Positions 1 to 64,000 of a stretch of DNA of 64,000 nucleotides are shown here, one piece after another. Location of the stretch: the sequence record MH816966; one strand, given 5' to 3'. The notes under the pieces were generated by a model. The model searched no databases. It had not been told where the DNA came from and saw only the letters and a list, made by a program, of their open reading frames with translations. The translations under genes and the position numbers were made by a program. The number at the start of each line of letters is the position of its first letter. Positions within the stretch are counted from its first letter, which is position 1. The stretch is from Escherichia phage FEC19.

Positions 1-27
1 GCGAACGCGCCTGCAAGTGAAGAGTTT

Positions 28-369
28 TCATTTGACCTTCTCCAATTGGAATCTTGCTTCTGGAAAGCCTGCGACAAACATGTCACGGCCCTCGACATCA
101 CGCTTCACGAACCAACGCATTCCGCTGACTACCGTGAAGACAATTTGCCTTCCATCAATAATAAGTCCTTTTGCCTCATAAAGCAAATAAGTCTGACCGA
201 CTTTGAAGCTTAACATATCCTTGCTTGTGCTGGTGCACTTGAGCCGCCACTGGGTGAGATTTGATTCGCTTGCTTCGATGTCAACAACCTTACCGCGCAG
301 CGACGATGTGCGCTGAAGCTCTTGCATTTGCTCGTCGAACGTGAGTTCACGGCCTTCTTGCTCTTCCAT
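28..369 (-). CDS. hypothetical early protein (113 aa)
   Basis: Intact ORF in a co-directional tightly packed minus-strand array; no recognisable motif. Confidence 0.45.
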   Translation of the reverse strand: MEEQEGRELTFDEQMQELQRTSSLRGKVVDIEASESNLTQWRLKCTSTSKDMLSFKVGQTYLLYEAKGLIIDGRQIVFTVVSGMRWFVKRDVEGRDMFVAGFPEARFQLEKVK

Positions 370-869
370 TATTCCTCCACGACGCGATAAGCAATGATGT
401 CATAAACGCTTCCGTTGTGCTGCCACAGCCATCCTTCTGAATTGGATGAATAAGAAGACTTCTCTTCATTCCTCCACATCAACATGACCTTCTTACCAGG
501 CACCGGATTCTTGCCGCCAGCCCATTCAATCCAACCTTCATGAGATTCTTCGGGCTTCTTCAAGTGCTCATGCTTCTCACCGATGTGGGCGACAGGTTGA
601 CGGCTTCCGTAATAGAATGCCAACGCAACGTCGTAGGATGGATGGGTGTTGGATAAGCAAATGTCATCACACCAAAGCTCCATGGTGCGCGACTTAAGCG
701 TCATCATATTAGTATACCACTCGATGGTGTAGTGGTCGTTAAGGTTGCCGACAATATAGAAGTTGCGGCAAAAGTGCGCAGCGTCATCCGACTTCTCGCG
801 GCTATAGCTTCTGATTGCGCCTGCCTTTACAGCCATTTCCAATACTGCTTCGAGTTGTTCGATTTTCAT
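369..869 (-). CDS. hypothetical protein (166 aa)
   Basis: ORF abutting its neighbours (start overlaps next stop); His/Trp-rich, no confident family assignment. Confidence 0.45.
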   Translation of the reverse strand: MKIEQLEAVLEMAVKAGAIRSYSREKSDDAAHFCRNFYIVGNLNDHYTIEWYTNMMTLKSRTMELWCDDICLSNTHPSYDVALAFYYGSRQPVAHIGEKHEHLKKPEESHEGWIEWAGGKNPVPGKKVMLMWRNEEKSSYSSNSEGWLWQHNGSVYDIIAYRVVEE

Positions 870-1111
870 TTCTTTACTCCTAGTTCAATTTGATAGCCGA
901 TTGACAATTCATTTTCGCCGATGTTGAATGCATCAACGGGCTGCGACATCACCGCCTTTAAATATACCTTCTTGCGCCGCTTTGCCTTGTACAAACAACG
1001 GTCGCCGCTGCGGTTGTAGATGTTAAGCCAGGTGCGCTTACTGATCTTATAAGGCACATGCGGCTTGATGAATAATAAACGGGCCTTAAGATTGGATGTC
1101 ATAGTATTCAC
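866..1111 (-). CDS. hypothetical basic protein (81 aa)
   Basis: ORF overlapping the upstream gene by 4 nt (coupled); Lys/Arg-rich. Confidence 0.4.
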   Translation of the reverse strand: MNTMTSNLKARLLFIKPHVPYKISKRTWLNIYNRSGDRCLYKAKRRKKVYLKAVMSQPVDAFNIGENELSIGYQIELGVKK

Positions 1112-1410
1112 TTCCCTCCAAACGTTGCAACACGGATGTCGCGACGCGAAAAAGTCAGAACAGTGTCAAGGCTGCCAGCACAGGTTATGAATATATCGTC
1201 TGCAACAAGGTCATACCCGCCGACGCAAAGAATAAATGTGTCATCGCTATTCTTTAATAGCATGATTGCTGCAACACCGTCCTTTTTATTCTTAAAGAAG
1301 AATACTGGCTCACCGCCTTCTTGCGTCTCCTTGAACTCTTTAATTGCACCACAGTTCACGGCTTCTTGCAAAGCATTCAAAACCTTTTTCTTCATTGCTT
1401 CGTTACTCAT
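1108..1410 (-). CDS. hypothetical protein (100 aa)
   Basis: Start refined to ATG at 1410 (MSNEAMKKK) preceded by AAGGAG; the longer ORF-track start lacks an RBS. Confidence 0.5.
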   Translation of the reverse strand: MSNEAMKKKVLNALQEAVNCGAIKEFKETQEGGEPVFFFKNKKDGVAAIMLLKNSDDTFILCVGGYDLVADDIFITCAGSLDTVLTFSRRDIRVATFGGK

Positions 1411-1438
1411 AATCAATTCTCCTTTGCTTGATGAACTA

Positions 1439-1466
1439 AGTATAATACAGGCAAATAAAAAGGCAA
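1439..1466 (-). promoter_or_regulatory. sigma70-like promoter for 1108-1410
   Basis: Minus sense TTGCCT-16-TATACT; -35 lies inside the upstream terminator stem. Confidence 0.4.
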
Positions 1467-1485
1467 GCATTTAGCTCACCTTTTT
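1457..1485 (-). terminator. rho-independent terminator (copy 1 of a duplicated cassette)
   Basis: Minus-strand RNA 5'-AAAAA GGUGAGC UAAAU GCUUGCC UUUUU-3'; the stem uses G-U wobbles that pair only in the minus-sense transcript. Confidence 0.5.
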
Positions 1486-1488
1486 GAA

Positions 1489-1749
1489 TTAAATATTCTT
1501 CGCCTCTTCGTGGAGGCCGACCGACCTTAGTTTTCGTCGCAAGTAAGCTTTCTTTTCACTCTCCCGCCCGGCTGGAGTCACGCGCCAGCGTAATGTGTTC
1601 TCCAGATTCTTGCGTCGGTTGTGCTTGTCGAGTAGCTCTACCAGTGCCTTTGCGTCGTCGAGTGTTAATGCCACGGGCCGCGACCCATTAACGGCTTGTC
1701 GAAGCTTCCGCGCGGCAACGGCTAACTTAGTCATCGGACCTTTGTTCAC
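1489..1749 (-). CDS. hypothetical basic protein (86 aa)
   Basis: ORF followed directly by a hairpin terminator; Arg/Lys-rich, possible nucleic-acid binder. Confidence 0.45.
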   Translation of the reverse strand: MNKGPMTKLAVAARKLRQAVNGSRPVALTLDDAKALVELLDKHNRRKNLENTLRWRVTPAGRESEKKAYLRRKLRSVGLHEEAKNI

Positions 1750-2129
1750 GGCAACTCCTTATTCATAGGCGTGATAGACAACACCTTTACGTCTGTGATG
1801 TCACGGTTGTATTCGCGCTTGATTTGTAGAATCTGGGATTGGATGCGCGCGATAAAGTGCCACGTGATGCCTTCCTTAACGTTAATCCAGGCCGCAAGCT
1901 GAATTGAATCGATTTCACTTCTCAATGTCATCGGTCTGTAAGCAGCACTTTGTGCACCATAAGCAGGCTGTGTATCGTAAGCTGAATACTTGAATGACAC
2001 CAAGAACATTCTTTCTTCAAGCTGACTCTCGCTATTAGGATTCTTATCACAATTAGCCATGTGTCGCAAGAACTCTTCATGCGGAAGATGCATCACATCG
2101 TGACAATACGGACAACGTTTCATTCTCAT
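1746..2129 (-). CDS. small zinc-finger-like protein, paralog A
   Basis: N-terminus KRCPYCHDVMHLPHEEFLRHMANCDKNPNS parallels the neighbouring gene (C-P-x-C ... H ... C ... NPxNS); start chosen to avoid overlap with the upstream stop. Confidence 0.5.
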   Translation of the reverse strand: MRMKRCPYCHDVMHLPHEEFLRHMANCDKNPNSESQLEERMFLVSFKYSAYDTQPAYGAQSAAYRPMTLRSEIDSIQLAAWINVKEGITWHFIARIQSQILQIKREYNRDITDVKVLSITPMNKELP

Positions 2130-2130
2130 T

Positions 2131-2415
2131 TTACACCTCATGCAAGAAAGACAAAGATTTGATGCAGACTATTTCTTTTCCAGATACTTCCTTTATTGTA
2201 TCCAGCAGGCTTTCATACGCCTTTTTGGTGATCACCATTTCTTTCGTGGTAACGATTCCTGTTGCGCCTGAGCCGTCGTCTGCTTCCGCGTGATAATGAT
2301 AATAGTAACGCGTCGAATTTTCAGGATTAGCTTCACAAACGTTAACGTGATGTAAATATTCTTCAACAGGAAGTCGCATAGTTAACAAGCAATGTGGGCA
2401 GCGTTGCACCTTCAT
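2131..2415 (-). CDS. small zinc-finger-like protein, paralog B
   Basis: N-terminus QRCPHCLLTMRLPVEEYLHHVNVCEANPENS; tandem paralog of 1746-2129. Confidence 0.5.
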   Translation of the reverse strand: MKVQRCPHCLLTMRLPVEEYLHHVNVCEANPENSTRYYYHYHAEADDGSGATGIVTTKEMVITKKAYESLLDTIKEVSGKEIVCIKSLSFLHEV

Positions 2416-2648
2416 TTTGCATACTCCATAGCATATTGCTGCAGCTTAAACGCAGCCTTTTGTAATTGTTTGTGACGTTCAAATAACGTCTCACGCTTTT
2501 CAGCAGGGCAATCGGCGCGAAGCATTGTTATGGCAACGCTTGACATAGCATTCAATAAAAACTGAAAACGAGACACCATTCTCAGCTCATTACGCTTGTT
2601 GAAAGACAGCTTACCCAGCGCGGCATTCATAATTGCACCTCGACACAC
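2412..2648 (-). CDS. hypothetical protein (78 aa)
   Basis: ORF overlapping the upstream gene by 4 nt. Confidence 0.4.
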   Translation of the reverse strand: MCRGAIMNAALGKLSFNKRNELRMVSRFQFLLNAMSSVAITMLRADCPAEKRETLFERHKQLQKAAFKLQQYAMEYAK

Positions 2649-2944
2649 GATTCACTAGCCTTGAATCCCCAGCCTTCCAGACCGACTTCGCCGCAGTAAC
2701 GCGCCATTGCACGCTCATCCAAGAACCAACCGTGATATTGCTCTATGTACTTTGGTTTTTCTGAATAACAGTGAATGACTCCGTCGTCATCAATGGCCAC
2801 GTAACGCGTGCCAGGCGCGACTGGTACAACTACGTTTGGGTGGACGATTGGCCAAGGCTTGATGTGTACGGCTGTGTCTAACTTAACGTTTGGCACCCTT
2901 GAAAGGTCTTTGTAAGCGCCCTCGTCCATTCCTAAGTAAATCAT
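2627..2944 (-). CDS. hypothetical protein (105 aa)
   Basis: ATG at 2944 preceded by GAGGTGA; downstream of the duplicated promoter/terminator cassette. Confidence 0.5.
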   Translation of the reverse strand: MIYLGMDEGAYKDLSRVPNVKLDTAVHIKPWPIVHPNVVVPVAPGTRYVAIDDDGVIHCYSEKPKYIEQYHGWFLDERAMARYCGEVGLEGWGFKASESCVEVQL

Positions 2945-2976
2945 AATTCACCTCGCTTGTTAGTCTTGATGAAAAG

Positions 2977-3005
2977 AGTATAAGTATTGATAAAAGAAAA
3001 GGCAA
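2977..3005 (-). promoter_or_regulatory. sigma70-like promoter for 2627-2944
   Basis: Minus sense TTGCCT-17-TATACT; duplicate of the 1439-1466 arrangement. Confidence 0.4.
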
Positions 3006-3024
3006 GCATTTAGCTCACCTTTTT
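2996..3024 (-). terminator. rho-independent terminator (copy 2 of the duplicated cassette)
   Basis: Same 30-bp sequence AAAAGGCAAGCATTTAGCTCACCTTTTTGA as at 1459-1488. Confidence 0.5.
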
Positions 3025-3029
3025 GATAT

Positions 3030-3362
3030 TCATTTTACATAGTGGAGTAGGTCAATCTCTATCTCGTGCCTTGTCCTTGTTATCTTTGTATCACCCGTCC
3101 TGTGGGAGACTTGATGGAAGAAAGAGTCTTTGTGAGCGCATCGTTCAAACATCACGCTGGCAAATCTGCAGCCGCATATTGCATCAAGCTTTGCTCCGTT
3201 AGACAAAAGGTTGAATGTCAATACAGTGTTATCCATCCTTGCATTTTGCTTGATGCAGGACTTTAAGAAGGCGTAAGAATCGGCAAATGATTTGTGCCTT
3301 TTACAAATATCTTTAACCTTTTCACGCTCATGCGCGGCGAGTATCTGATCACGTGTCATCAC
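3030..3362 (-). CDS. hypothetical protein (110 aa)
   Basis: ORF in operon context, followed by the terminator at about 2996-3024. Confidence 0.45.
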   Translation of the reverse strand: MMTRDQILAAHEREKVKDICKRHKSFADSYAFLKSCIKQNARMDNTVLTFNLLSNGAKLDAICGCRFASVMFERCAHKDSFFHQVSHRTGDTKITRTRHEIEIDLLHYVK

Positions 3363-3598
3363 TGCACCTCTGTTATTCCGGTAATGCGAACGATTACGGT
3401 GTCATCTAAATTGAACTGCTGCCGCGCGACGCGCTTGATGTCGTCCTTAAGGTCCGCAATCAACTCCCTTGTTAACACTGTACGCTCTGAGACGTCATAT
3501 TGAACGTCAAAGGTATACTCGCCATAAAATACCGCGCCATTGGGAAGTTGTACGACATAGAATGCCATGTACATTGCATTGATATAATCTTCCATCAT
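3359..3598 (-). CDS. hypothetical protein (79 aa)
   Basis: Start refined to the internal ATG forming an ATGA overlap with the upstream stop. Confidence 0.4.
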   Translation of the reverse strand: MMEDYINAMYMAFYVVQLPNGAVFYGEYTFDVQYDVSERTVLTRELIADLKDDIKRVARQQFNLDDTVIVRITGITEVQ

Positions 3599-3942
3599 AC
3601 ATTCTCCACGGGTCGACGAATGAGTTTGCGTAATCCTTCGGGCCAGACCTTCTTGATGACGGCCTTTGCTGGGCTGGATGAAAGCTTCTTCAGCTTCAAT
3701 AGGACACATCCTTCATCATCGTTCGGTTGCACCTGGATAACGACTCGCGCTTGTCGGTCGATGACCATGACATCCCCAATGCGAATGTCTTTTACCAACA
3801 CGCCCATCTCCTTCGTGCCGGATACGCCATTGATGTGATCAAAACCTTTTCGCAGCGGTTTCATTATTTCTTCTCCTGCCATTTCTCTGACACGCTTCTT
3901 AATCTCTGCGCCAAACAACACTTCGTCTTTAACATGAGCCAT
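3595..3942 (-). CDS. hypothetical protein (115 aa)
   Basis: Start refined to MAHVKD to remove overlap with the upstream gene. Confidence 0.4.
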   Translation of the reverse strand: MAHVKDEVLFGAEIKKRVREMAGEEIMKPLRKGFDHINGVSGTKEMGVLVKDIRIGDVMVIDRQARVVIQVQPNDDEGCVLLKLKKLSSSPAKAVIKKVWPEGLRKLIRRPVENV

Positions 3943-4408
3943 GGTCGAGTACCTTATAGAATTTAGTGGTGAATCGCTCATCGCCATAGTAGCGATACTT
4001 GCCGCCGCCAGTGTTATCAAACCTTACCCATTGAATTAAAGTCTGGTCAGCGTCGTGCGACACGTAAATCACCCGGCCATTAACAGGAATTGCGCCCTCT
4101 TCCGCGTCCTTGCTTATGATTGAATCGCCGTTCTTGATGTCAAATATGTCAATCGGCTTAAGGCGCGGCTTTTTATCAACATAAGTTTGAATAGGAACTC
4201 TTACGCAACGTGATTGATGATGGACAAGTCTTTCAACATGCCTTTTGGTTGGCGGTAAAATCTCGAATGACTCAACGCCTGCAAACTCGCTGTCGATAAA
4301 TTTATTTATTTTCATCCTTAATGGAATTGGGACGTTACATTGACTTGTTGCTGCTAAAATAATTGCTGCTTCTGTTTTACTTAACATTAAAGGGCGATGA
4401 ATGATCAT
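3929..4408 (-). CDS. hypothetical protein (159 aa)
   Basis: Intact ORF in the co-directional early array; no recognisable motif. Confidence 0.45.
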   Translation of the reverse strand: MIIHRPLMLSKTEAAIILAATSQCNVPIPLRMKINKFIDSEFAGVESFEILPPTKRHVERLVHHQSRCVRVPIQTYVDKKPRLKPIDIFDIKNGDSIISKDAEEGAIPVNGRVIYVSHDADQTLIQWVRFDNTGGGKYRYYGDERFTTKFYKVLDHGSC

Positions 4409-4410
4409 AA

Positions 4411-4566
4411 TTAACCTCTGATTTGTGACACAAAACGTTTATAATGTTCTTTGGCTAAGACGCGTGCGCGCTCTTTCGTATGGCCGCTGGCTTCAAGTAC
4501 GCGACGAAGCTGCTTGATTGCGTCTGCTTTACTAACCTTGTTATCGTTAAACTGAAATTTATTCAT
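4411..4566 (-). CDS. small basic protein (51 aa)
   Basis: Not in the ORF track; exactly fills the gap between neighbours, with its ATG overlapping the upstream TGA (ATGA). Confidence 0.3.
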   Translation of the reverse strand: MNKFQFNDNKVSKADAIKQLRRVLEASGHTKERARVLAKEHYKRFVSQIRG

Positions 4567-4784
4567 GCTTCACAAGCCGCCTTAATTTGACGTGGAGTAA
4601 CGATGACTACTTCACCAACCAGTGACTTGTCATCTTCTTTTACCGTATCGATTCGAACGCGATAGTGATTGCGACCGCGTGAATCAGTAAGGTATTGATC
4701 CAGCTCAAGGATGGTGCCTGCGCGCATATTCTGTCCTGACATCCAACGGATACGGTCGCCAGCCTTAAGAGTTTTCTTTCTCAT
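4563..4784 (-). CDS. hypothetical protein (73 aa)
   Basis: Start refined to MRKKTLKAGD; the longer ORF-track N-terminus overlaps the upstream gene. Confidence 0.4.
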   Translation of the reverse strand: MRKKTLKAGDRIRWMSGQNMRAGTILELDQYLTDSRGRNHYRVRIDTVKEDDKSLVGEVVIVTPRQIKAACEA

Positions 4785-4791
4785 CTTCAAC

Positions 4792-5070
4792 TCACTTATA
4801 GTATTTAAACATAGCCGCGCAAAAATCCTGCATGGCATTCTTAATTTGCTTCTTGAACAACGGGTCATGCATCGTTTCAACATTCGTCTTAATCCGAACG
4901 TGACCGATAACATCAAACGCAGTTGCTGGCATCGGCTCATAGATTTCATGATCGTTCAAGATTATATCTAGTCTTGACTCAGAAATCACGGGATAATTCT
5001 TTCCAGCAGTAAACTGGTCATCAATCGATAACGTGCACTTGACAAAGAATACTTTGTATGTAGTAATCAT
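4792..5070 (-). CDS. hypothetical protein (92 aa)
   Basis: Intact ORF in the early array. Confidence 0.45.
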   Translation of the reverse strand: MITTYKVFFVKCTLSIDDQFTAGKNYPVISESRLDIILNDHEIYEPMPATAFDVIGHVRIKTNVETMHDPLFKKQIKNAMQDFCAAMFKYYK

Positions 5071-5276
5071 AGTGAGTCCTTCGGGCCGCAGTAGCGCCCG
5101 TCCAGGTAGCGGTCGTATTGGATTAAAGCGAATGTTTTCAACGAAAGGTTACGGCGCTTAAACAGGTGACCAGTTGATGGATTCTGCTCGTGCGCCGTTG
5201 GATAAAGGCGTGTCAGGTAGTGGATGAGGACTTGTAAAGCTCTACGTTGCTTTGTTATTCTCCCTTGTGTATTCAT
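5067..5276 (-). CDS. hypothetical basic protein (69 aa)
   Basis: ORF with 4-nt overlap downstream; weak RBS. Confidence 0.35.
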   Translation of the reverse strand: MNTQGRITKQRRALQVLIHYLTRLYPTAHEQNPSTGHLFKRRNLSLKTFALIQYDRYLDGRYCGPKDSL

Positions 5277-5466
5277 GGTTGAATCTACCCTCTGTCAATA
5301 TCCGGTCGTGGATTACTATACCAGTACAGCGCAGGCGGTTGGCATTGCTTCGCGCCTTTGCTGCTTGATGAGGATTGAACAAGCCAAACAAACTAGCCTT
5401 AAAGGCAAACTGGTAATATTTGATTAAAGTACTAAGTGCTAACTCAATCCTGTCTAAATTAATCAT
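5242..5466 (-). CDS. hypothetical protein (74 aa)
   Basis: ATG preceded by GAGGTGA; overlaps the next ORF by 35 nt, so one of the two may be spurious. Confidence 0.3.
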   Translation of the reverse strand: MINLDRIELALSTLIKYYQFAFKASLFGLFNPHQAAKARSNANRLRCTGIVIHDRILTEGRFNHEYTRENNKAT

Positions 5467-5505
5467 AATATCACCTCGTCAGAAAAGCAAATATTTTGAT
5501 GATAA

Positions 5506-6153
5506 TTATCCTGTGGCCTGCATATTGCGTACATACTTCTGCTCTAATGAATAGATGAAGTCGGCGACCGTCAATCCTTTTGTGTGCCACTCATACATTG
5601 TGTAGCCTGTATTCAGGAAATAGCCGCGCACCTTGTCCATTGCTTCAGCTTCCTCCATGGAAGCCATCAGCGCGGCGACGTTATCATAAGAAGGCACAAA
5701 TCCCTTCTTGCGTAGCGCATTGCGCAAATCTTTAGTTCTGAATCCAATCTTGCACAGGTCATCACGGCCCGTTGAAGATGCAACCTTCGGCAGTGCAAGG
5801 AACTCTTTGAGGAACATCGAGATGTTCAGGTCGCCTGCATCATCAAGCTTCTGGAGTCGGTTGCGACCGCGACCCTTGAATTCACTTGCACGAGGGTGAG
5901 CGCCAAAACAATGCGCCCCTTCCAATTTAGGGTCGATGATCATCAAATCTTTGCCTACGCGCAATTCAACGTAGTAAAGGTATGTCTCATCGACAAGCTT
6001 CGTGCGTTTACAGGTGATGGAGTCCTTATCGTACCCAAAACCACGCAACACGGTTGAAATCATCCGGTTCATTTCTTCTCCATGAACGTCACTCTCTTTG
6101 TTCAGTTCACCGAGATGTTGAAAGAATTTAGCGATGTTGATTGCTTTATTCAT
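5506..6153 (-). CDS. hypothetical protein (215 aa)
   Basis: ORF immediately downstream of and coupled to the primase-helicase gene. Confidence 0.5.
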   Translation of the reverse strand: MNKAINIAKFFQHLGELNKESDVHGEEMNRMISTVLRGFGYDKDSITCKRTKLVDETYLYYVELRVGKDLMIIDPKLEGAHCFGAHPRASEFKGRGRNRLQKLDDAGDLNISMFLKEFLALPKVASSTGRDDLCKIGFRTKDLRNALRKKGFVPSYDNVAALMASMEEAEAMDKVRGYFLNTGYTMYEWHTKGLTVADFIYSLEQKYVRNMQATG

Positions 6154-7823
6154 CAGAATTCATCCTTATCTCTTCCTAAAGAACGTTTGCGTTCAATAAC
6201 CTTCTTCAAGAATTCAATATCTTCAGGGTCAGACTCGTCGCGGATAAGATACGCTAAGATAGTCATCAAATCAGAAATGTATTCCCCTGCTTCATTCTTA
6301 ATCAGCGGCGTAAAGTAACCACGCTGGTTGCGATAGGTTGCAGGCTCAAATCCAAGCTTCGACATGTGCGGCGCAAGGGTACGTGAGAAAGGCGACTTGC
6401 CGCACTTAGCTCTGAATCCCATAGCGATTGCACCACTGGTGATGTGCCAGCGTCCGCTGTGATGTCGGTCATAAGGCGCGGTGATGACGACTTCAACAAG
6501 GTCGTTGTCGACCATCTCGTCACGGATAACGCCGCGAGCGCGTTCCATTTCGTTCTTGCTGAACTCAGTAAGCATACGAGATGTCTCACCGACAAAGGCG
6601 TTATAACCTGCTTCGCCGTGCTTCTCCATCCACGCAGCGCACTCAGCCATCAGCTGCCAAACGTCTTCTTTCAAAGTTGAAAGGTCAGCTTGGAAGTCTT
6701 TAGACCAGTTCGGTTGCCCGTCCTTGTCGGCGAGTTGGCCAACAAAGATAGGATACACACGACGGTTGCCTGTATCGTCACGTTGCATGCCTGCGTATTC
6801 GTTGCCGTCCATGATAGCAATCCACTGGCGTGGTTTAACCTGCGTGTCTTCAAATTTGAAGTCCAGGTCATCTTCCGTCTTAGTCAGGAATGCTTTCATG
6901 TTTTCGATGTCGGCCTTTTTAAAGCCTGTCATCTCACCAACGTTCGCGATAATTGAGCGACCCGTAATAGCTCGCAAGAACGGGTTGAAGTTCTGCGCGG
7001 CCAAGTTCAACGGAATCGGTGTTGCGTGGCGGTCGTTCATAATAGCTTCGCAAAGTAGCTTACTAAAATAACTCTTCCCTGCGTTCTGGCCGCCGATGAG
7101 CGCAATGGAGATTGGCGCTTGACAGCCAGGGTTGGTCAGGCGGTTATAGAGCGATAGCCAAAAATACACACCGATTTGTCGGTTTAACTCTGTATCGAAC
7201 GGTCGGAATAGCTCGATAAGGTATTTCTCGATGCGCGCAGTGCCGTCCCATTCAGGAAGCTTCTTGTAGAAGAAGTCCATCAGGTCGTCGCGCTGATAAC
7301 GCATGGCCCATTCCTTATAGGATTGAGCGACCTGACGTGAGTTTGGGTTGGACAGACCTGCTGCGTCGACAGCGGCAACTATCTCTGTGACTTCCAATGT
7401 ACGGTCGGTGAATGTTTCGCCGCGATGGTCGACTAAGCGTCCACGAAAAGTATCTTTGTGAGGGAATGGGACAATGCCGCTTCCCTTATCAAACAACGCG
7501 TCGAAAACCGCATAACGGTTCATGTCACTCGTCCGGTCCGCCTGAAGAACAAAATCATCTTTCGTCGGTTTGTAGTGAGGGAACTTGATTACCTGAAGTG
7601 AGGCGAGCAAACGTGCTCTTTCAACCAAGTCTTCTTCGCCGTAGCACTCCATGCGCTCTGCATCTTTCTCAACAGCCTTATGCTGGAGGCTGATTTTAGC
7701 TCTGGTGCCTTGCTGCTCTGCCGCTTGCATCTCTTCTGACACACCAGCGTCTTGAATTTCGTCAAAGATTGCACCAAATTCATCACCTGTATCCTCTGGA
7801 AGATTGTCATGTTCAATTGACAT
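6153..7823 (-). CDS. DNA primase/helicase-like P-loop NTPase (VirE/D5-like)
   Basis: 556 aa with Walker A IALIGGQNAGKSYFSKLL; AGGAGG RBS before the ATG. Confidence 0.65.
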   Translation of the reverse strand: MSIEHDNLPEDTGDEFGAIFDEIQDAGVSEEMQAAEQQGTRAKISLQHKAVEKDAERMECYGEEDLVERARLLASLQVIKFPHYKPTKDDFVLQADRTSDMNRYAVFDALFDKGSGIVPFPHKDTFRGRLVDHRGETFTDRTLEVTEIVAAVDAAGLSNPNSRQVAQSYKEWAMRYQRDDLMDFFYKKLPEWDGTARIEKYLIELFRPFDTELNRQIGVYFWLSLYNRLTNPGCQAPISIALIGGQNAGKSYFSKLLCEAIMNDRHATPIPLNLAAQNFNPFLRAITGRSIIANVGEMTGFKKADIENMKAFLTKTEDDLDFKFEDTQVKPRQWIAIMDGNEYAGMQRDDTGNRRVYPIFVGQLADKDGQPNWSKDFQADLSTLKEDVWQLMAECAAWMEKHGEAGYNAFVGETSRMLTEFSKNEMERARGVIRDEMVDNDLVEVVITAPYDRHHSGRWHITSGAIAMGFRAKCGKSPFSRTLAPHMSKLGFEPATYRNQRGYFTPLIKNEAGEYISDLMTILAYLIRDESDPEDIEFLKKVIERKRSLGRDKDEF

Positions 7824-7889
7824 TTAATCCTCCTGATACGGCTTTGTTATATTGTTGCATGGATATATCCTTTCAGGGTGCGGTAAATA

Positions 7890-7910
7890 AACGCCAGAAA
7901 TCTGGCGTTG
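7890..7910 (-). terminator. hairpin terminator downstream of 7960-8250
   Basis: Perfect inverted repeat ACGCCAG-AAAT-CTGGCGT with U-rich sequence following on the minus transcript. Confidence 0.5.
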
Positions 7911-7959
7911 TATATTAATATAGTAAAACTCAGTTTAAAGCAATATAACTGGTGAACTA

Positions 7960-8250
7960 TCAGCAAGGAAATTGGTCAGCGTATGCCTTTCTCAATTTGT
8001 TTACTGACTGAACAGAATGAAGGTATTGGCAATCGGTGAAGATGCGGCGCAAACAATCCATAGAAGACAGGTCATCGTTAGTAACCACCAGAATCTCTTC
8101 CGAAGGGCAACCAGCTTCTTTGGCAATCTCATTAAGATTTGAGCCATTAATTTCTTCAACACGTTTCACCTCATCGATACCGTAAACATCAACGGCAACT
8201 TCGATGTCGTCATCGCTGATATTCTCACCATAAAGAATTACAATATTCAT
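7960..8250 (-). CDS. hypothetical acidic protein (96 aa)
   Basis: ORF followed by a hairpin terminator. Confidence 0.45.
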   Translation of the reverse strand: MNIVILYGENISDDDIEVAVDVYGIDEVKRVEEINGSNLNEIAKEAGCPSEEILVVTNDDLSSMDCLRRIFTDCQYLHSVQSVNKLRKAYADQFPC

Positions 8251-8369
8251 TTACTCACCCCTGCCAAATAATGTGCCATATCCAATACATATAATAGCCC
8301 CAGGATGATAACAAGGGAAATGATTAATGTGTATTTCTTTACGGCTTTCATATGTATCTATACCTAAAT

Positions 8370-8633
8370 TTACTGTTGAGGATCACCGATGGAGTCTGTC
8401 GCATCCCATTCAACGCGTGCTGTACGTTCTGCTGGTGGACAACCTTCTCCGGCGTAAAGCTCCACCACACCTTCGTGAGAGCAGCACTGGCACTCTACAA
8501 GGTCGCCGTCCTCCCAGGCACCTTCTTCTGCATTGCGATGCTGCCGCACCTTGATCACATCGCTTGCACAGTTAGGACAAGTCGAAAGACTGCTTGTGAC
8601 GTTCCAAACGAACTCGTTGCGGAAAGCACCCAT
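8370..8633 (-). CDS. small zinc-ribbon protein
   Basis: CPNC ... CQCC cysteine pairs; start refined to the internal ATG abutting the upstream stop. Confidence 0.4.
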   Translation of the reverse strand: MGAFRNEFVWNVTSSLSTCPNCASDVIKVRQHRNAEEGAWEDGDLVECQCCSHEGVVELYAGEGCPPAERTARVEWDATDSIGDPQQ

Positions 8634-8634
8634 G

Positions 8635-8925
8635 CTACACCTCTTGATCTCGCTGTTGTTGAATCGCGGCTGCAGCTTCTTCAAAATTGACGGGCTCAAC
8701 GGTAAATGTCGCGCTGACAGTGAAGTTGTTAATCGTCAGCAAAGTATTGAAACGCTCTGCATTCAGATTCATCGCCACGTGCGTCGACACATTAAGGATT
8801 GCACCAACGACTTCTTCCACCGCATAGCCTTTAAACAGAGGAAGAATTTCATTGACAAGCTTCAGCTCGTTCTCCACGCGAAGTTTTTGTGCTTCTTCAG
8901 TGGTCATCATTTTTGGTTCGTTCAT
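8635..8925 (-). CDS. hypothetical protein (96 aa)
   Basis: Intact ORF in operon context. Confidence 0.45.
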   Translation of the reverse strand: MNEPKMMTTEEAQKLRVENELKLVNEILPLFKGYAVEEVVGAILNVSTHVAMNLNAERFNTLLTINNFTVSATFTVEPVNFEEAAAAIQQQRDQEV

Positions 8926-8930
8926 TTTTA

Positions 8931-9074
8931 TTCCTTAACAAATTCAGAGTAGTGTTTGGCCGCAGCCGATTGGTGGTGAGCCATGACACCTTCAAGGGTG
9001 GGAAGCTCTACGTGCTTAGGTTCTAACGAATTTAACAGACCTTCAAGCTCGATGTTCAATTCTTCGCTTTGCAT
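8931..9074 (-). CDS. small hypothetical protein (47 aa)
   Basis: Not in the ORF track; ATG preceded by GAGGTGA and the ORF fills the gap to the next gene. Confidence 0.3.
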
Positions 9075-9132
9075 AAATCACCTCTGCTTCAGTTCATAAA
9101 ATGATTATAGTTGCTAGAAAAATAAAAGCAAA

Positions 9133-10215
9133 CTATTTTATGCCACCTGCGCGACGATTTATCATATCAAGTTGATTCTCAATATAAGGCATGACTACTG
9201 CTTCAACAAAAGCGGTCCAGCCTTTCTTGCCTTCACCTTTCCGGTGACAGTCGTGAGCGCAACCGAAAACGAATTCATGTTCAGCGCCAGGGATTGGGCC
9301 TCGAAAATAAGCGCCGTATGGGTCGCCGTTGGTGTGCTCTTCACCCCAAGGACAGATGATGCGGCATTTACCTGACATGTTTTCAACCACATCGCCATCG
9401 GACCCTTCGCCCATCTTATTGCGCGCAAGGATTTGCTGGGCTATTTTATACCAAACAGCATCATATTTGTATTCGTCAACGTCGATTTGAATTTCACGCT
9501 TTTGCGGCATAACGACGTGGAAACCGAAGGCTTGGCAAATCTCTTCGATTGTGTAGCGCAAGGAATAGTCTGCATGGACAAGTCGGCAGCGGAACGGGTC
9601 GCCGTTCTCATCGACATATTTATAGGGGCCGTCGTGAGTCACACGCTTGTTGTTGATGCACCCAGGAACACGGCCCACGCGCGTCACGTCTTTAATCGTG
9701 TTGTCGCCGCCCTTCTTGAGTACCATGTTTACGAAAGACCCAAGGAATGCTTTGAACTGAATAAGATGGTCAATCGGTTCTTTAAAGAAGTACCACAGCT
9801 GATGGTTGTTCGGCGAAGTCTCGACGATGACGGTTGGTTTTAGGCGCTCGAAAAAGAATTCCAAATCTAAATCGCCCTTTGACCCTTTACCGTGCCCAAT
9901 GTCGTCGACCATCATCGCCATGCCATGACCAAAGGCCGATTCCGTGCGCCAGTATCGCATCTCGCCTGTCTTTGGGTTGGGAGACTTACGCATTGAACTT
10001 ATGCAGGCGTAACCGTTCTGATGTTGCATCAGCGGCTTGCCAAGCTTCCAAGGCTTAGGCCAGAAGCTGCTGTTAATCTTTTTGCCGCGCTCGTCAGTCT
10101 GCACTGTTGCTTCAGGCGCAAACACGGTCATGACGCGTTCATCTTCTGGAATGCCTCTTTGGAGTTCCGTCAAAAACTCTTCGATTATTTTTGCTTCTTC
10201 TCTTAAACTAGCCAT
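9133..10215 (-). CDS. putative primase-polymerase (prim-pol/AEP-like) with C-terminal zinc-binding region
   Basis: VDDIGHG (DxD-like), SPNNHQLWYFF and RVPGCINNK segments resemble prim-pol motifs; C-terminal CPWGEEH ... GCAHDCH cysteine/histidine cluster. Confidence 0.5.
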   Translation of the reverse strand: MASLREEAKIIEEFLTELQRGIPEDERVMTVFAPEATVQTDERGKKINSSFWPKPWKLGKPLMQHQNGYACISSMRKSPNPKTGEMRYWRTESAFGHGMAMMVDDIGHGKGSKGDLDLEFFFERLKPTVIVETSPNNHQLWYFFKEPIDHLIQFKAFLGSFVNMVLKKGGDNTIKDVTRVGRVPGCINNKRVTHDGPYKYVDENGDPFRCRLVHADYSLRYTIEEICQAFGFHVVMPQKREIQIDVDEYKYDAVWYKIAQQILARNKMGEGSDGDVVENMSGKCRIICPWGEEHTNGDPYGAYFRGPIPGAEHEFVFGCAHDCHRKGEGKKGWTAFVEAVVMPYIENQLDMINRRAGGIK

Positions 10216-10244
10216 CTTTCTTTCCTTCGGTGATCAATACCTGC

Positions 10245-10272
10245 AGTATAATATTGAGTGATACAAAGTCAA
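10245..10272 (-). promoter_or_regulatory. sigma70-like promoter for the prim-pol gene
   Basis: Minus sense TTGACT-16-TATACT in the divergent intergenic region. Confidence 0.45.
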
Positions 10273-10375
10273 CAATATTTACCATTTAGTTCACAATTTC
10301 GATTTACTTTGCTTTATACTATATCTGCAATTATACTATCAGAAAATATTTCCGCACTAACAAAGGTCGCCTGAA

Positions 10376-10702
10376 ATGAACGAAAAAGATACGAAGCAAC
10401 GCGAACGTGCAACACACGTCGGCATCGTTGAGTCCTTCCTTAATACAAGACTGAATTCAAGTCTTACAATTATGCGATTCCTGGGTCAACCAGACAGAAT
10501 CAAATTCATCTTTGCCGCAAATCCGGTATCGCTTTACATCCCTGTTGAATCCATGGCGTACCTGGTGCGCGACGAGCAAGGGTGGAAGATACCAAACACG
10601 ACTGTTTTCTTCAGCCACGTTGACGGTGAGATGTTTGAACGAAAAGAAGATTGCCATTTTATTCCAGTATATCTGGACCTTGAAAGCGTAGTGGAGTTAT
10701 AA
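10376..10702 (+). CDS. hypothetical protein (108 aa)
   Basis: First gene of the plus-strand block; stop overlaps the helicase ATG (TAATG). Confidence 0.45.
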   Translation: MNEKDTKQRERATHVGIVESFLNTRLNSSLTIMRFLGQPDRIKFIFAANPVSLYIPVESMAYLVRDEQGWKIPNTTVFFSHVDGEMFERKEDCHFIPVYLDLESVVEL

Positions 10703-11886
10703 TGAACATTCCAGAATTTAATAATGAGCCAGTGATTCAGTTCAACGCGCAACAGATTGATGCCATCGAAAAGGCCGTTGCATGGTACAAGCGATTGCAG
10801 GACGGTAAAACGACGAAGCGCGTGTTTTTCATCGCTGGCTATGCAGGAACAGGTAAAACCTCTATTGCGCGTGAGATTGTGCGCCGTTGTGTCGGTGAGT
10901 ACGGTGCCATTTATATTGCGCCGACCGGAAAGGCCGCCAGCCGATTGAAGCAGAAAGGGTGTCGTGGCGCGAAGACCCTTCACCAGTTCATCTATAACGT
11001 GCGCGGCGTAAATGACGACAATGAGCCAATATTTTCGAGAAAGTCAAAGCTGGACGAAAAGCCGCATCTTGTAGTCCTTGATGAAGCTTCAATGGTTGGC
11101 GAGTGGGATACAGAGCGCCTTCTTGATCACCGCATCCCTGTGCTGGCATTAGGCGACATTGGACAAGTCCCTCCAGTAAAAGCCGCCGCCTACTTTACTG
11201 AAGATGCCGTTGACGTCCTGTTAACCGAAATCATGCGGCAGGGGAAAGAGTCCAACATAATCCGCGCTTCCTTCTTCGTGCGACAGGGCAACCGACTTCC
11301 TCCGCGTGAATACGATGACGTAAAGGTGTTGGCTGAATCGCCGCGCGTTACCGCGCTGAAGAAATTCATGGGCGAAGATGATCAAATTATTTGTTCATAT
11401 AATAGCACTAAAGATAAATGGAATTCATTATTGCGACAAGTGAGCGGACGTATAACGCCAATGCCAGGAATCGGCGAGAAAGTTATTTGCACATTCAACC
11501 AACACGGGCCAGGATTCTGTAATGGCGAGCAAGGGATTGTTATTAGTTATGAGCCAGTGCCGGACTTTGAAAGGGATGAAGACGAGTCTAATGAAATCAT
11601 GTATGTCAATTTGCGCTCGCTTACCGATGGCAAGGATATAAAGGTTAAGATCAATCCTCTTTCCTTCTCTACTGATCAGGAAGTGCGCAAAGAGGCTCAA
11701 CGCGCTGTTGGAGGTATGGACTATGGCTATGTCATAACGGTGCACAAATCGCAAGGCAGCGAGTGGGACAATGTGTGCGTGCTGGAAGAAATCTTGCGCG
11801 GCGTTCCGTATGCCAAGATGATGTACACAGCCATCACCCGCGCTAAGAAGAATCTGACCGTGTACCGTGATTTGAAAGCGCGTTAA
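10702..11886 (+). CDS. SF1 RecD/Dda-like DNA helicase
   Basis: Walker A GYAGTGKTS, Walker B VVLDEASMV, VHKSQGSEWDNV and AITRAKKNL; GTGGAG RBS. Confidence 0.85.
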   Translation: MNIPEFNNEPVIQFNAQQIDAIEKAVAWYKRLQDGKTTKRVFFIAGYAGTGKTSIAREIVRRCVGEYGAIYIAPTGKAASRLKQKGCRGAKTLHQFIYNVRGVNDDNEPIFSRKSKLDEKPHLVVLDEASMVGEWDTERLLDHRIPVLALGDIGQVPPVKAAAYFTEDAVDVLLTEIMRQGKESNIIRASFFVRQGNRLPPREYDDVKVLAESPRVTALKKFMGEDDQIICSYNSTKDKWNSLLRQVSGRITPMPGIGEKVICTFNQHGPGFCNGEQGIVISYEPVPDFERDEDESNEIMYVNLRSLTDGKDIKVKINPLSFSTDQEVRKEAQRAVGGMDYGYVITVHKSQGSEWDNVCVLEEILRGVPYAKMMYTAITRAKKNLTVYRDLKAR

Positions 11887-12045
11887 TGTTGACGTAAATT
11901 TACGAAAAATAAAACTGAAAATCAGTTTAATTAAAGTGGCATCGCCGCCAGAGTTTTTAGTTGCTACTGGCGGCGACTGAAGGCATAATTAAGTTATCCC
12001 AAACGGGGAATATAAAATAAACTAATTTATTTAAGGACTGTGAAT

Positions 12046-12885
12046 ATGGCCGAAGCAATCAAAGTATTATCTAAAGAAGAAAAACAAGCAGCTGCAGCAG
12101 AACGTCGTCGCGTGGCTGAAGAAAAACGCCTGGCTAAAAAGAAAGAAGCCGAAGAAAAACGCCAGAAGCGTGAGCAGGAAAAACAAGCCAAGCGTGAAGA
12201 AGCTGCGCTGAAACGCAAGCAGGCTGCTGATGAGAAGGCTCAGAAGCGTGCTGAAGAAGCAGCGAAGAAAGCCAAAGAGCGTGCAGAAAAGGCTGCTGCT
12301 AAGAAAGCAGAGCGTGAAGCCGCTAAAGCAGCAAAAGAAATCGAAAAGGCAAAGGCTAAAGAAGAAGCCAAGCGCCTGAAAGCTGAACAAGCTGCTGCTA
12401 AGAAAGCAGAGCGTGATCAAGCCCGTGCTGCAGCGAAGGCCGAAAAAGAGAAGGCCAAAGAAGAAGCTAAAGCGAAACGCAAGGCAGAGCGTGAAGCTGC
12501 TAAGATTGCGGCTAAAGAAGCTGCAGAAAAGCAGAAAGAACAGCGTAAGAAAGAAGCTGAAGAACGTCGCAAAGCCATCGCAGAACGTAAGGCTGCTAAA
12601 AAGGCAAACGGTCAGCGTCGTGCAAAAGCAACCCACTTCATCTACACTGGCAATGGCCTGAGCCAGCCGCAAGAGCATTCCACCCGTGGACGCGTTCTGG
12701 CGGCGATCAAAGAAGGCGAAGTTGGCGTGGCGCAGTCTATCGATGAGCTGGGCGAAAAAGTTAAAGATCAACTGTTTGGCGCTTCCGTTCGCTCCTACCT
12801 GAGCAAGCTGGAAGAGATGGGCCACATCGAGTTTGTCGATGTTGAATCCAACGAAGATGCCGAAGACGGTGATCAAGCGGAATAA
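12046..12885 (+). CDS. Lys/Glu/Ala-rich low-complexity protein with globular C-terminal domain
   Basis: About 200 aa of KAKEEAK/AEEKR repeats then an ordinary-composition C-terminal domain; ATG at 12046 with AAGGA RBS preferred over the GTG at 12040. Confidence 0.6.
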   Translation: MAEAIKVLSKEEKQAAAAERRRVAEEKRLAKKKEAEEKRQKREQEKQAKREEAALKRKQAADEKAQKRAEEAAKKAKERAEKAAAKKAEREAAKAAKEIEKAKAKEEAKRLKAEQAAAKKAERDQARAAAKAEKEKAKEEAKAKRKAEREAAKIAAKEAAEKQKEQRKKEAEERRKAIAERKAAKKANGQRRAKATHFIYTGNGLSQPQEHSTRGRVLAAIKEGEVGVAQSIDELGEKVKDQLFGASVRSYLSKLEEMGHIEFVDVESNEDAEDGDQAE

Positions 12886-12912
12886 CCTTAGGACGGTTAT
12901 GCAGCGGTAATT

Positions 12913-12939
12913 GACCCACACTTGTTGTGGGTCTTTTTT
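12913..12939 (+). terminator. rho-independent terminator
   Basis: GACCCACA-CTTGT-TGTGGGTC followed by TTTTTT. Confidence 0.7.
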
Positions 12940-12964
12940 CATCTGTACTAAATAAAATGACTTG

Positions 12965-12993
12965 TTGCTGTAAAATAATTTAGCTATTATACT
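12965..12993 (+). promoter_or_regulatory. sigma70-like promoter
   Basis: TTGCTG-17-TATACT upstream of 13018. Confidence 0.45.
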
Positions 12994-13017
12994 TCTCATA
13001 TCACCCACAAAGGACAA

Positions 13018-14013
13018 ATGAACATGAAACAACCTGTAATGATTATCGGCGGCGGACTGGCAGGACTTATCACCGCGTGTCACTTCCCGAACTCTGTTGT
13101 GTACGAAGCAGGGGAACGAGCGCAACAGCACAAGGCGCTGCTACGCTTTCGCAGCGAAGAAGTAAGCCGTATTACCGGAATCCCTTTTAAGGCCGTGACA
13201 GTTGACAAGGCTGTGTATTTTCGCGGCAACTACTATCACGACCATTGCCCAATCAACCTTGCCAATATGTATTCCATGAAGGTCACCAATCAATTTGGCA
13301 GCCGTTCAATCATGAAGCTTAAGACTGCAACGCGTTATATTGCGCCTGATGACTTTTATGATCAGCTTGTCGACAAACTGGGTGACCGCATATTCTTTGA
13401 TACTCCGGTTGATACTCTTTGCGGCTATAGCGAGACGCCAATCATCAACACGTCGCCGCTGCCAGTAATGATGAAGCTTGCTGGGATTGATCAAAAGCTT
13501 GATTTCTCATTTGATAAAGCAAACATTCGCGTTTACCGCTTTAAGATTAAACGTAAGTGTGATTTGTATCAGACAATTTACTTCCCTGACTACTCCGTCA
13601 GAACTTACCGCGCATCAATTACTGGTGACACGCTTATCATTGAAACAATTCCTTTGGTCAGCGTGAGTGAAGCTGCAGTTGAAGCCGCTGGCGGCATCAC
13701 TCGTTACCGTGACATGAAGCTGCGCGCAGAAGTCGACGAAGTGTTGACAGCCTTTGGCCTCTCATGGAGTGACATTGCTCTTGAAGAAGTTGAAAAGGTC
13801 GACCAGAAATATGGCAAGATTGTCGACATTCCGAAAGACTTGCGACACGCCCTACTCCTGCAGCTGACTATGGATTTGAACGTGTTCAGTGTCGGTCGAT
13901 TTGCTACCTGGCGCAACATTTTGCTTGATGACGTTGCCCATGACCTTGTTGAAGTTGAAAAACTCATCAAAGCAAATAACTATCAAAAATTTGCTTATAT
14001 TGCTAATAAATAA
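13018..14013 (+). CDS. FAD/NAD(P)-binding Rossmann-fold oxidoreductase (possibly UDP-galactopyranose-mutase-like)
   Basis: N-terminal VMIIGGGLAGLITA (GxGxxG); C-terminal VGRFATWRNILLDDV resembles the conserved C-terminal motif of flavin mutase/amine-oxidase-like enzymes. Confidence 0.6.
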   Translation: MNMKQPVMIIGGGLAGLITACHFPNSVVYEAGERAQQHKALLRFRSEEVSRITGIPFKAVTVDKAVYFRGNYYHDHCPINLANMYSMKVTNQFGSRSIMKLKTATRYIAPDDFYDQLVDKLGDRIFFDTPVDTLCGYSETPIINTSPLPVMMKLAGIDQKLDFSFDKANIRVYRFKIKRKCDLYQTIYFPDYSVRTYRASITGDTLIIETIPLVSVSEAAVEAAGGITRYRDMKLRAEVDEVLTAFGLSWSDIALEEVEKVDQKYGKIVDIPKDLRHALLLQLTMDLNVFSVGRFATWRNILLDDVAHDLVEVEKLIKANNYQKFAYIANK

Positions 14014-14014
14014 T

Positions 14015-14043
14015 TTGCTTTCTGCTTCAATGGGCGTATACTT
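14015..14043 (+). promoter_or_regulatory. sigma70-like promoter with -10 inside a palindrome loop
   Basis: TTTGCT-17-TATACT; the -10 lies between 11-bp arms CTGCTTCAATG and CATTGAAGCAG. Confidence 0.45.
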
Positions 14044-14078
14044 TAATCATTGAAGCAGAACTCATAGAGGAAACGAAA

Positions 14079-14525
14079 ATGAAACGAATCACTGGAATCG
14101 CGCTTGCCGCTACTGCTATTCTCGGCACCATGTATATGGAAGCGACTGAAGCTGCCATCCGTACTTCCGATTCAATCGCTGTTTACGATTGCGAAGCGAT
14201 GGACGGCAAGACCTCAGCAACGACTGGTGCAAAGATTACCACTTACATCGGTGTGAACGAGCAAGAAGGTCTGAATATTCAGATTCAAGGATTCACAGGG
14301 AAAGGTACCAACCGTACTCCGTGGATGCAACGTTTCACTTTCGTCCAACCTCGTTCAACTGGCGACTTTATCAATCTGATTGGTGAAAACCGTTCTGGTG
14401 CAGAAATCTTTACATCAATGAGTTCTAATAATGAACCAAAGAAAAGTTTTCAGTTGCTTTATAACGCACAATTCGTTTATCATTGCACCTTCTCTGGTGA
14501 TCAGCAACTAGTGAATTACCGTTAA
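14079..14525 (+). CDS. secreted protein with signal peptide
   Basis: N-terminal MKRITGIALAATAILGTMYMEA hydrophobic signal-like segment; two Cys in the mature part. Confidence 0.5.
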   Translation: MKRITGIALAATAILGTMYMEATEAAIRTSDSIAVYDCEAMDGKTSATTGAKITTYIGVNEQEGLNIQIQGFTGKGTNRTPWMQRFTFVQPRSTGDFINLIGENRSGAEIFTSMSSNNEPKKSFQLLYNAQFVYHCTFSGDQQLVNYR

Positions 14526-14538
14526 TAGGATAATTAAA

Positions 14539-15369
14539 ATGAAAGTTGAATTAATTCGATACACCCAAGATGCACTTGACCTTTTGCTGGAAACAAAGAA
14601 CACGCGCATGACTGGTAAGCCTGTCTCTGAGATGACGGAATCAGAGAAGCAAGAGCATTGGCGCTACATGCTTGATACAATCAAGTCGCCTTTTGACTTT
14701 GTGGACTATATCTTTGACATCACCGATGTTTCAAAGAATATGACCCATCAGATGGTGCGCACACGCACAGGCGCATATCAAGAACGCACCAGCCGCGCTC
14801 AGGAGTCGTCTGCATTTGATGCGATTCGTCCGAAGGCATTCTCACACCAAAATCCAGAGTTGATTGATCAATGTGAAGCATTTGGGACTGATGAAGAGCA
14901 CCAGTCTTTACTTCAAAAGCAATACTTAGCAGAGAAGTGGGATGATGCGATGGCGACTATCGATGTTTTGTATCAAGAGCTTCGCGCGGCTGGCGCAGAG
15001 ATTCAAGATGCACGTGCCGTGTTGCCTTCTAATATGCAAACGCATATCATGGCAAAGTTCAACTTGCGCACGCTGCAACAGATGGCGTCAAACCGCTTGT
15101 GCACGCGCACTCAAGGCGAGTATCAAGAAGTATTCCGCGCGATGGTTGCTGAAGTCCTCAAGGTGCACCCGTGGGCAAATCCATTATTACAGCCGCAATG
15201 CATCGGTATGGGTAAATGCGCGTTTCCTCGTCATGGCAAAGCCCATTGCCCTTGGTATCGTGATTGGATGGATACCACGGCACAGCAAGAAGAGTTGCGC
15301 ATCCAGTTTTGGAGTGCGATGCCAATCACCAACAATCCAGTTGCTAAAGATGGAGTATCAAAAGGATGA
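14539..15369 (+). CDS. flavin-dependent thymidylate synthase (ThyX)-like protein, noncanonical motif
   Basis: VRTRTGAYQERTS aligns to the ThyX RHR-x7-S region and ARAVLPSNMQTHIMAKFNLRTLQQMASNR to the ThyX helix [29 protein letters not shown] (recalled from memory). Confidence 0.55.
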   Translation: MKVELIRYTQDALDLLLETKNTRMTGKPVSEMTESEKQEHWRYMLDTIKSPFDFVDYIFDITDVSKNMTHQMVRTRTGAYQERTSRAQESSAFDAIRPKAFSHQNPELIDQCEAFGTDEEHQSLLQKQYLAEKWDDAMATIDVLYQELRAAGAEIQDARAVLPSNMQTHIMAKFNLRTLQQMASNRLCTRTQGEYQEVFRAMVAEVLKVHPWANPLLQPQCIGMGKCAFPRHGKAHCPWYRDWMDTTAQQEELRIQFWSAMPITNNPVAKDGVSKG

Positions 15370-16238
15370 GCATTAAAAACAGCGAAATCTTAAACGTATT
15401 CGACCTTGACGGAACGCTGTTTGATGACCGTTGGCGCTTAGACCGCATCAAGGTGGCAGGTCCGTTGTCAGACTATGATGACTATCACAGCGGTATTGGT
15501 TATGATCAGTTCTATCCTCACATTGCATCAGCAGTAGAGTCGGCATCTCTTCGCGGTGAGGCGGTTGAATATTGGACTGCAAGGCCAGAAAAATACAGAC
15601 AAGTGACTTTTGAACGTCTGGATAATGTTTTTCCTTTTGATGAATTTACAATCAAGATGAGAGACTATGGCGACAAACGTCCATCAACTATTATGAAATC
15701 TGCATGGCTATCGCACGCATTGCGGCACGGCGATTATCGAATCATCAATGTATTCGACGACCGACAAGACGTACTCGCGCGGATGCAAGATGAAGCATTG
15801 TATTATAATTCCGTTGCTCAAAATAAAATCGCTTTTACATTTAATCTTTGCAAGGCAGGTGAAGTGGTGCAACAATTAGCAATTGATCCAAGCGCAACAG
15901 GGCAAGAAGAGACTAAGGCTGTGGAAGTTGAACAATCTCCGGCAACTGCCGCCGATATTCTTGATGCAATGGCAGCAACCTTCCGTGAGCGCAACGCTGT
16001 CTATGGTGATAACGCTGTGATGGTAGGTCAGGTTATGCAAGTGCTTTTCCCTAATGGCGTGACGTTGAAAACGCCGGAAGACTACCACATGTGGCATCTG
16101 TTCGAGCTTAAGATTGTCAAGCTTACACGCTTCGCAATCAGCGGCCTGAAGCACGAAGACTCTATACACGATGATGGTGTTTACAGCGCCATGTGTGAAC
16201 GTCTTGTTAACGCCCATAATATTAATTTCAATAAATAG
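15366..16238 (+). CDS. HAD-superfamily phosphatase fused to a C-terminal domain of unknown function
   Basis: HAD motif I FDLDGTLF plus downstream T, K and DD motifs; C-terminal about 120 aa with RERNAVYGDNAVMVGQVMQVLFPNG of unknown affiliation. Confidence 0.6.
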   Translation: MSIKNSEILNVFDLDGTLFDDRWRLDRIKVAGPLSDYDDYHSGIGYDQFYPHIASAVESASLRGEAVEYWTARPEKYRQVTFERLDNVFPFDEFTIKMRDYGDKRPSTIMKSAWLSHALRHGDYRIINVFDDRQDVLARMQDEALYYNSVAQNKIAFTFNLCKAGEVVQQLAIDPSATGQEETKAVEVEQSPATAADILDAMAATFRERNAVYGDNAVMVGQVMQVLFPNGVTLKTPEDYHMWHLFELKIVKLTRFAISGLKHEDSIHDDGVYSAMCERLVNAHNINFNK

Positions 16239-16268
16239 TTTACTTGTGCGTTTCGATGAGTTATATTT
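16239..16268 (+). promoter_or_regulatory. sigma70-like promoter with -10 inside a palindrome loop
   Basis: TTTACT-18-TATATT; the -10 lies between 12-bp arms CGTTTCGATGAG and CTCATCGAAACG. Confidence 0.45.
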
Positions 16269-16303
16269 ATCTCATCGAAACGAAGTCCAAAAAGGATAAA
16301 TAA

Positions 16304-16987
16304 ATGAAAAAAGTAATTGTTGTAACTGGCTGCAATTCCGGTCTTGGTAAATCCATTTTTGACACCCTTGGCGCTTACGGTCATGAAGTTGTCGGTATTG
16401 ATTTGGAGAACGGCTATGACATCCGTAACGCGAAACAGATGAAAGAGCTTCTCTCTCAATACGACGTAGAAGGCTTGATCAACTGCGCTGGCGTCAACTC
16501 CAACAACTGGTTCGAAGATGTTAACTACGAAGAGTTCAATCGCGTTATGCACACCAACGCCTTCTCTTTCGTCAACACGACTCAGGCCGCGCTGAAAAGT
16601 CTTATCGACAACAAAGGTTTTGTGATCAATATCGTTTCTAACGCTGCGCATATTCCTATGACGTCCAGCTTGTGTTATAATGCTTCCAAGGCTGCTGCGC
16701 TCATGATTAGCAAGCAGATGGCTCACGAGCTTACGCCTAAATACGGGATCACGGTATTCTCTATTAGTCCTAACAAGCTACGTGGTACTGGCATGTCCAA
16801 ACAAATTGAAGATGCTGTTTGCGCGACTCGCGGCTGGACTCCTGAGTATGCTGCTGAATACCAGAAAAAGGCGTTGATGAATGGATTGGAGACTGAGCCG
16901 CAAGTAATTGCTGACTTCATTCGCCATATCTTAATTACGGGCGCATGGCGCTTTATGTCTGGTACTGATATTCCATTTGGGAAATAA
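16304..16987 (+). CDS. short-chain dehydrogenase/reductase (SDR)
   Basis: Cofactor motif VTGCNSGLGKS (TGxxxGxG) and catalytic YNASKAA (YxxxK). Confidence 0.8.
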   Translation: MKKVIVVTGCNSGLGKSIFDTLGAYGHEVVGIDLENGYDIRNAKQMKELLSQYDVEGLINCAGVNSNNWFEDVNYEEFNRVMHTNAFSFVNTTQAALKSLIDNKGFVINIVSNAAHIPMTSSLCYNASKAAALMISKQMAHELTPKYGITVFSISPNKLRGTGMSKQIEDAVCATRGWTPEYAAEYQKKALMNGLETEPQVIADFIRHILITGAWRFMSGTDIPFGK

Positions 16988-16990
16988 ATC

Positions 16991-17161
16991 ATGACTATCA
17001 AAGTTGTTGTAGAAGTGATTGGCGACGTGGCAGAAGTGAAGATTGATCAAGAAGGCGTTGGATTTGAAGTAATAAGAATCGAAAACGCAAAGATTAACCA
17101 CGAGCGCGTCGGTTCAATTGAGACTTATTCCATAGAAGGCAACACAGTAATTAATCAATAA
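16991..17161 (+). CDS. small hypothetical protein (56 aa)
   Basis: Not in the ORF track; fills the SDR-to-VOC gap; weak RBS. Confidence 0.25.
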   Translation: MTIKVVVEVIGDVAEVKIDQEGVGFEVIRIENAKINHERVGSIETYSIEGNTVINQ

Positions 17162-17181
17162 TATTTAATTAAGGAAACAAA

Positions 17182-17733
17182 ATGCCACATTTTAAAATTG
17201 AACAAATCGCCCTGTCAATTCCAGATGCTCAGCGCGCACAGGATTTTCTGGCTAAAATCGGCCTGACAGAATGGTTCCATGATCATGTTGTTGCTACTGG
17301 TCGCGTATTTGAAGCTGATGACTTTAAAGGTCAGCGCGGCGATTGCACCAACGAAGCTGACTTGCGCTTCAACTATCAAGCTGGCAACGGCACCGATGGC
17401 GGCGCTGGTAAGCCTCTTGAACTTGAAATTCTTGACTACACGAAAGGCCGCAACTGGATTAACGAAAACATCGAATACATCGATGCACATGACAATCAGG
17501 TTAGCCATCTTGGTATGCACGTGACTGCCGCTGAACTTGCTGAATGGCGCAAGTTCTTTAAAGAAGAAGGCATTCAGGTTGCGCAGGAAGTTGTGACCGA
17601 CTCTCACACCAACCCAAACATTGCTGGTCAGCGTCGTTACAACTATGTGATCTTTGATACGCGTGAAATCATTGGTGTCGACCTTAAGTTCATCGTGCGG
17701 TTGAATCAAGACGGTACTCCGTACACTGTATAA
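17182..17733 (+). CDS. VOC/glyoxalase-fold protein (tentative)
   Basis: N-terminus HFKIEQIALSIPDAQRAQDFLAKIGLTEW has the glyoxalase/bleomycin-resistance-like pattern. Confidence 0.45.
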   Translation: MPHFKIEQIALSIPDAQRAQDFLAKIGLTEWFHDHVVATGRVFEADDFKGQRGDCTNEADLRFNYQAGNGTDGGAGKPLELEILDYTKGRNWINENIEYIDAHDNQVSHLGMHVTAAELAEWRKFFKEEGIQVAQEVVTDSHTNPNIAGQRRYNYVIFDTREIIGVDLKFIVRLNQDGTPYTV

Positions 17734-17749
17734 CGAATCGTGAATCTGT

Positions 17750-17775
17750 GGCCGTCCTAATGGGCGGCCTTTTTG
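17750..17775 (+). terminator. rho-independent terminator
   Basis: GGCCGTCC-TAAT-GGGCGGCC followed by TTTTTG. Confidence 0.65.
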
Positions 17776-17787
17776 TAGGAGGCCAAT

Positions 17788-18330
17788 GTGTTATTTCTCC
17801 CTTATGACTTCGAAACAACCGGATTAACCGTGCACCCGAAAGCGCCGCTTGGAATGCAGCCGCGCCCTATTGAATTTGCAGGCCTGTTGACGGATGGAAA
17901 AGAGATTCTTGAAACTTTCGAGTTCATAATTAATCCTGAAATTGTGATTGAAGAAATCATCACAAAGATTACCGGATTAACCAATGAAGACCTTGAGTGC
18001 AATCCACCCTTTATTCATTTCGTTCCGCAACTAAAAGACATCTTCAAGAAGACTGATGCCACTATCGCGCACAACCATGCGTTCGATAAGAACATCCTTG
18101 ATTATGCATTGCAGCGCGAAGGTCTTACACTTGGTGATGTTAATTTTCCAGAAATAAACATTTGTACAGTCGAGCAAACCTTGCCTATTTTTGGCCGAAG
18201 AGTTAAGCTTCAAGAGCTGTATGAATTATATTTCGGAAAATATGAACAGAAGCACCGTGCATTAGACGACGTAATATTACTGCACAAAGTCTGCCAACAA
18301 ATTGGCGTATATGACATCTGGAGTAAATAA
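17788..18330 (+). CDS. DnaQ-like 3'-5' proofreading exonuclease (DEDDh)
   Basis: Exo I LPYDFETTGL, Exo II HNHAFDKNIL, Exo III HRALDDV; GTG start after GGAGG. Confidence 0.85.
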   Translation: MLFLPYDFETTGLTVHPKAPLGMQPRPIEFAGLLTDGKEILETFEFIINPEIVIEEIITKITGLTNEDLECNPPFIHFVPQLKDIFKKTDATIAHNHAFDKNILDYALQREGLTLGDVNFPEINICTVEQTLPIFGRRVKLQELYELYFGKYEQKHRALDDVILLHKVCQQIGVYDIWSK

Positions 18331-21227
18331 TGTTTCCACAATTGAGAGTTCGCAGCGGTTACACGTTCAAAGAAGTATATGGACGGCATCCTGAAATTAT
18401 AGCACGGCTCAAAGAGTTGGGCTGCGAAGTCGCGGCATTAGTTGATAACAATACATGGGGTCACGTTCGCTGGGAAAAGGAATGCCAGAAAAATGATATT
18501 AAGCCTATGTTCGGCATGGAGATTCCAATCATCGACCCTGATGCGGACCCGAAAAAGGGATTCAAACCGAAGGCTTGGATATTGGCGCTTGACCTGAAAT
18601 CCTTTTACAATGCGACCACGCTTGCAACACAGCGCGGCGGATTGACCCGTGCAGAGTTCGGGGCGCTGGATGGCGTCGTTAAATTCTGTGGCGGTGCCGT
18701 GGAGCTGCTGCGGCCAGAGGACTACGATTATATAGACGTCAACCCATCATCGTTCCTTTTGGCCAAGCGCCAGGTATTGGCTCACCGCAGCAACGGAAGG
18801 CCGCTGGTTTTAACCGGATACAACCACATGCCTTCACCTGAGCACGTTGACTTTGCTTATGCTTGGGAAGTGCGCGACACGGTTAAGCCGCACTGCATCG
18901 TTGACGCGGAAGACTTGCGCAAACAGCTTAAAGGAATCCTGACCGAAGATGAGTTGAATCAAGCAACGGCCAATGCGGTTGATATTGCAAACGGAATCGT
19001 TGGGCTTGACCTGAAGCTGCGCAAGGCACCGATTATCCACCTTGCTGGTGACATGGTAAAGCTTGCTCGTGAGGGGATGGAGTACCGCCTCAAAGCAGGT
19101 CACATCAAAGAATGGACGCAGGAATATGAGGACCGATTCAACGAAGAGATTCACCAGATTCAGCTGAAAGATTTCGACTCATACTTTCTGGTGGTAGCGG
19201 ACCTTGTACGATTTGCAAAAACAAAAATGCTCGTCGGACCCGCTCGCGGCTCATCGGCTGGTTCACTGGTTTGTTATTGCCTCGGCATCACGGAAGTTGA
19301 CCCAATCCCGTATAAGCTGCTATTTGCCCGATTCATCGACGTAAGCCGCGCCGACCTCCCTGATATTGATATTGACTTTGAGGACACCAAACGCTATATG
19401 GTGTTTGATTACCTCAAAGAAAAATACGGCGAAATGAACGTTGCAAAGCTTGGAAACATCAACACGCTTAAGGCCAACTCAGTAATGGCTCAGGTTGGTA
19501 AGAAGTTCAACATTGGATATCACGAAACGGCCAACATTAAAAACGCATTGCTTGAATACTCATCCGGTGACGCCCGTTATGGTCACGGTCTGGAGGATAC
19601 CTTTGCAACAACGACCACGGGCCAAGAGTTCGTGGCGAAATATCCTGACGCCGCGCGATGCATGGGTGACCTTGAGATTCACCCTTCTCACACTGGCGTT
19701 CATGCAGCGGGAATCATTGTGTGTAATGACCCAATCTCTGATTACTGTACTGTAACGGCGGAAGGGATTGCGCAAATTGATAAGCCTGACAGCGAATACC
19801 TTAACCTTTTGAAGCTTGATGCGTTGGGCCTTCGTACCCTCGGCATCATTTCTGATACTGGCGTGATAGATGCTGAAACGCTGTACGGAATCAAGCTTGA
19901 TGATCAAAGCGTCCTTGACATCCTTAACGAAAACAAAATGTCAGGCATCTTCCAGTTTGAAGGTGACGCTGTACGCTCAGTAACCAACTTTGTGCACGTT
20001 GATAACTTTAACAAAATCGATAACCTGACAGCACTTGGTCGACCTGGCCCGTTGTCATCCGGTATGGCCCAAAAATACATCGAACGCGCGGCAGGACGTG
20101 CGCCGATTGAGTACGACGTGCCGCAGCTTGAGCCGTACTTAAAAGAGACTTACGGCGTGTTCCTTTACCAAGAGCAAATCATGGCCGTGGTTAAAGAGAT
20201 TGGTTCATTTGACTGGGCGAAAACATCAGCCGTGCGTAAGGCGATGTCAGGTCGTAAGGGTGAGGAATACTTTAACAAGCTTGGCGAAGACTTCGTTGCA
20301 GGCGCAATAAATAACGGCGTACCGGAAGCGGATGCAAGAAAGCTTTGGCAGGCGATGGCGACGTTCGGGTCATGGGGCTTTAACAAGTCACACTCCGTGT
20401 CATACGCGGTCGTAACCTACTGGACCTTGTGGCTTAAACGACACTACCCGTTGGAATTTGCCGCTGCTTGCTTACGCGCTGCTAAGGACGAAGACCAGAC
20501 GATTGCGATATTACGTGAACTTGCGAAGGAAGGCGTGGATTATGTGCCAATCGACCCTGATCACTCTTCAATGAACTGGACCATCGCTAACGGAAAGCTA
20601 ATCGGCGGCATCATGAACGCTAAAGGGTACGGAATGGTGAAGGCGATGAAGTACATCGAAGCACGTGAAGCCGGAACCTTAACGCAAAAGCAGAAGGATG
20701 CATTGGCCAATGCTGAAGTCAAATACGGCGACCTTACAGAGATGCACACCAAGTTCGGCTGGGCATATAATGACCCATATCTTATTGGCGTCACTTCCGG
20801 CGCTTCAATACGCCAGATGAAGGAAGTAGGCGATGATGAGCGTGCAATAGTAATCGGCAAACTGACCAAGAAAGTGCTGGCAGACGAGAACGAAGCAACA
20901 CGCATCCGTAAACGTCTTGAGCGCGGCATTTACACAAAGCACGGCAAACTTAAAAAGGGTCTTCAAGCTGATGGTCGCTACGCAGAGTTTGACCAGTATG
21001 GAAACAAGCTTGAAACTCAATTCATCGACCTTATGTGCAAGGACGATTCGACCGACTCGCCAATGCGCTTCAGGATTCGCCCAGAGAAGTTCCAGAAATA
21101 CGGGAAGTACATTGCAGAGAACGTCGGGAACGGTGCATTCTTCCTGATGAAAGGCCGCAAGCTTGAAGGTATTGATATGTTCATCGTCGACGTTATCAAA
21201 CAGGTGTATCCAGATGGCAACAAATAA
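18330..21227 (+). CDS. DNA polymerase III alpha (DnaE)-like replicative polymerase
   Basis: 965 aa; PHP-like N-terminus and SHSVSYAVVTYWTLWLKRHYPLEFAAA segment; coupled to the exonuclease gene by TAATG. Confidence 0.9.
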   Translation: MFPQLRVRSGYTFKEVYGRHPEIIARLKELGCEVAALVDNNTWGHVRWEKECQKNDIKPMFGMEIPIIDPDADPKKGFKPKAWILALDLKSFYNATTLATQRGGLTRAEFGALDGVVKFCGGAVELLRPEDYDYIDVNPSSFLLAKRQVLAHRSNGRPLVLTGYNHMPSPEHVDFAYAWEVRDTVKPHCIVDAEDLRKQLKGILTEDELNQATANAVDIANGIVGLDLKLRKAPIIHLAGDMVKLAREGMEYRLKAGHIKEWTQEYEDRFNEEIHQIQLKDFDSYFLVVADLVRFAKTKMLVGPARGSSAGSLVCYCLGITEVDPIPYKLLFARFIDVSRADLPDIDIDFEDTKRYMVFDYLKEKYGEMNVAKLGNINTLKANSVMAQVGKKFNIGYHETANIKNALLEYSSGDARYGHGLEDTFATTTTGQEFVAKYPDAARCMGDLEIHPSHTGVHAAGIIVCNDPISDYCTVTAEGIAQIDKPDSEYLNLLKLDALGLRTLGIISDTGVIDAETLYGIKLDDQSVLDILNENKMSGIFQFEGDAVRSVTNFVHVDNFNKIDNLTALGRPGPLSSGMAQKYIERAAGRAPIEYDVPQLEPYLKETYGVFLYQEQIMAVVKEIGSFDWAKTSAVRKAMSGRKGEEYFNKLGEDFVAGAINNGVPEADARKLWQAMATFGSWGFNKSHSVSYAVVTYWTLWLKRHYPLEFAAACLRAAKDEDQTIAILRELAKEGVDYVPIDPDHSSMNWTIANGKLIGGIMNAKGYGMVKAMKYIEAREAGTLTQKQKDALANAEVKYGDLTEMHTKFGWAYNDPYLIGVTSGASIRQMKEVGDDERAIVIGKLTKKVLADENEATRIRKRLERGIYTKHGKLKKGLQADGRYAEFDQYGNKLETQFIDLMCKDDSTDSPMRFRIRPEKFQKYGKYIAENVGNGAFFLMKGRKLEGIDMFIVDVIKQVYPDGNK

Positions 21228-21636
21228 CCGCGAGCAAAAATACATATTCGTTCCTTTGAAGAAGCATTCAGAATCAATATTGAAGCTTCAACGAATCGAA
21301 TCGATGACTGGTGATGGCGTGCCGGACGTAATCGGCACCAACCGGAAAGGTCGCGGCTTTTGGCTTGAAATGAAGTTCTTTGAATCGTGGCCTGCAAGGG
21401 CCACCACTGCACCTTTCAGAAATGCATTTGAGAAAGGTCAGTGCAGCTTTCTTTCTTCGTGGAATGATTGGAAATACCCATCATTTGTTTTGCTTAAAGT
21501 CGATTCTGAGAAGATGTTTTATTTAGTCCACCCTTCGATTGAATTAAAGCGTTATAATATTGCAGACGTTCAACGTGAGATAATCGTGAAGGGAACTATT
21601 CACCACATCATTAAGTATTTAGAGGAATTGTCATGA
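21214..21636 (+). CDS. VRR-NUC-like nuclease
   Basis: GVPDVIGTNRKGRGFWLEMKF; start refined to MATNNREQKY; sits immediately upstream of the SNF2 helicase. Confidence 0.55.
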   Translation: MATNNREQKYIFVPLKKHSESILKLQRIESMTGDGVPDVIGTNRKGRGFWLEMKFFESWPARATTAPFRNAFEKGQCSFLSSWNDWKYPSFVLLKVDSEKMFYLVHPSIELKRYNIADVQREIIVKGTIHHIIKYLEELS

Positions 21637-23156
21637 AAACACAAGGGATGCGCCACCAGCTTCTGGCGCTTGATAAAGCAGGCCGCAGAAAATACTTTGC
21701 CTATTTCATGGAACAGGGTCTTGGTAAAACTTGGACCGCTTTGGCAGAGTTTGAAAAGCACTTCACCGCTGGCGCGTTCGATGCCATGGTAGTCATCGCT
21801 CCAAACGGTGTCCACTCAAACTGGATTCGTCGTGAAGCGCCAGAGCACCTTTCCATCAAGTGGATTGGGCACTACTGGCGCGGCAACGATAAGATGAAAA
21901 CTAAAAAGGGCAAGGCGCTTTGGGAGAAGATGTTTGCTGATCACTACCCCGAAGGCGAAGTGCCTGCGCGCATCTTCTCATTCAACATCGATACTGTCAA
22001 CACACCAGTCGGTTATCAACACATCGAGTCGGTCTTGAAGAAGTACCGCTGCCTGATGATCATCGACGAATCAACGCGCATCAAGAATAACACAGCCAAA
22101 CGCTCCATCAAGGTTGTGGAATTGGGACGGCTGGCAAAGGCCCGTCGAATCCTTTCTGGCACGCCGTTGCCGCGCTCGCCTGCGGATATTTACATGCAAT
22201 ACCACTTCCTTGAAGCAGGATTGCTCGGCACCAAATCATTCCGTGCCTTTAACTCTGAATTTACAGTGCTGCTTGAAGCGCACGACCCAGAGATGCAAGC
22301 CATCCTCAAGAAAATCGGCGGCAATGGCTATGGGATTCCGCAAGTGCCGCGCAAAGACCAGTTTGGCCGACCGATGTACAAGAACCTTGACAAGCTTATC
22401 CGGCTGATGGAACCGCACTATTTTCGTGCAACAAAAGCAGAATACTTGCCTGACCTTCCAGAGAAGGTGTACAAGTTTATTGACTTCGAGTTGTCGCCTA
22501 AACAACGCGATGTTTACGATGAACTCAAGAATGAGTACAACTATTTGATGGAATACAAGGGCGAAGAAGAAAACGTCAAGTTTGAGATGATCGCGTCGCG
22601 CACTAAGATGAAGCAGGTGACATCCGGCTTTGTTAAGGTGTATGATGAGATGGTCTACATGGAAGACAACCCACGATTCACGGCCTTTAAGGATTATGTG
22701 GAAGGTGTGCTGGAAGATGACCCAGAGCGCAAATTCATCGTTTGGGCCATCTTTAAGGAAGAGATGAACCAGATTAAGGACTGGCTTGAGTCTGAAGGCG
22801 TGGTCACTGGTGTATACAATGGTGAAACGTCCAAAGAGCAGCGAGAGTTCTTAATTGATGACTTCCAGAAGAATACAGTCGAGAACGGCGGAACGCAAGT
22901 CTTGGTTTGCCACGCTGCAGCGGCAGGCATCGGCATCACTCTTACCGCCGCTGACTTGGCAATTTATTATTCTTGCAACTACGACAACGAGCTGCGCAAA
23001 CAATCCGAAGACCGAAATCACCGCATCGGCACCAAATCAAGCGTGTTGTATGTTGATTTTATTGGTGTTGATACCATCGACGAAGAAATTCAGCGTTCAC
23101 TCAGTATGAAGTCAATGCTTGCTGATCACATCCTCGACGGCAAAAAGATGAATTAA
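21633..23156 (+). CDS. SNF2-family helicase
   Basis: LMIIDESTRIKN (DExx box), ILSGTPL, and a C-terminal helicase domain; ATGA overlap with the upstream gene. Confidence 0.85.
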   Translation: MKTQGMRHQLLALDKAGRRKYFAYFMEQGLGKTWTALAEFEKHFTAGAFDAMVVIAPNGVHSNWIRREAPEHLSIKWIGHYWRGNDKMKTKKGKALWEKMFADHYPEGEVPARIFSFNIDTVNTPVGYQHIESVLKKYRCLMIIDESTRIKNNTAKRSIKVVELGRLAKARRILSGTPLPRSPADIYMQYHFLEAGLLGTKSFRAFNSEFTVLLEAHDPEMQAILKKIGGNGYGIPQVPRKDQFGRPMYKNLDKLIRLMEPHYFRATKAEYLPDLPEKVYKFIDFELSPKQRDVYDELKNEYNYLMEYKGEEENVKFEMIASRTKMKQVTSGFVKVYDEMVYMEDNPRFTAFKDYVEGVLEDDPERKFIVWAIFKEEMNQIKDWLESEGVVTGVYNGETSKEQREFLIDDFQKNTVENGGTQVLVCHAAAAGIGITLTAADLAIYYSCNYDNELRKQSEDRNHRIGTKSSVLYVDFIGVDTIDEEIQRSLSMKSMLADHILDGKKMN

Positions 23157-23169
23157 TATCAAAAATAAT

Positions 23170-23198
23170 TTGACTTGTCACGGAAGATGAGTCATAAT
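23170..23198 (+). promoter_or_regulatory. sigma70-like promoter
   Basis: TTGACT-17-CATAAT followed by the TCATCGAAACGAA leader motif also seen at 16271-16284. Confidence 0.5.
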
Positions 23199-23230
23199 TA
23201 CTTCATCGAAACGAAATAGAGGAATACAAA

Positions 23231-23494
23231 ATGGTACGCATCCTTGAACGTTACAAAAATGAAGCTACTGGCGCAATCGCGTTCAAACGTCTTTTGGTCA
23301 AAGAAATTGACGGTATGTTCCGCGTTGTAAAAGAGTTTGATTATGGCAACGGTGCTGGGGTGAATACCGTAATTATGCCTGGCATCAAGGCATATAAGAC
23401 TTTAAAAGGCGCTGAGAAGGCTTTGGCGGCTTGGAAACCTGAACGTTATCAAATGACCCGTGTTGAAGGGCTAATGCAAGAAGGTAAAATATGA
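23231..23494 (+). CDS. hypothetical protein (87 aa)
   Basis: ORF downstream of a TTGACT-17-CATAAT promoter. Confidence 0.45.
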   Translation: MVRILERYKNEATGAIAFKRLLVKEIDGMFRVVKEFDYGNGAGVNTVIMPGIKAYKTLKGAEKALAAWKPERYQMTRVEGLMQEGKI

Positions 23495-24048
23495 GCAATA
23501 TTAATTGGGAAGATGATTTGCCGCAGGTTGCTCCTGAGAGCATTCAGGAGCGTCTTGCGCGCTTAGTATCTGAATTGGCAGAGCGCCAAGAAGCTTTGAC
23601 AGAGCTTGAAGATGAAGCTGATATGCAAAAGCAGCGCATCAGTGAAATCAAAACTGTTCTGCTTCCTGGCGTTATGGATGAGCTTGGCGTGTCCGAAATC
23701 AAGCTTGAAGACAAGACCAAAATCAAGGTCGAGTCAAAAGTAAACGCTTCAATCAAGAAAGAAAATGAATTGAAGGTATTCGATTGGCTTGTCAACAATG
23801 GTTACGGCGGCTTGATCAAGTCCAGCGTCACGGCTGAGTTCGGTCGCGAAGAAATCGAGCAAGCGCAAGAGATTGTTGCCGCGCTGCGTGAAGATGGTGT
23901 TGAAGCCACGTTGAAACAAGGCGTTCATTCTGCTACACTGAAGTCGTTTGTAAAAGAACAGCTGGAAGCGGGCAATCCAGTTAGTGAAGATATTAGCGTT
24001 TTTGAATACAAAGAAGCTAAAATAACCTTGCCTAAAAGCAAAAAGTAA
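23491..24048 (+). CDS. hypothetical coiled-coil protein (185 aa)
   Basis: Acidic, heptad-like N-terminus; sits just upstream of the SSB-like gene. Confidence 0.45.
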   Translation: MSNINWEDDLPQVAPESIQERLARLVSELAERQEALTELEDEADMQKQRISEIKTVLLPGVMDELGVSEIKLEDKTKIKVESKVNASIKKENELKVFDWLVNNGYGGLIKSSVTAEFGREEIEQAQEIVAALREDGVEATLKQGVHSATLKSFVKEQLEAGNPVSEDISVFEYKEAKITLPKSKK

Positions 24049-24107
24049 TTTAACCTTTATCTTGAAATCAGGTTGCCACGAAACTTGATACTATAGGAAA
24101 ATATCAA

Positions 24108-24968
24108 ATGTCTAAGAAAGAAACCACCGAAGTTGCAGTGAAAAACACCCAGATGTCCGCTATGGCTGATTTTGTCGACATGACCGATTTTGGCGCTGGT
24201 TTTGAAGGTGCCGATGCCGATGCGTATGCCATTCCTTTTATCGTCGTACTGCAGAAGATGTCTCCTATGGTCGACGAAGATGATCCAAAACACGTTCCTG
24301 GCGCAAAGGCTGGCATGCTTTACAACACCGTTACTGGTGAGTTGTATGACGGCAAGAAAGGCGTGCAGATCATCCCTTGCGCATTCAAACGCACCTTCAT
24401 TCTTTGGGGCGGTCGCGAGTCCGACGATAAAGGCTTTAAAGGTGAATTCACCAAAGAGCACGTTGATGCAGAAGTCGCGGCAGGCCGCGCTGTTGAGATC
24501 AACGGTAAGGTATTCGTGCCGGACGAAAACGGCAAGGTGCACGAGAAGAAATCTCCTTACTACGCAGATACACGCAACCACTTCGTAATTCTGTTGAACG
24601 AAGAAACTGGTGAATTTGGTAGCGCAATGCTGTCTCTGACTTCTTCCATGATCAAGCCGTCTCGCATGCTGATGACCGCTCTGCAGCAGAAGAAAGTTCA
24701 GACTCCGCAGGGTCTGAAAACGCCGCCGACCTTTATGAACATCGTTCGCATGGGTACTGCATCCCAGTCCAAAGACGGCAACACCTGGTCTGTTCTGAAG
24801 TTTGAGCTGGAAGGTCTGGTGCAGGACAAAGGCCTGTACGAAGTCGCCAAGGCATTCCACAACGACGTAGTGGGCGGTAACGTTAACATCGACCGCAGCA
24901 AGCAGGAAGAAGCAAGCGGTGCCGCTGGTCCTGTCAATGAAACTCCTACCGACGCAGAAGAGTTTTAA
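24108..24968 (+). CDS. putative ssDNA-binding protein
   Basis: Acidic C-terminal tail ending in Phe (ETPTDAEEF), as in T7 gp2.5 and bacterial SSBs; AGGAAAA RBS. Confidence 0.45.
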   Translation: MSKKETTEVAVKNTQMSAMADFVDMTDFGAGFEGADADAYAIPFIVVLQKMSPMVDEDDPKHVPGAKAGMLYNTVTGELYDGKKGVQIIPCAFKRTFILWGGRESDDKGFKGEFTKEHVDAEVAAGRAVEINGKVFVPDENGKVHEKKSPYYADTRNHFVILLNEETGEFGSAMLSLTSSMIKPSRMLMTALQQKKVQTPQGLKTPPTFMNIVRMGTASQSKDGNTWSVLKFELEGLVQDKGLYEVAKAFHNDVVGGNVNIDRSKQEEASGAAGPVNETPTDAEEF

Positions 24969-24987
24969 TCGACAATCAAATCAACAA

Positions 24988-25013
24988 GGCTGCCGATTGG
25001 CGGCCTTTTATTT
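24988..25013 (+). terminator. rho-independent terminator
   Basis: GGCTGCC-GATT-GGCGGCC followed by TTTTATTT. Confidence 0.6.
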
Positions 25014-25025
25014 ATCTGGTGCATC

Positions 25026-25544
25026 ATGATAGAAAGAATTGTACCGCTCTTGAAGATTCTGGCCCTTGTTGGCGCGTTTGCCGCTGGATCATACGTTGAA
25101 GACCTGCAGCAAACCAACGCATCACTGGCCAAGGATAATCAATATCTGACATCGCTTAATGAGCGTAAGGACAAGATAAATGCACTCGAAGAGCAAATTG
25201 CATCTTTACAGGTTGAATCGGCATCGGCATATGAGAAAGGTCGCCAGGAAGCGCAACTGGTTGCTGATGACACTATTGCTCGTTACAAGTCTGGGAATAT
25301 CAAGTTGCGCGCGCAACTCAGCTGCTCCCGTGAGTTACTCAGGAGTATGCCCGACTCTGCGACCACTGGACGCCTCTCTATCCCAGAAGGAAACTGTGGA
25401 CTATCAGAAGAAGATGTCAGTTTTCTTGTTCAGTTCGCCGCAGAAACAAATCGATTAAAAGAGAAAGTTAATAGCTTGATTGATACTTATAATCAGGCTA
25501 AAATAAAAATCGATCAATTCAATGCATCAAAGGAAAATAAATGA
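25026..25544 (+). CDS. i-spanin (Rz-like)
   Basis: N-terminal TM helix IVPLLKILALVGAFAAGSYV followed by a long coiled coil; embedded lipoprotein ORF in the +1 frame. Confidence 0.6.
   Translation: MIERIVPLLKILALVGAFAAGSYVEDLQQTNASLAKDNQYLTSLNERKDKINALEEQIASLQVESASAYEKGRQEAQLVADDTIARYKSGNIKLRAQLSCSRELLRSMPDSATTGRLSIPEGNCGLSEEDVSFLVQFAAETNRLKEKVNSLIDTYNQAKIKIDQFNASKENK
25231..25458 (+). CDS. o-spanin (Rz1-like lipoprotein) embedded in the i-spanin gene
   Basis: MRKVARKRNWLLMTLLLVTSLGISSC signal with lipobox ISSC, then a Pro-rich mature part. Confidence 0.5.
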   Translation: MRKVARKRNWLLMTLLLVTSLGISSCARNSAAPVSYSGVCPTLRPLDASLSQKETVDYQKKMSVFLFSSPQKQID

Positions 25545-26164
25545 AACAGATTTATGCAAACATTCGCCAGTGGGCTTCTGACCGTAACATCATCCAAGGT
25601 TGCGACCTTAAGGACCAATACCCGAAGCTTATCAGCGAGTTCGGGGAGTTAACCGACCACGTTGATCAACTCCATGACCTTGTGTTCTTCGACCCTGAAA
25701 TTGGATATACAGAGCAAGCCATCTGTGACTTGCAGGCAGCAATTAAGGACGACATCGGCGATTGCCTTGTTGTGTTGACCATCCTGGCGGCGCAAAACGG
25801 TACTGAAATCGAAAACATTAATGGCGGCGGTTGTGCTGATAAAGGCGCTCACCCTCATTCATTCATCCTTCGCCTGGCAAAGACCCTTGGACGGCTTGGT
25901 GATGCTATTGCTAAGAATCAGACCATGGATATTGACGTCACCATCATGGCCGCAGTCGATTACCTTTCCGGCGTAGCTCATGATTATGGCCTTCGCTTAT
26001 CCGACTGTGCGCAAGCGGCCTACGAAGACATCAAGGACCGCAAAGGTGTCATGTACAACGGAACGTTCATCAAATCTACTGATCCAGCTTATGAGCACTC
26101 CTGCAAAATGGTAAAGAAGCTGGAACTTGAAGACCGTGTGATCAGAGAAGTTACAGGACAATAA
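25541..26164 (+). CDS. MazG-like nucleotide pyrophosphohydrolase (tentative)
   Basis: EFGELTDHV and DDIGDCLVVLTILAAQNG resemble the EExxE and EExxD motifs of all-alpha NTP pyrophosphohydrolases. Confidence 0.45.
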   Translation: MKQIYANIRQWASDRNIIQGCDLKDQYPKLISEFGELTDHVDQLHDLVFFDPEIGYTEQAICDLQAAIKDDIGDCLVVLTILAAQNGTEIENINGGGCADKGAHPHSFILRLAKTLGRLGDAIAKNQTMDIDVTIMAAVDYLSGVAHDYGLRLSDCAQAAYEDIKDRKGVMYNGTFIKSTDPAYEHSCKMVKKLELEDRVIREVTGQ

Positions 26165-26166
26165 TT

Positions 26167-27129
26167 ATGACAGCATTAAAACCAATGAAGGGTTGCCAAC
26201 GTAAGCAGATTATCGAGCGCGGCGAGGACGTGCCGCTGCCTTGCGGACTGTCATTCAAGGTCGATGGCATACGTGCAATGGCGTATGACAACTTGCCAAT
26301 GGGCACTTCCGGCATGCCGTTGCGCAACGTTCAAATCAAAAAAGAGTTCCTCTTTTTGGGTGAACTAATTCACGGACTTGATGGAGAGCTAATCGACGGC
26401 AATCCAAATGATAAGAACGTCATGCAACAGGCCTATACTGCATGCATGAATACTGATGCAATCACTAACTTTACATGGTGGGTGTTTGATGACTTCAGCG
26501 ACCCTGATCTGCCTTTTGAAAAGCGTTATGCAAACTATCGAGCTAGAGTTGCTGAGGTCAATCAGCATCTCATCAACCATGGTCGACGCCCATTCCTTCG
26601 CGCTCTCGAATATCGAAACATCGAAAATATGGAACAGTACGCGGCGATGCAAATCGAAGCAGACCAGCTTGGATATGAAGGCTTGTATGGCAAGTCTTGG
26701 ACGGGCAAATACAAGCATGGCCGCGCGACGCCGAAGTCACGTGATGTGTGGAAGGACAAGCCGTGGACGGATGAAGAAGGATTGATCATAGACTTCGTTG
26801 AGATGATGGAGAACAACAACGAAGCATTCATTGACGAATTGGGTCGCACCAAGCGTTCAAAAGAGGCTGAAGGTTTAGTTGCAAAAGGATACCTTGGCTC
26901 ATTCGTAGTCGTCAATCCGAAATATGTGGATGAGAAAGGTGAAATGATTCCTTTCCGCGTATCCGCTGGTTCAATGCCTATGGCAGAGAGAAAAATGCTT
27001 TGGGAGAATCGCGAGAACTATCGCGATAAATATCTAACGTATAAATTCTTTAACTTCGGCATTGTTGATGTGCCGCGCTCTGCTTTGTATAAATGCTTCC
27101 GTGATATTACCGATATGGAGTATTTTTAA
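26167..27129 (+). CDS. ATP-dependent DNA ligase
   Basis: Motif I KxDG (FKVDGIRAM) and a downstream EGLYGK segment. Confidence 0.8.
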   Translation: MTALKPMKGCQRKQIIERGEDVPLPCGLSFKVDGIRAMAYDNLPMGTSGMPLRNVQIKKEFLFLGELIHGLDGELIDGNPNDKNVMQQAYTACMNTDAITNFTWWVFDDFSDPDLPFEKRYANYRARVAEVNQHLINHGRRPFLRALEYRNIENMEQYAAMQIEADQLGYEGLYGKSWTGKYKHGRATPKSRDVWKDKPWTDEEGLIIDFVEMMENNNEAFIDELGRTKRSKEAEGLVAKGYLGSFVVVNPKYVDEKGEMIPFRVSAGSMPMAERKMLWENRENYRDKYLTYKFFNFGIVDVPRSALYKCFRDITDMEYF

Positions 27130-27203
27130 GACACTAGATAAATAATTGGTGCGGATAATCTATCGCGTTGTTTTATAGAATTTAATATACAGTGTATACA
27201 TAA

Positions 27204-27229
27204 AGCCGGAAATCTCCGGCTTTTCTTTT
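27204..27229 (+). terminator. rho-independent terminator
   Basis: AGCCGGA-AATC-TCCGGCT followed by TTTCTTTTATTT. Confidence 0.7.
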
Positions 27230-27246
27230 ATTTACCTTTCGCCTTA

Positions 27247-27274
27247 TTTACTTTCAAAACCTTCGGCCTATACT
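27247..27274 (+). promoter_or_regulatory. sigma70-like promoter
   Basis: TTTACT-16-TATACT upstream of 27306. Confidence 0.5.
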
Positions 27275-27305
27275 ATTAATATTCGTAATCAAAAGGTGAA
27301 TTATA

Positions 27306-27848
27306 ATGAAATCGAAAACTTTAAAGATTGTTTTGATCACCATCATGGCTATGCTGACAGTCTTGTTCTTCACCAAAAGTGCAGCGGCTGAAAGTATGTT
27401 TACGCCGCCAAATAGTAATGCCAAAGTGTTAACGAGATATTTTAACAACGGCCAATCGTTCGAATTTTGCTGGAACAAATATGATGTGATAAAGGAAAGG
27501 TTTGATAAGGAAAAGATGTGCGTAATGAATGATCGCGGTCGCCAAGTCGTTTCGTTTGTGTTCGGAATGTCAATTGCAAAAGTTGATGCCGCTGAAATCG
27601 TTGTCAGGTATAATACATTGGACAGCGGCCTTGTCGACAAGACATACCCTGTTGCAGTAGACAGCAGGACAGGCGGCGCACTCATACTCACTCCAGAAGA
27701 TAAATCAGATGTCGTTAACATGCTCATCAACAGCAAAGACGTAATCGTGTTTTATCATGTTGAAGGCGTATCAGACTACCAAATGGCCTACTATCCACTG
27801 CCCTTAAGAGATGCTTCAGGTAATGTTAAGACACAGGATGTGCGTTGA
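27306..27848 (+). CDS. secreted protein with signal peptide
   Basis: MKSKTLKIVLITIMAMLTVLFFTKSAAAE; own TTTACT-16-TATACT promoter and AAGGTGA RBS. Confidence 0.5.
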   Translation: MKSKTLKIVLITIMAMLTVLFFTKSAAAESMFTPPNSNAKVLTRYFNNGQSFEFCWNKYDVIKERFDKEKMCVMNDRGRQVVSFVFGMSIAKVDAAEIVVRYNTLDSGLVDKTYPVAVDSRTGGALILTPEDKSDVVNMLINSKDVIVFYHVEGVSDYQMAYYPLPLRDASGNVKTQDVR

Positions 27849-27862
27849 CATGGGTGGTAGTT

Positions 27863-28075
27863 ATGCAGAAAGATTTGGAAGAAAACAAAAGGCTGAAAAA
27901 GGCTTTGACGTCTCAAATCTTGTCCCTGTTGGTAAAGCTTATTGGGGAGTCAATTAGCAACAAGGTGGCACGGGCCGCGATTGTTGGCGTGATTGGCATG
28001 GCGGGGTATTACTTCGACTTGCCAGACATTGATACAAGTTCCGCGCCGCCAGTCCAGGTTGAAGCCGTGAAATAA
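27863..28075 (+). CDS. small membrane protein (70 aa)
   Basis: ATG at 27863 after GGTGG; one predicted TM helix (AAIVGVIGMAGYYF). Confidence 0.4.
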   Translation: MQKDLEENKRLKKALTSQILSLLVKLIGESISNKVARAAIVGVIGMAGYYFDLPDIDTSSAPPVQVEAVK

Positions 28076-28099
28076 ACAAAGGCCCATATGGGCCTTTTT
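28076..28099. terminator. bidirectional terminator between convergent plus and minus blocks
   Basis: Perfect palindrome GGCCCATATGGGCC flanked by an A-run upstream and TTTTT downstream. Confidence 0.7.
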
Positions 28100-28100
28100 C

Positions 28101-28745
28101 TTACATAACTGCTAGTGCATCCTTGTAACGCTTCCGTCGCAAATCCCCATGGTTAGCCGTATTCGGCGCGGCCCCGTTAATCCGCTTCACGGTCGAATCA
28201 AATGCACCCGCATCGGCAAGTGGAATGCAACCGCTGTTCTTGAAGAACCACGCTGCGCTGTCAGCGATGTATTTCGGCTCAGTCAAAATGTCAGGGTTAT
28301 TCAAGGCGTCATACCCTGATTGCTTTGAATACTCTGCATAGTTATCCTTTCCAGTCAGCTGAATGGCACCACGGCCACGGTACTTCCAACCGTCGCCAGA
28401 TGCTACCGAACCATTTCCCATTCGGTTTGCATATGTATTATTGGCGATTTCCATTGGTTTACGGGCAATCGACAACGCCAAGGAGTTTGGTGCGCCACCG
28501 AAACGACCGCTGACGCTGTAACGGCTAGGCCACGTGTTGGCAAGACCCTGTGCAGAGTAGTTGAGATTTTCCACAAATGTTCTCAAGCTGCCTGTCTCTA
28601 CTCCTACGTTTGCAAGGAATGCCGCGATGGCATTCTTGCTTTTGATTCCGTAGTGCTCACAAGCCTGCTTGAAAGGGTCCACCCATTTCTCTGCGACATC
28701 CATGCTGCATCCGGTCCCTTTAGATATTACGTTTGCATTAATCAT
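28101..28745 (-). CDS. endolysin, glycoside hydrolase family 19-like
   Basis: AAFLANVGVETG and RGRGAIQLTGKDNY segments typical of GH19 phage lysins; AAGGTGA RBS. Confidence 0.85.
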   Translation of the reverse strand: MINANVISKGTGCSMDVAEKWVDPFKQACEHYGIKSKNAIAAFLANVGVETGSLRTFVENLNYSAQGLANTWPSRYSVSGRFGGAPNSLALSIARKPMEIANNTYANRMGNGSVASGDGWKYRGRGAIQLTGKDNYAEYSKQSGYDALNNPDILTEPKYIADSAAWFFKNSGCIPLADAGAFDSTVKRINGAAPNTANHGDLRRKRYKDALAVM

Positions 28746-28753
28746 AAATCACC

Positions 28754-30541
28754 TTATGCGCTTCTGTACCAGCCGTTCAAGACGACATATCGCGGCAGAG
28801 TTGAAACAGCCGTTGGGACGGACTGCCCTGCATCGCCAGTGTTACCGACCACATCGTGAGTGTGAGCGGGGAGGGTATATCCATGGCTGTGATTGCCAGC
28901 GTAATTTATATTCAACCCATGAGTGTGTGACCCAGAAGATTGAATATTGTGAACGTGGTTGCCGTTAGTTGAGGTGTTGTATTTATAGTTGTCCCAGTCG
29001 CCGCCCTTTCGACTTCCGAAGTTGTTGTGCGTCCCATCATACACGCCATACCGCGCATCATTCGTATTTGCTTCACCCCAGCTACTGTCATGGTGGTGGT
29101 TGCCTGCTGAATCCATTCCGTGCACGTGAGCACCGTTTTGACTGGTATCGCCTGTGTGGTTATGGTTGCCTGCGTCTCCAGTGGTATTGGACCATGGACC
29201 ACTCTGTCGCGTAGTTATGTTCACGCTGTGATTGTGCAGAGGAAGCATGGCGGCGGTAAGAGTAACAGAGTCTGCACCTCCAGTGTCAAGACCGTTTCTT
29301 GCCGTGCCAGACGTCCTGATGACCATGTTATCAGGCAACCTGGTCCATACCTGACCGTAAGCGCCCAGTTTAGTATTTGGGTTAGTGCCATTAGTCAAGA
29401 ATCGAGTCTCACCGACTTCGAATACATCACCCATAGTTATCAACTTCGCGGCCAAAGCATCGAGTTGGCGCTTTGTGACAAACTGTTGCGGCTCACTAGC
29501 ATCGACACCGATTTGCGCCGCGCCGAATGCTTGAAGAAGACGCCAAACGGTGCCGTCATAAATAATAGTAAAAGGAAGAAGACCGACGATGGACCCTGCT
29601 GGCAGCTCGCCGCCGTCGAATCCAAGGACTGCAACTTTGTTTGCACCAATGGTCACGGTAACAGGTCCGGTGGTCGTTACATCATTGACAATTGTCAGGC
29701 GACTACCTGCTGACGGAGGCCATGAATAACCTGCTGGAACGGTAAGGATTATATCTTGTGCGCCTTTACCTGATGCAAGATTCGGCGTTCCAATTTGCAC
29801 GTCTTGAACAGTTGCATTTTGAATCCAAGCACTCCAAGCGCCAGACGTATAAGAGCGGGTGAAAACATATCCGTTCATTGACGTGTATTGTTGCAGGGCG
29901 AAAGTCTGCGCATTAACCTGCCAAGCGCAAACCTGGAGACGACCTGCAACCTTCGTCGCACCAACCGCGTTCGGGATGTTAGAGCAGAGAGCGGCGACTG
30001 CGTCAGATTGAATAACAATAGTTGTGGAAGTCGTGATATTATCAAAGTCCACAAAGTTTGAAATCAGTCCGCGAACAAAATACGGGTTTTGCGCATCGCC
30101 GCCAGCAGGCATAGGAATATATTTTCGCGCTTCGCTAGGCAGCGTCAATTCCTGCCAAGATTCCGTTTCGCCGTTAGCTGGGACTGCGCTGGTGTTGCCG
30201 TCAACCACGCTCTGGAAAATGCGCCATTCAGGCGCTGAAGGGGTGCCAGAGTTGCTTACAACGATGGCATTTTTCGGGTATCCATCTGGCTTCAAGTCAG
30301 ACGAGAAATACTGTTGAGCGCCGTGGTCCTGGATGAACATAAGGTTGTCGGTGATCAGATTCAGCAACCAGTTCATCGACTCACGTTCAACTGCTTTCGC
30401 GGCGACGTTTCCGGCTTCCAGCGCAAGTGCATAGTCAGGGGTGTAGCCGCGCTGGAAGTTCACATAACCGCTTGGACTTGCATCCGGCACCACGGATACA
30501 TCACCGCTTTGCGCGAAAGGTCTGTTAATAAGTGTTGGCAT
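28754..30541 (-). CDS. tail fibre protein with His-rich C-terminal repeats
   Basis: Start refined to MPTLINRPF; C-terminal HNHSV, NHNHTG, AHVHG, NHHHD, NHVHN, SHTHG, NHSHG, AHTHD repeats resemble metal-binding HxH motifs of long tail fibre tips. Confidence 0.7.
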   Translation of the reverse strand: MPTLINRPFAQSGDVSVVPDASPSGYVNFQRGYTPDYALALEAGNVAAKAVERESMNWLLNLITDNLMFIQDHGAQQYFSSDLKPDGYPKNAIVVSNSGTPSAPEWRIFQSVVDGNTSAVPANGETESWQELTLPSEARKYIPMPAGGDAQNPYFVRGLISNFVDFDNITTSTTIVIQSDAVAALCSNIPNAVGATKVAGRLQVCAWQVNAQTFALQQYTSMNGYVFTRSYTSGAWSAWIQNATVQDVQIGTPNLASGKGAQDIILTVPAGYSWPPSAGSRLTIVNDVTTTGPVTVTIGANKVAVLGFDGGELPAGSIVGLLPFTIIYDGTVWRLLQAFGAAQIGVDASEPQQFVTKRQLDALAAKLITMGDVFEVGETRFLTNGTNPNTKLGAYGQVWTRLPDNMVIRTSGTARNGLDTGGADSVTLTAAMLPLHNHSVNITTRQSGPWSNTTGDAGNHNHTGDTSQNGAHVHGMDSAGNHHHDSSWGEANTNDARYGVYDGTHNNFGSRKGGDWDNYKYNTSTNGNHVHNIQSSGSHTHGLNINYAGNHSHGYTLPAHTHDVVGNTGDAGQSVPTAVSTLPRYVVLNGWYRSA

Positions 30542-30551
30542 TGCCGTTCCT

Positions 30552-33290
30552 CTACACGATGTATTTAATTTTTGATAAAAGGGTTGATGCCCAATCACCA
30601 GTTAAGTCAGTTATGTTCATGCTTGAAACATAACCACCAGCAGCACTTCTCGGAAAGTTTACTGTTGCTACAACATCACCATTAGAAGCAATCAATTGAA
30701 TTCCAGTGGCAAGTGATCCTGGGTTTTTGATGTATATAGAAGTCGCAGTTTTCTTTGCGAAATCTTCGCTTGTTGAAATTGCAAGCGCATTCATCGTACT
30801 ACCAGACACAAGCATCAAGCTTAAAATATCAAGTTCAAGAGTCGTACCAACTTCGGTCGGCAAGTCTTTCCCTGATATCAAACCGATGCTGATGCCGCCT
30901 GTCGATCCATCCCAGGTAGAGCCTTCAACAATCTCAGCGGCAAGGTCAATTTCGATACGTTGCAAATCACCTGCGCCTATGTTGTAGAATTTAGGGATAT
31001 AGCCACCCATCCCATCCGGTACAGTTACAAAAAGTTTTTGACCGTTAACCGTGTTGTTTTTGACTATTGCGATAAACGACAAAGGGCCAGTCAGGGTGCC
31101 AGTGTATTTAGTAGCAAGTACAGCGCGTGCATAACCGGACGCTGGCACAGTCCCTATTGTAGCGGAAAGCTTGAATGATGGGAACTGGTTGGGCACACCG
31201 CTGATTGGCGTCGCTGTGACAGTGTTTACGCCATCCTCAATGATATTGCCAAAAGATGTACCGTCGTTTGGCTGTGTGTAGCGCCAATAGTTAGTGATTG
31301 CCGTGCGTGGTATTTCACGACCAAAGTCATCTCTTGATGCTTTTGAGATTGAATAGTCGTTGACAAGCGCGCCGTCGACGACCTGGTTCACACCTTTCAA
31401 AGATTCAAGCTGGCGTATCACACCGTTGAAGTTGTTCAGCGGCCACTCGTTAATGCCGCCAACTCTGATGATACCGTCAGTGTTAATCCACGCAACACCT
31501 TCCGTTTCAAATCCTACGCGCGTGTCTGTTATGTCGCTGACAGTCAAATCGATATCAGATAAGTCTGCGACTTCTTGGTAAAGCTGCCATCGTATTCCGG
31601 CATTTGCTGGCAAGAATCCTTCATTCCTGTCGCCAACTAGCGTCTTAAAGTTGTCAGACAGGTTGTTGGCGAAATAAGGTCCGATGACGTATTCCATGTA
31701 ATAGTCGGCGGTCGGAGGCGGCGGTACTCCATCCAGCCTGCTAACGTTCCATGAGCGTCTGATTCCATCAGTCTCTGCAATCAGCGTGGCGTTCCCTGGG
31801 TACGGGTAGCCGCCGATTGAGCCAGAGTATGCAAGTGATGAGCCAGGTTGCATGAATGACTCGCCAACTACACCGTTTCTTGTCGTCAGCGGTCCGTTTG
31901 CACAGGAGATGTTATTGAGCGTTCCCGCCGTTACAGACAGGATTGCTGTTCCGTCAGAAGGAGGGTTTTGCGTTCCATAAAAATAAGGCTCAGGCCCATT
32001 TGGATTCTGAACAGGGTCGCAGACGCAAATCGAGTATCCAAACAAAAGGGCATCAGACCCTTCAGGCAATTCACGAGTTTGAGTTGATCCAGCGGCAGTC
32101 GCCTTCAACTCTATTGAAAAGCTGGTACTTACTCCAGAAGCAGCGGTTGCCGTCTGCTCTACAATCCAGATTCGATACCAATCGCCGCCAATTGCTTTTA
32201 TGCCACCACGGTTTGATTCCCTTCTTACTCCATCGAATTTGCCTTTGATGAAATAGCTCAATGACGGGTCCAAGTTGAACTGGCCAGTGACGGGGTCAAA
32301 CAGCTTTCCATTACTCGATGCATCACTATTCTCTGTAACAGAAACAGAAGCGACGTTTTCAGAAAGCACCTTTATGTAGAAGCTATAGCAAACGTTGACG
32401 CCAGCCTGCGAAGGAAGCGAAATTGATTTGGCACTTGGATTATTGGCCAAAGAATACACAGGCTCACCGCTTGAAGCCGTCTTGATGACCCTTACTGCGT
32501 TGGCAAAATTCTCTATGGCCTCGCCTGGGTAATCGCCACACAACTGCCCATAGTAATCAGGCCCACCATACTGTCTGGTATCGCCGCCGACAAGCCCTGC
32601 GCCGGAACCATTTCCCCATGAGTACCAATCTGGGTGCGCCATCCGTGACACGGTGCCTGACACTCCGCTGATGGTCAGCCCGGCGTTGTTGCCATGGCTT
32701 AAAAGTATCTGCTTATAATCATGCTGAATCTCAGTTGACCCCTGCCAGTCGTACAGAAGGAATGAGCCATTGGTTGATTCAGACGAAGACACCGCGCCTT
32801 GAGTATTGTCGGTCACATATGCGTAGCGTGATGAAGAGTAATCCCAAGACTCTCCACGGTTGAAAATCCACTTAAGCATGCGGTTGATACTTTCGATGCG
32901 GCCATCACTTGTAAGCGTCAGATAACGAAGCTTAAGAAGTATGCGCGCTTCTTCGATATTCTTTACAACCTTCCCGCCAGCACCAAAGAAGTTGCCGCCG
33001 ATGTTGTCCGCACCTTCAAAGTTGTCGCGCGTCGGTCCAAACGCCCAGTTGTGCTCATAATTGCTTAAGTCCACAAAGTCTCTTGGTATGCAAAGAATGT
33101 CGCACCAAATATAAATTCCCATTGCATCACAAGTGTCAATGTTAAAAATGTTATTGTACCAGTCAGTCCAAAACTGATCTTGGTATCTTTCATACCAGTC
33201 ACTTTTCTTTTGCACCAAAGATGTAATGTTTGGTGCATTGTTCTGCATCCACTTAAGGTTTTGCAACAGGTTTGTGTCAAACTTTTGCAT
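30552..33290 (-). CDS. large tail fibre/baseplate-associated structural protein (912 aa)
   Basis: Gly/Ser/Thr/Asn-rich beta-type composition; between the baseplate J-like gene and the fibre gene. Confidence 0.55.
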   Translation of the reverse strand: MQKFDTNLLQNLKWMQNNAPNITSLVQKKSDWYERYQDQFWTDWYNNIFNIDTCDAMGIYIWCDILCIPRDFVDLSNYEHNWAFGPTRDNFEGADNIGGNFFGAGGKVVKNIEEARILLKLRYLTLTSDGRIESINRMLKWIFNRGESWDYSSSRYAYVTDNTQGAVSSSESTNGSFLLYDWQGSTEIQHDYKQILLSHGNNAGLTISGVSGTVSRMAHPDWYSWGNGSGAGLVGGDTRQYGGPDYYGQLCGDYPGEAIENFANAVRVIKTASSGEPVYSLANNPSAKSISLPSQAGVNVCYSFYIKVLSENVASVSVTENSDASSNGKLFDPVTGQFNLDPSLSYFIKGKFDGVRRESNRGGIKAIGGDWYRIWIVEQTATAASGVSTSFSIELKATAAGSTQTRELPEGSDALLFGYSICVCDPVQNPNGPEPYFYGTQNPPSDGTAILSVTAGTLNNISCANGPLTTRNGVVGESFMQPGSSLAYSGSIGGYPYPGNATLIAETDGIRRSWNVSRLDGVPPPPTADYYMEYVIGPYFANNLSDNFKTLVGDRNEGFLPANAGIRWQLYQEVADLSDIDLTVSDITDTRVGFETEGVAWINTDGIIRVGGINEWPLNNFNGVIRQLESLKGVNQVVDGALVNDYSISKASRDDFGREIPRTAITNYWRYTQPNDGTSFGNIIEDGVNTVTATPISGVPNQFPSFKLSATIGTVPASGYARAVLATKYTGTLTGPLSFIAIVKNNTVNGQKLFVTVPDGMGGYIPKFYNIGAGDLQRIEIDLAAEIVEGSTWDGSTGGISIGLISGKDLPTEVGTTLELDILSLMLVSGSTMNALAISTSEDFAKKTATSIYIKNPGSLATGIQLIASNGDVVATVNFPRSAAGGYVSSMNITDLTGDWASTLLSKIKYIV

Positions 33291-33296
33291 AGTTCC

Positions 33297-34568
33297 TCAC
33301 ACAAATTTAACGTTGATGAAGCCGCGCATAGTATTCGCCTTATCCCAAGGGTTGGCAATCCACTCGCTGCCGTAATCGGATGGATAATTTGGCGCTGCCT
33401 GTCCGCTTTTTACTGCTGCAATTTTGCAATCTTTAATGTACAGACCTGGATACTCGCAAGACACTGCTGAAGCAATCTCAAAAGAAGATTGAGATTGGCC
33501 CACTGCATATCCTTGCTCGCCGTTAAAATTTCCATTACCGTAATTCAACACAGCGGCAATAATGGATTCGGCATCGGCGGTTGCGGTGCCTCTTACAACA
33601 GTAATATCGACATACAAGTCATATATGACAGCAGTGTTGAACTTTACGAAATAAGACAGTTGCGATTCTTCGTCGACAACTTCTATTCCATCAGGCGAGT
33701 TGACTGGATCACCCTGGTTGGTAGCACCAAAGTCCCACGGCTGGCCGCCCATCTTTGCCTTGAAAATAGTCTCAGCAAAAACTTGCTTATCGAACGTTCC
33801 GCTTGCGCACACCCAGACACCGTTAGGCGTTGAAAAGGTGATGCCGCGCACCGTTCCAGGCAATCCCGTGTCGTTCTCCACGACCATCACCGATTCCACG
33901 CCGTCGACCGACATGGCGCGAGCGCGAATAGCACCAAGCGATGCAATTCCCTGCTGGTAAAGGCGCTTAACGCGAGCGGCCTTTAACGCTCCGTCGCCCA
34001 TGTATTGTGTTCCTGGCACGGTCGTCGTTTCCGACGTTGAATAAGTTCTTGACCATCCGATGACGTCATAACCTTGCACCACTGTGAACTCTTCATCAGG
34101 TGCAACAGTGAATGATCCATAGTCTTTTGACGCAAGAGTCATATTGCTTGTCTTGCCAGTCGAAGCGATTTGAACGTCTTCCAGCACATACCAGTATGTA
34201 CCATTTGAATCAGTAAGAAGACTTCCAGCAGGAATTTCCAGCAGCGGCGTTCCCTCTGCAGTCACACCTTTCAGCATCGTGCTTACGTTTTTTGTGCGCT
34301 CGATACCAAGAAACGCCGCGATTGCATCAAGATATACTCCATATGAGTAGTTAGGGTTGATGAGACTTCCCAATTCGGCATTGTTCTTCATCACTGAAGT
34401 TCTTGCCAACGTCTCTGTTGCGATTAGCGTGCCTTGCGGCGTCGAAGCATCAACATCAAGCCCGACCCCTAAAGACTCAATCCATTCACCTTGAACATCA
34501 GCCAATAAATCTGCCGTGTCAATGGTGATCACACCAGTACTTACTATGTAAGAATATTGTGCACTCAT
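33297..34568 (-). CDS. baseplate J-like protein
   Basis: 423 aa; position between spike-like and fibre genes, as in P2/Mu-type baseplates. Confidence 0.5.
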   Translation of the reverse strand: MSAQYSYIVSTGVITIDTADLLADVQGEWIESLGVGLDVDASTPQGTLIATETLARTSVMKNNAELGSLINPNYSYGVYLDAIAAFLGIERTKNVSTMLKGVTAEGTPLLEIPAGSLLTDSNGTYWYVLEDVQIASTGKTSNMTLASKDYGSFTVAPDEEFTVVQGYDVIGWSRTYSTSETTTVPGTQYMGDGALKAARVKRLYQQGIASLGAIRARAMSVDGVESVMVVENDTGLPGTVRGITFSTPNGVWVCASGTFDKQVFAETIFKAKMGGQPWDFGATNQGDPVNSPDGIEVVDEESQLSYFVKFNTAVIYDLYVDITVVRGTATADAESIIAAVLNYGNGNFNGEQGYAVGQSQSSFEIASAVSCEYPGLYIKDCKIAAVKSGQAAPNYPSDYGSEWIANPWDKANTMRGFINVKFV

Positions 34569-35293
34569 TCTATCATATTCCCAGTTCTGTTTCCAGGCCC
34601 GTTACCGATATGCCCGTGAGTGGATACATCAATGCCGCCGACCGTTGTGCCAGTCGGAAGCGTTGCCGTCGTTCCTTCTTTGCCTTCTATCCCACCATTG
34701 AATGTTGCTTTTCCATTTACTATCAATTGTTGATCGATAGTGGTTATCGGGGTCTTGACGTTTACTCCAGCAGACGCAGTTATGTTTATTGAGTCATCGC
34801 TTAGTGCAATTCTCACAGCGCCGCTGAGGGATTGAATTACCATTGACCCCGCATCCTCTCCGCTTATGGTGTATTTTCGGAATACATCCGGTATGAACAG
34901 TCCATCAGCGAAAGTTTTTACACGGCCATTGGTAGGCGCGGTCGGCTTCAATTCTTCAAGGAATGTCGACAACTCGCGGTCGCCAGCGAATATCCAGCCC
35001 AAGTCGCCTTCCTTCAAAGGGAAGTTGATCACGAATCCGCCGCCGCCGATTGCCAGTACCGGAATTGACACCAAAGGTTGACGCTCCACTGGCTTATCAT
35101 CAAGACTTACGAAATGAATAACAGGTTTTATGACTGCTAAATTTTTCTTGCGGTCATAAGATATTACTTGCGCAGGAATCATGCCATCAGTGGTATACTT
35201 GCCACGGTCCAGCATTCCCTGAAGCGCGGCAAACATACTTGATTTGTCAGTTTGGTTGGGGCTTGTAAGTTGGGTTAACTTTTCTGCCATCAT
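34565..35293 (-). CDS. baseplate spike/assembly protein (gpV-like)
   Basis: N-terminal OB-like segment then Gly-rich C-terminus ending GHIGNGPGNRTGNMIE; AAGGAG RBS. Confidence 0.5.
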   Translation of the reverse strand: MMAEKLTQLTSPNQTDKSSMFAALQGMLDRGKYTTDGMIPAQVISYDRKKNLAVIKPVIHFVSLDDKPVERQPLVSIPVLAIGGGGFVINFPLKEGDLGWIFAGDRELSTFLEELKPTAPTNGRVKTFADGLFIPDVFRKYTISGEDAGSMVIQSLSGAVRIALSDDSINITASAGVNVKTPITTIDQQLIVNGKATFNGGIEGKEGTTATLPTGTTVGGIDVSTHGHIGNGPGNRTGNMIE

Positions 35294-35350
35294 AGACTCC
35301 TTATATCTGATCAACAAATTATAATCTATAAGGAGTCTATAAGCAATATT

Positions 35351-35872
35351 TTAGCGATTTGACTTTGATTCTTTAATGGCAGCTTCGTTTGAGTAGGCTT
35401 CATTAAGTGATTTTGCTATTAAACCATCAAACATGGCAAATGCATCACGCAGTGAATAGTATTCTTCCAACTCCTTTAAAGATGCAAGGCCGTTATTTAT
35501 TAGACTTGCAACCATTGGCTCAAGATAATTAGGCTCTACTGTCGGTGCATCAGCCAAGAATCTATTTGGAATTTTGGTGCTTTTCCAATCGCTAAGGAAT
35601 CCAAAGTTGTGCTTTTTAACGGCTTCCATCAATACTTTCAACACAAGATTAGGCGGCAAGTGATTAGGAATACTTTTCACTTCCTCACTAATTACTTTTT
35701 CAGAATTAAGCCTTACTTTGGACCCGTCATATTTGATCACATAACATTCACTCAATAATTCAAGTGGAGTTAATATACTTATGTCATCCACCATTTCAAA
35801 TGCATCTATTGCGCTAAATTGATGAATTTCATAAGTCACGCCAAACAAGTCGATTATTTTATTCTTTCTCAT
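35351..35872 (-). CDS. hypothetical protein (173 aa)
   Basis: AT-rich gene inside the baseplate module, flanked by AT-rich spacers. Confidence 0.4.
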   Translation of the reverse strand: MRKNKIIDLFGVTYEIHQFSAIDAFEMVDDISILTPLELLSECYVIKYDGSKVRLNSEKVISEEVKSIPNHLPPNLVLKVLMEAVKKHNFGFLSDWKSTKIPNRFLADAPTVEPNYLEPMVASLINNGLASLKELEEYYSLRDAFAMFDGLIAKSLNEAYSNEAAIKESKSNR

Positions 35873-35874
35873 AT

Positions 35875-36747
35875 TTATGCCGATGGTGCAACGCCGCCCG
35901 TCACCGTAAATATATCATCACGACTCGCTAAATCATATTCAAGTTGCATGATGACAAATGTGGTGTCGTTCAAGCTTGGGTTTAAGACTGATTTGAATTT
36001 AACACCTTGTGCAAGCTTCAAATCTGCGTTATACATACAAGTGAAGTCTGCACCCCACTCGTTCCACATCGGTATTCCGACAAATTCCTCAATGACTGTA
36101 ATCTGGTCTGGATTTAGAATTTTGTCTTTATCCTTAACAATTAACGTATCGTCATCAATGTATGCCGCGATGGAGTTGCGTTGATAGTTCTGGATCTCAA
36201 GCAGCAGCGCAGCAGCAACATATGTCGTTCTTCCTGGATTCACAAGGCGCTGATTATTAATCGACGTGTCGCAAATAACAGTATCGATGTCCATTTGTTT
36301 TGCAGACCATTCCACGAACTCTTTGAAAGTCGGGTTGGATGGCGCAGCTTGAGTTATGAACTTCGTTCTGTTTATTTGGTTGGTGTAACAAGTGATTCTG
36401 ATGACTATATTCGGCGGCGGCGCTGTTATCTCAACTGTCGTCACCTGTCCCTTGTATACCAAGTTGCTGCTGATTACGTTTCCCTCTCTGTATCCAGCTT
36501 CAATAGTCACGTTGACGTAGTTCGCCGCCAGCTGACCTTGATCACGCAGACGTTTGTTGAATGCCGTGAAGTTGGAAAGCAGGTACTCTCTCAAGTACCC
36601 TGTTAATCCTGCGACTTCAATCGTGGCCTTATTCTGAACGGAAAGTGCTGCCTTTTTGATTCGGCATCTAAGCATCAATCCTTCATCAAGCACTTGGCTT
36701 GTGCCATCCGGCATAAATAAGGTGACTTTAAGGATTCTCTTTTTCAA
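35875..36747 (-). CDS. tail/baseplate hub protein (tentative)
   Basis: 290 aa immediately downstream of the tape-measure gene. Confidence 0.45.
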   Translation of the reverse strand: MKKRILKVTLFMPDGTSQVLDEGLMLRCRIKKAALSVQNKATIEVAGLTGYLREYLLSNFTAFNKRLRDQGQLAANYVNVTIEAGYREGNVISSNLVYKGQVTTVEITAPPPNIVIRITCYTNQINRTKFITQAAPSNPTFKEFVEWSAKQMDIDTVICDTSINNQRLVNPGRTTYVAAALLLEIQNYQRNSIAAYIDDDTLIVKDKDKILNPDQITVIEEFVGIPMWNEWGADFTCMYNADLKLAQGVKFKSVLNPSLNDTTFVIMQLEYDLASRDDIFTVTGGVAPSA

Positions 36748-36751
36748 ATTA

Positions 36752-38932
36752 TCACCACTTCAAAGGTGTAGCAGTAAGGTTGTTTATGTCGTTGATATCA
36801 TCTTGTTCAAGCACACGCTTAGTCTCAATCGCCGTGCTTCTTGGGTCTTGAGCGCCGTTGACGTTGATGACAACGTTTTTCTGACCCATAGTGATATCAC
36901 GCCCACCAGGTCGACTATTCGCGGAAAGGTCACTGCCGTATTTCTGGAATGCCTCAAGCTGAAATGCCGCAAGACGAGCATTCTTCATCGCTTCGGCCTG
37001 AATGTTCGGTCTTACACCTGGAGTTGAAGCCAGCTGCATGTTTTTAATATAATCCCTTTGCGTTCCAAGTTTAAGGTAAGTTTGAGCAAAGTCAATATCA
37101 CCTTTGTTTACTTGTCCTTGCATCAGCTGCTCAACTGGCACGTTGAGGTATCCTGCAATAGCTTCTTGCAGCTGTCTGTATTGCACCGTTTGGCGGGATT
37201 GTCCCTGTACTGGAGCGTAGCTGCCTTTTGGCGCTTCTACTCCGCTACCGCTAAGCACTGGAGTAACTGGTGCACCTTGCGGCGCTCCCGTGGCGTATTC
37301 TCCATTCGCCTGTCGTTCGAGAGCGGCCATTACCTTGCCAGGGTATGCACGGGTGTTCTTTCCCCATCCGCTGCGGTCATATCCGCCGTGATACATAGTC
37401 AGCGCAAGATTCCAATCGCCATTAGCAGCGGTGAAATATTCCTTGAGAAGTTGAGCGCCGCCCATAATGTTTTGTCTAGGGTCGTTGCCGTCTGTGATGC
37501 CAAGACCCTTGAAGTTGGAAGGCATTATTTGCATCAGTCCGGTCGCGCCTGCTCCGCTTACGGCATTAGGGTTGAATCCAGATTCGACTTCTGTGACGGC
37601 CTTCATCATCGCAACAGGTATTCCATAACGCTTGGAGGCTTCCTCATAGATTGAGTCGTAAGCGGTCGGATTGCCTGACCCCAAGTTATTGCCTACGGTC
37701 GCACCAGTACTTAGTGCTGGTGTTCCAGGTATGGCGGATTGGCCTGCGCTTCGTCCTATCTCACCAGCCCATGCAGCCCACGCTTGTCGCTCATCAATGA
37801 CTCCAGCAAAGGTTGAAACGGCGCTTGAAAACAGGTTTATATCGCGAGTGAAAAGTGCTTGCGCAGAACGTTGTTCAGCCGCGTTTTGCTCCTGGTTCCT
37901 CTGGCGTTTCACATCGCCGTCGGCCATCTGCGTGATCCATCTATCAACGGCACGCTCGTGACGCTCGTTAACAGCCGCTTGTTTATCAAACGGGTGTTTC
38001 AAGTCAGCGATGAAATTGTCGACAAATTCAGACCATCCATCAGACATTCTTTGGAACATCATCTGGAATCCTTCGACTGTATCGGCAGTCTTGCTGACAA
38101 GCGTCGAGAATGCCGGCATCACGTTCTCGCCGATTACCAGTTCAATGCGTCGCCAGTCTTCTTGAATTTGGCCCATGCTGTTTCGTATCGTTTCAAGTGC
38201 GGCCTGCTGTCTTTGCAGCTTCGCGGTTTCTTCGTCGCTTATACGGGTGCTTTCTTTGACTGATTGATTTCGCTCACGAAGCGCACGGACTTCATCAGCG
38301 GTAAAACCTGCCAGAGCACCAATAGCACGAGCGGTTTGCTCATTTACACTTCTCAGCTTTGTGCCAATTTCATCAAGCAGCTGGTTTGTGTCTTTTATGC
38401 CGCCGTTACTGTTGAAAGGACTGGTTCCCATCTTGTTAAGCAACAAGTTGTCCTTGTTCATAACATCTGGGTTGGTGTATGCGTTGAATGCGAGATTAGA
38501 AGCCTTGCTGATCAAATCCCTTGACCCTTGCGCACCAAGAACTCCGCCTGAACTCTCATTCAATTGTCGCTGTAATTGCTCCACGCCAATTGGTGAAAGT
38601 CCTGCTTCAAATCCCAGCTTCCTTTGCGCTTCGTATTCTTTTCGAACATCAACAATGGATTTGACGACGACAGCCAATCCTGCGACAACAGGAACGAGCG
38701 CGGCAAAGCGATAAGTAAGCCGCGCAAGGATTCCGTCAATAGACCCCAGTTCAGCTGTGAGAGGCTTCAGCTCACCAAACACATCTTTGAATGCTCCGGT
38801 GAAGTCTTTACCAGCGGCCTTTGCCTTTTTGTTTGTCTGATCAACCTTATCTTGCAATTGCTCAAGACGATTGATGGACTCTTTCAAGTCCACCGTATAT
38901 TGAAGAACAAATTTTTCTAATGAGTCAGACAC
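36752..38932 (-). CDS. tail tape measure protein with lytic transglycosylase (SLT) domain
   Basis: Long helical N-terminal region; SLT motif EVESGFNPNAVSGAGATGLMQIMP. Confidence 0.75.
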   Translation of the reverse strand: MSDSLEKFVLQYTVDLKESINRLEQLQDKVDQTNKKAKAAGKDFTGAFKDVFGELKPLTAELGSIDGILARLTYRFAALVPVVAGLAVVVKSIVDVRKEYEAQRKLGFEAGLSPIGVEQLQRQLNESSGGVLGAQGSRDLISKASNLAFNAYTNPDVMNKDNLLLNKMGTSPFNSNGGIKDTNQLLDEIGTKLRSVNEQTARAIGALAGFTADEVRALRERNQSVKESTRISDEETAKLQRQQAALETIRNSMGQIQEDWRRIELVIGENVMPAFSTLVSKTADTVEGFQMMFQRMSDGWSEFVDNFIADLKHPFDKQAAVNERHERAVDRWITQMADGDVKRQRNQEQNAAEQRSAQALFTRDINLFSSAVSTFAGVIDERQAWAAWAGEIGRSAGQSAIPGTPALSTGATVGNNLGSGNPTAYDSIYEEASKRYGIPVAMMKAVTEVESGFNPNAVSGAGATGLMQIMPSNFKGLGITDGNDPRQNIMGGAQLLKEYFTAANGDWNLALTMYHGGYDRSGWGKNTRAYPGKVMAALERQANGEYATGAPQGAPVTPVLSGSGVEAPKGSYAPVQGQSRQTVQYRQLQEAIAGYLNVPVEQLMQGQVNKGDIDFAQTYLKLGTQRDYIKNMQLASTPGVRPNIQAEAMKNARLAAFQLEAFQKYGSDLSANSRPGGRDITMGQKNVVINVNGAQDPRSTAIETKRVLEQDDINDINNLTATPLKW

Positions 38933-38935
38933 AGT

Positions 38936-39352
38936 TTACCCCTTGTTTGGAGTCTCGCCGCTGAGGAATGGCGCGATTAATCGCATCGATTCGCCAATAA
39001 ATGCTGCAGCCATTTCGCCGCCAGCTTGTTCCCAGTATCCTTCACGTTCAGCGTGAGTCTCTGGGTTGATTCCGTTTTCCATCAACACTGCTTCGAAAAC
39101 CAATTTCAAGTTTTCCCAGTCGCCAAGATGGTTGTCAATAAGTGCGCCAGTGCTCAGCGGAATTTCTTGCCCGACATCAAGTTCAACCTTTGCAAAGCTT
39201 AACACTTCCATTGTGTATTCTGAACGGAATGCAGGGTCTTTTGACATTGCAAATTCGATGAATCGGCGCTGTATGTTCCAACCTTCCATCGCAGTCATTT
39301 TGCTGATTTTAATTTCTACTTTACGACCAGTTTGTTTATTGGTGATCTTCAT
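38936..39352 (-). CDS. putative tail assembly chaperone
   Basis: Acidic 138-aa protein directly upstream of the tape-measure gene. Confidence 0.45.
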   Translation of the reverse strand: MKITNKQTGRKVEIKISKMTAMEGWNIQRRFIEFAMSKDPAFRSEYTMEVLSFAKVELDVGQEIPLSTGALIDNHLGDWENLKLVFEAVLMENGINPETHAEREGYWEQAGGEMAAAFIGESMRLIAPFLSGETPNKG

Positions 39353-39353
39353 T

Positions 39354-39914
39354 TTATATTCCTACTGTTGATTTTATTTTATTATATAACGAACTCACAG
39401 TTGTAGTCAAACTGACTGGCTCTTTAATAGCCACGCCATTTGACGATTCATCTGCGGACTGTTTAGGGTCAAAGCTTCCTTGAATACTAAATGACGTCTG
39501 TTCAAATGTTATTACAATTGAGACTCCATTCAGGTTTTCTTCTGACTGAGTTATTTCGACATCAGACATCGACATTTTGCTTGCAATTATGCTTCGAGAA
39601 GTTATTGAAAATGTGACTTCATCATTGTCGAATGTATTAATTATGTTTTCAATAGTCGATTGGTCGTTGCAAATTACGTTTAGCGCCATGTGCGCTGGCA
39701 TTATTACTTTTGCCGCCTGTAGATTGCTTACTGAGGATGTACTTGATACTTCCACCACCTGCATCGCCGTTCCAGCAATTGGAAATTGAGTAGTTTCTGC
39801 TGGTGATGTTATTTCTGCAGACACTGGAGAAAGCCTTGTCCAGACAGGAAGCCCTGTCGACTCATTCGTTATGGTCAGAGATTGACCAGAAAGCAGAATC
39901 GAAACAAAGTCCAT
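39354..39914 (-). CDS. tail-associated hypothetical protein
   Basis: ORF packed in the tail operon. Confidence 0.45.
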   Translation of the reverse strand: MDFVSILLSGQSLTITNESTGLPVWTRLSPVSAEITSPAETTQFPIAGTAMQVVEVSSTSSVSNLQAAKVIMPAHMALNVICNDQSTIENIINTFDNDEVTFSITSRSIIASKMSMSDVEITQSEENLNGVSIVITFEQTSFSIQGSFDPKQSADESSNGVAIKEPVSLTTTVSSLYNKIKSTVGI

Positions 39915-40447
39915 CAGAACATCCCCTTGATGCCATTCATCACCTTTGTTGCAACGCCAGTGACGCTGGCAGTAGTCTCTTTTATATAAGCGATGCCGCG
40001 CTCAATGACAGTGGAGTCGGCTGCTTGCGCTGTTTGAATAGACACATCCTGCTGTGTTAATATCTCGTGGAAGACCAGTTGTATGGGTTGTGAAGTTATA
40101 TTGTCAGCATCTTGGCTGAGATTGTTATTTTGCAGCACCATACGTTCAAATATTAGCCCACGAGAATTTATTGTGTATATAGTGGACCTATTTTGCAGCA
40201 TCTTTGCGATTGCTTCGGACGCGCTTTTTGTCTGTGCTATTACAGTCACAGTCAATATTCTAGGCATTTTGACCCTGCCATCGACAATATAGCTTCCATC
40301 CTCCCTTTGGTTCTTGAATATCTTTGCTTGGAGTCTTATTTTAACGTTAACAATCGCCCAACCAAGCGTTGACACTTCCCCAAGGTTGAAGCTTCTTATT
40401 GTGAAGCTTCTGTTGGAAAGACTATATGACAATAAATCGATAGCCAT
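39914..40447 (-). CDS. tail-associated hypothetical protein
   Basis: ORF coupled to both neighbours. Confidence 0.45.
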   Translation of the reverse strand: MAIDLLSYSLSNRSFTIRSFNLGEVSTLGWAIVNVKIRLQAKIFKNQREDGSYIVDGRVKMPRILTVTVIAQTKSASEAIAKMLQNRSTIYTINSRGLIFERMVLQNNNLSQDADNITSQPIQLVFHEILTQQDVSIQTAQAADSTVIERGIAYIKETTASVTGVATKVMNGIKGMF

Positions 40448-40944
40448 TAAATTGACCCCAATATACTCTGCACCACGCCTTTTGCAATTTGTGATGTGCT
40501 CTGTGCGCCGCCGTAGCTGGCAAACACGAATGTGTATCTGTTTGTCTTACGACGACCGGATTGCTCAATGGAGTCGCCAAGCGGACCGCTGATGATGGTC
40601 CCGTTCGAAAATGCTACTCTGCCGCCATCAGGATATGTAATAAGCATTGATGTGACATCCTGTATAGGAAGCCACTTGAATCCGCCTTTACGAGCGGAAA
40701 GCAAAAGCTTTAGATTTATGTCGTCTTCAGTGTTTGGGATCACTGCAATGGATACGCGAACGACGGCGGCCTTGTCATAAATACAAATGCCGCCGTCATA
40801 AGTAAGTTGATAGCCTACTGATTCAACTTCCTCAATAATTAGCGAATCCTGGTCATCAGACAAAGAACTGATATTCAGCCCAACAGGAAAAGATTGGAGA
40901 GCGACAATTCTAATGCTTGTGCCAAATCCACTAATATTGACCAT
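40447..40944 (-). CDS. tail tube-like protein, paralog 2
   Basis: N-terminus MVNISGFGTSIRIVA parallels MINVSGFGASIRLVA of 41895-42362. Confidence 0.55.
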   Translation of the reverse strand: MVNISGFGTSIRIVALQSFPVGLNISSLSDDQDSLIIEEVESVGYQLTYDGGICIYDKAAVVRVSIAVIPNTEDDINLKLLLSARKGGFKWLPIQDVTSMLITYPDGGRVAFSNGTIISGPLGDSIEQSGRRKTNRYTFVFASYGGAQSTSQIAKGVVQSILGSI

Positions 40945-40946
40945 GT

Positions 40947-41213
40947 TTACTCCGCAGATGCAGATTTAACTGCTGCAAGAATTTCATCCTTATAAGAAAG
41001 ACCTTTGATGTCAATCTCATGTTCCTTTGCATAAGCCTTCAATTCAGAGACGCTCATTGAATCAAAATCAACTTTCGATTCCACTGCCTTCTCTTCAACC
41101 TGTTCTTTCTTCTCCGCAACAGGGTTTGAAGTCTTTTTGAATAATTCCGATGCGTCTTCAAATTTTTCGCCAAATTTCATGACGCCATTAGCAAAATGAA
41201 TTACTTGTGCCAT
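40947..41213 (-). CDS. hypothetical acidic protein (88 aa)
   Basis: ORF in the tail operon. Confidence 0.4.
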   Translation of the reverse strand: MAQVIHFANGVMKFGEKFEDASELFKKTSNPVAEKKEQVEEKAVESKVDFDSMSVSELKAYAKEHEIDIKGLSYKDEILAAVKSASAE

Positions 41214-41569
41214 TATTGATTACTCACCTTTATACGTTCGCCATAAATAGTCACCACTTCAGCGGTGAATCCAAGAATACCGTTTTGGATGGTGACAGTC
41301 AATGAGTCGATTCCGGCAACGTCTGCTTTCTTCAGAATAGCATCTGCAATCGACTTTCTCGCACCGTCTTCATCAACGGGCGATTTGAAAACAGTGCCTA
41401 AATAATCGACTCCGTTTTCAACATCGTACAAGTCTTCACCAAGTCGCATTTGATGCGCTGCCTTGATAACTTGTACCATGGCCTTTTCTCCTGACAGAAT
41501 ATTCAAATTTCTTCCATCAGGCAGAAACAGGTCGTTGTTATCATTAACTTCAATCGTTAGAGTTGTCAA
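41213..41569 (-). CDS. hypothetical tail-module protein (118 aa)
   Basis: Coupled ORF. Confidence 0.4.
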   Translation of the reverse strand: MTTLTIEVNDNNDLFLPDGRNLNILSGEKAMVQVIKAAHQMRLGEDLYDVENGVDYLGTVFKSPVDEDGARKSIADAILKKADVAGIDSLTVTIQNGILGFTAEVVTIYGERIKVSNQ

Positions 41570-41895
41570 ATTGCAAACTCCGCTTCAGCAGTTTTCTGGA
41601 ATTCAGCCAACTCAGATTCTGACATGTAATATAAATTACAGCCGCCAGAGTTAAAATTCTCATAATCGGGTGTGCTGTCAAAAATAAAATTGCCGTACCC
41701 AATCATGAGATATTTATAAGGCACCATTGGTATACCACCAAAACAACGTACCCCCTGAATCAACAATTCGCCATTGCGGTAAACATCTGCGCACATGTGC
41801 TCAATTGCGGCGAATATGTGCAGCTGCCAATAAGCACCGTCAACGTTAAAGCTGATATTCTGGTTAGGTACGCTGTCAAGTGGTATTTGATACAT
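41566..41895 (-). CDS. hypothetical tail-module protein (109 aa)
   Basis: Coupled ORF. Confidence 0.4.
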   Translation of the reverse strand: MYQIPLDSVPNQNISFNVDGAYWQLHIFAAIEHMCADVYRNGELLIQGVRCFGGIPMVPYKYLMIGYGNFIFDSTPDYENFNSGGCNLYYMSESELAEFQKTAEAEFAI

Positions 41896-42362
41896 TATAA
41901 AATCTCTTGGTTGCTCACGCCAGTTTTGACTACGTTCTCAAACTTAAAGCGATATTGACGTGTTTTTACACGACCCTGAGACTGGATGCCAGGAATTACT
42001 GAGCCAGTCGTCAAAGTGCCCTTGTTCAGTGTAATGACCATGCCAGAAGGGTAGGTCAGAATAAGGGTGATCACGTCTTTCGCAGAGTTCTTTCGCTTGC
42101 CTACACGGTTAGCCGCTGCCAGAACATCTAAGTTCACATCGCTTTCAGAAGTAGGGATGATGTTGACGCCTACTTCAAGAGGGTTGGCACGGTTCCATAC
42201 TACCAGGTCACCGTTCAATCCCATTGCTGCTTCAGAGATTTGAAGATCAGGCGCGTCAATCGGATCAGCATCATCTGCGAAATCAGAAAGAGTTACACCA
42301 TTTGGAAAAGTGTTTGATGCCACTAAACGAATCGAAGCGCCAAAACCGGAAACGTTAATCAT
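41895..42362 (-). CDS. tail tube protein
   Basis: 155 aa immediately downstream of the sheath gene; paralog of 40447-40944. Confidence 0.6.
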   Translation of the reverse strand: MINVSGFGASIRLVASNTFPNGVTLSDFADDADPIDAPDLQISEAAMGLNGDLVVWNRANPLEVGVNIIPTSESDVNLDVLAAANRVGKRKNSAKDVITLILTYPSGMVITLNKGTLTTGSVIPGIQSQGRVKTRQYRFKFENVVKTGVSNQEIL

Positions 42363-42409
42363 TACAGATTCCTCTCAGAGAGATGGCCGCCAGTTACGGC
42401 GGCAATTAT

Positions 42410-43948
42410 TTAGATAAGAACGTCACGACCTTCAACGCGACGCACAGCATCATCTTTAGAGTAGATTAGCGTGTATGTTGCATAGTATTCGGTGCGCCCA
42501 TCGGAAGTGGTTTCAGTATCAAAATCTACAGTCAGCCAGTAACCGATAGTTTCAACCTGCCGCCAAGCAGTGTTGTCACCGGAAGTTTGCGTGATGTATT
42601 GTTTCTGAATCTCAGTCAGCGCCTTGCCAACAGAGATGGTGCCGTTCACTTTTGCGTTATCCACAGCAACCTGAATCATGGCTTGCACAGTCGCTTTCCC
42701 TTCTTCGTTAGCAGGGACGCGACCAAGATTCAAGAACATGCTGAACAGCTGAGATGTAATAGCAGACTTGAGCCACATTTCGTTGGCATAAGTGTTCATA
42801 TCAACTGCTGCTGTTGACCCGCCCATCAATACGCCGCGCTGGAAGAATGCCAAGGTTTGTCCGGCCTGCTGAGTAGCACCGATGTAGTTCGCACGGTTTT
42901 GATCAGCAGTATCTGCGCGAGAGTCAGTTGAAACAGTCACGTTGCGAGTATCAAACTGATAATACATGTAGTTTTGAGTCGCATTCACAGTATTATAGTT
43001 TGTTGCCGCGAGGATTTCAGCAGGTGCTTGGTCGATGTAATCGTTGGCAAGGTTAGTTGCGCGAATCATCATGCCAACGCCTGAGTACCCTTTCAGAGCG
43101 GTGTAGTATGACCCGATATTAGCGAACGAAGTCGAGAATAAATACATGTACATATTATTCTGCGAATGAGTCCACGCTGCCACAGCGGTAATCTCTTCCA
43201 GAGTTCGGTCTGCTCCAGCGAAAAGGAATGAGCCGAAGTTGTTGGAGATTTCCACAGATGCTGCGATTGCTTCTACCGGACTTGAAACGCCCTGGCCTGC
43301 AACGGTTACGGTGCCAGTGGTGGTCCAACCCAACGCTTGAGACGGGTCGGTCGGTTGGCCTGTGACGTTGATAGACAGGTTGCCTGCACCAGCGGTAGAC
43401 GGTGCTGCTTCCAGCGTGAACTGCTGAGTATTAGCATTCCAATACACTTCTGCATCAGCAAGTGCAGGCACCGATGTGCCACCTTCTGCTGCAAATTTAG
43501 TATTGATTGCCGTTTCCAGAAGTTCAGCAACATTTGCCAGACTTGTCGCTGCTGAAAGGTTAATTGCGTCAGTCAGGTAGTCTGTGCCATCGTAAGTGAT
43601 GCTTAAGATAGCGCCAGTGAATGCCTGAAACGTAGCAAGCACTTTAGGCTCAGTATCACCGATTACCATTGCTGGAATCGCAGTCGACACAATACGCGAG
43701 AAGCTGATCGAATCAGGCGAGTTAATTTGCTTGCTGATGAATCCAAAATATAATGCTGCGCGCTTATATTCTTCGGAAGAATAACCGAAATATGATCCAA
43801 CAGCATCAGCCGTTGAAAATTCTGCTACAATGCCAGGCGGCAGAACTGTATTAGAAGTCATGACGCGAAGAGACAGTTTGCGAACTGCAACAGCCGCGCC
43901 TGCTCCGACCCCTGATACAATTTTAATATAACGAGATTGACTGATCAC
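42410..43948 (-). CDS. tail sheath protein
   Basis: 512 aa Ala/Thr/Gly-rich structural protein just upstream of the tube gene. Confidence 0.6.
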   Translation of the reverse strand: MISQSRYIKIVSGVGAGAAVAVRKLSLRVMTSNTVLPPGIVAEFSTADAVGSYFGYSSEEYKRAALYFGFISKQINSPDSISFSRIVSTAIPAMVIGDTEPKVLATFQAFTGAILSITYDGTDYLTDAINLSAATSLANVAELLETAINTKFAAEGGTSVPALADAEVYWNANTQQFTLEAAPSTAGAGNLSINVTGQPTDPSQALGWTTTGTVTVAGQGVSSPVEAIAASVEISNNFGSFLFAGADRTLEEITAVAAWTHSQNNMYMYLFSTSFANIGSYYTALKGYSGVGMMIRATNLANDYIDQAPAEILAATNYNTVNATQNYMYYQFDTRNVTVSTDSRADTADQNRANYIGATQQAGQTLAFFQRGVLMGGSTAAVDMNTYANEMWLKSAITSQLFSMFLNLGRVPANEEGKATVQAMIQVAVDNAKVNGTISVGKALTEIQKQYITQTSGDNTAWRQVETIGYWLTVDFDTETTSDGRTEYYATYTLIYSKDDAVRRVEGRDVLI

Positions 43949-43960
43949 GTCGGTGTCCTC

Positions 43961-44446
43961 TTATTTAATGACTTGGCTGTTGACAGATTGCCACATAAGA
44001 CTGCTGTGGATTAAAGGCTTGTCGAATCCCTTCACACGTACAGTATATCTGGCGTTTCTTTGCCACGGTCCGTTTTTAATTGATTCGACAATCTTTGCTT
44101 CCATCGCAAGCCCAATTTGACCCAATGCCTGTCTAGCGTCTATTTTACCGGAAAAAATCTTTTTAGCAATTTTATTCTCTATTTCACTGCGCTCACTAAC
44201 GAATAATTCATAGGCATATCTCATGAATGGTCTGGGTGGCACTTCTACCCTGACTGGGCCTTGTCCAAAGTTCAAAACGGCTATGTGACCAAATTCGTTA
44301 AGCCGCGCGACTTCTGAAACCAACATTCCTTCTCCACCAGTTTCTGAAGGGTATCTGGTAGAATCAAACCATCCCGCCTCGACAGTAAGACCCTTCATAG
44401 ATTGAAGCGCCTTAATCTGTTTTTCTATCATTTTTGATTTTGTCAT
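43961..44446 (-). CDS. head-tail connector/tail completion protein (tentative)
   Basis: Start refined to MTKSKMIEKQ to remove overlap. Confidence 0.45.
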   Translation of the reverse strand: MTKSKMIEKQIKALQSMKGLTVEAGWFDSTRYPSETGGEGMLVSEVARLNEFGHIAVLNFGQGPVRVEVPPRPFMRYAYELFVSERSEIENKIAKKIFSGKIDARQALGQIGLAMEAKIVESIKNGPWQRNARYTVRVKGFDKPLIHSSLMWQSVNSQVIK

Positions 44447-44447
44447 A

Positions 44448-45029
44448 TTACACCGGAACGTCACCCAAATCATTATTAACAGCTCTTGCCACTGCAGGAG
44501 TATCAATTGAAATTGCGTTTCTGTGAAGTATTACCAAATCAAAAGAAGGGAATGATTCAAATTGCGACATATCATCATAAAACTTTTCATTATTATTCAT
44601 GTCGATTCGATATACTGAGGCCTGATGCTTTTTGAACCAATCTCTCAGATTAGCTTTATGAGTTATGAATCTTGCCAAATAAGTCAATACGTCATTAGCA
44701 GTAGGCTTTTCTGGGTCACCAGGGACTTCTGGAAATAAGCCACTAATTTGAAAACGTGTTGCGTATATCTGATCTTCAATATCTTTAAATTTGCCGTTTA
44801 CAAATTGAGACTCATCATTGACAAATTCACTTTTCCTCATGGACCATCCAAACGGAACTGAGAATAAAAGGTTAAACCAAATTTGGTCACCAGTCGGAAT
44901 GCCCTGTTGAGTCGGTTGATACTTTTTCTGGACCGGAACAGCAGAAAGGTCTGCACGACTATACGCCGCCAGACCTTCTTCAATTCGCGTTGCCAGCATG
45001 TCAATCAGGTCGACATCTGTCATATACAC
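44448..45029 (-). CDS. head-tail joining protein (tentative)
   Basis: ORF between capsid and sheath genes. Confidence 0.45.
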   Translation of the reverse strand: MYMTDVDLIDMLATRIEEGLAAYSRADLSAVPVQKKYQPTQQGIPTGDQIWFNLLFSVPFGWSMRKSEFVNDESQFVNGKFKDIEDQIYATRFQISGLFPEVPGDPEKPTANDVLTYLARFITHKANLRDWFKKHQASVYRIDMNNNEKFYDDMSQFESFPSFDLVILHRNAISIDTPAVARAVNNDLGDVPV

Positions 45030-45030
45030 C

Positions 45031-45417
45031 TCAAGTAGACACTGGAAAGCTTTGTTTTATTTCCACGGCAAGGCAAGTCGTCCAACCATCTTGGTCAAAC
45101 CATGTCGTTTCATCTTCCATTTTATACGTTTTCCCACCAAACACAAAATAGTCGCCGGAAGCGTCGCGGTCAAGGTCAACAATGTCTTTGTCTACCCAGA
45201 TTTTGACATAGTTCTTTTGAAGCTCCAATCCAAGCTCGACGTATTGATTTCGAAGAACAGCCTGCACCGAAGCAAGTAGCGTGATTGGTTCTTCATAAGT
45301 GGTAACGTAGTTGCGCATTTTATCAAGAGTGCGCCCCTTGTACATGTAATATTGAATCGGTTGGCGACCGATGACCTTTGTCGCAACTCGATATAAGTTT
45401 ACGCCAGGAATCCTCAC
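45031..45417 (-). CDS. head-tail adaptor (tentative)
   Basis: ORF in the connector region. Confidence 0.45.
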   Translation of the reverse strand: MRIPGVNLYRVATKVIGRQPIQYYMYKGRTLDKMRNYVTTYEEPITLLASVQAVLRNQYVELGLELQKNYVKIWVDKDIVDLDRDASGDYFVFGGKTYKMEDETTWFDQDGWTTCLAVEIKQSFPVST

Positions 45418-45878
45418 CAGAATACCCCACCAATTTTACGAAATCCTTCGCGCTCTGGAAGACCGCCAAACGACAAGCCGCCGACAGCCAGTGCTTGCAG
45501 AAGCGCCCAAAGCGCCATGCCATAAGGAGTACTTGAAAGCCAGTATTCCCAACCATCACTTGCAGGCGGCGCTACCTTATTCACGGTGATGTCACCGATT
45601 GTTGCACCAGTCACGAAGCCGCCTTGTTCAACTCCGTCACCAGAAGACACAGACACCTGTTGGTCTGTGGCTATGCATAAAAGATGAGCCGTCATATATT
45701 CCAATGCCAGCTCCAATTTACTGCCATTTAAAACACGACAAGGACTGTCTTGTGATTCAATAAATTCACATGCCATGTCATAGAAAACTTGAAGCGTTGT
45801 GTCAGGGAATTTTACCTGATCAGCAAACTGTGGAAATTTTATTCTGAACTTTTCGTAATCTAATGACATGGCATTCAC
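45414..45878 (-). CDS. head completion protein (tentative)
   Basis: ORF in the connector region. Confidence 0.45.
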   Translation of the reverse strand: MNAMSLDYEKFRIKFPQFADQVKFPDTTLQVFYDMACEFIESQDSPCRVLNGSKLELALEYMTAHLLCIATDQQVSVSSGDGVEQGGFVTGATIGDITVNKVAPPASDGWEYWLSSTPYGMALWALLQALAVGGLSFGGLPEREGFRKIGGVFW

Positions 45879-45883
45879 CTTAT

Positions 45884-46348
45884 TTAAACGCGGAACAAAT
45901 CATCTTCTTGTTCGCCGCTCAATTTAACCTTGATGCGCTTGTCAGCCGTCTCACGCGTCATAGGTGCGAACGGGTCATCTGACATGCCGCGCACTTCTTT
46001 AGCGACAGCTTTATGATTGCCAACGATGTCGTGGTTAACCACTTTAACCAGACCTTTTTCAAGGTGCTGCTTGAATACGTGATGATCTTTTAAATGTTCA
46101 AAATCAGCATCGCTTACAACGGTGACGATTCCTTCAGGAGTCCACAAAGGTGCACCATCAGCGCCTTTTGCCATTTCACCAAAGCCGGAAGTTGCCGAAG
46201 TAAGACCAGCACCGCCCTTGATCAGAATCTGTTTGCGAATATTTGGAAGAGCGCCTGAACCAGCTTTTGCATTCGGGTTTTCTTTCACTTCCGTATAGAA
46301 AGTGTAGTTGACTGACATAGACATAGTTGAAACGATGTATTTTGGCAT
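45884..46348 (-). CDS. hypothetical structural protein (154 aa)
   Basis: First gene after the capsid gene and its intergenic hairpin. Confidence 0.45.
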   Translation of the reverse strand: MPKYIVSTMSMSVNYTFYTEVKENPNAKAGSGALPNIRKQILIKGGAGLTSATSGFGEMAKGADGAPLWTPEGIVTVVSDADFEHLKDHHVFKQHLEKGLVKVVNHDIVGNHKAVAKEVRGMSDDPFAPMTRETADKRIKVKLSGEQEDDLFRV

Positions 46349-46408
46349 TTTGTAGTCCTATTTATATAAGCCTCAGATAAGCCCCTACAGCCCTTGAGGT
46401 CTATTGAT

Positions 46409-46438
46409 ATGGGGCGAAGCCTTTCGACCACGCCCCAT
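46409..46438. other. strong hairpin in the spacer after the major capsid gene
   Basis: ATGGGGCG ... CGCCCCAT, 8-bp perfect arms with a 14-nt loop. Confidence 0.35.
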
Positions 46439-46463
46439 GTGTTTTACTGTGTAATCACAGCAA

Positions 46464-47603
46464 TTAGATACCAGTCATACGGACGACTGCGAAAGGACGC
46501 TTGAGCAGAACGCCTGCTGTTGCGTTTGCGTAGTCTTCAACGTAGCTCTTAGCACGTTTCTCAACGCCCAGAGTCATGAACTTAGTCTGAACCAGCTGGC
46601 TGAATACGGAACCATCGTCGCTTGAACCATCAATTGAGGAATCGATGTGATCAGCGTACAGATATGCCACGTTCAGGAAAGTCGGGTCACTGCCAAGTGC
46701 GCCGTTGAGTTCCGGTGCAGATTTGATCTTCATCTTCGGATAAGTCTGGGTGATCCAGTCACGTACAGAAATACCGAAGTCGGTGGTGTTTGACAGCCAA
46801 TCAATAGAGTTGGTCGGCAGCGCCAGAGTCATATCAACCTTCTCTGGATCAATCTGGTCCTGAGAGTTGACACGGATTTGACGAACCATCAAACGGATGT
46901 CTGCAGTCACCTGTTGGAAGGTCGCAGTAGCCCAGCCGGAAGTGGTGTTTGAAGTCATCGCCGCTGGCAGGTTTGGATCATTCAGGAAGCCGAACGTGCG
47001 GTTGTTCCCGTTGTACCAGCCATAGAAGCCGATTGCGTTACGCATGATTTCCAGAGATACAGCAGCCTGCTGGCGCTTGGTCTCTGCGGAGTTCAGACGC
47101 ATCGCAGACGCGCGACCTTCTTCCAGCATGCCGACTGCCATGCCCATTTCACCACGAACGATGGAGCGGCGTTCAAAGTTTACGTTCCAGCTTGCCAGAG
47201 GAATAGAGGTGAAATCACCATATTCAACTGCGGTGCCAGCTGGTTCAACGATACCCTGAACGATTTCCGCATCTTCCCACTGACCAACGGTGTCAATACC
47301 AACCAGCTCATCGATTTTACGAGCGGCGGTCATGATTTTGACGAAGCCAGGCAGCCACTGTTGCAGGAATTGCAGCGGGGTCGGGATTGATGGCGTGGTC
47401 TGCGGCGCAGTAAACGCGGCGTCACCTACGCGGAAAGCGCCTGCACGGTTTAAGTGCTCAATCTGATCACGCACAATCGCGGAATCAAACACAATACCGA
47501 TACGAGCAAGCTGGGAAACAGCCGCGTCGGTTACGGATTGCATATCAAAAGGACGCACCTTGCTCGCTGGGAGGCGAGAGTGTGTTTGGCTAATGCGAGT
47601 CAT
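46464..47603 (-). CDS. major capsid protein
   Basis: 379 aa; downstream of scaffold-like and accessory genes and followed by a 115-bp spacer with a strong hairpin. Confidence 0.65.
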
Positions 47604-47617
47604 TATTCACCTGCCTA

Positions 47618-48235
47618 TTAACGAGTCAATTGTACAATGGTATAAGTGGAAGACTGGACGCTTGGGCCGGAAAGGGCAATAGTCGTCGGGTCAATCACAA
47701 TACCGCCTGGGATGGCAACCATGCCAGTTGGCAATGAGCCAGTATAGGCGATAATTGCACCAATAGGCAAGTTGTTCGGGTTGTTACCGCTGGAAATGCC
47801 TTTAGGTACATAAGCAAGCAGGTCGCCATAGTTAAGCGTCTGCGGACTGGTGCTTGGGTTGAATACTTCAACTACGAGGCCCGTGCACATATCATAGAAC
47901 TCGCCTTCGCTATATTGAGGCAGAACCATGCTGGCACCCAAAGGGCCAGTAGAGTTGCCATACAGCGCGTAACGCTTGCTATTGCCGAGGATGCCGTAGT
48001 AGTTAGTGCCGCCCAGCTCAACTTCAAAGTCCTGCGCGCCCAAAGTTTTGGTTTGACCAGTACCCATTAAGGATACGTCAGTCTTAAAACCGAACACACG
48101 GCTGATGGCGTTTACGTTTGCGCCTTCGTTAGCGTTGGCAATTCGGCCTGGCTTCCCACGCTGTGGGCCGTCGCGAACGATGTCGCCAGGAAAGCCAGTT
48201 GTATATTGACGGCCTACACTAGTTTGGAAAGTCAT
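47618..48235 (-). CDS. capsid-associated structural protein (possible decoration protein)
   Basis: Gly/Thr/Ser-rich protein between scaffold and capsid genes; start refined to ATG at 48235 (MTFQTSVGRQY). Confidence 0.5.
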   Translation of the reverse strand: MTFQTSVGRQYTTGFPGDIVRDGPQRGKPGRIANANEGANVNAISRVFGFKTDVSLMGTGQTKTLGAQDFEVELGGTNYYGILGNSKRYALYGNSTGPLGASMVLPQYSEGEFYDMCTGLVVEVFNPSTSPQTLNYGDLLAYVPKGISSGNNPNNLPIGAIIAYTGSLPTGMVAIPGGIVIDPTTIALSGPSVQSSTYTIVQLTR

Positions 48236-48237
48236 GT

Positions 48238-49656
48238 TTATTCCCCTTTCAACCAAGCTTCAAACGCTTCGTCAGTTGCTGCAGAATCCGCAGCGGCCTT
48301 TTGTTTTGCGACTACACGCTGTTTTTGACCGTGTTCAACGCCGCGCAGATAATTATCCACCACGTCAAACTCAGCACCATCAACGCACTTCAAGCCTAAC
48401 TTTTTAGCGCCATATTTCGCTACGGACTTGGAGTCCATAGTTGCATGATCAAAGGCACCAACAACTTTAGACAGGCGCTGGTAGAGGCTATTCTTACGAG
48501 CAGAATCAGCGTAGAAAGCAGCAACTGCTGAATCAGATGCCATTGAGTGTTCCCCTTTTGCTGGACCTGGCGACGCTTTCGCCGCTTTTGTCGGTTTGTC
48601 ATCTTTTTCGACCGAAGCCCCCTTTACGTTGCTGTTTTGCAGGCCGCTAACCACATCTTCAGCTTTGTCGCAAGGTGATACATCTTCAGCCTTGACTTCA
48701 ACTTCTTCGTCTTTGACTTCGGCTTCAACTTCTTCTTCATCACCTACCGCGCCACCTTTCAGTTTTGCAATAAGTGCTTCGATTTGGCTGATCAGTTGCG
48801 GAAGCTCGCCGCCAGCGTGAGATTCAGTTTCAACTTCAAACTTCTCTTCACCTTCTGGAGTCTCTTCAGCTTCTGCTTTGACTTCTGGATCAACCATCAC
48901 TTCTTCACGTTCTTCGGTTGAATCCTTCTCTTCTGCTTTCACTTCAACTTCGTCCTGATGAGCAGCTTCGGTGCTCTCTTCATTCAGAAATTGTTCGAGC
49001 GCAGGGATCAGTGACTTCAGCTGTTCAACAGCATTATCACGCGCTTTACCTTTTAACGGTTTTGGCATGTCTAAATCCTCGTTGGATGGTGTTACAGTCG
49101 TCAAACAAAGATGGTCAAAGCAACGACCATCCAGCACCCGTGCACCTGGTACTCGACCAACGTCCACGAGAGCAATGTGGTTGCCGCGAAGAGTTGTCTG
49201 TACCACTTCATACGGCTGCCCGTCAAACTCTCCAGACTGTATGATGAATTCACAGTCATAGCCCAAAGACAAGTCAACCTTTCCAGAATCGATGGCTTTC
49301 TTCAGACGACGGCTAAAAACTTTAAGGTCGCCGCGCATCCATGGCTTGTCATAATAAACATTGCCAGTTAGAACGCCATCAACGCCATACTCTTCGGGTG
49401 CTGTGTTATCCTCATCACCTTCGAATCCAGAAAGCATTTCGTGATTGTCGATGAAAGGGATATTTTTGAATGAATCTATCGCTTCGGGGTCTTTCACCGC
49501 TGACTCTGGGCGATAAACTTTTACGATGCGATTCGGATCACCATCAAGTCCAACCTGACCTGCAGAATAATCAAAAATGCCAAATGACGAAATGGGACAA
49601 CCCACAATCGTCAAGAATCCATTTTTGTCAATTTCGCGTGCCGTTTGCATTCGCAT
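48238..49656 (-). CDS. prohead protease/scaffolding-like protein
   Basis: Globular N-terminal about 180 aa followed by a long acidic Glu/Val/Lys-rich helical region (EEVEAEVKDEEVEVKAED). Confidence 0.55.
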   Translation of the reverse strand: MRMQTAREIDKNGFLTIVGCPISSFGIFDYSAGQVGLDGDPNRIVKVYRPESAVKDPEAIDSFKNIPFIDNHEMLSGFEGDEDNTAPEEYGVDGVLTGNVYYDKPWMRGDLKVFSRRLKKAIDSGKVDLSLGYDCEFIIQSGEFDGQPYEVVQTTLRGNHIALVDVGRVPGARVLDGRCFDHLCLTTVTPSNEDLDMPKPLKGKARDNAVEQLKSLIPALEQFLNEESTEAAHQDEVEVKAEEKDSTEEREEVMVDPEVKAEAEETPEGEEKFEVETESHAGGELPQLISQIEALIAKLKGGAVGDEEEVEAEVKDEEVEVKAEDVSPCDKAEDVVSGLQNSNVKGASVEKDDKPTKAAKASPGPAKGEHSMASDSAVAAFYADSARKNSLYQRLSKVVGAFDHATMDSKSVAKYGAKKLGLKCVDGAEFDVVDNYLRGVEHGQKQRVVAKQKAAADSAATDEAFEAWLKGE

Positions 49657-49744
49657 CCACCCTCAAATAAGTATTGTGTATTATATCTAATGAAAAAAAC
49701 TTAGGCAAACAATAATTATGGTTTGAATATGTATAACAACCGAT

Positions 49745-50030
49745 ATAGCCGCGCCTTAATTAGTGTGATACGGATGATACGGATAAAATGAGGCGTATTT
49801 TTATCCGTATCGGTGTATAAGCCGCGCTATCACTGGTGTGCTACGGATGATACGGATGATACGGATACTTTTCATATATAAGAGTTTATAAAAAAAATAA
49901 AATTAAATTAGATATATAATTTTAAATTAATTTATTTGAATTCCTATAAAGTATCGCGGCAACGCGTATCATCCGTATCATCCGTAAGATTCTTTTGAAA
50001 ACAACTACTTACTTGATACGGATGATACGT
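49745..50030. repeat. iteron-like 9-bp repeat array flanking an AT-rich core
   Basis: GATACGGAT units, direct at 49767-49784, 49843-49868 and 50015-50029 and inverted at 49803-49811 and 49967-49987, around an 80-bp core of over 80% A+T (49869-49950). Confidence 0.7.
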
Positions 50031-50073
50031 CATTATACGCGTAAAATCCTGCGGCAATCCATTGCCAGGCGAT

Positions 50074-50211
50074 TCAGTGAATATTAAAAAGCACTCCAGC
50101 AACTAAAACGCCAATCAGCATCGAGTCGTAAACAGCCCATTTCCAAGAAAGCAAAGAGTTGCAATTAATATTTCGCACTTTAACGTAACGTGACTGAATA
50201 ATCTTTTGCAT
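50074..50211 (-). CDS. small membrane protein (45 aa)
   Basis: Not in the ORF track; GAGGAAG RBS; C-terminal hydrophobic helix MLIGVLVAGVLFNI. Confidence 0.3.
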   Translation of the reverse strand: MQKIIQSRYVKVRNINCNSLLSWKWAVYDSMLIGVLVAGVLFNIH

Positions 50212-50221
50212 AACTTCCTCT

Positions 50222-51142
50222 TTAGTTCAACTTAATTGCGGTGATCTGTCCGTAAACGGTAGATGTCAATGCGTCTGTGCATTGATAGTTTAGATACACA
50301 TTGCCAGGCGCGGCAAGAGTAATTATCTTTGTTGGAATATTGCCGCCGAAACGACCTGCAGCCCGAATGCCAGCAGACATCGTGAATGCATCATCCGTAA
50401 TATCTGAATTACTTGTTGACAATTTTACTGTAATTCCGGTATTCGCTTGAACTCCTTCTGTTGCGACAGTCAACTGACTTGCTGTCACAAGCCATTTCCC
50501 TGCAGGCAGGTTTAATGTTGCCAGATTCACCAGAGTTGTCGGAGGATTGCTTACACTATTGCTTGTGTTTTGCACATTGCTTGCAGCAGCATTAAGAACT
50601 CCAGAACCATCAATTGATAGTGTCGTTCCTACTTTTACGCCACCCAAGGTTGATGCTGATGCAATCGGTAACGAGTATTGAGTAACACTAATTGTACCGT
50701 CACCTGCAACACTTATGCCACTTCCTATCTTGACACCGCCGAGAACAGAAGCCGTTGCCGCTGGTAACGTGTATTGGTTGCCGCTGGATTTGACTACCTT
50801 AACGGCGACAGCATTCTTGGACCCTCCAGACTCCATGCCTATAATCACCGCTTCTCCAAAAGCGATGGTGATTGTAGATGCAGTTAAACCAGTCTGCACG
50901 TCTGTTATGTTCATTTTGGGAACTGAAAGTGTCAGATTCGGCTTGCTGGTAGAATCGCCATCATTACCGATCATAAAGAATTGACCAACTGAATTGTATC
51001 CAGACGCCAATGGCGGACTCAATGGAACAATCAGGTTTTTATCGGATGTAAATTCTGAAACAATCGCCAAACCGTTAGCATATACAGCAGGCAATACTGG
51101 CGTTTGTCCAGATAGAGGAAACGTGCTGATTGGTATCGTCAT
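50222..51142 (-). CDS. fibre-repeat structural protein in the head module
   Basis: Internal repeats LPAATASVLGGVKIGSGISVAGDGTISV and LPIASASTLGGVKVGTTLSIDGSGVLN of the phage fibre-repeat type; start refined to MTIPISTFPL. Confidence 0.55.
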   Translation of the reverse strand: MTIPISTFPLSGQTPVLPAVYANGLAIVSEFTSDKNLIVPLSPPLASGYNSVGQFFMIGNDGDSTSKPNLTLSVPKMNITDVQTGLTASTITIAFGEAVIIGMESGGSKNAVAVKVVKSSGNQYTLPAATASVLGGVKIGSGISVAGDGTISVTQYSLPIASASTLGGVKVGTTLSIDGSGVLNAAASNVQNTSNSVSNPPTTLVNLATLNLPAGKWLVTASQLTVATEGVQANTGITVKLSTSNSDITDDAFTMSAGIRAAGRFGGNIPTKIITLAAPGNVYLNYQCTDALTSTVYGQITAIKLN

Positions 51143-51149
51143 AATGACC

Positions 51150-52001
51150 TCAAATGATTGGTATTTTTCTGCACTTGCAGTGTATTGCCCATCCAGGAGG
51201 ACCGATGTCACCCTTTTTGAACTTCAATTCGCCGCCAACTTCCCATAGGCGCTTGTCATCAAGTTTAAATCTCATTCCGTCGACGTGTTCATGAGAGATT
51301 CGCGGCTCCTTTCCTGCTCCTGAGTGCGCCCATTCAAATTCTTCAACTCCATTCTGGCGCATTCTTTCATCGCTCAGAACGCAATACAATTTGCTTGTCT
51401 GGTCTTTGGCGATTAAGTCGACTCTCTTTGCAGAGAAGTGTTTTACGTTTCGCAGCGCCGCCTGAATGCCTGACGTGCCTTGCTGGGCTGGGTCGGGCGA
51501 AGTCAGTGAAAGCATAACTGCTTCGTACACTCTGTTGTGAATATCCTCGCCAACCTTGGTCACTAGAGTCGTGTTGAACGTCTCGCTTGTTCTAAGAGTG
51601 TTCTCAACGAATTTGTTATATGTGGCCTTTGGCGCTTCTATGCCTGCGGACTTAAGGCTGGCGAATGTAGCAGAAGTGGCACCCTTTTCGACCGACTTGA
51701 TAAAATCAGCGGCAATCTTCGACCCAACACGCGCAAACGCCTTTGCCCATTTCAGCTGCAGACGTTTCATAAGAGTTTGGAATGTTGAATCAGCAGAGTC
51801 TTGCGCAAAGAACTTCTGCACCTGCTTCTTTTCAAGCCATTCTGAAATGCCTGCCTGATAGTCATCAATCATCGCATAGCAAAGACCTTTCATCTCACGA
51901 CGGTAGGCCATCGCAATAGCGTTTGATGGGATTATCGGACTGCCGCGCCCGATTCTATCGGGTGAGCGGCGTTCACGTTTTTTCGAAGCTTTAAAAGCCA
52001 T
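51150..52001 (-). CDS. minor head/head morphogenesis protein (Mu F-like)
   Basis: Position directly after the portal; start refined to MAFKASKKRERR, 1 nt after the portal stop. Confidence 0.6.
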   Translation of the reverse strand: MAFKASKKRERRSPDRIGRGSPIIPSNAIAMAYRREMKGLCYAMIDDYQAGISEWLEKKQVQKFFAQDSADSTFQTLMKRLQLKWAKAFARVGSKIAADFIKSVEKGATSATFASLKSAGIEAPKATYNKFVENTLRTSETFNTTLVTKVGEDIHNRVYEAVMLSLTSPDPAQQGTSGIQAALRNVKHFSAKRVDLIAKDQTSKLYCVLSDERMRQNGVEEFEWAHSGAGKEPRISHEHVDGMRFKLDDKRLWEVGGELKFKKGDIGPPGWAIHCKCRKIPII

Positions 52002-52002
52002 A

Positions 52003-54378
52003 TCAACCTTGCTTCGGTGAATTAGTAGGATTATTGAGTGCTCCGTATGCTTGAGAGCAATCACCCTTCAACCACTCTTTGAATGAGTTCACATCTAATT
52101 CGTGGATTGAGTCGAATCCGTTCCAACCGTTACCAAATGATGCCTGATAAGCTTCTTTTGCTTCTTCTGCTGAATCGAATCCAAGCATGCACTTGTGTTC
52201 ATCGAACTCGCCAGAGTAGTTATCGTTTTGGTTCACGATAAAGACCTTCGGCGACTTCAGATTTGTGCCAACAAAGCAGTCGACTTCATCGCCGTCCGCG
52301 CCCTTGGTGCCTTTGATGAATCCGTAGTGGTGCGGCATCTTGACTGCCCATTCACCGTCAAGGCTGTTTCCTCTACGGATGCTGTTGCGAGGATTCTCAA
52401 TCCCAAGAATCAGCCCATGCAACTTCATCTTAGGTAATGATGCTGCGTCCATCTTTCCAACGTTGTGTCGTAAGTTGACGACATTACCTTTGACGCTTGG
52501 AAGGGTAGACGGTTGCACCGACCGTGAATCTTTTTGAGGGTCAAAATCCACATCCTGACCTTCTTTCAGGTAGTAATCCGCAATACCCTCCAGACCTTCT
52601 TTCAACTGCGTTAGGACATCAACCTGATGGCTTGATTCATCGTCGGTATCGTCCATGTTGATTTCGACAGGCGCTCTGTCAGGGTTTTCCGCCAACTCAC
52701 CGCGCGCGGCACCTTCTGGCATAATGCCTGTTTCACTGTAGAACTGGCCGCCCATCTTAACGACATCAGCTTTCGCCTGTTCAATATCGGCCTTACCTTG
52801 TAGGACTTCACCAGCAGACTTGCCAAGCAATGCCATATTCTCTGGAGACATCCCTGGTGTTTCTTCTGCCGCATCTTCCGGCAGACGGTTGTAGCCGCTG
52901 TTTTTGTCGTCTTTGATGCGGTCGCGCTCTTCATCAGGAGAAATGACGCCAGCATCAATAAGAGTTTTGCCAGTGTTGGCTCGCTTATCATTGATTTCTG
53001 CAAGTTGAGTAGCAGTAAGTGAGCCAACTGGTTCCCATGCAACCTTAACATCGACATCCACCCCTTCTGATTTGAGAAGGATTTTGTAATGGCGGTCGAG
53101 AATTTTTGTCAGGTCATGCTGCTGGCACGTTTCCAACTCTTCGTGATAGCTGACCATCTCGAATTCACCAGTGGCGTTAAAGCCTTTTGGCGAAGTCCCA
53201 AGCAGTTTGGTCGACGGAACTTTTGCGATTGCGGCCACCAGCTGGTACTGGTTCATGATGATGCTGTCGAAGTCTGACAAGTTGATATCAAACTGGTCCA
53301 TCTCTTCTTTTTGGCCAAGCACTTTGACTGCATAGTTGTCGCGGTACTTGATCCACATCATCAGACGTTCTGCAAAAGACCGCTCATTGGCAATCGCCTT
53401 GTCAACGTCGGTCCGCAGCGTGGTTGTACGCTTGGACATCGCCAGCAATGGCGCTTCGTTAGCGGTACGTTCAGCGGCATAGATGCGTTCATAAATCTGC
53501 TGAGTCAGAGGAATGCCGCCGTAAATATAAGTTGGCTTGAGAATATCAGCTGGCTCATCATTGCGCAAGATGATGAGGTGACTTCGATGATAACGTTGTC
53601 CACTGATCACCCAGTATTCTGGATCATAGAAGTGCTGTGATGCAGGGTCGGCGGTGTTTTCAGACGTCAAAAATGGCATCATCCAATAAGGGTCGACCTG
53701 AATGATTCCCTTATAAGACCCCTTTGTCACACCATCAATGTTAAAAGGCTTGCTGTAATATTCTGGGTCATCGCTACGCACATCAAATATGATGACGCGG
53801 ATACCAAAAATATTTTTGAATCGTTCGGCTTCAACTAAGTGCTCTTTGATATTAAATTCTTTATCAATTTGCTTTAGGCGTTCGCTTGCCTGTACTGACA
53901 ATTCTGACTCAGAACTGGATTTGACTTCCCATCCTTTACGGACCGCATCGCGGCCTACCATGGAACAAGCCTTGTTCACCAGCCAGTGCTGCGCGATGAT
54001 GGCGCAAGCTTGATATCCGATAAATGATTGCGATAAGTACCAGTTTTGCAACTGAATAGGTACTGTGTATGGGTTGACTTGCCCTTCTGAACTGATGTTC
54101 TTTAAGGCATTATCCATAACTTTTTTGGATACTGTTGCGGAATCGACTGAGCGACCTTTTATGATTGCAACACCATCGCCATTAATATCAGGCTCATATA
54201 AAGGGAAGTCATCAACCGTTTTAAAGGTCGGTCGATTGCTTTCAGTCTTTTCCCAGCGTTGACCGCTGCCGCGCCTTTCAAGGCGTTCAAACGGTGCCAA
54301 TGGGTCGCCTGGCGGCATCTCCGCTGGTTCGGCTTCTGGTTGCGTCTTCTCCCAGAGTTTTATGCCAAGAATTTTCAT
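52003..54378 (-). CDS. portal protein with C-terminal inorganic pyrophosphatase-like domain
   Basis: Portal-like central region; last about 160 aa carry HHYGFIKGTKGADGDEVDCFVG and GFDSAEEAKEAYQASF, resembling family I pyrophosphatase; start at ATG 54378 (MKILGIK) with GGTGG RBS. Confidence 0.65.
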   Translation of the reverse strand: MKILGIKLWEKTQPEAEPAEMPPGDPLAPFERLERRGSGQRWEKTESNRPTFKTVDDFPLYEPDINGDGVAIIKGRSVDSATVSKKVMDNALKNISSEGQVNPYTVPIQLQNWYLSQSFIGYQACAIIAQHWLVNKACSMVGRDAVRKGWEVKSSSESELSVQASERLKQIDKEFNIKEHLVEAERFKNIFGIRVIIFDVRSDDPEYYSKPFNIDGVTKGSYKGIIQVDPYWMMPFLTSENTADPASQHFYDPEYWVISGQRYHRSHLIILRNDEPADILKPTYIYGGIPLTQQIYERIYAAERTANEAPLLAMSKRTTTLRTDVDKAIANERSFAERLMMWIKYRDNYAVKVLGQKEEMDQFDINLSDFDSIIMNQYQLVAAIAKVPSTKLLGTSPKGFNATGEFEMVSYHEELETCQQHDLTKILDRHYKILLKSEGVDVDVKVAWEPVGSLTATQLAEINDKRANTGKTLIDAGVISPDEERDRIKDDKNSGYNRLPEDAAEETPGMSPENMALLGKSAGEVLQGKADIEQAKADVVKMGGQFYSETGIMPEGAARGELAENPDRAPVEINMDDTDDESSHQVDVLTQLKEGLEGIADYYLKEGQDVDFDPQKDSRSVQPSTLPSVKGNVVNLRHNVGKMDAASLPKMKLHGLILGIENPRNSIRRGNSLDGEWAVKMPHHYGFIKGTKGADGDEVDCFVGTNLKSPKVFIVNQNDNYSGEFDEHKCMLGFDSAEEAKEAYQASFGNGWNGFDSIHELDVNSFKEWLKGDCSQAYGALNNPTNSPKQG

Positions 54379-54540
54379 TGTTAACGCCACCTGACAGTGA
54401 AAGGGAATCAATCTATATTATAAATATTCATGTGTTTGTAAGCAAATGATATGTATGGTGATCATAAATAGTTCATAAAATATTTTGCTTTTGTATCATT
54501 TTGAGTTATATTTTAGTTAACCAAACGAAAGGAGATTGAA

Positions 54541-54957
54541 ATGAGCACAACAATTGTATTTGTCGTCCTACACAACGGCGAAGTCGTTAACGTATGCGAA
54601 TATGAAGAACTGGCAAAGGCCACTGCTGCGCGATACGAAGGTGCTACTATTGACCCGTGGATTTTAGATGCGCGCAACGTCTTGCAGGCGACTTTGGATG
54701 AGTGGCTGTTGGGTCGCAAAGTCTATCCAGTAGACGACATCGACTCAATTCAAGGTGAAACAGTATATTTTGAAGATGAATGCGTTCGCGGCATCGGCAA
54801 ATTTATGGGATTGTGCCCATCTTCATCCAAAAATAAATTTTATCGTATTCAAGTTGAAGAAAACGATATGTTTGACAAAGTTACGCGCTCGATTGTTCCT
54901 GACGGCGGCACTCCAATCTTTATGGCAGAATCAGACATCAAGGGGATCATCAAATGA
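54541..54957 (+). CDS. hypothetical protein (138 aa)
   Basis: Strong AAGGAG RBS; opposite strand to the flanking portal and terminase genes. Confidence 0.5.
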   Translation: MSTTIVFVVLHNGEVVNVCEYEELAKATAARYEGATIDPWILDARNVLQATLDEWLLGRKVYPVDDIDSIQGETVYFEDECVRGIGKFMGLCPSSSKNKFYRIQVEENDMFDKVTRSIVPDGGTPIFMAESDIKGIIK

Positions 54958-55193
54958 GAACGTTAACCGAACTCGATGTTTTGAAAGACGTTGCAGCCGC
55001 GCTGGGCGTAGAATTATCCGAAAAGGCGACACTAGGTGCTTTGCGTCGGGATTTACTCGAAGCTGTTGACCGCAACGATTTTGACCGTAAGTGTATGCAA
55101 AAGAAGATTCGGCAGGCGGTGAGAGCGGGTAAGCGATTCCGTGCCAGGTCGTTTGCCGCAAGAAAGCTTGACCTTCAGCACGGAATGCTTTGA
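54954..55193 (+). CDS. hypothetical basic protein (79 aa)
   Basis: ATGA-coupled to the upstream gene; Arg/Lys-rich C-terminus. Confidence 0.45.
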   Translation: MRTLTELDVLKDVAAALGVELSEKATLGALRRDLLEAVDRNDFDRKCMQKKIRQAVRAGKRFRARSFAARKLDLQHGML

Positions 55194-55196
55194 TTG

Positions 55197-56657
55197 TTAA
55201 AGGTTAGAGAAGAAGCCGGATGCTGCAACGATTGGTTTCATCAATGCCATGATTGCTGCGTCCGCTTTGTTAGGTGATTTGACTCCACGCTTTGCCATAT
55301 CCTTTTTGGATTCAACTTTGAACTTGCCAAGAACAGACGTATCTTTGCGCGGCGCTGACATCTCAAAAAGAAACGTCTCAATCTCTTCAGTAGTCCAAGC
55401 TGGAATCCCAAGTTCCGGTATACCATCGGTGTCGATTGAAATCAATTCATCAGTCGGATATACGGCTTGCCCAGTTGCATATTCGTATGTCTTTCTGAAT
55501 CTCTCTGCAATTTCAGTCCACTTTTGCGCTTTTATGTTTGCGAAATGGTCTTTATTGAGTATTTCAACGTGTGGTAGCTCAAGAAAAACGTCATCAGGAT
55601 CATCAACAGACCCTTGCGCGTTGAACGCATTAAATTCGATTCTTGGAAATGATGGATTTTCATGTATTGCATACTCGTTTAGTTCATCAAACTTTGAACC
55701 AGCAAAAGCGCCGACACCGATGGCGTCATAAGTTATGGAAGCGCCGAATGTAAGCGCATCTTTCCAAACTCCGCTTGCCGATTTCAACAATTCATCTTCC
55801 AGGCCTTCCCACGTCTTGATGCCGCGCAATACGTTTCCTGTGACGAATGCAGTGGCGTTAAGGTCGTCGCCATCGTCCGCTACGTCAAAGCCTATACGGT
55901 TAGACCCTGACAAACTCCAGCCCAGCGTTGGGTGCTTGTGGAGATTAAGCGCGGCCTTAACGAATGCGCGGTTGATTACAGATTTGTCGCCGCCAGTCTT
56001 CGGCACGCCGCCATAAACGTGCTCTGCCTTTTTCGGGTCACGCTCGTACATGCCTGCAATAACGTCCAACATTGTTTGCGACAAGAATGGATTATCTTGC
56101 CAGTTTATCTTTTTAACAATTGCATTCTTCGGCGGTCGCATAACAAAGTTTTGATATACGAAATCGGCCTCTTCATCAGGGTTAAAGATGATCCATATTT
56201 CGGACCCTTCTTTACGTATTGTCGGCTCAATAATGTCCCACTGTTCTTCAGTAAGCGCGTGCGCTTCTTCCAGCCAAAGAACATCAACGCCTTCTGTTGA
56301 TTTGATTTCATCAACGTTACGTGCGATACCATAAAATAGAAATTCAGATTTAGTTCTTTTGTGTTCGATAGAGTTCTTTAATAAATTGAACTCATCTTTA
56401 AAATCAGAAATCTCTATTTTGTCTTTTAATAGTGTATATACAGATTCAGAAATCTTGTTCTGGAATTGTCGAACGCAAAGGAATTTTAATTTGAAGTTTG
56501 CCGCCAAATAAATAGCAAAACCAGCGGCATCGTGCGATTTGGAAGATGCACGACCGCCGTATATTACTTTGTATCGCGCTTTTGTCTTCCAGACTTCTTT
56601 TAAAGCAGGATTCAACTGGTACATGAATTTCCAATTATGTGTTAATATTTTATTCAT
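55197..56657 (-). CDS. terminase large subunit
   Basis: 486 aa; Walker A YGGRASSKSH near the N-terminus and a C-terminal nuclease-like half. Confidence 0.85.
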   Translation of the reverse strand: MNKILTHNWKFMYQLNPALKEVWKTKARYKVIYGGRASSKSHDAAGFAIYLAANFKLKFLCVRQFQNKISESVYTLLKDKIEISDFKDEFNLLKNSIEHKRTKSEFLFYGIARNVDEIKSTEGVDVLWLEEAHALTEEQWDIIEPTIRKEGSEIWIIFNPDEEADFVYQNFVMRPPKNAIVKKINWQDNPFLSQTMLDVIAGMYERDPKKAEHVYGGVPKTGGDKSVINRAFVKAALNLHKHPTLGWSLSGSNRIGFDVADDGDDLNATAFVTGNVLRGIKTWEGLEDELLKSASGVWKDALTFGASITYDAIGVGAFAGSKFDELNEYAIHENPSFPRIEFNAFNAQGSVDDPDDVFLELPHVEILNKDHFANIKAQKWTEIAERFRKTYEYATGQAVYPTDELISIDTDGIPELGIPAWTTEEIETFLFEMSAPRKDTSVLGKFKVESKKDMAKRGVKSPNKADAAIMALMKPIVAASGFFSNL

Positions 56658-56834
56658 ATTATAGTTTGCTTGTACAAGCTATATCAAGTAAAATTATGAT
56701 TCCAGCTTAGTAGTGGATAAAGGGTGATCTTTCGGCCAGATTTTTTCTGGCCATTTTTTTGATTAAAATTCACAAAAAGTTTGCCTTTCTGAAACTCTGC
56801 GTTATAATCATATTAACTCAAAACCGGAGGTAAT

Positions 56835-57050
56835 ATGAAACTCATCGACCGTGCCATCAAAGCCATAGATAACCATTCCACAGCTATTGCATTTGTAATG
56901 GGATTCTGTTTTACTGCTGCGTTTGGCGACGTTCACACATTCAAGTCTGTCATCTTGTGCTGGTCTATCTGGTCCCTCATTTCTCTGGTTTTGATTCTTC
57001 CGATGACGTGGCTTATCCTTACTTGTCTGGAATCTCAAGGTGAAGACTGA
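56835..57050 (+). CDS. small two-TM membrane protein (holin-like)
   Basis: GGAGG RBS; two hydrophobic helices and a charged C-terminus (LESQGED). Confidence 0.4.
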   Translation: MKLIDRAIKAIDNHSTAIAFVMGFCFTAAFGDVHTFKSVILCWSIWSLISLVLILPMTWLILTCLESQGED

Positions 57051-57271
57051 TGAGACTATCAATCAAAGAGCGGGCAAAACGTCCCAAAAGGAGTGAGCCA
57101 AAAGCGAAATATACATGCGTAGGCGGTCCATTCGACGGTCAAGCGATGTGGCTTTCAAAATCTAATCCATCGACGGTTGAGTTTAGCCTTCATGGAATGC
57201 GCGGCAGATACCTGCTAAACAGAGAAACAATCGGCAGCACATTTGTGGAGTGGAAAGAAAATGGCAAGTGA
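57050..57271 (+). CDS. hypothetical basic protein (73 aa)
   Basis: TGATG-coupled ORF. Confidence 0.4.
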   Translation: MRLSIKERAKRPKRSEPKAKYTCVGGPFDGQAMWLSKSNPSTVEFSLHGMRGRYLLNRETIGSTFVEWKENGK

Positions 57272-57494
57272 ATTAACTTTAAAAGTACCAAAAGAAGTGC
57301 TAGATAAGGCATATGCAGATTCTGTAAAAGAATTGGCCGTGGTGCTTGGGATTGAAAATGAATTTAACGTTCAATTGCAATTCCTTAAGGACACGCTTCA
57401 AATTAAAGAGAATAGAGAGGCTGGAAGCGGTGCGCCTTTAGCTCTGGCAATCCTCTATACAGGTCTGATTTTGCAATCTGGAGACGAACTGTGA
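57261..57494 (+). CDS. hypothetical protein (77 aa)
   Basis: Start refined to MASELTLK. Confidence 0.4.
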   Translation: MASELTLKVPKEVLDKAYADSVKELAVVLGIENEFNVQLQFLKDTLQIKENREAGSGAPLALAILYTGLILQSGDEL

Positions 57495-57652
57495 ATCGTT
57501 GGTGCAGTTGGAAGTTGAAACGTCTTGCCTGGGCCAATGCCGCCAATTCTGCTGGCCCAATCACCGCTGGCGTTGGGTCGGTATGGGATGGCGAAGGCCG
57601 TTGGGACTCGCTGTGTGGTACGCGCCTATTCTTTCGCGTAAAATAATTATCA

Positions 57653-57680
57653 CCCTTCCCACTTCGGGAAGGGAATTTAA
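57653..57680 (+). terminator. hairpin, possible terminator or attenuator
   Basis: CCCTTCCC-ACTTC-GGGAAGGG followed by AATTTAAA. Confidence 0.4.
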
Positions 57681-57690
57681 AGAGGTTATC

Positions 57691-58032
57691 ATGAACAACA
57701 CTTTATCACAACTGCTAATCTGGACTATCGCCGCTATCATCGGCACCGTCATTATGATGTCAAGCGCAAAGGCGCAAACTGATATTTGCGGCAGACTTAT
57801 TTCTGAGAATGGCGAGATTTATTATGGCAACTCAAAAGGCGATTATATATCACCTGAAGTTTGCGCTCAGAAGAAGGCGGAAATGCAAAAGCAGTATCAT
57901 GAAGATCAATCCATATCTCAGGCCGCGCTGATTGAATTAAGTATATCAGCCATCATCTTTCTGATCGTTTTTATGCTCATTATTAAACCAAATAATGACA
58001 GCAACCGTCATATTCCTCTCAAAAGAAATTAA
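57691..58032 (+). CDS. membrane protein with N- and C-terminal hydrophobic helices
   Basis: ATG at 57691 after AAAGAGG; the longer ORF-track N-terminus is rejected. Confidence 0.45.
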   Translation: MNNTLSQLLIWTIAAIIGTVIMMSSAKAQTDICGRLISENGEIYYGNSKGDYISPEVCAQKKAEMQKQYHEDQSISQAALIELSISAIIFLIVFMLIIKPNNDSNRHIPLKRN

Positions 58033-58070
58033 GGCTATAATACGGTTGTCGACAAAACGAGGACCGTAAA

Positions 58071-60407
58071 ATGCCAAGGCTAATATTCAAAAACAACTTT
58101 GAGGTCGCGCTTGCTCAGCCAACGACGACTTCAGACACCACAATTACAATCCGCTCAGGGTCGGGCTTTCCGACCTTGGCCGCAAACGAGCGTGTAGTGG
58201 CGACAATCGTCGACGCTGCAACAGGCCTCCAATTCGAAATCATCACAGTAACAGCCGTCGTTGGTGATGTCCTGACCGTTCAGCGTGCACAGGAAGGGAC
58301 TGCAGCGCGTGCATGGGCGGCTGGCGACATGCTTTCCATTCGAACAACTGCTGCGACTTTGACGGGTACTGTCCGAAACTTTGGCGTAATTCCTAATGGA
58401 GTAAACCTTAACGCGCTGAACGGAAGCTGGTTCGGGCAGTATTACCAACTGGCTGATTCTGGGGCATCAATATCACTCAACTATCCTGTCGCACAAGCGG
58501 GAATACTTGAAGTTTTACAAACGGGAGTTTCAACGAACGGATGTGTTCAGCGATACACACCTTACAACACTAACACTGTATACCAGAGGCTGTATAATGC
58601 CATCACATCAACTTGGTCTGATTGGGTTCAAGTTTATAATACGCAAAGCGTTATACCAGTCGCAAATGGCGGTACAGGACAAACGACCATCCAAGGGATG
58701 AAGTCTGCTTTTGGATTCGGAACGGTCGCTGATCAAAACATTGTTCCCACTTCAATGGGCGGTACGGGATCAGCAGACAATGCGCAGGCATGGCTTAACA
58801 TTCGTCCACAAGGGTCGACTCCGCTGGCTGGCGACCCTGTGAATGATTATGATGCCGCAACTAAGCGTTGGGTTGAGAACTTAGTAAATACTGGCACCGT
58901 TGGCCCAAGCATGAACGGTGTTATGAACTATGGCGTCGGTGACTTCCACTTACGCGACAGTCGTGCTTATATTCAACCATATGAAGTCGTTGCTGATGGG
59001 CAGTTGTTAAACCGCGCTGACTGGCCTGAACTTTGGGCGTATGCGCAAATGCTTTCTCCTATTGCTGATGCCGACTGGCTTGCTGACCCAGCGAAACGCG
59101 GCAAGTATTCACTTGGTAATGGCACAACGACATTCCGTGTACCAGACAGAAATGGTGTCCAGACCGGTTCCATACAAGCCTTATTTGGCAGGGGTGACGG
59201 CGGTAATTCATCGGCCAACGGAGTCGTTTCTGAGTCAGGTGCACCAAATATAACTTACTCCGCGCCGCACACAATGGTCACGTTGGCTTCTGCGCCAAGT
59301 CAGGTGGCGACTAATGGCGCTTTTCAGTCGATCACTTCTGGGGACTCTCCAGCAGCAGCAGGTTCTGGTTCAAGATTCATACAAACAAACTTTGACGCTT
59401 CTCGATCAAGCCCTGTATACGGAAGATCAGCAGCGGAAATCGTTCCGCGTAACTTTGTTGGCGTTTGGGTGATTCGTGCATCGGGTGGCTTTGTTGCCGC
59501 GAATACGACTTGGAGCGTTATTAATGGTGACGCAGTAAAACCTGCAACCGGAACGCTTGTCAGAGGCGGCAGTGTAAAATCTGAATATAAAATTGGCACC
59601 AACATTGCGTATCAAGCATTCTTGCAAGCATACGGTAAGATTGATGGATTAACGTCTGAACAAGGTGCTGTGATATCTAATGGGGTGCAAGAATGGAAGT
59701 TTGCGCAAGATGGCACATTTTATTTCCCTAACTCCATAAATCAAATTGGCACGGAAAGGACAGACGGGGCGCTGAATGTTAATGCATATCTCAGACCAAA
59801 AGACCTTGTTGCGCAACCGTTAAACTCAGTAGGCGTTGCAGCGTATGAAAGCAACGGCATGAGGATGATAAACTTCAACCAGTCAACACCTGGGTATGTA
59901 TCATATTTTTCAGGGGATTGGTATGCTGGCAGCTATACATTCGGAGGCGTTCGAGGCACTGGAACTGATTTGATGCACGCGCAAATATCCATAAACAATG
60001 GGCAAGGCGCTGCAGCAGATTTCAAATTCATGCCTGATGGTACTGCTACTGCAGGGAACTGGGTCAGCACGTCTGATGAGAGGGTCAAGACAAATATTCA
60101 AAGGATCTCCGACCCGTTAGGAAAGATGAGATTGATCAAGGGTGTGACTTGGGAGCGCCTTGATAAGTCAGAGAAACCGAATGGCATCGGATTTATAGCT
60201 CAAGATGTAGAAGGTGTATTTCCTGACGCAGTAAAAACTTTGAAATATTCAAACACGGAACTCAAGGATGGGACTGTTGTCGAAGATATCAAGTCAGTTG
60301 ACACTTACGGCGTTGCAGCGGCACTGCACCACGAGGCTATTCTCGCATTGATGGATCAAATAGATGAACTCAAGGCAGAGATAGCCGCGCTGAAAGCAGC
60401 GAAATAA
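58071..60407 (+). CDS. tail fibre/tailspike with C-terminal S74 intramolecular chaperone domain
   Basis: C-terminal SDERVKTNIQRISDPLGKMRLIKGVTWERL and coiled-coil tail, typical of self-cleaving chaperone domains of fibres and endosialidases. Confidence 0.8.
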   Translation: MPRLIFKNNFEVALAQPTTTSDTTITIRSGSGFPTLAANERVVATIVDAATGLQFEIITVTAVVGDVLTVQRAQEGTAARAWAAGDMLSIRTTAATLTGTVRNFGVIPNGVNLNALNGSWFGQYYQLADSGASISLNYPVAQAGILEVLQTGVSTNGCVQRYTPYNTNTVYQRLYNAITSTWSDWVQVYNTQSVIPVANGGTGQTTIQGMKSAFGFGTVADQNIVPTSMGGTGSADNAQAWLNIRPQGSTPLAGDPVNDYDAATKRWVENLVNTGTVGPSMNGVMNYGVGDFHLRDSRAYIQPYEVVADGQLLNRADWPELWAYAQMLSPIADADWLADPAKRGKYSLGNGTTTFRVPDRNGVQTGSIQALFGRGDGGNSSANGVVSESGAPNITYSAPHTMVTLASAPSQVATNGAFQSITSGDSPAAAGSGSRFIQTNFDASRSSPVYGRSAAEIVPRNFVGVWVIRASGGFVAANTTWSVINGDAVKPATGTLVRGGSVKSEYKIGTNIAYQAFLQAYGKIDGLTSEQGAVISNGVQEWKFAQDGTFYFPNSINQIGTERTDGALNVNAYLRPKDLVAQPLNSVGVAAYESNGMRMINFNQSTPGYVSYFSGDWYAGSYTFGGVRGTGTDLMHAQISINNGQGAAADFKFMPDGTATAGNWVSTSDERVKTNIQRISDPLGKMRLIKGVTWERLDKSEKPNGIGFIAQDVEGVFPDAVKTLKYSNTELKDGTVVEDIKSVDTYGVAAALHHEAILALMDQIDELKAEIAALKAAK

Positions 60408-60414
60408 TTCACTC

Positions 60415-60440
60415 AAGGCGCTGAAAAGCGCCTTTACTTT
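60415..60440 (+). terminator. rho-independent terminator after the fibre gene
   Basis: AAGGCGCT-GAAA-AGCGCCTT followed by TACTTTAT. Confidence 0.6.
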
Positions 60441-60460
60441 ATGCGCTATTAAGTTATACT
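60433..60460 (+). promoter_or_regulatory. sigma70-like promoter
   Basis: TTTACT-16-TATACT, overlapping the tail of the preceding terminator. Confidence 0.45.
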
Positions 60461-60488
60461 CATTATACGTTAACAAGTGAGGTGTATT

Positions 60489-60770
60489 GTGAAATTTGAA
60501 GATATTGATAAGGCTCATAAAGCAAAAGCGTTGCCTAAATATGTGATTTGCGGAATTGATCCTGAAGACAACCGCTTGGTTTTCTTGAAACAAGTTGATA
60601 GCAATGATTCTGGCGACGCAGTTAATTGGTGCATCCCTTTGTTTGAGACAGCAGAAGAAGCCCAGAAAGTATTGTCAGAAAGCAATCTGCCTAAACACTA
60701 CAACGTGATTTCACAAGATGACATGGCAAAATTAGTGTTTAATTTTATGGATATTGGGAGAAGGTTCTAA
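60489..60770 (+). CDS. hypothetical protein (93 aa)
   Basis: GTG start after GAGGTG; downstream of a TTTACT-16-TATACT promoter. Confidence 0.4.
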   Translation: MKFEDIDKAHKAKALPKYVICGIDPEDNRLVFLKQVDSNDSGDAVNWCIPLFETAEEAQKVLSESNLPKHYNVISQDDMAKLVFNFMDIGRRF

Positions 60771-60979
60771 TGGAAATTAAATTATTGTCCGATTTCGTAA
60801 AAAGTATTGAAGCCAAAGGCATGACAATCAAGGCTAAGAAAGGCGGCATTGTCTGCATTGACAAACAACAAAGCGATCAAGGCATATCACTTGATGACAT
60901 CAAAACTATGCAAAAGCTTAATAAGAAAGGCGACTTGCACAAGTTCTTGAAGGATATTGGAGCGGTGGACAATGGATAA
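60770..60979 (+). CDS. hypothetical protein (69 aa)
   Basis: Coupled ORF. Confidence 0.4.
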   Translation: MEIKLLSDFVKSIEAKGMTIKAKKGGIVCIDKQQSDQGISLDDIKTMQKLNKKGDLHKFLKDIGAVDNG

Positions 60980-61073
60980 AGAGTCACGACGCTTTGCATT
61001 TTGGGGCACGGTATGCATTGCCGCGCTGTTTGGTATCGCTTATGCAATTGCTTACGCTGCAGCGGCATAAATC

Positions 61074-61469
61074 ATGATCATCGATATTGAAAAGGCTCTC
61101 AAGCGCGAATTGACGCCAGGTGCGACTCCTGGCGAAGAAGCCTACTACCGACCGAAGGCGCAACGCACCAATGAGATTCCGGTCGTGAAGCGGACAGTGA
61201 ATAAGAACGGTCAGCGGTCGCGACCGCGCTCTATCCGGTCCGGTGAAAGGCTGAAAACGATTCGCCAGTGTCTACAACGACTCGAAATCATGGGTTGTCG
61301 CGCTTATATCGACCCTGATGGAAAGGTCATGGTGAGAATTGGCAATAGTACACAACTACAAGACGGATTGCCTTGCGGCGAATCCAGACCCATAGCAAAG
61401 ACCGACCGTGTGGCTACTGGCCGCGAGGTTGAGGAAAGTTGGTTGGGTGCTTTCTTATTAAAATATTGA
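61074..61469 (+). CDS. hypothetical basic protein (131 aa)
   Basis: ORF in the plus-strand late-right block. Confidence 0.4.
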   Translation: MIIDIEKALKRELTPGATPGEEAYYRPKAQRTNEIPVVKRTVNKNGQRSRPRSIRSGERLKTIRQCLQRLEIMGCRAYIDPDGKVMVRIGNSTQLQDGLPCGESRPIAKTDRVATGREVEESWLGAFLLKY

Positions 61470-61476
61470 GGTCGAC

Positions 61477-61671
61477 ATGAATAAAAATGAATCAGTAGCA
61501 TTCTTGCAATGGCTTGAAGGTGTGGTGGAGTATTACGCTCCAAAAGACCGTTTCATCTTTCAAGGTAAAAGCTTCAAGCGCAAAGGCCAAGCCGAGAAGG
61601 CAGCGCGCAAGTACTGGAAGGAAGTTTATTCAGAGTTCTTTCAGCACATCGGCACAGCTGGTATCGATTGA
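61477..61671 (+). CDS. hypothetical protein (64 aa)
   Basis: ORF in operon context. Confidence 0.4.
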   Translation: MNKNESVAFLQWLEGVVEYYAPKDRFIFQGKSFKRKGQAEKAARKYWKEVYSEFFQHIGTAGID

Positions 61672-61766
61672 TGAATCCAATCGTTACAATTAATAAACCG
61701 ATTTGAATGCCGCGCTATGCGGCTTTATTATAATTTAAGTTAATCACCCTCATGAAAGGTAATGAT

Positions 61767-62147
61767 ATGTCAAATAAGAATGATTCTATTCACAATACAT
61801 ATACTAAAGGCAGCGGAATGGCCTTTGGTGGCAGTATCAAAATTGACGCTCCATCTTGCGATTCTGATGGATTGGAAGTCGGCAACCGAGACTTAACATG
61901 GGTTTTACGTCGCCAATCCGATTTAGAAGAGAAGCTGGAAAATATTGAGCGTTCTCTTGAAAGTCTTCGCGACCAGCTTTTTGGTTGTCCTGAAGATGAT
62001 TCAAAACCTGGACCATATGCATCCAATCATGGTTTGATTGATAATATGCTTGCTATTACCGCTCGATCAATTGGTAAAACTGTGTCCATTGAATCATTGA
62101 TCAGTCAGATTGCGGATGGCTTTGGTGATGCCCATAAGAGTGAATAG
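61767..62147 (+). CDS. hypothetical protein (126 aa)
   Basis: Start refined to ATG at 61767 after AAAGGT; followed by a terminator. Confidence 0.4.
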   Translation: MSNKNDSIHNTYTKGSGMAFGGSIKIDAPSCDSDGLEVGNRDLTWVLRRQSDLEEKLENIERSLESLRDQLFGCPEDDSKPGPYASNHGLIDNMLAITARSIGKTVSIESLISQIADGFGDAHKSE

Positions 62148-62176
62148 TGGGTGTTGCTGATTTAACCGTGAATCGT

Positions 62177-62202
62177 GGGTCGCTGTGGCGGCCCTTTCTT
62201 TT
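62177..62202 (+). terminator. rho-independent terminator ending the plus-strand right block
   Basis: GGGTCGC-TGTG-GCGGCCC (one G-U pair) followed by TTTCTTTT. Confidence 0.6.
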
Positions 62203-62216
62203 GCCTGCCGCGCAGG

Positions 62217-62679
62217 AGTGTACTGCAAATTTACTGTGGGCACAAAATAGTACGGTACTGTCTAGGACTTTTTCTTTGAAAAGTTAGTGGACCAAATGTG
62301 TCGTATTTTGATTAGTGTACTGCAAATTTCATCAAGTACCAAAACGCACCAAAAGACCCATGCCCTAAAAACCACACGAACGCAATAATCAATCGCCGTT
62401 ACAGTTTCCAGCGTTACAATTAGAAAGCGAATGATTCGGCGCATAATAATATGAAGCATAATAGTTCGAAAGCGAATGATTGCGCGCAGAATAATATCGG
62501 TTGGGATTATTCTAGATGTCGGTAATTTCGCATGCGTACTATTTTCGGGCGAAGGGTCGGCATATTTCTCGTTTTAGTTCGGAACGAAGGGAAAGTTTTG
62601 CGCCTTTATAAAACAACGACTTGCGCGACCCGCCTTAACGTTCCGATATAGGTGTCTATATAAAACAACGACTTACGCG
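62217..62679. repeat. direct-repeat-rich noncoding region
   Basis: 16-bp AGTGTACTGCAAATTT at 62217 and 62314; about 30-bp GAAAGCGAATGATT...ATAATAT at 62424 and 62468; 22-bp TATAAAACAACGACTT(G/A)CGCGA at 62606 and 62658. Confidence 0.6.
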
Positions 62680-62802
62680 ATGTTCTCCATTTAACGTAAT
62701 ACCTGTTATGCGAACTAAGGCGCATCTCGATGAAGATTATGCGACGAAGAAGGGAAGGATAAAGGAGTTTTCGCGGAGAAGCGCATCGAGATAGGGGCGA
62801 AG

Positions 62803-62824
62803 AAAAGCCGCGACTAAGCGCGGC
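62803..62824 (-). terminator. rho-independent terminator ending the CpG-rich minus-strand gene set
   Basis: GCCGCG-ACTAAG-CGCGGC with a U-run following on the minus transcript. Confidence 0.55.
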
Positions 62825-62850
62825 CTATTAGTAACGGTGGGTGATTATAA

Positions 62851-63060
62851 TTAAAGGAATAATCCGGCGCGTTTAATTTGCCCAAGGACGTTATCGCGAC
62901 GGCGACGCATAACCGCGTATTTAACTTCTTCTTCGTATCCCCAGCCGCCGATGGATAACATCGAGTTCATATTATCGCATAATTCCTTAAGCTCGCGAAA
63001 CATATCGATTACGGCGGAGCGATGGGCGCGCGCGTTAAGAGAGTTATTCATATTAATCAT
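62851..63060 (-). CDS. hypothetical protein (69 aa), CpG-rich island
   Basis: ORF with codon composition distinct from the rest of the window; followed by a minus-strand terminator. Confidence 0.4.
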   Translation of the reverse strand: MINMNNSLNARAHRSAVIDMFRELKELCDNMNSMLSIGGWGYEEEVKYAVMRRRRDNVLGQIKRAGLFL

Positions 63061-63070
63061 TTTCTTCTCC

Positions 63071-63361
63071 TTAAAGGCTTACGATTTTAAAGAAAGTTAC
63101 TTCGCCGCCGAGTTGCGGTACAGCGATATATTCGCCGCCGATTTCGGTAATCGTATAAACGAAGCCGTTAATCGTTACGCGGTAGGATACGATGTCCTCG
63201 TCGCGATACTTGTAAAGGTCGAGGAAGTTGATCGGCTCATAAATAGCCTCGATAGTCGCGTCGACGTTAAAAAGATAGACGTGTTTAAGTTTTTCACCAA
63301 ATACATTGGAGTTTTCGGAAGTCTCGACGCGAGCGTCGCGGATAGCGGCTAAAGTAATCAT
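63071..63361 (-). CDS. hypothetical protein (96 aa), CpG-rich island
   Basis: ATG preceded by CTAGGAG RBS and the conserved promoter/leader cassette. Confidence 0.45.
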   Translation of the reverse strand: MITLAAIRDARVETSENSNVFGEKLKHVYLFNVDATIEAIYEPINFLDLYKYRDEDIVSYRVTINGFVYTITEIGGEYIAVPQLGGEVTFFKIVSL

Positions 63362-63429
63362 AATATTCTCCTAGTTAGTCGGGAGGGTAGCGACCTATTC
63401 GCTACCTCATCCCCTCTCGATATAAAACA

Positions 63430-63457
63430 TTATAGTCTTAGTGTACGAATAAGTAAA
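63430..63457 (-). promoter_or_regulatory. promoter of conserved right-end cassette (copy 1)
   Basis: Minus sense TTTACT-16-TATAAT with conserved flanks, upstream of 63071-63361. Confidence 0.5.
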
Positions 63458-63468
63458 GCACTTTTTCG

Positions 63469-63771
63469 TTATTTTGCGATAAAATATTTATAAGCCTTAT
63501 CGCCTTCTACGTCGATATACTCGACGATAATTAATTCTTCGCCGCGTGGCGTAACCGTCTCGATAAGGGTAACGGCTTCGTCGTCGGTCTTCGCGAAGCG
63601 GATTGCGCTACGTTCGGCATACTTAATATCGTCGAAGGATAATCCGACGAAGGCGACGGCGCGCGCTTTAATAATGCTCGTTTCGAGTTCCGCGTTAACG
63701 GCGGCGATAAGAGAGCGAACGGTTAAGCGGTCTTCGTCGTAAGTAAGGATAGAAGAGATTAAAGTGGTCAT
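63469..63771 (-). CDS. hypothetical protein (100 aa), CpG-rich island
   Basis: Start refined to ATG at 63771 after GGGAG; its own TTTACT-16-TATACT promoter. Confidence 0.45.
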   Translation of the reverse strand: MTTLISSILTYDEDRLTVRSLIAAVNAELETSIIKARAVAFVGLSFDDIKYAERSAIRFAKTDDEAVTLIETVTPRGEELIIVEYIDVEGDKAYKYFIAK

Positions 63772-63827
63772 AATAAAACTCCCGGTGCTAGTAGAAGGAA
63801 GGGCCATCGCCCGTCTCGATATGAACA

Positions 63828-63855
63828 AGTATACGCGAGTGTACGAAGAAGTAAA
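63828..63855 (-). promoter_or_regulatory. promoter of conserved right-end cassette (copy 3)
   Basis: Minus sense TTTACT-16-TATACT followed by the GTTCATATCGAGACGGG leader, upstream of 63469-63771. Confidence 0.45.
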
Positions 63856-63899
63856 GAAAAAAGATAAAATAATTTATCGCATTTTTATCGAAAAAGTGC

Positions 63900-63927
63900 T
63901 TTACTTTTTTCTACACTATATTATAAT
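63900..63927 (+). promoter_or_regulatory. promoter of conserved right-end cassette (copy 2)
   Basis: TTTACT-16-TATAAT driving a plus-strand gene whose ATG is at 63998 (truncated by the window end). Confidence 0.5.
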
Positions 63928-64000
63928 GTACTCATATCGGGACGGGATGAGTTAACGAATAGGTCGTTAACGCCTCTCCCCAACTAGGAGTTTATTATGG

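What the first reader, a model, noticed from the sequence alone, without database searches (positions are those of the whole stretch)
54541..55193. Opposite-strand gene pair wedged between portal and large terminase; no small terminase subunit seen
Two plus-strand genes with a strong AAGGAG RBS and an AT-rich upstream region interrupt the minus-strand head module, converging head-on with the terminase gene only 3 bp away. No recognisable small terminase gene lies upstream of the large subunit; that space is a 177-bp intergenic region and the start of the plus-strand block. These may be moron-type accessory genes or unconventional packaging factors.
Basis: seen in the sequence. Interest (0 to 1): 0.5.

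Follow-up and report, generated by a model that had tools for sequence, protein, structure and literature searches.

The report
Conserved accessory gene pair; small terminase elsewhere
The two opposite-strand genes between portal and large terminase are real, but they are an old, conserved pair of unknown function found in all phages of this group, and the "missing" small terminase lies just outside the window, so the layout is ordinary for this lineage.

Summary
The window is a Wifcevirus, an E. coli myovirus 93-97% identical to TH32, WFC and Mansfield. ORF1 (54541-54957, 138 aa) and ORF2 (54954-55193, 79 aa, ATGA overlap) lie on the + strand between portal and TerL. They have an AAGGAG RBS, a 28% GC upstream region and 3 bp to the TerL stop.

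The interpretation mostly fails. A small terminase exists. Mansfield gp002 (annotated TerS) matches the solved E217 TerS (PDB 7UXE) at E=9e-33. It lies inside the ~3.7 kb direct terminal repeat, about 1.4 kb beyond the window's right end.

The order TerS, opposite-strand block, TerL, opposite-strand block, portal is shared by Pbunavirus, Myosmarvirus, Kylevirus and a Salmonella phage. Wifcevirus has the smallest TerL-portal block, two genes against 5-14 elsewhere.

ORF1 belongs to the E217 gp18 family (phrog_5124), which is the portal-proximal gene in four lineages. ORF2 has relatives only in Kylevirus-like phages.

Both genes are under purifying selection and have normal GC. Neither was detected in virion proteomics, and neither resembles TerS in sequence or predicted fold.

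They are most likely non-structural accessory or regulatory proteins. Their function is still unknown.

The parts
52003..54378 (-). Portal gene (Phage_portal_3 with a C-terminal InPase-like domain). Its start is taken as ATG 54378, as annotated in relatives.
   Evidence: Pfam PF06381 at 3.7e-88 and PF18823 at 8e-46. 52% identical to the E217 portal gp19. Annotated in Mansfield and Bas98.
54379..54540 (.). AT-rich divergent intergenic region between portal and ORF1 (27.8% GC). It holds sigma-70-like sites on the + strand (CTGACA-17-TATATT at 54391-54419, TTCATA-16-TATCAT at 54472-54499) and the AAGGAG RBS at 54529-54534.
   Evidence: The same promoter-like sites occur in Mansfield. Stronger sites lie at the equivalent position in Pantoea phage PA1 and in contig L013. 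The number of consensus matches is not above chance, so these are candidates only.
54541..54957 (+). ORF1: 138 aa, 15.5 kDa, pI 4.6. Member of the E217 gp18 / 14-1 gp17 family (phrog_5124). The predicted structure is an N-terminal alpha/beta domain followed by a C-terminal SH3-like beta-barrel.
54954..55193 (+). ORF2: 79 aa, 9.0 kDa, pI 10.3. Its start is translationally coupled to ORF1 through the ATGA overlap. Predicted as a short helix, a loop and a 50-residue helix with a strongly basic C-terminal half (12 K/R against 1 D/E in residues 45-79).
   Evidence: AF2 pLDDT 86. No significant PDB fold match. Homologues only in Wifcevirus and Kylevirus-like phages. dN/dS 0-0.18.
55197..56624 (-). 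Large terminase gene (Terminase_3). It converges on ORF2 with 3 bp between the stop codons. The longer reading frame extends to ATG 56657.
   Evidence: Pfam at 3.2e-37 and phrog_3717 at 5e-75. 63% identical to E217 TerL. The start is as annotated in Mansfield, WFC and Bas98.
56658..56687 (-). Promoter-like site TTGATA-18-TATAAT (11 of 12 matches) directly upstream of TerL.
   Evidence: Conserved in Mansfield. Analogous sites occur in PA1 and L013.
56734..56760 (+). Intrinsic-terminator-like hairpin GGCCAGA-TTTTT-TCTGGCC followed by a T-run. It is the first such site on the + strand downstream of ORF2, and it lies beyond the whole antisense of TerL.
   Evidence: the only hairpin plus T-run in 55100-56860. 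Conserved in Mansfield and annotated in WFC. An analogous site lies at L013 8828-8855.

Best explanation
ORF1 and ORF2 form a small two-gene operon that is conserved and vertically inherited. It encodes non-structural proteins and is the minimal version of an opposite-strand block that separates TerL from the portal gene throughout the Pbunavirus/Kylevirus/Wifcevirus lineage. It is not the small terminase and does not replace one.

Shown:
- The lineage's TerS is a homologue of E217 TerS (PDB 7UXE). It is encoded several kb upstream of TerL on the TerL strand, inside the ~3.7 kb direct terminal repeat. That stretch happens to be cut off from this window.
- Both ORFs are real genes under purifying selection.
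- They occupy a conserved position across genera.
- They were not detected in virion proteomics, and E217 gp18 is not among the 19 gene products built in the E217 cryo-EM virion model.
- Neither resembles TerS in sequence or predicted fold.

Inferred:
- The pair is transcribed by host RNA polymerase from sigma-70-like sites in the AT-rich divergent region shared with the portal gene, and ORF2 translation is coupled to ORF1 through the ATGA overlap.
- The proteins act inside the infected cell. ORF1 is acidic, with an alpha/beta domain and an SH3-like barrel. ORF2 is a basic helical protein able to bind nucleic acid or a protein partner. A regulatory or host-interaction role fits the equivalent Pbunavirus block, which holds the RNAP-alpha-binding protein 14-1 gp12.
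- There is no terminator at the ORF2/TerL junction, and the first + strand terminator lies past the TerL start. The operon's transcript therefore probably runs antisense across TerL.
For: TerS elsewhere:
- E217 gp78 is PDB 7UXE.
- tblastn with E217 TerS finds a homologue in Wifcevirus genomes at ~40% identity, E~1e-30.
- Mansfield gp002 (361-834) is annotated as terminase small subunit and lies inside the PhageTerm-predicted DTR 1-3673. It matches 7UXE at 9e-33.
- WFC and WFH carry ~3.7 kb terminal repeats.
- Window position 64000 corresponds to Mansfield 2252, and the window holds no TerS hit.

Conserved architecture (number of opposite-strand genes between TerL and portal):
- E217: 13.
- 14-1: 14.
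- Serratia phage Hera: 7.
- Salmonella phage PCSE1: 14.
- Pantoea phage PA1 and contig L013: 5.
- Wifcevirus: 2.
- TerS lies upstream of TerL on the same strand in E217, PCSE1 and Hera.

The two families:
- ORF1 family hits are the portal-proximal gene in E217, 14-1, PA1, PCSE1 and L013.
- ORF2 homologues occur in PA1 and L013 inside the same block.

Real genes, not foreign, not virion, not TerS:
- dN/dS is well below 1.
- GC is 0.44 and 0.51 against 0.46 for the window.
- Their products are not among the MS-detected proteins of vB_Eco4M-7 (genes 34, 35); the ECML-117 list has no entry between gp30 and the portal gp34, where I assume its orthologues are numbered (gene numbers not checked).
- E217 gp18 is not mentioned among the E217 virion components.
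- hhalign probability against a TerS profile is 0.1-0.2%.
- The predicted folds differ from TerS.

Transcription signals.

14-1 gp12 lies in the equivalent block and is described as an RNAP-alpha binder (PMC10914365).
Against: - No function has been demonstrated for either protein in any phage.
- No transcript data exist for a Wifcevirus, so timing, promoter use and read-through are all inferred.
- The number of sigma-70-like matches in the region is not above what shuffled sequence gives, and TerL and portal carry similar promoter-like sites. Promoter type therefore does not assign a temporal class.
- The analogy with 14-1 gp12 rests on position in the same block, not on homology.
- Non-detection by MS in crude lysates is weak negative evidence for small proteins.
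- TerS in this particular genome is inferred from relatives, because that stretch is outside the window.
- ORF1's invariable adjacency to the portal gene in four lineages would also fit an assembly-related role.
Confidence: 0.62

Rival explanations
1. Packaging or assembly accessory factors. ORF2, a basic helical protein, would bind phage DNA at the packaging site or bridge TerS and TerL. ORF1 would assist portal or procapsid function. Both would be expressed late together with the flanking head genes.
For: - The pair lies between TerL and portal.
- The ORF1 family is always the gene next to the portal in four lineages.
- ORF2 has a strongly basic C-terminal helix and a helix-loop-helix N-terminus that gives weak SAP/LEM-like Foldseek hits.
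- E217 TerS showed no appreciable DNA binding in vitro (PMC9611059), which leaves room for a specificity factor.
- Like the terminase subunits, the pair is absent from the virion MS list of vB_Eco4M-7.
Against: - ORF2 has no detectable homologue in Pbunavirus, Myosmarvirus or PCSE1, although these share the same TerS/TerL/portal set. An essential packaging partner would be expected to co-occur.
- In Kylevirus-like phages the two genes are separated by a protease gene and sit among unrelated accessory genes such as DUF2786.
- They are on the opposite strand from every head and packaging gene.
- The SAP/LEM hits have E>6.
Confidence: 0.15
2. Recently acquired moron-type cargo: an autonomous transcription unit inserted into the head module that gives a host-range or defence-related benefit.
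For: - The pair is on the opposite strand, with its own RBS and an AT-rich upstream region holding promoter-like sites.
- The equivalent block differs in gene content between genera and holds methyltransferase, protease and endolysin-type genes.
Against: - The pair is present in all 27 Wifcevirus records at 93-100% protein identity.
- ORF1 has positional orthologues in Pbunavirus, Kylevirus and PCSE1.
- GC content is normal.
- There is no terminator at the 3' end of the pair.
- Purifying selection is strong.
Confidence: 0.08
3. The main product is regulatory RNA. Convergent transcription from the ORF1 promoter across TerL yields an antisense RNA, or causes transcriptional interference, that delays terminase expression. 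The two small proteins would be secondary.
For: - Only 3 bp separate the converging stop codons, and no hairpin plus T-run occurs on the + strand until 56734-56752, just past the TerL start.
- This terminator is conserved in Mansfield and annotated in WFC.
- A different but equivalently placed terminator occurs in contig L013.
Against: - Both ORFs are clearly protein-coding and under purifying selection.
- E217 has a strong terminator right at the block/TerL junction, so read-through is not a lineage-wide design.
- Rho-dependent termination cannot be excluded.
- No transcript data exist.
Confidence: 0.15

Closest known systems
Pseudomonas phage E217 gp18 / 14-1 gp17 (PP141_gp17) / Pantoea phage Kyle gp26 family (phrog_5124), function unknown
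   Same: Homologous to ORF1: phrog_5124 hits, blastp at 5.9e-5, profile hits at 1e-41. Similar size (133-147 aa). Same position and orientation, as the first gene of the opposite-strand block, divergent from the portal gene.
   Different: Only ~22-30% identity. In Pbunavirus the gene is followed by 12-13 further genes before TerL, against only ORF2 here. The PCSE1/Citrobacter-type members have an extra ~45-residue N-terminal extension.
E217 small terminase gp78 (PDB 7UXE; phrog_4783) and its Wifcevirus orthologue Mansfield gp002
   Same: This is the small terminase that the finding could not see. It is encoded apart from TerL, on the same strand, and separated from it by a block of opposite-strand genes. 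That is the arrangement reported for E217, described there as ~58 kb away in linear numbering and ~7.6 kb the other way round.
   Different: It is not related to ORF1 or ORF2 (hhalign probability <1%). In Wifcevirus it lies inside the direct terminal repeat, outside this window.
The TerL-portal opposite-strand block of Pbunavirus (14-1 gp04-gp17, including the RNAP-alpha-binding gp12 and a methyltransferase)
   Same: Same genomic slot, same orientation, convergent with TerL and divergent from the portal gene. It holds non-structural genes whose content varies.
   Different: It has 13-14 genes against 2. Only the portal-proximal gene is shared. E217 has an intrinsic terminator at the TerL junction, whereas Wifcevirus has none there.
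Kylevirus-like block (Pantoea phage PA1; metagenomic contig L013): ORF1 homologue, Trypsin_2 protease, ORF2 homologue, 106-aa protein, DUF2786 protein
   Same: It contains homologues of both ORF1 and ORF2, in the same order and slot.
   Different: Three extra genes are present, and ORF1 and ORF2 are not adjacent or translationally coupled there.

Membership tests
Phage small terminase (TerS), E217 type (PDB 7UXE, phrog_4783) | Sequence or profile homology to a known TerS | tested here: not met
   hhalign of the ORF2 and ORF1 alignments against a TerS alignment gave probabilities of 0.1% and 0.2%. There were no TerS hits in Pfam, PHROGs, NCBIfam or PDB sequence searches.
Phage small terminase (TerS), E217 type (PDB 7UXE, phrog_4783) | TerS-like fold: N-terminal HTH plus a helical oligomerisation core, with or without a beta-barrel, in a protomer of 15-21 kDa | tested here: not met
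Phage small terminase (TerS), E217 type (PDB 7UXE, phrog_4783) | No other TerS in the genome (needed for the pair to fill that role) | tested here: not met
   At least 25 Wifcevirus records encode an E217-TerS homologue. Mansfield gp002 matches 7UXE at 9e-33. By synteny it lies ~1.4 kb beyond the window's end.
phrog_5124 (E217 gp18 family), tested for ORF1 | Significant match to the family profile and to its members over the full length | tested here: met
   ORF1 matches phrog_5124 at 5.7e-5 over residues 4-136. E217 gp18 matches the same PHROG at 1e-88. blastp gives 5.9e-5. A profile built from ORF1 relatives hits E217, 14-1, PA1 and PCSE1 at 1e-41 to 1e-44.
Moron (autonomous, recently inserted accessory transcription unit) | Patchy presence among close relatives | tested here: not met
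   Present in 27 of 27 Wifcevirus records. ORF1 has orthologues in three other lineages.
Moron (autonomous, recently inserted accessory transcription unit) | Nucleotide composition different from the flanking genes | tested here: not met
   GC is 0.444 (ORF1) and 0.508 (ORF2), against 0.462 for the window, 0.476 for portal and 0.432 for TerL.
Moron (autonomous, recently inserted accessory transcription unit) | Own promoter and own terminator flanking the unit | tested here: inconclusive
   Promoter-like sites lie upstream, but their number is not above chance. There is no terminator-like site between ORF2 and 56734.
SAP/LEM/HeH helix-extended-loop-helix DNA-binding motif, tested for the ORF2 N-terminus | Significant sequence or structure match to SAP/LEM/HeH/Rho_N domains | tested here: not met
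   Foldseek hits to LEM (6rpr) and SAP (6h9u, 9h0c) have E of 6-9 and probability of 0.16 or less. There are no Pfam hits at E<=0.1. The resemblance is a lead only.
SH3-like small beta-barrel (Sm/Tudor/KOW superfold), tested for the ORF1 C-terminal domain | Structural superposition on such barrels | tested here: met

The most novel reading that the evidence does not exclude
The ORF1-ORF2 operon could double as a timing device for packaging. No terminator separates it from TerL, and the first + strand terminator sits just beyond the TerL start. That terminator is conserved in Wifcevirus and has a counterpart in a Kylevirus-like contig. Transcription of the operon would then produce a ~1.5 kb antisense RNA over the whole terminase gene, or collide with TerL transcription, and so hold back terminase until the switch to late expression. 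In addition, or instead, the basic protein ORF2 could be a DNA-end specificity cofactor for an E217-type TerS, which by itself binds DNA poorly.
Probability: 0.1. Interest if true: 0.45.

Novelty: already known. Interest (0 to 1): 0.15.

Why it matters
The result removes an apparent anomaly, a tailed phage with a large terminase but no small one. The small terminase of this lineage is encoded apart from TerL, inside the terminal repeat. It is already annotated in one Wifcevirus record and solved structurally for E217.

The practical lesson is that gene-neighbourhood rules for finding TerS fail for the whole Pbunavirus/Kylevirus/Wifcevirus group, and that a truncated window can make a gene appear to be absent.

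What remains is modest. ORF1 and ORF2 are conserved proteins of unknown function. ORF1 is a lineage-wide neighbour of the portal gene. The convergent, terminator-less junction with TerL could be examined in the BASEL Wifcevirus isolates, which can now be grown on E. coli K-12 derivatives.

Tried and rejected
- **Direct annotation of the two proteins.** Pfam, PHROGs, NCBIfam and PDB sequence searches gave only unknown-function PHROGs or noise.
- **Deep homologue searches for ORF2.** The word-indexed search found only Wifcevirus sequences. The exhaustive phmmer scan of 1.84 billion representatives found three further small proteins, two of them traced to Kylevirus-like contexts. tblastn against phages found Wifcevirus only.
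- **Looking for TerS in the window by position.** I tested the genes next to the E217 gp76 homologue (window 5506-6153 and its neighbours). None matched the TerS PHROG. BLAST and profile searches of all window ORFs were also negative. TerS turned out to be outside the window.
- **Literature for temporal class.** The 14-1 ONT-cappable-seq paper has no held supplements and gives no temporal assignment for the block. The BAPR preprint and the phage Tn-seq preprint were uninformative. The E217 terminase paper itself is not held.
- **Toxin-antitoxin reading.** I considered an acidic-plus-basic coupled pair and rejected it. The two genes are not adjacent in Kylevirus-like phages, and there are no family hits.

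Full report
**What is there**

- ORF1 (54541-54957, 138 aa) is preceded by AAGGAG at 54529-54534.
- The 162-bp intergenic region upstream of it is 27.8% GC, against 46.2% for the window.
- ORF2 (54954-55193, 79 aa) overlaps ORF1 by ATGA.
- The ORF2 stop codon is 3 bp from the stop codon of the minus-strand large terminase.
- TerL is confirmed by Pfam Terminase_3 at 3e-37 and phrog_3717 at 5e-75. The portal is confirmed by Phage_portal_3 at 4e-88.
- The 177-bp gap upstream of TerL assumes a start at ATG 56657. Relatives annotate the start at ATG 56624. A TTGATA-18-TATAAT site abuts 56657, so the gap is more likely 210 bp.

**Identity of the window**

The window is a Wifcevirus, a virulent E. 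coli myovirus. It is 93-97% identical to TH32, vB_Eco4M-7, WFC, Mansfield and the BASEL isolates Bas98-101. Both ORFs are present in all 27 records of the genus and are annotated as hypothetical proteins. Pairwise comparison with four relatives gives dN/dS of 0.07-0.16 for ORF1 and 0-0.18 for ORF2, so both are real genes under purifying selection. Their GC content (0.44 and 0.51) is unremarkable.

**The 'missing' small terminase**

The BASEL paper states that Wifcevirus is distantly related to Pbunavirus. A review reports that the TerS gene of the Pbunavirus E217 lies ~58 kb from TerL.

I located E217 TerS as gp78 (59299-59868). It is identical to PDB 7UXE. tblastn with it finds a homologue at ~40% identity, E~1e-30, in Wifcevirus genomes. 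In phage Mansfield this gene is gp002 (361-834). It is already annotated as 'terminase small subunit' and lies inside the PhageTerm-predicted direct terminal repeat 1-3673. It matches 7UXE at 9e-33. Korf et al. report ~3.7 kb terminal repeats for WFC and WFH.

The right end of the window aligns to Mansfield position 2252 and its left end to about 65,950. About 4.4 kb of the genome is therefore missing from the window, and that stretch includes TerS. BLAST and profile searches confirm that no TerS is in the window.

**Synteny**

The opposite-strand wedge is a trait of the lineage. On the strand of the head genes the order is TerS, a block of opposite-strand genes, TerL, a second opposite-strand block, then portal.

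| Phage | Opposite-strand genes between TerL and portal |
|---|---|
| E217 (Pbunavirus) | 13 |
| 14-1 (Pbunavirus) | 14 |
| Serratia phage Hera (Myosmarvirus) | 7 |
| Salmonella phage PCSE1 | 14 |
| Pantoea phage PA1 and contig L013 (Kylevirus-like) | 5 |
| Wifcevirus | 2 |

The '58 kb' separation in E217 is ~7.6 kb the other way round the map.

ORF1 belongs to the family of E217 gp18 and 14-1 gp17 (phrog_5124). In E217, 14-1, PA1, PCSE1 and L013 the family member is the portal-proximal first gene of the block.

ORF2 has homologues only in Kylevirus-like phages. There the order is ORF1 homologue, Trypsin_2 protease, ORF2 homologue, a 106-aa protein, a DUF2786 protein, then TerL.

The pair is therefore old and vertically inherited. 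It is the minimal remnant of a variable block, not a recent insertion.

**What the proteins look like**

ORF2 (9.0 kDa, pI 10.3) is predicted with pLDDT 86 as a short helix (residues 6-17), a loop and a long helix (residues 27-77). Residues 45-79 carry 12 K/R against 1 D/E. Foldseek against PDB finds nothing significant. The SAP and LEM domain hits have E of 6-9.

Profile-profile comparison of either family with a TerS alignment gives a probability below 1%.

Neither protein is among the 33 proteins detected by mass spectrometry in vB_Eco4M-7 lysate, where they are genes 34 and 35. The ECML-117 list of 28 proteins has no entry between gp30 and the portal gp34, where I assume the orthologues are numbered; I did not check those gene numbers. 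E217 gp18 is not mentioned among the 19 gene products built in the E217 cryo-EM virion model.

**How it probably works**

The steps in this section are inferred, not shown.

Sigma-70-like sites lie upstream of ORF1 at 54391-54419 and 54472-54499, and they are conserved in Mansfield. Better matches, TTGACT-16-TATAGT and TTGACT-16-TATACT, occupy the equivalent position in L013 and PA1. The pair is probably transcribed by host RNA polymerase as a bicistronic message, with ORF2 translation coupled to ORF1.

The equivalent Pbunavirus block contains 14-1 gp12, which is described as binding the RNAP alpha subunit, and a methyltransferase. This suggests a non-structural, regulatory or host-directed role for genes in this slot. 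I commit to that reading at about 0.6.

One feature deserves a test. There is no terminator at the ORF2/TerL junction. The only hairpin plus T-run on the + strand between 55100 and 56860 is at 56734-56752, just past the TerL start. It is conserved in Mansfield, annotated in WFC, and mirrored by a different hairpin at the same relative place in L013. The operon's transcript may therefore run antisense over the whole of TerL. E217, in contrast, has a strong terminator right at the junction.

**Rivals**

- A packaging or assembly accessory role is not excluded. ORF1 is always next to the portal gene, ORF2 is basic, and E217 TerS binds DNA poorly in vitro. Against it, ORF2 is missing from lineages with the same packaging genes, and the pair sits among unrelated accessory genes in Kylevirus-like phages.
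- A recent moron is contradicted by the distribution across relatives, by composition and by the lack of an own terminator.
- An RNA-centred regulatory role is possible but untested.

**Verdict**

The arrangement is normal for this phage lineage and already present in public annotation. The small terminase is known and simply lies outside the window. The function of the two proteins is still unknown. Interest is low.

Noticed in passing
window 52003-54378 (-), protein residues ~660-782: The portal protein carries a C-terminal InPase-like domain (PF18823, E=8e-46). The same domain gives PHROG hits to large virion, DarB-like and polymorphic-toxin-like proteins. The fusion is shared with the E217 portal.
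   Followed up: no
window 49971-50040: A ~70-bp stretch here is 76% identical to Mansfield 63-133, at the extreme left end of the direct terminal repeat. It may be a repeated regulatory or end-associated element.
   Followed up: no
window 54541-56624: Mosaicism. ORF1 in the window is closest to Mansfield (dS 0.15). ORF2 and TerL are closest to Bas98 and WFC (dS 0.02-0.16), and TerL against Mansfield gives dS 0.53. This implies a recombination breakpoint near the ORF1/ORF2 boundary.
   Followed up: partly
window 56625-56834: Mansfield (gp020) and vB_Eco4M-7 (gene 32) have a 76-aa gene upstream of TerL. In vB_Eco4M-7 its 7.8 kDa product was detected by mass spectrometry with a high score. The gene is absent from this window and from WFC, which accounts for a ~260-bp indel between relatives.
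   Followed up: partly
window 56624-56687: The longest TerL reading frame starts at ATG 56657, but the promoter-like site TTGATA-18-TATAAT ends at 56658. Other genera align only from residue 11-12. The real start is probably ATG 56624.
   Followed up: partly
window 58071-60407 (+): A 778-aa tail fibre gene (Peptidase_S74 chaperone-type C-terminus in relatives) lies in the opposite-strand block between TerS and TerL. This is far from the main tail module on the other strand.
   Followed up: no
beyond the window's right end (Mansfield 361-834): The small terminase gene lies inside the ~3.7 kb direct terminal repeat. Packaged genomes would therefore carry two copies of it.
   Followed up: partly
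locus L013 5412-6011 and L005 7850-8407: Kylevirus-like phages encode a Trypsin_2-type serine protease between the ORF1 and ORF2 homologues. The PA1 copy has a lipoprotein-like signal sequence. The gene is absent from Wifcevirus.
   Followed up: no

What the first reader, a model, noticed from the sequence alone, without database searches (positions are those of the whole stretch)
58071..60407. Third fibre gene with S74 chaperone domain on the opposite strand to the tail module
A 778-aa fibre or spike with a self-cleaving chaperone domain is encoded on the plus strand with its own promoter and terminator, in addition to the two fibre genes in the minus-strand tail operon. This suggests dual receptor specificity or a depolymerase-type spike acquired separately.
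Basis: partly seen in the sequence, partly recalled or inferred. Interest (0 to 1): 0.35.

Follow-up and report, generated by a model that had tools for sequence, protein, structure and literature searches.

The report
Known dual-tip phage tail fibre
This gene is the already-described host-recognition tail fibre of Wifcevirus coliphages, a non-enzymatic, self-processing fibre built from swappable receptor-binding modules; it is not a new spike or a depolymerase.

Summary
The ORF is real (58071-60407, + strand, 778 aa) and carries a C-terminal Peptidase_S74 chaperone domain. It is 100% identical to the annotated tail fibre of Escherichia phage FEC19. It is the ortholog of the Wifcevirus "T-shaped tail fibre" described by Humolli et al. 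2025 (PLoS Biol): an N-terminal anchor, a Gp12-like RBD1, a T5-like RBD2 and a self-cleaving chaperone. The gene sits at the same locus in every Wifcevirus examined. Its first 100 aa are at least 91% identical across the genus, and its receptor-binding modules are mosaic. The predicted cleavage site S668|D669 aligns with the experimentally mapped site of EP335 gp13 (59% identical over aa 255-778). No depolymerase fold was found; the only tailspike-like fold hits come from a pyocin-type knob domain. Orthologs were detected by mass spectrometry in phage preparations. The terminator is supported, but an own promoter is not. One modest addition: the RBD1 "head" cassette (aa 362-466) is 96-97% identical to that of four O16-dependent phages that otherwise differ in RBD2. 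This bears on which domain reads the O-antigen, a question the BASEL authors left open.

The parts
56781..56808 (+). Best sigma-70-like promoter candidate (TTGCCT-16-TATAAT, 10 of 12) at the head of the plus-strand gene array that ends with the fibre gene
   Evidence: sequence. Consensus match only; function not shown.
56835..58032 (+). Five small co-directional ORFs upstream of the fibre gene. The last one (57691-58032, 113 aa) has a signal-like N-terminus and a C-terminal hydrophobic segment.
   Evidence: same array annotated in relatives; the Eco4M-7 record notes a TM domain and signal peptide; no family hits
58036..58041 (+). Lone TATAAT hexamer 30 nt upstream of the ATG, with a poor -35.
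   Evidence: conserved, but so is the whole flank; motif not recurrent
58059..58063 (+). Shine-Dalgarno sequence GAGGA, 7 nt before the ATG
   Evidence: read directly from the sequence
58071..60407 (+). Tail fibre CDS, 778 aa. It is 100% identical to the Escherichia phage FEC19 tail fibre protein and orthologous to the Wifcevirus T-shaped tail fibre (Bas99_0109, vBEco4M7_27, ECML-117 AFO10457).
58071..58370 (+). aa 1-100: N-terminal anchor (presumed baseplate attachment). Identity to the query averages 94-99% across 119 homologs. It is related to the N-terminus of the Ralstonia phage GP4 fibre (8jov).
58371..58670 (+). aa 101-200: pyocin-type knob domain, variable module VR1 (52-80% mean identity among homologs)
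58671..59153 (+). aa 201-361: GGTG linker repeats and the conserved RBD1 scaffold with a Collar-like motif (TTFRVPDRNG). Identity among Wifcevirus is 91-99%, and the stretch is near-identical to DT57C LtfA (aa 526 onwards).
59154..59468 (+). aa 362-466: RBD1 'head' cassette (VR2), hypervariable and swapped as a unit. It is 96-97% identical to Bas98-101 (O16-dependent phages).
59571..60071 (+). aa 501-667: distal tip RBD2 (VR3). It is 98% identical to EC150, 80% to Ro157lw and 58-65% to ECML-117, Eco4M-7 and EP335 gp13.
60072..60404 (+). aa 668-778: intramolecular chaperone (Peptidase_S74). S668 and K673 are invariant. Cleavage is predicted between S668 and D669. The domain ends in a helix (aa 745-777).
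60415..60434 (+). Intrinsic-terminator-like hairpin (8-bp stem, GAAA loop, T-rich tail), followed by a promoter-like site at 60433-60460 for the next genes
28754..30598 (-). The other fibre: a conserved 614-aa tail fibre in the tail module, homologous to Pbunavirus gp47
   Evidence: PMC11990801 (conserved fibre with a T4 gp37-like tip)
30552..33290 (-). 912-aa DUF2612 baseplate wedge or 'triplex' homolog with a long C-terminal extension.

Best explanation
The gene encodes the variable, host-range-determining tail fibre of a Wifcevirus myophage (FEC19 or a near-identical genome). It is a homotrimeric, non-enzymatic fibre.

Domain order: a genus-conserved N-terminal anchor (aa 1-100), a pyocin-type knob (101-200), a conserved scaffold carrying a laterally exposed Gp12-like RBD1 whose 'head' is a swappable cassette (362-466), a distal T5-like RBD2 tip (501-667), and a C-terminal intramolecular chaperone (668-778).

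Proposed mechanism: the chaperone nucleates trimer folding of the tip and then removes itself by Ser-Lys autoproteolysis between S668 and D669, leaving a mature fibre of 668 aa. The mature fibre docks on the baseplate through its anchor and binds surface glycans, most likely O-antigen. The separately encoded, conserved gp47-like fibre plays a more mechanical, invariant role.

Host range evolves by homologous recombination that exchanges the knob, head and tip-plus-chaperone modules independently. Recombination uses the invariant flanks and internal conserved blocks as crossover points.

Shown here: the ORF, the domains, the invariant catalytic residues, synteny, the mosaic pattern and the clean cassette swap. 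Shown by others for homologs: virion or lysate presence by mass spectrometry, self-cleavage, O157/O26 cell binding, O16 dependence, and the T-shape in AlphaFold-Multimer models. Inferred: baseplate docking, the ligand of this allele, and the timing and source of transcription.
For: Identity: the protein is 100% identical to the FEC19 tail fibre.

Synteny: orthologs sit at the same locus, between terL and the terminal repeat, in all Wifcevirus records.

Published description of the family: the T-shaped fibre with dual RBDs is described in PMC11990801.

RBD1 scaffold: near-identical to DT57C LtfA aa 526-825 (domain E 1.5e-116). LtfA is the O-antigen-specific host-range determinant of DT57C (PMC4728585).

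Mosaicism: per-window identity profile, independent assortment of modules, and a clean swap confined to aa 362-466 against P0005. The tip and the chaperone co-vary (r = 0.94).

Expression: vB_Eco4M-7_27, confirmed as the ortholog, gave 34 peptides at 80% coverage and the top protein score; the ECML-117 82.9-kDa fibre gave 18 peptides (PMC7048862).
Against: My own tests of the two RBD fold labels were weak. hhalign against T4 gp12 was not significant with either profile. The Pfam Collar hit is below the cut-off (20.3 bits against 24). Foldseek to the T5 tip gave only E 0.12. The full-length monomer model is poor (pLDDT 51), so the T-shape could not be reproduced here.

No experiment exists on this allele. 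FEC19's host serotype is not documented in the papers held. Enzymatic activity has never been assayed for this family. The mass-spectrometry samples also contained non-structural proteins, so they show expression and presence in the preparation but not strict virion incorporation. The gene sits among small early-looking genes and has no demonstrable late promoter.
Confidence: 0.85

Rival explanations
1. Single-determinant fibre. Only the RBD1 head cassette reads the O-antigen and sets host range. The distal RBD2 tip is mainly a folding nucleus or a low-specificity secondary contact, so the protein is not truly bispecific.
For: The four O16-dependent BASEL phages share only the head cassette (96-99% identical). 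They carry two unrelated RBD2 types (Bas99 against Bas98/100/101: 10-16% identity) and different knobs. The BASEL authors report that the RBD2 phylogeny does not correlate with host recognition and suggest a bigger role for RBD1. P0005-P0009 differ from the query essentially only in the head.
Against: RBD2 is the most variable part of the protein (25-51% mean identity). It is exchanged horizontally together with its chaperone across three phage morphotypes, which is the pattern expected of a ligand-contacting surface under diversifying selection. O157-associated phages (ECML-117, Eco4M-7, Ro157lw, EP335) share an RBD2 family (59-88% identical) while their heads differ (30-53%). That correlation is weakened by Bas89 and EC150.
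Confidence: 0.3
2. Depolymerase-type tailspike that enzymatically degrades O-antigen or capsule.
Confidence: 0.03
3. Not a virion component: an early-expressed, fibre-derived protein (for example a decoy or superinfection-exclusion factor), because it lies outside the structural operons among small early-type genes near the terminal repeat.
For: The location and orientation; no demonstrable late promoter.
Against: It was the top-scoring protein in the Eco4M-7 phage preparation and was also detected in ECML-117. It has a conserved anchor domain of the type used by virion fibres such as that of GP4 (8jov, 18 chains in the portal-tail complex). O16 dependence of relatives is attributed to their tail fibres.
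Confidence: 0.02

Closest known systems
Wifcevirus T-shaped tail fibre (ManiWeber/Bas99 'Gp114', GenBank Bas99_0109; Humolli et al. 2025, PMC11990801)
   Same: Same locus and orientation. Identity is 96% in the anchor, 98% in the RBD1 scaffold and 96% in the RBD1 head. The domain order is the same and it ends in a C-terminal S74 chaperone.
   Different: The knob is 51% identical. The RBD2 tip is unrelated (18%) and the chaperone is 34% identical. This allele carries another tip-plus-chaperone module, shared with EC150 (98%) and Ro157lw (80%).
EP335 gp13 (Gordonclarkvirinae podovirus; Witte et al. 2021, PMC8217332)
   Same: 59% identity over aa 255-778, covering RBD1, RBD2 and the IMC. The cleavage serine aligns exactly. 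It is experimentally a cell-binding fibre (O157, O26) with measured self-cleavage.
   Different: The N-terminus differs: it attaches via a proximal fibre, gp12, and has no Wifcevirus anchor or knob (23% and 13% identity). The head cassette is only 47% identical.
DT57C LtfA (T5-like siphovirus L-shaped or branched fibre; PDB 8hqz chain d; Golomidova 2016, Ayala 2023)
   Same: The distal half (LtfA 541-1074) is homologous to aa 235-787 of the family profile (E 1.5e-184). The RBD1 scaffold is near-identical. It ends in an S74 chaperone and is a genetically proven O-antigen-specific host-range determinant.
   Different: LtfA has a T5-type N-terminus, a coiled coil and a docking region for a second fibre, LtfB; none of these is present here. 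The head segment diverges. Only the LtfA N-terminus is resolved structurally.
Intramolecular chaperone of endosialidase K1F, T5 pb1, GA-1 gp12 and MyRF (Peptidase_S74, PF13884)
   Same: Pfam match above the cut-off, an invariant Ser...Lys dyad (S-D-E-R-x-K), a terminal helix, and fold matches.
   Different: It is attached to a fibre tip, not to a sialidase beta-propeller or beta-helix.
R-type pyocin fibre knob domain (PDB 6cl6, 6cu2) and the Pbunavirus gp47 fibre knob (9b45_2)
   Different: There is a single knob, placed directly after the anchor. In this family it is a variable, independently assorting module.

Membership tests
Peptidase_S74 intramolecular chaperone (IMC) fibres and spikes | C-terminal domain matching PF13884 above the curated threshold | tested here: met
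   49.1 bits against a cut-off of 22, aa 668-722
Peptidase_S74 intramolecular chaperone (IMC) fibres and spikes | Conserved catalytic serine, with a lysine five residues downstream, at the domain boundary | tested here: met
   S668 and K673 are invariant in 58 alleles. S668 aligns with the mapped cleavage serine S621 of EP335 gp13.
Peptidase_S74 intramolecular chaperone (IMC) fibres and spikes | IMC fold ending in a long helix | tested here: met
Peptidase_S74 intramolecular chaperone (IMC) fibres and spikes | Autoproteolytic release of the chaperone after trimer folding | not testable with these tools
   Shown by ESI-MS only for the homolog EP335 gp13 (PMC8217332)
Wifcevirus T-shaped dual-RBD tail fibre (Humolli et al. 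2025) | Genus-conserved N-terminal anchor and the same locus between terL and the terminal repeat, plus strand | tested here: met
   Anchor 91-98% identical in 27 Wifcevirus records. The same neighbours are annotated in 7 records. The flanks are nearly invariant.
Wifcevirus T-shaped dual-RBD tail fibre (Humolli et al. 2025) | Gp12-like RBD1 (collar and head related to the T4 short tail fibre tip; InterPro SSF88874) | tested here: inconclusive
   Direct tests were weak. Pfam Collar scored 20.3 bits, below the cut-off of 24. hhalign against T4 gp12 picked the correct LPD..RG.F.RG motif, but at probability 1%. The indirect case is strong: 98-99% identity to the Bas98-100 scaffold, HHpred on EP335 gp13, and the SSF88874 note in the Mansfield record.
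Wifcevirus T-shaped dual-RBD tail fibre (Humolli et al. 2025) | T5-like RBD2 tip immediately preceding the IMC | tested here: inconclusive
Wifcevirus T-shaped dual-RBD tail fibre (Humolli et al. 2025) | T-shaped trimer with RBD1 projecting laterally | not testable with these tools
   Only monomer prediction was available (pLDDT 51). The published AlphaFold-Multimer models are for Bas99, Bas87 and Bas32 homologs.
Depolymerase tailspike | Central right-handed beta-helix or another glycan-degrading catalytic domain | tested here: not met
Pyocin-knob-domain fibres | Knob fold of R-type pyocin fibres | tested here: met

The most novel reading that the evidence does not exclude
The fibre is a three-slot combinatorial adhesin: the knob, the RBD1 head and the RBD2 tip each contact a ligand and are shuffled independently. 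This particular allele would be a natural bispecific chimera. It pairs the head cassette shared by all four O16-dependent BASEL Wifceviruses with a tip from the family found in O157-associated phages. FEC19 would then recognise two different O-antigens with one protein. Comparing it with the natural head-swap variants (P0005-P0009) and with the tip-sharing EC150 would answer directly the question the BASEL authors left open: which RBD reads the O-antigen.
Probability: 0.25. Interest if true: 0.45.

Novelty: already known. Interest (0 to 1): 0.2.

Why it matters
This fibre is the main host-range determinant of a phage genus used against E. coli O157, with relatives among therapeutic Pbunaviruses. 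Knowing its module boundaries helps host-range prediction and fibre engineering. Those boundaries are the anchor (1-100), knob (101-200), head cassette (362-466), tip (501-667) and chaperone (668-778), together with the conserved crossover blocks. The gene and its architecture are already annotated and published, so the finding itself adds little. The small new point is correlative evidence that the RBD1 head tracks O16 dependence, while RBD2 and the knob vary freely among those phages.

Tried and rejected
1. hhalign of the family alignment A1 (Neff 2.3) against T4 gp12 gave no match. Repeating with a diverse profile of 138 cluster representatives (Neff 4.1) aligned the Collar motif, but not significantly.

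2. A profile search of PDB sequences found neither gp12 nor T5 pb1.

3. Full-length AF2 as a monomer was poor (pLDDT 51).

4. The search for a recurring late-promoter motif based on AAGGYTATAATAC gave 3 matches against 1.8 expected, none upstream of structural genes.

5. NCBIfam gave no hit for the fibre. PHROGs gave no function for the neighbouring small genes.

6. I considered predicting O22 specificity from the DT57C LtfA match and rejected it, because the match breaks down exactly in the head cassette (alignment).

7. I considered predicting O157 specificity for RBD2 and downgraded it. Bas89, isolated on K-12 O16, has a tip 78% identical to that of EP335. The closest tip (98%) is in EC150, isolated on ECOR36.

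8. FEC19's host serotype could not be found in the papers held.

Full report
**Observation.** The ORF is exactly where stated: 58071-60407, plus strand, ATG start, 778 aa. Pfam finds a Peptidase_S74 'chaperone of endosialidase' domain at aa 668-722 (E 6.8e-13, above the cut-off). PHROGs matches a tail-fibre family over the full length (E 9e-237). The tail module (about 28-39 kb) and head module (about 42-56.7 kb) are on the minus strand, so 'opposite strand' is correct.

A clean hairpin lies 8 nt after the stop codon (60415-60434, AAGGCGCT-GAAA-AGCGCCTT plus a T-rich tail). In six relatives the stem is kept while the loop is GAAA, TTTC or TTC, which supports a real structural element.

An 'own promoter' is not supported. 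The scan reports nothing directly upstream. The sequence shows only a lone TATAAT (58036-58041) with a poor -35, and that motif does not recur elsewhere. The gene is the last large gene of a co-directional array that begins at 56835, downstream of the best promoter-like site (56781-56808).

**Identity of the window and of the gene.** The protein is 100% identical to 'tail fiber protein [Escherichia phage FEC19]'. The surrounding 24 kb is 92-97% identical to Wifcevirus genomes such as Ro157lw, ECML-117, EC150, WFH, WFC, vB_Eco4M-7 and Bas98-101. In every annotated relative the same gene lies at the same place: divergent from terL, after five small plus-strand genes, and before the direct terminal repeat of about 3.7 kb. 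More than 100 further full-length homologs (55-99% identity) occur on metagenomic contigs of about 68 kb.

**What is already known.** Humolli et al. 2025 (PLoS Biol, PMC11990801) describe this gene family as the Wifcevirus 'T-shaped tail fiber':
- It has an N-terminal anchor for direct baseplate attachment, a Gp12-like RBD1, a T5-like RBD2 and a C-terminal intramolecular chaperone.
- The N-terminus is conserved and the RBDs are variable and horizontally exchanged.
- Wifceviruses have two fibres. The other one, in the tail locus, is conserved.
- Their four isolates depend strictly on O16 O-antigen.
- They state that their data do not show which RBD is critical.

**How many fibres.** The 614-aa minus-strand ORF is the conserved fibre, homologous to Pbunavirus gp47 (9b45_2, E 4e-32). 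The 912-aa ORF is not a fibre. Its N-terminal 185 aa match the Pbunavirus baseplate wedge or 'triplex' protein (9b45_v, 8env_K) and DUF2612, followed by a long extension with no solved homolog. So this is the second fibre, not the third.

**Anatomy, tested here.**
- aa 1-100: anchor. Identity is 94-99% across 119 homologs and at least 91% in 27 Wifcevirus records. It then drops to below 60% in fibres of unrelated phages (GP4 = PDB 8jov, Bcep22-like phages, Klebsiella RothC), and no Pbunavirus has it.
- aa 201-361: GGTG linkers plus a scaffold that is 91-99% conserved and near-identical to DT57C LtfA from residue 526 on (domain E 1.5e-116). It contains a Collar-like motif.
- aa 362-466: a hypervariable cassette. 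Against P0005 the protein is essentially identical everywhere except in this block.
- aa 501-667 plus 668-778: a hypervariable tip and its chaperone, which co-vary (r = 0.94).
- S668 and K673 are invariant.

**Virion association.** In a mass-spectrometry study, vB_Eco4M-7_27 gave 34 peptides, 80% coverage and the highest protein score. I confirmed it as the ortholog by locus tag and coordinates. The 82.9-kDa ECML-117 fibre gave 18 peptides (PMC7048862). The samples also contained some non-structural proteins, so this shows expression and presence in the preparation but is not formal proof of incorporation.

**Module genealogy (the one addition).** A per-module identity matrix shows the following:
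- Bas98, Bas99, Bas100 and Bas101 are all experimentally O16-dependent. They share the head cassette (96-99% identical), and FEC19 carries the same cassette (96-97%).
- Bas99's RBD2 is unrelated to that of the other three (10-16%), and its knob differs (47-50%).
- So among the variable modules only the RBD1 head tracks the O16 phenotype. This agrees with the BASEL authors' tentative preference for RBD1.
- FEC19's tip belongs to a family also found in O157-associated phages: Ro157lw 80%, ECML-117 64%, Eco4M-7 61%, EP335 58%.
- That link is weak. Bas89, isolated on K-12 O16, has a tip 78% identical to EP335's. The closest tip (98%) is in EC150, isolated on ECOR36.
- The ligand of this allele's tip therefore remains open.

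**Spread of the module.** The distal RBD1 plus RBD2 segment has 1089 relatives among 50%-identity cluster representatives (154 at E <= 1e-30). Most of them cover only the RBD1 part. RBD1 is thus a common, widely shared module.

**Verdict.** This is a real and correctly located gene, but it is already annotated and its family is already described.

Noticed in passing
window 57691-58032 (+): A 113-aa ORF lies immediately upstream of the fibre gene. It has a signal-like N-terminal hydrophobic segment and a C-terminal hydrophobic segment. It is conserved at this position in all relatives (the Eco4M-7 record notes a TM domain and signal peptide), and it has no Pfam, NCBIfam or PHROG hit.
   Followed up: partly
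window 60477-60770 (+): A small ORF follows the fibre terminator and a promoter-like site (60433-60460). Its Eco4M-7 counterpart, vB_Eco4M-7_26 (10.5 kDa), was detected by mass spectrometry in the phage preparation with 62% coverage, so it may be virion-associated. It matches no family.
   Followed up: partly
window 30552-33290 (-): The 912-aa baseplate wedge or 'triplex' homolog (DUF2612) has about 700 residues beyond the part shared with the 500-aa Pbunavirus protein, including a weak head-spike-fibre-like stretch (aa 285-398). It is a speculative docking platform for the extra fibre that Pbunaviruses lack.
   Followed up: partly
window 60415-60434 and the same site in L001, L002: The terminator hairpin keeps its 8-bp stem, but the loop reads GAAA in most phages, TTTC in Bas100 (the reverse complement of GAAA) and TTC in WFH.
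   Followed up: no
window 28754-30598 (-) and 30552-33290 (-): The listed GTG start of the 614-aa fibre ORF overlaps the end of the wedge gene by 47 nt. Homology to gp47 begins at residue 20, so the true start is probably further downstream.
   Followed up: no
window about 62000-64000; L003 12103-15775: By comparison with phage Mansfield (3,673-bp direct terminal repeat predicted by PhageTerm), the end of the window probably runs into the terminal-repeat region. The fibre gene lies only about 2 kb from that boundary.
   Followed up: no
window 56734-56752 (+): A second strong hairpin followed by a T-run (GGCCAGA-TTTTT-TCTGGCC ATTTTTTT) lies in the divergent region between terL and the plus-strand array. 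It is annotated as a terminator in phage WFH, and its role between two divergent starts is unclear.
   Followed up: no

What the first reader, a model, noticed from the sequence alone, without database searches (positions are those of the whole stretch)
62203..62806. 600-bp noncoding region with three families of direct repeats between convergent terminators
No credible ORF on either strand. The region holds a 16-bp repeat (62217 and 62314), a 30-bp repeat with 44-bp period (62424 and 62468) and a 22-bp repeat with 52-bp period (62606 and 62658). It sits exactly where composition switches to CpG-rich. Candidate roles are genome terminus or terminal-repeat boundary, pac site, origin, or a noncoding RNA locus.
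Basis: seen in the sequence. Interest (0 to 1): 0.6.

Follow-up and report, generated by a model that had tools for sequence, protein, structure and literature searches.

The report
Terminal-repeat boundary of a Wifcevirus genome
This gene-free stretch holds one physical end of an E. coli phage chromosome (the inner edge of its 3.5-3.9 kb terminal repeat); the end was already mapped in relatives, but it also starts an unexplained 2 kb of DNA that almost lacks the dinucleotides CA and TG.

Summary
All three repeat families exist at the stated places. The 592-bp stretch 62205-62796 has no conserved ORF and lies between convergent terminators. CpG observed/expected jumps from about 1.0 to above 2 at about 62350-62400.

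The window is a Wifcevirus (E. coli myophage, about 68 kb), 93-96% identical to Ro157lw, ECML-117 and Mansfield. In four of five relatives that show it, the inner end of the 3.5-3.9 kb direct terminal repeat (DTR) maps to window 62351|62352. Two of these were placed by PhageTerm. Origin and structured-RNA readings found no support.

The noncoding DNA is far better conserved than its flanking genes, so it is probably cis-acting. The role of each repeat is untested. The closest analogue is the untranslated repeat region at the inner end of phage T5's terminal repeat, but its defining DnaA boxes and A1/A2 genes are absent here.

One thing remains unexplained. The first 2-2.5 kb of the DTR has CpG about 2.0-2.5, TpA about 1.2 and CpA/TpG 0.14-0.55. 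The bias is strand-symmetric and survives in a 70%-identical allele.

The boundary is known. The composition domain appears undescribed.

The parts
62177..62204 (+). Intrinsic terminator that closes the rightward (tail-fibre side) transcription unit, 147 bp before the terminal repeat begins.
   Evidence: Scan hit GGGTCGCTGTGGCGGCCC plus T-run. Annotated at the homologous place in WFC and WFH.
62217..62232 (+). 16-bp repeat copy 1 (AGTGTACTGCAAATTT). It lies outside the DTR; its first base is 135 bp from the cut.
   Evidence: Present in all 18 aligned relatives. Shares AGTGTAC with the spacers of the early promoters at 63440 and 63838.
62314..62329 (+). 16-bp repeat copy 2. It lies outside the DTR; its first base is 38 bp from the cut.
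62308..62392 (.). Inverted repeat TTGATTAGTG / CAATAATCAA (9 of 10 complementary), with its dyad centre at about 62350, i.e. at the cut. Weak evidence.
   Evidence: By my own estimate (not a tool result) about 1.5 such pairs are expected by chance in the region, so only the centring is notable. Both arms are invariant in 18 relatives.
62351..62352 (.). Inner boundary of the direct terminal repeat, i.e. a physical genome end and terminase cut site (...AAAACGCACCA | AAAGACCCATGCC...). The DTR runs from 62352 past the end of the window.
   Evidence: Both DTR copies in the Ro157lw (3533 bp), SP13 (3899 bp) and WFH (3701 bp) records end here, as does the PhageTerm-annotated Mansfield DTR (3673 bp) (PMC6454146, PMC6753283). 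The WFC record ends 82 bp further out, at 62269|62270.
62410..62497 (+). Two tandem 43-nt units with a 45-bp period. Each holds ATTCG/CGAAT half-palindromes and a weak sigma-70-like site (TCGAAA-18-AATAAT).
   Evidence: This is the most variable part of the region (pi 0.07-0.08). Bas100 carries only one unit, through a 45-bp deletion.
62579..62680 (+). Two 25-nt repeats (62604-62628 and 62656-62680, period 52 bp). The first sits inside an 8-bp inverted repeat TCGGAACG / CGTTCCGA (62579-62586 and 62639-62646).
   Evidence: Among the best conserved parts of the region (pi 0.013-0.023).
62724..62792 (.). Perfect 9-bp inverted repeat ATCTCGATG / CATCGAGAT with 51 nt between the arms.
62797..62826 (-). 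Intrinsic terminator that closes the leftward early transcription unit of the DTR, 445 bp before the genome end.
   Evidence: Hairpin plus U-run in the fold. Annotated in Mansfield, WFC and WFH.
62352..64000 (.). The part of the DTR inside the window. It is a CpG-rich, TpA-rich, CpA/TpG-poor composition domain that covers noncoding DNA, three small ORFan genes and their promoters.
   Evidence: CG o/e 1.98-2.32 and CA/TG 0.27-0.58 in 500-bp windows, which is 5-7 sd above and 6-9 sd below the 248 windows of the unique region.

Best explanation
The region is the gene-free junction between the unique part of a Wifcevirus genome and its 3.5-3.9 kb direct terminal repeat (DTR).

Shown, by homology to relatives: position 62351|62352 is the inner DTR boundary. 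It is therefore one of the two places where replicated concatemeric DNA is cut to make virion chromosomes, and it is the first or last base of packaged DNA. Transcription from both sides is stopped by convergent terminators before it reaches the end.

Inferred: the 592 bp are a cis-acting end region. They are kept much more constant than the neighbouring genes because proteins act on them there. The most likely actors are the terminase and replication machinery that nick at the boundary and duplicate the repeat, as in the T7-type model for DTR phages. Factors that hold or protect the DNA end at ejection are also possible.

The three repeat families (16 bp just outside the cut; 43 bp and 25 bp just inside) are candidate binding sites. 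My probability that the boundary is here is about 0.9. My probability that the repeats serve end formation or packaging, rather than regulation or ejection, is about 0.45.
For: - Identity of the genome: 27 Wifcevirus records match at 92-96% over 3 kb and 89-99% over the region.
- Boundary: the DTR end maps to the same base in Ro157lw, SP13, WFH and Mansfield. PhageTerm was used for Ro157lw and Mansfield (PMC6454146, PMC6753283). WFC and WFH are reported with a terminal repeat of about 3.7 kb (PMC6563267).
- Local match: the window is identical to Ro157lw and WFH over at least 40 bp either side of the cut.
- Assembly behaviour: Mansfield's gap-closing PCR primer lies at window 62285-62304, so the assembly broke here (PMC6753283).
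- Constraint: pi is 0.042 in the noncoding DNA, against 0.16-0.22 at third and 0.08-0.12 at first and second codon positions of the flanking genes.
- Constraint, second line: the adjacent 96-aa gene falls to 67.7% amino-acid identity in CWP003, WFH and WFC, while their noncoding DNA stays 94.6-97.2% identical.
- Genes nearby: terS lies inside the DTR (E 9e-33 to E217 small terminase 7UXE).
- Insulation: convergent terminators flank the region.
Against: - No reads of this genome were available, so the end is placed by homology only.
- The WFC record places the boundary 82 bp further out.
- Every repeat family has only two copies. One 43-bp unit is dispensable in Bas100.
- No motif longer than 9-10 nt is shared with the other DTR end.
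- The TerS of the related phage E217 showed no appreciable DNA binding in vitro (PMC9611059).
- All relatives are within one genus at about 93% identity, so conservation has limited power.
- The flanking genes are mosaic accessory genes, which inflates the contrast with the noncoding DNA.
Confidence: 0.7

Rival explanations
1. Regulatory operator sites. The repeats bind a phage or host transcription factor that controls the early genes of the DTR. The location of the genome end inside the region would then be incidental.
For: - The 16-bp repeat shares AGTGTAC (TTAGTGTAC in copy 2) with the spacers of the early sigma-70-like promoters at 63440 and 63838.
- GTGTAC occurs only 13 times in 64 kb, and 4 of these lie within 62218-63839, all on one strand.
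- The 43-bp units contain ATTCG-N4-CGAAT and CGAAT-G-ATTCG palindromes and weak promoter-like sites.
- A 69-aa gene that matches the PHROG family 'transcriptional regulator' lies next door.
Against: - The region lies between two terminators and has no conserved gene to regulate.
- The 69-aa regulator gene is absent from most relatives, yet they keep the repeats.
- The promoter-like sites are only 9 of 12 matches.
Confidence: 0.2
2. T5-like injection pause or anchoring signal. The repeat-rich untranslated DNA at the inner end of the DTR halts or holds the entering chromosome while the early genes of the DTR are expressed.
For: - The architecture matches T5. T5 Repeat Region 3 (injection stop signal, iss) is untranslated, lies at the inner end of the 10.2-kb left terminal repeat (LTR), overruns into unique DNA, is better conserved than the neighbouring ORFs, and holds many direct and inverted repeats, some 52 bp apart.
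- The T5 LTR also differs from the rest of its genome in CpG (1.31 against 0.79), and the switch is at the LTR boundary.
- The DTR here carries small ORFan genes behind strong sigma-70-like promoters, as expected of the first genes expressed.
Against: - No DnaA box, even with one mismatch, in 62150-62850.
- No homologue of T5 A1, A2 or dmp.
- Which end enters first is unknown.
- Two-step transfer has never been reported for this genus.
Confidence: 0.08
3. Replication origin, with the direct repeats acting as iterons.
For: Several direct-repeat families lie in noncoding DNA. The 52-bp period equals five helical turns.
Against: - Each family has only two copies.
- GC is 0.40-0.48 throughout, so there is no AT-rich unwinding element.
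- There are no DnaA boxes.
- A far more origin-like structure (GATACGGAT arrays around an AT-rich core) lies at 49.7-50.0 kb and at the other DTR end.
Confidence: 0.04
4. A small noncoding RNA is transcribed between the two terminators.
For: Two weak promoter-like sites lie on the + strand inside the 43-bp repeats. The sequence downstream is conserved.
Against: - No Rfam match above noise: the best was NsiR4 at 18.6 bits against a gathering score of 40.
- No 150-nt window on either strand folds better than shuffles.
- There is no same-strand terminator downstream of the promoter-like sites.
Confidence: 0.04

Closest known systems
Annotated direct terminal repeats of Wifcevirus phages Mansfield (MK903282, PhageTerm, 3,673 bp) and Ro157lw (MH051335, PhageTerm, 3,533 bp)
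   Same: Homologous DNA at 93-99% identity. The DTR boundary falls on the same base, and the same convergent terminators and gene-free stretch are present.
   Different: Those papers report only the length of the repeat. The repeats, the conservation of the noncoding DNA and the composition domain are not described in the papers read here (PMC6753283, PMC6454146, PMC6563267, PMC11990801).
Phage T5 left terminal repeat, untranslated Repeat Region 3 / injection stop signal (iss)
   Same: - It is a long DTR (10.2 kb) with small early genes.
- Its gene-free, repeat-rich stretch at the inner end of the repeat overruns into unique DNA.
- That stretch is better conserved than the neighbouring ORFs.
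- Elements are spaced 52 bp apart.
- CpG is higher inside the repeat than outside.

   Different: - T5 has 8-10-copy repeat families, paired DnaA boxes and the A1/A2 genes. None of these is present here.
- T5 shows no CA/TG loss.
- The proteins are unrelated.
- Two-step transfer is unproven here.
Phage T7/T3 concatemer junction (short DTR with flanking cis elements needed for end formation); from my own knowledge of the literature
   Same: A non-permuted genome with exact DTR ends. The cuts at the two repeat boundaries must be sequence-specific, and the repeat must be duplicated during packaging.
   Different: The T7 repeat is 160 bp and carries no genes. Here it is 3.5-3.9 kb and carries terS and the early genes. 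There is no sequence similarity. How long repeats are generated is unknown (stated in PMC6454146, citing Casjens and Gilcrease 2009).
Pbunavirus (PB1/E217-like), the sister genus in Lindbergviridae
   Same: Homologous small terminase (E 9e-33 to 7UXE), with terS far from terL, and a similar virion (PMC11990801, PMC9611059).
   Different: Pbunaviruses are reported as headful-packaged and circularly permuted, or with contradictory ends (PMC12390725). The long DTR, this boundary region and the CA/TG-poor block therefore seem specific to Wifcevirus.

Membership tests
Long direct-terminal-repeat genome end (Wifcevirus) | The homologous position is where the duplicated terminal sequence stops in records that carry both copies. 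| tested here: met
   Ro157lw, SP13 and WFH all stop at window 62351|62352, with 0 mismatches between the two copies in Ro157lw and SP13. WFC stops 82 bp further out.
Long direct-terminal-repeat genome end (Wifcevirus) | Read-start peaks and two-fold coverage in sequencing reads of virion DNA. | not testable with these tools
   No reads were available. Reported for the relatives Ro157lw and Mansfield by PhageTerm (PMC6454146, PMC6753283).
Long direct-terminal-repeat genome end (Wifcevirus) | The sequence around the cut is the same as in the relatives with mapped ends. | tested here: met
   The 20-mers on both sides of the cut in Ro157lw, Mansfield and WFH are found exactly at 62332 and 62352. 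The stretch is nearly invariant in 18 relatives.
T5 injection stop signal / LTR Repeat Region 3 | An untranslated, multi-repeat region at the inner end of a long DTR that overlaps the boundary. | tested here: met
   445 bp lie inside and 147 bp outside the DTR, with three direct and four inverted repeat families. T5 for comparison.
T5 injection stop signal / LTR Repeat Region 3 | Better conserved than the neighbouring ORFs. | tested here: met
   pi is 0.042 against 0.08-0.22. Noncoding DNA is 94.6-97.2% identical where the adjacent protein is 67.7% identical.
T5 injection stop signal / LTR Repeat Region 3 | Paired DnaA boxes (TTWTNCACA). | tested here: not met
   None in 62150-62850, even with one mismatch. 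The whole window has 4 exact matches, fewer than chance (7.65), and none near the region.
T5 injection stop signal / LTR Repeat Region 3 | Pre-early genes A1 and A2 are encoded in the repeat. | tested here: not met
   tblastn of T5 A1, A2 and dmp against the window and both Ro157lw ends gave nothing below E = 0.4.
T5 injection stop signal / LTR Repeat Region 3 | Two-step DNA transfer. | not testable with these tools
   Needs infection experiments.
T7-type short-DTR concatemer junction | A terminal repeat of roughly 100-500 bp without genes. | tested here: not met
   The repeat is 3533-3899 bp and carries terS and at least 6 genes.
Iteron-type replication origin | Three or more iterons, an AT-rich unwinding element and DnaA boxes. 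| tested here: not met
   Only two-copy families, GC 0.40-0.48 and no DnaA box.
Described structured RNA family (Rfam 15) | A match at the gathering score, or folding stability above shuffles. | tested here: not met
   The best hit was 18.6 bits against a gathering score of 40. z-scores ranged from -1.8 to +1.0 over 18 windows.

The most novel reading that the evidence does not exclude
The first 2-2.5 kb of DNA counted from this genome end is under sustained, strand-symmetric, DNA-level selection against the dinucleotides CA and TG. CG and TA take their place, in genes, promoters and spacers alike.

The proposed reason is that this is the DNA that enters the cell first. It would have to survive, or be ignored by, a sequence-reading host or phage activity (a nuclease, a defence system or a silencing protein) before the early proteins it encodes can act.

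Under this reading the conserved repeat region at the tip is the matching end-holding or entry-pause element, a second and mechanistically different instance of what T5 does.
Probability: 0.15. Interest if true: 0.8.

Novelty: new member of a known kind. Interest (0 to 1): 0.4.

Why it matters
As a genome end, the finding is routine. It tells annotators where to open the record and where the packaged DNA starts.

Two things go beyond that.

First, nobody knows how long terminal repeats are cut and duplicated. A compact 590-bp, strongly conserved boundary region with a few discrete repeats is a tractable substrate for finding the signals.

Second, the composition domain is extreme. A divergent allele of one gene has CA/TG o/e of 0.14. 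The domain is confined to the end-proximal 2-2.5 kb and starts within about 50 bp of the physical end. It is strand-symmetric, and it has been maintained through 30% sequence divergence.

A pattern like that usually marks a sequence-specific pressure on DNA. If the pressure is tied to DNA entry or early defence evasion, it would give a sequence signature for 'first-in' DNA. It might also help explain the very fast infection cycle and the restriction resistance reported for this genus (PMC11990801). The milder CpG step at the T5 repeat boundary hints that this may not be unique.

Tried and rejected
- Rfam scan at a permissive threshold: nothing.
- RNA folding of 18 overlapping windows on both strands: no excess stability.
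- Genome-wide search for each repeat motif with mismatches: only the local copies plus chance-level hits, so these are not dispersed promoters.
- Shared k-mers between the two DTR boundaries: nothing longer than 9-10 nt.
- DnaA boxes and T5 A1/A2/dmp homologues: none.
- Distant blastn of the region against 50,697 phage records: only the 27 Wifcevirus records.
- An exact 26-mer against IMG/VR: two contigs, both Wifcevirus-sized.
- PHROGs and Pfam on the six flanking proteins: one generic 'transcriptional regulator' PHROG family for the 69-aa protein and two PHROG families of unknown function for the 64-aa protein; Pfam gave nothing.
- tblastn and the 5.8-billion-protein search with the DTR ORFans: genus-only hits, so the origin of the CpG-rich block cannot be traced.
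- Horizontal transfer as the sole cause of the composition: rejected as sufficient, because a 70%-identical allele keeps and even sharpens the bias.
- RNA-level or codon-level causes (start-codon or MazF-site avoidance): rejected as sufficient, because TG and CA are both depleted on the sense strand and in noncoding DNA.
- The similarity of T5's repeat GTGCAAATCCGAC to the Wifcevirus motif ATAGTGCAAAT: noted, but after allowing for the many repeat families compared it is only borderline (about 0.05 by my estimate).

Full report
**1. The observation**

- A 16-bp exact repeat, AGTGTACTGCAAATTT, at 62217 and 62314.
- Two tandem 43-nt units at 62410 and 62455, 81% identical, with an exact 14-bp core. 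The period is 45 bp, not 44.
- Two 25-nt units at 62604 and 62656, 92% identical, period 52 bp.

These are more than chance gives. In 2000 first-order Markov simulations of the 604 bp, the longest exact repeat never exceeded 14 nt (16 observed). No simulation had more than 3 repeated 12-mers (13 observed). None of the motifs recurs elsewhere in the window above chance.

The region is bracketed by convergent intrinsic terminators. One is on the + strand at 62177-62204. The other is on the - strand at 62826-62797 (hairpin visible). Both are annotated at the homologous sites of WFC, WFH and Mansfield.

Only ORFs of 31-65 aa occur. The longest loses its start codon in Bas100 and is frameshifted in SP13. 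Curated annotations of relatives leave the stretch empty.

The CpG switch is real. Observed/expected CpG is 0.75-1.0 up to about 62400 and 1.9-2.5 from there to the end of the window.

**2. What the window is**

The last 3 kb match 27 phage records at 92-96% identity. All are Wifcevirus, a genus of E. coli and Shigella myophages of about 68 kb. Examples are Ro157lw, ECML-117, Mansfield, WFC, WFH and Bas98-101. The 703 bp around the finding match the same 27 records and nothing else, even in sensitive mode.

**3. The genome end**

Three records carry both copies of the direct terminal repeat (DTR).
- In Ro157lw (3533 bp) and SP13 (3899 bp) the two copies are identical. The inner end maps to window 62351|62352, in ...AAAACGCACCA|AAAGACCCATGCC....
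- WFH (3701 bp) ends at the same base.
- Mansfield, whose 3,673-bp DTR is annotated from PhageTerm, also ends there (PMC6753283).

The Ro157lw ends were likewise predicted by PhageTerm, which classed the phage with the long-DTR phage T5 (PMC6454146). WFC and WFH were reported with a terminal repeat of about 3.7 kb (PMC6563267).

One record disagrees. The deposited WFC repeat (3784 bp) ends 82 bp further out, at window 62269|62270. I cannot tell whether that reflects method or biology.

The window runs in reverse orientation to these records. It starts about 2.3 kb inside the unique region and contains no second DTR copy. In window orientation the DTR therefore begins at 62352 and continues past 64000.

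**4. Evidence that the noncoding DNA is functional**

I aligned 18 Wifcevirus sequences and measured pairwise diversity.
- Diversity is 0.042 across 62205-62796.
- In the flanking genes it is 0.16-0.22 at third codon positions and 0.08-0.12 at first and second positions.
- The most constant stretches are 62250-62400, around the cut (0.02-0.03), and 62550-62700, the 25-nt repeats (0.014-0.035).
- The 43-nt repeats are the most variable (0.07-0.08). Bas100 has lost exactly one unit.

A second line agrees. The neighbouring 96-aa gene drops to 67.7% amino-acid identity in CWP003, WFH and WFC, yet the noncoding region of those phages is 94.6-97.2% identical to the window.

Caveats: all relatives belong to one genus, and the flanks are mosaic accessory genes. 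The 69-aa gene at 62851-63060 is present in only some relatives.

**5. Readings that found no support**

Structured RNA:
- The best Rfam hit is 18.6 bits against a gathering score of 40.
- All 18 overlapping 150-nt windows on both strands fold no better than dinucleotide shuffles, with z from -1.8 to +1.0.

Replication origin:
- Each repeat family has two copies only.
- GC stays at 0.40-0.48.
- There is no DnaA box, even with one mismatch.

A much more origin-like structure exists elsewhere (section 8).

**6. How it most likely works**

Shown: the cut lies 147 bp past the + terminator and 445 bp before the - terminator. The first bases of the 16-bp repeats lie 135 and 38 bp outside the DTR. 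The 43-nt repeats lie 59-146 bp inside, and the 25-nt repeats begin 253 and 305 bp inside. A 10-nt inverted repeat (62308-62317 and 62383-62392, 9 of 10 complementary) is centred on about 62350, at the cut. By my own estimate about 1.5 such pairs are expected by chance in a region of this size, so only the centring is suggestive.

Inferred: in non-permuted DTR phages the concatemer holds one copy of the repeat between unique segments. Both boundaries must therefore be nicked site-specifically, and the repeat must be copied during packaging. This is the T7/T3 model, cited from my own knowledge. For long repeats the mechanism is unknown (PMC6454146, citing Casjens and Gilcrease). A conserved, transcriptionally insulated region with discrete repeats on both sides of the cut is what such a process would need.

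The small terminase gene lies inside the DTR, 360 bp from its other end (E 9e-33 to E217 TerS, PDB 7UXE). By analogy with lambda, where the terminase-binding site and the small-terminase gene are packaged first, packaging may start at that other end and finish at 62352. That would make this the last end in and the first end out. This step is pure inference.

Against a simple TerS-site model: the two DTR ends share no long motif, and E217 TerS did not bind DNA appreciably in vitro (PMC9611059).

A regulatory reading of the 16-bp repeat also has some support. It shares AGTGTAC with the spacers of the early promoters at 63440 and 63838. GTGTAC is rare in the window (13 copies), and 4 of these lie within 62218-63839 on one strand.

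**7. The composition domain (unexplained)**

I took the full DTR from Ro157lw. Dinucleotide observed/expected values are as follows:

| Stretch | CG | TA | CA/TG |
|---|---|---|---|
| First 2.6 kb of the DTR, counted from the 62352 end | 1.93 | 1.16 | 0.52 |
| Last 0.9 kb of the DTR (around terS) | 1.09 | 0.89 | 1.19 |
| Unique 62 kb | 1.10 | 0.66 | 1.18 |

- The last 0.9 kb has normal CG and CA/TG; its TA (0.89) lies between the other two.
- Mansfield, WFC and SP13 show the same profile.
- In the window, 500-bp windows of the DTR part lie 5-7 sd above (CG) and 6-9 sd below (CA/TG) the 248 windows of the unique region.
- The bias holds in the noncoding 62352-62796 (CG 2.03, TG 0.59, CA 0.66).
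- It holds on the sense strand of each gene for both TG (0.12-0.68) and CA (0.23-0.30). It is therefore strand-symmetric and not a codon or RNA-motif effect.
- Even the early promoters use TTTACT rather than TTGACA as the -35 element.
- The divergent allele of the 96-aa gene in WFH and CWP003 is 70% identical at the nucleotide level. It has CG 2.31 and CA/TG 0.14. The pressure has therefore been maintained, not inherited once.
- The proteins are genus-restricted ORFans, so no donor can be named.

I have no tested explanation. Candidates are avoidance of a sequence-reading nuclease, defence system or DNA-binding protein by the first-entering DNA, or a context-specific mutational process. Neither was tested.

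Phage T5 gives a partial parallel. Its 10.2-kb terminal repeat has CpG 1.31 against 0.79 in the next 19.8 kb. The step falls at about 9.8-10.2 kb, next to the repeat boundary at 10219. T5 shows no CA/TG loss.

**8. Comparison with what is known**

The DTR and its boundary are already published and annotated for this genus, so that part is known.

The nearest functional analogue is T5's untranslated Repeat Region 3, the injection stop signal.
- Shared: it lies at the inner end of the terminal repeat and overruns into unique DNA. It is more conserved than the neighbouring ORFs. It is full of direct and inverted repeats, some with 52-bp spacing.
- Failed membership features: no DnaA boxes and no A1 or A2 genes.
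- Two-step transfer cannot be tested here.

I therefore say it resembles T5 in layout, and I do not file it as an injection stop signal.

T7's concatemer junction is the mechanistic model for end formation, but its repeat is 160 bp and carries no genes.

The sister genus Pbunavirus has a homologous TerS but is reported as headful and permuted (PMC12390725). The DTR, this boundary region and the CA/TG-poor block thus look specific to Wifcevirus.

**9. Other things seen**

- The other DTR end lies outside the window, in an 860-bp gene-free region. That region is rich in ATCCGTA and GATACG repeats around an AT-rich core.
- A colinear paralogue of that structure lies inside the window at 49,660-50,220, with matches of 13-25 nt at 95-100%. 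It is the CpG maximum of the unique region.
- The 11-mer ATAGTGCAAAT has no match with up to one mismatch in the 64-kb window. It occurs 7-9 times on one strand in the 1.3 kb around terS in four relatives.
- T5's nine-to-ten-copy repeat at its repeat boundary is tGTGCAAATCCGAC, which shares the 8-mer GTGCAAAT. Given the number of repeat families compared, this may be coincidence.

**10. Verdict**

As a kind of thing it is known, and here it is a new, uncharacterised member.

The mechanism of the individual repeats is unresolved. Interest is moderate (0.4). It comes mainly from the extreme composition domain anchored at the genome end, which I could describe but not explain.

Noticed in passing
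window 49660-50220: A 565-bp intergenic region carries arrays of GATACGGAT / ATCCGTATC around an AT-rich core. It matches, in the same order, the DNA around the other DTR end of Ro157lw (13-25-nt matches at 95-100%). It has the highest CpG o/e of the unique region (1.85). It is a candidate origin or late-promoter hub, and it is a paralogue of a terminus region.
   Followed up: partly
L002 6654-7538 (Ro157lw DTR, window orientation); also L001, L008 and the reverse complement of L004: ATAGTGCAAAT occurs 7-9 times, all on one strand, within 1.3 kb around the small terminase gene. It has no match (up to one mismatch) in the whole 64-kb window. It shares the 8-mer GTGCAAAT with the roughly 10-copy repeat tGTGCAAATCCGAC that straddles T5's terminal-repeat boundary.
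   Followed up: partly
window 62352-64000 and the L002 DTR: In a 70%-identical allele of the 96-aa gene (WFH, CWP003), CA/TG o/e is 0.14 and CpG is 2.31. In the 303-nt gene at 63469-63771, TG occurs only twice and CA five times.
   Followed up: yes
L023 (phage T5) 1-30000: T5's left terminal repeat has CpG o/e 1.31 against 0.79 in the following 19.8 kb. The step is at about 9.8-10.2 kb, next to the repeat boundary (10219). CA/TG is unchanged.
   Followed up: partly
window 63388-63471 and 63810-63969: There are three copies of an early promoter cassette, CTTTACTT-N-TTCGTACACT-N5-TATAAT (- strand at 63457 and 63855, + strand at 63900). Each is followed by a conserved leader with a stem (36-nt and 33-nt inverted copies), and they drive divergent small ORFan genes.
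   Followed up: partly
window 62163-62185: The heptamer TCGTGGG just upstream of the + terminator varies in copy number between relatives. The window has about two copies and Mansfield about six.
   Followed up: no
L008/L009 (phage WFC record): The deposited WFC terminal repeat (3784 bp) ends 82 bp further out (window 62269|62270) than in the four other relatives, including WFH from the same study.
   Followed up: partly
window 62851-63060: A 69-aa gene matching a PHROG 'transcriptional regulator' family is present in the window, Ro157lw, ECML-117, Eco4M-7, F13 and SP13. It is absent from the other aligned relatives, so it is an insertion/deletion polymorphism right beside the conserved noncoding region.
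   Followed up: partly
L002 7052-7525: The small terminase gene sits inside the terminal repeat, 360 bp from the outer end (E 9e-33 to E217 TerS, PDB 7UXE). Every virion therefore carries two copies. The Pbunavirus relatives with the homologous TerS are reported as headful packagers.
   Followed up: partly
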